Assembly: GCA_964016885.1 (NCBI GenBank)
Contig: OZ024763.1
Coordinates: 1,488,001 to 1,552,000, forward strand
Length of the DNA: 64,000 nt
Direction: 5' to 3'
From: Eledone cirrhosa
Taxonomy: Eukaryota
The translations under genes were made by a program, and so were the position numbers. This document shows positions 1 through 64,000 of this stretch, piece by piece. Every line of letters starts with the position of its first letter. Position 1 is the stretch's first letter. Below the pieces are notes generated by a model, which was not told where the DNA came from, did no database searches, and saw nothing but the letters and a program-made list of their open reading frames with translations.

Positions 1-54959: not shown

Positions 54960-55682
54960 TTATTTTTTAACATTATTTTCTATTTTCTTGTTAATTACTT
55001 ATCGTTAAGTCTGTTGTTAATGAGCTTGGTGTTATATCTGGATAATTAATTAATAAATCATTTACGATATTAATTTGTGATATTGATGTTGTTGTTGTGG
55101 TGGTATAATATTTTATTACTGTTTCAGTGAATCGGAATTATTACTCAAACACGTTTGTAGAATTATAAGTATGAATAATTATAATGAAGCTGGTTAATTG
55201 GTAAAGTCGTTAGAACGTCAGATAGAACACCTTGTGGTATTTATTCTGGCTTTCTGAGATCTGAGTTCAAATCCTGGGACACCATAACTTTGACTGACTT
55301 CTTTATAATCCTAATACGCGAGACAACAGATCTTTGTCATGTCTGGGAGATCCTTAACTACCCCTTCATTAATTACTTGGTCTATATAGACCTATCCAAC
55401 CCTTGCTAGTAAGGAAAGTGGATGTTTAAACGATAATGATGCGATGATGATGATTGTTTAGACAGCTGTACTATATATACCCTGTAAACAAGGGCCTTGT
55501 TTCAGTAGGGGGGTACCAGGGGACAAGCCCCCCCCCCCTACTTTTTCAAACGTATGTTTTATTTTTTTATTTTTTTGTTTATTTGATATAATAAATTCTT
55601 TTTAAGCGTATTTTTTCTTTTATTTGAACTTCATTTGAGAATATAAAATTTAATTAGTGTAAAATTTTACTTCTGTGGGTGC

Positions 55683-56182
55683 CACACCATCCAGGCCGAA
55701 ACAAATGAGGTCATGTAGGTGTCACGACAAAAAAAAACACAGTCCACGCTGTAATGTGGCCGTGTAGGCAACATGGTAAAAACCTCCTAGCCCCACAACT
55801 GTAAATGTGGTTGGTGTTAGGAAGGGCATCCAGCTGTAGAAAACCTGCCAGACAGTCCACGCTGTAATGTGGCTGTGTAGGTAACACGGTAAAAACCTCC
55901 TAGCCCCACAACTGTAAATGTGGTTGGTGTTAGGAAGGGCATCCAGCTGTAGAAAACCCGCCAGACAGTCCACGCTGTAATGTGGCCGTGTAGGCAACAT
56001 GGTAAAAACCTCCTAGCCCCACAACTGTAAATGTGGTTGGTGTTAGGAAGGGCATCCAGCTGTAGAAAACCCGCCAGACAGTCCTATGCGAGCAAGACAA
56101 CCACTCTTGCCTCAAGTGGGAAAACTCCCGTCCAAACCCATGCAAGCGTGGAAGATGGACGTTAAACGTTGATGATGATGAT
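55683..56182 (+). mobile_element. RTE-like 3'UTR with ~3 internal tandem copies
   Basis: Repeated cagtccacgctgtaatgtggc...gaaaaccc blocks. Confidence 0.7.
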
Positions 56183-56542
56183 AGGGTCCGAGACAAGCAC
56201 TATAAGCAATACTAACATCCTCCTTTAAGAATCAACAAATGTTGGTTTGTCCCCCCTCACATATTTAAGGCAAACGAGGCCTCTGCCTGTAAGTCAGCAA
56301 ATTTGTAGCCATTAGAACATCAGAAAATATATCATATTCTTTCTGGTACTTTACACTCTGGGTTCAAATCTTGGGTCGGTTTGACTTGGATTCTTGAATA
56401 ATTCTATAAGTCATAGAATTATTCAAAAGTAAAATATATATATTAGAAAGTGAGGTTTTTTTTACAAAATGAAAAATAACCGAGGTGTCCTACACGAGTG
56501 AAAGTATAAAGAAAAAAACCACAGACCCTCCATCTCAACTCA

Positions 56543-56580
56543 CCTTTTGAAAAGCAGAAGAACTGCGAAACCGGTAAAGG
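56543..56580 (+). ncRNA. 38-nt minimal hammerhead, U3-A8 variant
   Basis: cctt-TTGAAAA-gcag-aagaa-ctgc-GAAA-ccgg-TA-aagg; all three helices perfect. Confidence 0.8.
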
Positions 56581-56649
56581 AACCAAATAAATATATATAT
56601 TTTAAAAAAAAATAAGACTTCAGTTGCATTTTCGATTTCATCTCTTTTT

Positions 56650-56702
<53 letters not shown>

Positions 56703-56783
56703 CAAAAGGGATATCCAGGAAAAACTTGAACTGTTAATAAGATCTCCTTCCTGGATATGTCAATATTTATAAAACAAACTTTG

Positions 56784-56844
56784 TAATTTATCTGATGAGA
56801 GCGTACCAAAGTTTTGGTACTCTTGAAATATATATAATAGAATA
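56784..56844 (+). ncRNA. Type I hammerhead, family C-like
   Basis: taatttat-CTGATGA-gagc-gtacc..ggtac-tctt-GAAA-tatata-TA-atagaata. Confidence 0.75.
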
Positions 56845-56884
56845 AATATGGTTTTATAAATATAGTTTCCATTTATTAATATCG

Positions 56885-56925
<41 letters not shown>

Positions 56926-57175
56926 ATTTTTTTTTTTTTTTTTTAAACGATCGACTTTCGTCAAATCGGACCGAGGAAACAATGTTTCCATTGGTCTTTC
57001 CAATTGCTAATACTATCTATCGGTCGCAACTCCAGGTAGAAGGAGCAACATGAAATAAAGTGTCTTGCTCAAGGACATAACGCATCGCCTGGTCTGAGAA
57101 TTGAACTCACAACCTCACGATTGCGAATCCAATACAGCTTCATATATATATATATATATATACAACACGCCTTCA

Positions 57176-57208
<33 letters not shown>

Positions 57209-57212
<4 letters not shown>

Positions 57213-57585
57213 TGGTAAACGGAATAGAAAATGCTGACAAATTGTTCACAGTTGAAAAATGGTTTAATTAGGAATAAAAGAGTATTAGTGATTAGTATTC
57301 AGTATTAGTGGTTAGTATTCAGTTGTGGTTTTAAGTTTTTAAGTTTTTACCGGTTGCGCATTTCTAAATGCTTTTCAAAAATAATTTTGAGATAGCAGCA
57401 CGGACACTCTATCTCAAAATTATTTTTGAAAAGCATTTCGAAATGCGCAACCGGTAAAAACTTAAAAACTTAAAACCACAACTGAATACTAACCCATACA
57501 ATCACTAATACTCTTTTATTCCTAATTAAACCATTTTTCAACTGTGAACAATTTGTCAGCATTTTCTATTCCGTTTACCAATATA
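57209..57585. mobile_element. Long fold-back element with two U3-A8/GCAA hammerhead-like motifs (57345-57381 minus, 57423-57459 plus)
   Basis: ~170-bp arms; ttt-TTGAAAA-gcattt-cg-aaatgc-GCAA-ccgg-TA-aaa. Confidence 0.75.
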
Positions 57586-57620
57586 TAACAACTTGTGTGT
57601 TACACCTCTATTCTTTTAAC

Positions 57621-57659
<39 letters not shown>

Positions 57660-57829
57660 GTGGGGGAGGCATGAATCCTGATTTTACTAATTGACACGCC
57701 GATAGCACCTTACTCCAGTAAACAATACAGCTGGGAGACCCTTTCAGGAACTCCTATGTCTGCTGGACACACAAACAGAAGGACATATGTTTTTTTTCTC
57801 CTGCCAGCAGCATATCCTAAAATTGAATT

Positions 57830-57917
57830 TCATCTGAGGATACCGTTCTCTTAACAACAACAAATGCATGAATTACATCTTGATTGCATGGGAGAACCAT
57901 TGAAATAATTTTAATGA
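57830..57917 (+). ncRNA. Degenerate hammerhead-like motif
   Basis: tcat-CTGAGGA-tacc-gttctc...gagaac-catt-GAAA-taattt-TA-atga; mismatches in stems II and III. Confidence 0.4.
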
Positions 57918-57968
57918 TTAAACGATTTATGTAACATCAGCATCTTTATTATTTATATATATATATAT

Positions 57969-58172
57969 AACGAAGGAAATGTGGTAAGGAACCAGGTGGA
58001 CCATAACGCACCAAAGTACTCAATACTTAGGGTAGTAGAGTGGGTAATAGGAACAAGTAAGACCCCGACGGCTGAGCTCAAGCCGTTTCAACGGCTAATT
58101 CTGTGAATTAATTCTCAGAATTAGCCGTCGAAACGGCTTGAGCTCAGCCGTCGGGGTCTTACTTGTTCCTAT
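57969..58172. mobile_element. Family A fold-back element (copy 3)
   Basis: Same ends as 108-301 and 6317-6528. Confidence 0.75.
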
Positions 58173-58192
58173 ATATATATATATATATATAT

Positions 58193-58439
58193 ATTGTTAT
58201 ACTTTGGGAGGGTCATGTTGCCAATAAGAAACACACGCACCAGTCGCTTTCACTCCAATTTATTATAAATTAAATTATAAATTTAAAAATTTATAAATTT
58301 CCGGTTGGTGCGGTTGTGGAACCAACCAGAAATTTATAAATTTTTAAATTTATAATTTAATTTATAATAAATTGGAGTGAAAGCAACTGGTGCGTGTGTT
58401 TCTTATTGGCAACATGACCCTCCCAAAGTATAACAATAT
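58193..58439. repeat. Near-perfect ~115-bp-arm fold-back next to (TA)n
   Basis: Two mismatches between the arms. No complete ribozyme core seen. Confidence 0.8.
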
Positions 58440-58567
58440 CGGTTTCAACACGTTTTCAGATAAAGAATCTTGCTAAACAAATTCAGAAACAAAATATATA
58501 TATATATATATATATAGTAAAAGAGTGAAGAATAGCGTGATCAGCTGTACAATAGGGTTTATTTAAA

Positions 58568-58676
58568 GTATTAACAATCGTTTCATTAGTCAGGTGTGTC
58601 TAAAAATTGCTGATCGCTAGAAGCCATATCACTCGATTTTAATTACACTTGATACCCAACCAAATCATCAGAATAC
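58568..58676 (-). ncRNA. Hammerhead with ~80-nt stem II domain
   Basis: gtatt-CTGATGA-t-ttggttgggt...acctgactaa-t-GAAA-cgattg-TT-aatac. Confidence 0.7.
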
Positions 58677-58982
58677 AGATCAGTATTACCACTGGGGTGA
58701 CATGAAATAGTGTTTTGCTCAAGGACACAACACACAACCCAGACCAGGATTCAAACCCACAACATTATGATCTTAGCCCAACACCCTTACCACTGGAGTG
58801 ACATGAAATAGTGTTTTGCTCAAGGACACAACACACAACCCAGACCAGGATTCAAACCCACAACATTATGATCTTAGCCCAACACCCTTACCACTGGGGT
58901 GACATGAAATAAAGTGTTTTGCTCAATAACACTACACAACTTAATCCAGCAATCAAACCCACAACATTATGATATAAAGAAT

Positions 58983-59170
58983 GGCGGTGGATTGGCAGTA
59001 TCGGTAGAGGGTCGGACGCCATGCTTTCCAGCATAGTTACGTCCCTTTATGACCTGAGTTCAAATCCGGCCAAGGTTGACTTTGCCTTTCATCCTTACGG
59101 GGGTCGATAAAATAAAGTACCAGTAATGCACTGGGGATAATTGCTGGCCTTGTGCCTAAAAGTAGAAACA
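58983..59170 (+). mobile_element. tRNA-derived SINE, family S2
   Basis: A and B boxes; full-length copy. Confidence 0.8.
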
Positions 59171-59459
59171 TTTATGATATAAAGAATAGGACTAAACAAA
59201 AGATGTCTTCACCTTTGAGTTCATTGAAGGGGGAATGTTTGGTAGGTATGTGACGGTAATGACAAGGTCGTCAGCATCATCATCATCGTTTAACATCCAT
59301 CTTCCACGCCTAGCATGGGTCGGCTTTTGTTTGTTGTTGTATATTTTTCTTTATTTGGTTCTCGCCATCTAAAACAACTTTATATTCGATATCTGTTGCG
59401 AAGGTTTTAATTCAATTTGTTAACATGAAAAATATATGAAACAATATGGAATATATACT

Positions 59460-60415
59460 ACAGTGGTGGTGGTGGTGGTGGTGGTAGAGCTGGTGGTGGT
59501 GGTGGTAGAGCTGGTGGTGGTGGTGGTGGTGGAGCTGGTGGTGGTGGTGGTGGTGGTAGAGCTGGTGGTGGTGGTGGTAGTTGTCGTAGTAGTGGTGGTG
59601 GTGGTGATGGTGGTAGTTGTCATAGTGGTGATGGTGGTAGTTGTCGTAGTGGTGATGGTGGTGGTGATGGTAGTGATGTTGGTAGAGGTGGTAGTGGTGG
59701 TAGAGCTGGTGGTGATGGTGGTAGTTGTCGTAGTGGTGGTGGTGGTATTTGTAGTAGTAGTAGTGGTGGTGGTGATGGTGGTAGTTGTCGTAGAAGTGGT
59801 GGTGGTGGTGGTGGTGGTTGTAGTAGTAGTAGTGGTGATGGTGGTTGTTGTAGTAGTAGTGGTGATGGTGGTAGTTGTCGTGGAAGTGGTGGTGATGGTA
59901 GTGATGTTGGTAGAGGTGGTGGTGGTGGTGGTAGAGCTGGTGGTGATGGTGGTAGTTGTCGTGGTGGTGGTGGTGATGGTAGAGCTAGTGGTAATGGTGG
60001 TGGTGGTGGTGATGGTGGTAGTTGTCGTAGTGGTGGTGGTGGTGGTAGTGATGGTGGTGGTGATGGTAGAGCTGGTGGTAGTGGTCATGGTGGTGGTGGT
60101 GGTGATGGTGGTAGTTGTCGTAGTGGTGGTGGTGGTGATGGTGGTAGAGCTGGTGGTCGTGGTCATGGTAATGGTGGTGGGTGTGATGGTGGTAGTTGTC
60201 GTAGTGGTGGTGGTGGTAGTGATGGTGGTGGTGATGGTGGTAGTGGTGGTGACGATGGCATCAACAGCAATGGAGGTGGCAACAGTGGTGATGATGGCTG
60301 TGGTGGTAGCAGGGGTGTCAATATGGTGGTGGCGGTAACAGTGTCTGTGGTGGTAGTAGTAGCAGTGTCTGTGGTGGTGGTGAGAGGGATGCCCATATGG
60401 TGGTGGTGGGGTGGG
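59460..60415. repeat. (GGT)n compound tract
   Basis: Direct inspection. Confidence 0.95.
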
Positions 60416-60563
60416 TAAAATCAATAAAAGGATGATTAGAAATCAAATCCAAAATAAAATAAATAAATATGTTTGATTTTTGTGTTTCTAAATAAAAAAG
60501 CTCAGATGTTGTCCAGAGATATAATATTTCAAATGTAAAAGATATATATATAGATATATATAT

Positions 60564-60899
60564 GGAGGCACATGGCTTAGTGGTTAGAGCATTGGCCTTG
60601 CAATCGAAAGGTTGTGAGTTCAATTCTCAGACTGGGTGATGTGTTGTTTCCTTGAGCAAGACACTTTATTTCACATTGCTCCAGTTGACTCAGCTGTAGA
60701 AATGAGATGATAGGGACTGGGGTCCCTATCATTCCACTGTAAAGTGGTCGTGGAGGTGCCACGGCAAAAAAGCACCCAGCACTCACTGTAAATGAGGTTG
60801 GTGTTAGGAAGGGCATCCAGCTGTAGAAATCAAGCCAGCATCAGCTCCCGTCCCACCCTTGCAAGCGGGGAAAAAGCGGACATAAAATGAAATGATGAT
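60564..60899 (+). mobile_element. Full-length tRNA-head SINE, family S1, with CORE-like middle and LINE-derived tail
   Basis: A-box tggcttagtgg, B-box gagttcaattc, ccttgagcaagacactt. Headless copy at 52939-53207; minus-strand fragments at 45845-46020, 57030-57140, 58693-58975 and 61168-61266. Confidence 0.8.
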
Positions 60900-61330
60900 A
60901 TATATAGGAAAAGAGTCAGGACCCCAACGGCTGAGCTCCAGCTGTTTCGACAGCTAGGTCTGAATGCGTTCAGAGAGAGAGAAAGATTGACGTGTGTTGA
61001 TGCCCCAAGGACAGACACCGGTCTCTTGGAGACGCAGGACATGGCAGCGATGATGAGGGACAGAGACCGCTCGAGAGAACTCATCCATGGATCTCGGGAA
61101 TTTTACCCACCCTAGATATATATATATATACGATATATATATATATAGAGAGAGAGAGAGATATCAGGGTGAAGTGTTTTGCTCAAGAACACAACCTAGT
61201 CCAGGAATCAAACCCACAACATTATGATCAGAAGTCCAACACCCTTACCACTAGGCCACACACCTCTCCTTCTGTTAGCTCACCGAAGATAAAATAGCAT
61301 CTGGGTGGTGATGACATAGAAAAGAACCAG

Positions 61331-61945
61331 GTAGGTTGACAGGTGGGTAGATAAGCAGGTAGGTAAGTGTGCAGGTGGGTAGGTACGTAAGTCGGCGGGC
61401 GGGTAGATCAACAAGTGGGTAGATAAGCAGGTAGGTGGGTAGATCAACAAGTGGGTAGATAAACAAGTAGGTAGGTAAGTCAGCAGGTGGGCAGGTAGGT
61501 GGGTAGATAAACAGGTAGGTAGGTAGGTAAGTCAGCAGGCGGGTAGGTAGATCAACAAGTGGGTAGATAAACAGGTAGGTAGGTAAGTCAGCAGGCGGGC
61601 AGGTAGGTAGATCAACAAGTGCGTAGGTAAGTCAGCAGGAGGGTAGGTAGATCAACAAGTGGGTAGATAAACAAGTAGGTAGGTAGGTAGGTAAGTCAGT
61701 AGGTAGGCAGGTAGATCAACAAGTGGGTAGATAAACAAGTAGGTAGGTAGGTAAGTCAGTAGGTGGGCAGGTAGATCAACAAGTGGGTAGATAAACAAGT
61801 AGGTAGGTAGGTAAGTCAGTGGGTGGGCAGATCAACAAGTGGGTAGATAAACAAGTAGGAAGGTAAGTCAGCAGGCGGGTAGGTAGGTAGATCAACAAGT
61901 GGGTAGATAAGCAGGTGGGCAGGTAAGTCAGCAGGTAGGTAGGAA
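61331..61945. repeat. (AGGT)n-based VNTR
   Basis: gtagatcaacaagtgggtagataa anchor. Confidence 0.9.
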
Positions 61946-62589
61946 ATTCAAAACATAAGACAAGCTTTAATTTTGATTATTCACTATTTCATTCATTAAA
62001 TGACGAAGAAAATAGAAGGAATGTCATTAATTACAGGTAGATTACCTCGTTAATTTCTGCCATCGTTACAATATAACCTACCTGCCCAAAACAATGTTCT
62101 ATCATTTGCTTTCAGTTGGAATAACGGAAAAAAATAAAATGAAAAAAATAAAAGTTTAAATAGATAACATCCTTTCATGTTTTGTCTTTTAGTATTTCAT
62201 GGTTTGGTTGTTGTTGTTGTTGTTGTTGTTTGTGTTGTTGTTGGTTGTTTTTTGTGTTGTTGTTGGTTGTTGTTGTTGTTTGTGTTGTTGTTGGTTGTTG
62301 TTGTTGTTTGTGTTGTTGTTGTTATCTTTTGTTCTTTTTGTTGTTGTTTTTTATTTTTTTGTGTTTTTTTGTTGTCGTTTTATTTTTGTTTTAGTGGGTT
62401 TTTTTTTGTTGTTGTCAGCTAATTCCTCTTTTGTCTTCAATTCAATAGTTTTGTTCTATCTCAGTTTAACCCTCCCCCTCCACTACTGAGTACCAATATA
62501 ATCTCAATGTACCAATATTACCACCAATAAAACCACAATACCTATACTACTACCAATACTACTACCAATATAACCATGAAATATCGATA

Positions 62590-63860
62590 CCACCGATACT
62601 ACCACCAATACCACCACTATCAATACTACCACCAATACCACCACTATCAATACTACCACCAATACCACCACCACCACTATCAATACTACCACCAATGCCA
62701 CTACCACCAATACCACCACCAATACCACCATCAATACTACCACCAATACCACCACCACTAATACCACCACCACCACTATCAATACTACCACCAATACCAC
62801 CACCACCACTATCAATACCACCACTAATACCACCACCACTAATACCACCACCACTACCACCACCACTAATACCACCACCACTACCATCACCACCACCACC
62901 AATACCACCACCACTACCACCACTATCAATACTACCACCAATACCACCACCACTACCACCACTATCAATACTACCACCACAGCCACCACCACTATCAATA
63001 CTACCACCAATGCCACTACCACTACCACCACTATCAATACTACCACCAATACCACCACCACTACCACCAATACCACCACCACTACCACCACCACCACTAT
63101 CAATACTACCACCAATACCACCACCACTACCACCACTATCAATACTACCACCACAGCCACCACCACTATCAATACTACCACCAATGCCACTACCACTACC
63201 ACCACTATCAATACTACCACCAATACCACCACCACTACCACCACTATCAATACTACCACCAATACCACCACCACTACCACCACTATCAATACTACCACCA
63301 ATACCACCACCACTACCACCAATACCACCACCACTACCACCACCACCACTATCAATACTACCACCAATACCACCACCACTACCACCACTATCAATACTAC
63401 CACCACAGCCACCACCACTATCAATACTACCACCAATGCCACTACCACTACCACCACTATCAATACTACCACCAATACCACCACCACTACCACCACTATC
63501 AATACTACCACCAATACCACCACCACTACCACCACTATCAATACTACCACCAATACCACTACCACCACTATCAATACTACCACCACAACCACCACCACTA
63601 TCAATACTACCACCAATGCCACTACCACTACCACCACTATCAATACTACCACCAATACCACCACCACTACCACCAATACCACCACCACTACCACCACTAT
63701 CAATACTACCACCAATACCACCACCACTACCACCACTATCAATACTACCACCAATACCACCACCACCACCACTATCAATACTACCACCACCACCACCACC
63801 ACTATCAATACTACCACCACCACCACCACCACTATCAATACTACCACCAATACCACCATT
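62590..63860. repeat. (CCA)n VNTR with ctatcaata anchor
   Basis: Direct inspection. Confidence 0.9.
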
Positions 63861-63945
63861 GATACTGTATTGTACCTCTACCACTTCTGTAATCTTTACT
63901 TAATTACTTTTGTATTTCTGAATACATTGTATTGTTCCCTCTCAG

Positions 63946-64000
63946 GTATTGCTAATGGATGAAGACTACTCATCACCATCATCACCATCACCATCACTCT
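63946..64000 (+). other. Probable exon start running off the window
   Basis: Strong acceptor tgttccctctcag|G; open frame VLLMDEDYSSPSSPSPSL. Confidence 0.4.

Follow-up and report, generated by a model that had tools for sequence, protein, structure and literature searches.

Two questions are raised by positions 56543 to 57459 of the window (the whole 64-kb stretch of DNA that was analysed): whether the short motifs that carry a UUGAAAA box beside an ACCGGU palindrome are hammerhead ribozymes, and whether the C found at position 13 in one family of them is a trait of that family or the mark of a decayed copy. The motifs are read here as minimal type-I U3-A8 hammerheads, likely in 3′ stubs of Penelope-like elements, with an abundant family at 57 kb in which C13 is fixed and cleavage is predicted to be slower but retained; this composite reading is favoured with modest confidence.

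Motifs were sought with a descriptor consisting of a [CT]TGAN[GA]A core, at least four consecutive stem II pairs, GNA, stem III and at least two stem I pairs, which admits canonical and swapped cores alike. Four matches were obtained in the 64-kb window (8059 and 57378 on the minus strand, 56547 and 57426 on the plus strand), and all of them were the motifs singled out in the preliminary description, which had correctly reported UUGAAAA for CUGANGA together with an ACCGGU stem III. The excess over shuffled sequence expected there was also found when checked inside the window: 100 block-wise dinucleotide shuffles gave a mean of 0.22 matches and a maximum of two (0 of 100 reached three), and each of the 100 gave no match when a 6-nt palindromic stem III was demanded. 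Four of the six ACCGGT sites in the window, which is AT-rich, contains many microsatellites and is crowded with dispersed repeats resembling those known from octopus genomes, belong to UUGAAAA hammerhead motifs. No hammerhead family was among the 61 Rfam matches at E values up to 10 in the region 56400–57600, nor among the best 150 of 584 matches window-wide; the Rfam matches were sub-threshold ones of miRNA type only, sitting on palindromes and TA repeats.

The motif at 56543..56580 (plus strand) is a U3-A8 minimal type-I hammerhead with A13, identified by descriptor match, covariation and dimer fold. It comprises a 4-bp stem I (56543–46/56577–80), the core (56547–53), a 4-bp stem II (56554–66), GAA (56567–69) and the palindromic stem III (56570–75), with a predicted cut after 56576, and the minimum-energy fold of two copies is the dimeric hammerhead (−22.5 kcal/mol). 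The pair at 57 kb lies in an inverted repeat (57206..57587; arms 57206–57395 and 57409–57587, spacer 13 nt), the near-perfect arms of which (180–190 nt) are distinguished by a single loop base and an indel of 11 nt; a (TA)n tract adjoins the left arm, and a short TA run closes the right one. The right arm carries a U3-A8 hammerhead with C13 at 57448 (57423..57459, plus strand) and the left arm a C13 hammerhead with the family-majority loop 2 (57345..57381, minus strand), so that the C noted earlier at position 13 of both arms is indeed present in both. Each has a stem I of three A-U pairs, a 5-bp stem II with a 4-nt loop, and GCA. The third U3-A8 minimal hammerhead (8017..8064, minus strand) is more distant and has A13, a 5-bp stem II, four of five stem I pairs (one mismatch) and GAA; the minimum-energy fold of two copies is not the hammerhead dimer.

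Because the motifs at 57378 and 57426 are arms of one inverted repeat, the independent motifs number three, not four. The earlier count of three stem I/II sequences thus stands, and their description as unrelated does not: homology links the motif at 57426 to that at 56547, the two agreeing at 75% over 60 nt (E 6e-5), and their upstream flank by itself outscores 99.9% of shuffles. The sister-family stub that holds the 56547 motif (56520..56652, plus strand) reaches its 3′ limit at a (TA)n tract, and its upstream flank is homologous to 57399–57417; the likeness of the 3′ tails compared between families was not significant. Covariation on both strands of stem II was seen across the three independent motifs at pair 2 (C-G/C-G/A-U), pair 3 (A-U/A-U/U-A) and pair 4 (G-C/U-A/G-C), and stem I pairs likewise change on both sides. 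The 3-8 pair in core box 3-9 is Watson–Crick (U3-A8) in all four motifs; the G10.1-C11.1 pair and stems I and II are also in place (stem I being weak in the C13 family), as is a palindromic stem III suited to dimers (computed ACCGGU self-duplex −8.3 kcal/mol). G12-A13-A14-A15.1 and U16.1-H17 are present in 56547 and 8059. Anatomy and excess over chance together confirm these as genuine minimal type-I hammerhead motifs; the 57-kb family, with C13 in both arms and family-wide, is a hammerhead variant and not a canonical member. A further UUGAAAA box at 55480–55560 (minus strand) precedes a stem II of 10 bp, GAAA and a stem III of 5–6 bp that is nearly palindromic, with a poor stem I; it may be a monomer-type U3-A8 variant or a chance product inside a G-rich hairpin repeat.

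Canonical C3-G8 motifs were found by looser scans in at least five places in the window (13467 and 37838 on the minus strand; 31437, 56792 and near 30890 on the plus strand), and the genome therefore carries C3-G8 and U3-A8 cores alike. One of them (56787..56841, plus strand), in which stem II is long but imperfect and an AT palindrome serves for stem III, belongs to a different family and is sited between the U3-A8 motifs. The matches at 30890, 31437, 37838 and 56792 form a canonical-core hammerhead-like family: a T-rich 5′ flank is common to its members, stem II is long and imperfect, and stem III varies. At 13432–13473 (minus strand) lies a clean minimal hammerhead of the canonical kind, in which stem I has 5 bp and the palindrome AGTACT makes up stem III; its computed dimer is the hammerhead fold.

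The U3-A8 core itself has precedents. It is described in the Cercyon Penelope-like elements of Schistosoma, with about 1,300 hits and with UUGAAAA printed for S. mansoni(4) (PMC4209133), and as a natural variant, called active, in phage and environmental hammerheads (PMC3088659); a finding that speaks against activity comes from one saturation study, in which rescue of the 3-8 pair is reported for the C-G to G-C swap only, the other double mutants remaining low (PMC9901934). The preliminary description was right to regard U3-A8 as a compensatory substitute for C3-G8; its rarity was overstated, as judged from the two former sources. U3-A8 in Penelope hammerheads is already published, and the fixation of C13 is the new part. 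No natural C13 hammerhead family was found in the portion of the literature searched; the study of Lünse et al. 2017 (RNA Biol 14:1499), which reportedly treats variant Penelope hammerheads, lay outside that search and may include such variants. No position-13 substitution is mentioned in the supplementary text (figures excluded) of Perreault et al. 2011, and no matching consensus in the supplements of PMC8557442 and PMC13282606, a search that left the octopus repeat library aside. A pattern scan of viral and metagenome contigs returned three viral and at least 120 metagenome loci, and no relatives of the motifs were among the matches listed; of these 123, five had at least four stem II pairs (three G13, one A13, one U13 and no C13) and were taken as background.

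Position 13 was followed through the family in four public sequencing runs, aligned to 57396–57618 at 80% likeness, with differences reported from 2%. Run X1 contributed 1666 contigs, X5 26 contigs and X22 4289 reads, with a depth of about 2,360 at position 13; the one contig from X11 fell outside the motif. Three studies and two organism labels stand behind the informative runs X1, X5 and X22, and no RNA run was listed among the runs carrying the sequence. Read depth is not copy number, for which reason the family is described as "abundant" only; most reads and contigs were placed at 95% likeness or more to the window copy. At position 13, no base other than C reached 2% in X1, X22 or X5: all C>A places (4, 6 and 4 per run) and C>T places (5, 7 and 5) were matched to entries, none of them 57448, and no C>G places were tallied. 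Neither C3 (57426) nor G8 (57431) reached 2% in X1 or X5, where every T>C or A>G place was traced to another site; in X22, three such places (one T>C, two A>G) fall within the seven least-supported entries, which carry no listed position. The contigs lose rare variants, and recruitment at 80% leaves out distant subfamilies such as 56547. The proposal that a whole lineage uses the swapped core is supported for the 57-kb family; for the 56547 and 8059 families it draws on a single copy apiece.

Variation inside the motif was restricted to loop 2 at 57438–57439 (in X22, among the entries listed), that is, to two of four loop 2 sites and 0 of 33 stem and core sites. In the tail, 15 of 128 sites were variable in X1 and 23 of 128 in X22 (one-sided Fisher test against stem and core, p 0.027 and 0.003), and over the same read span 9 of 68 (p 0.024); these p-values are modest and post hoc, and palindrome repair or the recruitment of reads at 80% identity could produce them. 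The invariant run 57440–57476 extends 17 nt past the end of the motif. Two common deletions of 8–9 nt directly after the motif correspond to one short-repeat unit and spare U16.1, A17 and stem I. Since bases other than C stay below 2% at position 13, only loop 2 varies in the motif and the tail varies freely, C13 is supported as a family trait and not the mark of a decayed copy. Of the two options entertained earlier, the lineage-specific one thus gained support from all three runs, and the dead single copy is rejected on the same data. A single mutation copied by the inversion was likewise considered as the source of C13 and is ruled out by its family-wide occurrence in reads and contigs. The depth of X22 falls about ninefold upstream of 57418–57420 and again over 57528–57549, with heterogeneous loose ends, whereas neither abrupt drop is present in X1; the drops may reflect sites where truncation is favoured, or AT tracts of variable length.

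The carrier was proposed to be a retroelement, and this is likely on anatomical grounds: the motifs appear to sit in 3′-end stubs of Penelope-like elements. No Penelope reverse transcriptase or GIY-YIG domain was found by Pfam in 109 of the 116 non-repetitive frames of at least 55 aa in the window. The stubs are merely about 130–190 nt long, and an ORF with RT and GIY-YIG upstream of a pLTR is absent from the window, so that the identity of the element rests on anatomy. The sole match above cut-off, a reverse transcriptase at 19283, is far from the motifs; it is of LINE type and spans two overlapping frames (19283–21297, plus strand, RVT_1 E 3e-31). Metazoan Penelope hammerheads are characterised by a short palindromic helix III, G10.1-C11.1, the U3-A8 variant and opposite-strand pairs 100–700 bp apart, the palindromic helix being read as a sign of dimer activity, which is low in vitro (PMC4209133). 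Inverted 5′-truncated copies and (TA)n targets are known from Penelope-like elements (PMC8557442). At 57206–57587, a 5′ truncation appears to be accompanied by an inverted 5′ copy. In other copies of the family, common sequence extends upstream beyond 57399 (30 X1 contigs, agreement 0.79; in X5, the last 20 letters are identical), which identifies the palindrome centre as a truncation point. Exits into TA repeats at 57587 (781 reads in X22, 39 contigs in X1) fit a dispersed, high-copy family that has a definite 3′ end. We infer that 57206–57587 is the 5′-truncated 3′ stub of a retroelement joined to its inverted copy. A head-to-tail direct tandem of the motif, as in non-LTR retrozymes, was not found in 55500–58600. 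A (TA)4+ tract lies within 170 nt downstream of all six motifs tested (background 0.25); this proximity is weak evidence because TA tracts are equally near upstream, at 33–213 nt. Other long palindromes of different families (12920–13170, 58191–58439, 58047–58172, 1750–2085 and 27785–27961) lie mostly beside TA repeats and possibly stem from the same process of truncation plus inversion. A 123-bp tandem satellite forms two further arrays (9680–11640 and 24011–25450, about 90–94% identical).

The proposed mode of action is as follows. Where a transcript holds two copies in tandem, their self-complementary ACCGGU segments would base-pair and thereby complete stem III. U3-A8 would take the place of the tertiary pair C3-G8, and cleavage of the RNA would follow position 17, probably aided by the element's protein. 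Truncation at the 5′ end with inversion on insertion at (TA)n would yield the palindrome. The G8-A13 sheared pair is a ground-state feature of the minimal hammerhead crystal structures; in the weakest step of the scheme, C13 may have spread because the pace of transposition was not set by cutting and because this pair had already gone with the change to A8. That A8 relaxes position 13 by the loss of the sheared pair is a conjecture drawn from these structures. Changes of A13 are reported to inhibit 10–100-fold, more mildly than changes of C3, G5, G8, G12, A14 or A15.1 (PMC4075628). The best reading of the C13-family hammerhead is that of a slowed ribozyme still under selection.

The main rival is that these are indeed Penelope-type stubs, and that a master copy gained C13 and was amplified with a wholly inactive motif, which we consider improbable, if not by far. 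The fold of the C13 family is marginal, with a weak stem I, a competing hairpin in about half of the ensemble and a probability of 0.54 for G10.1-C11.1; unlike that of 56547, the minimum-energy fold of two C13 copies differs from the hammerhead, and the computed secondary structure is indifferent to base 13. Hammerhead-dead mutants of an anole Penelope element, the hammerhead of which requires protein, still insert in vitro (PMC11167929), and Naiad Penelope elements multiply without canonical hammerheads (PMC8557442). The family is also young, as the likeness of most reads and contigs to the window copy indicates, and may have been amplified from an inactive motif. Against this rival, subfamily variants fall in loop 2 and the tail and spare the stems and core, which suggests selection on the fold after C13 had arisen. 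A bolder version of the slowed, selected ribozyme, in which an active triple-variant core (U3, A8, C13) drives a high-copy Penelope subfamily, with A8 freeing position 13 so that this base is not invariant, is a little more doubtful still. Much less probable is a MITE or foldback DNA transposon at TA, with the hammerhead shape incidental or a captured relic: near-perfect arms at TA runs, further TA-flanked palindromes and the missing Penelope ORF would fit, but the related motifs 56547 and 8059 are single-armed, family copies run past the palindrome centre with common sequence (X1 and X5), and stems covary among families. The least probable account, a non-catalytic role as a promoter element or protein-binding site of the element, draws on the 17-nt excess of the invariant run and on a second 6-nt palindrome that C13 creates beside ACCGGU and that pairs as strongly (−8.3 kcal/mol each), and is opposed by the confinement of variation within the motif to loop 2, as a hammerhead fold predicts.

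A fixed and amplified natural C13 core provides a ready test of whether Penelope hammerheads are needed for transposition or are passengers. If the motif cuts, the invariant GAAA box needs revision and epistasis between positions 8 and 13 becomes testable; if the triple-variant core is active, GAAA descriptors overlook whole ribozyme families in animal genomes. If it does not cut, a high copy number has been reached with a dead ribozyme, which would support dispensability in vivo. The U3-A8 part is ordinary, and the fixation of C13 in a family adds a small point that can be tested.

Among the closest known systems are the Schistosoma mansoni Cercyon hammerheads (Cervera and De la Peña 2014, PMC4209133), which share the type-I topology, U3-A8, G10.1-C11.1 and a palindromic helix III, and which also occur mostly as solitary copies or opposite-strand pairs with an inferred dimer requirement. 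Stem III is a 6-nt ACCGGU palindrome here and a 4-nt one in the Schistosoma motifs, and the window motifs are without the extra base that those carry between A9 and stem II. The 56-motif alignment of that paper, in which no cephalopod appears, has GAAA throughout the second core box, whereas one family here has GCAA. The core variants of Perreault et al. 2011 (PMC3088659) likewise include natural U3-A8 covariation, described there as active; the variants listed (U3-A8, A6C, the insertions A6a and U13a, U15.1-A16.1 and U10.1-U11.1) hold no position-13 substitution, unlike the C13 family. In the 8059 motif, stem II opens with an ATG (8051–7983, minus strand), as described for the Poseidon element of Anolis carolinensis; its frame ends after about 22 codons by eye. 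Poseidon (Frangieh et al. 2024, PMC11167929) resembles the present stubs in that its pLTR hammerhead lies close to the insertion's 3′ end, and its 3-8 pair was demonstrated by mutation and rescue. It combines canonical C3-G8 and A13 with a full ORF and measured activity, whereas the window motifs are known from sequence.
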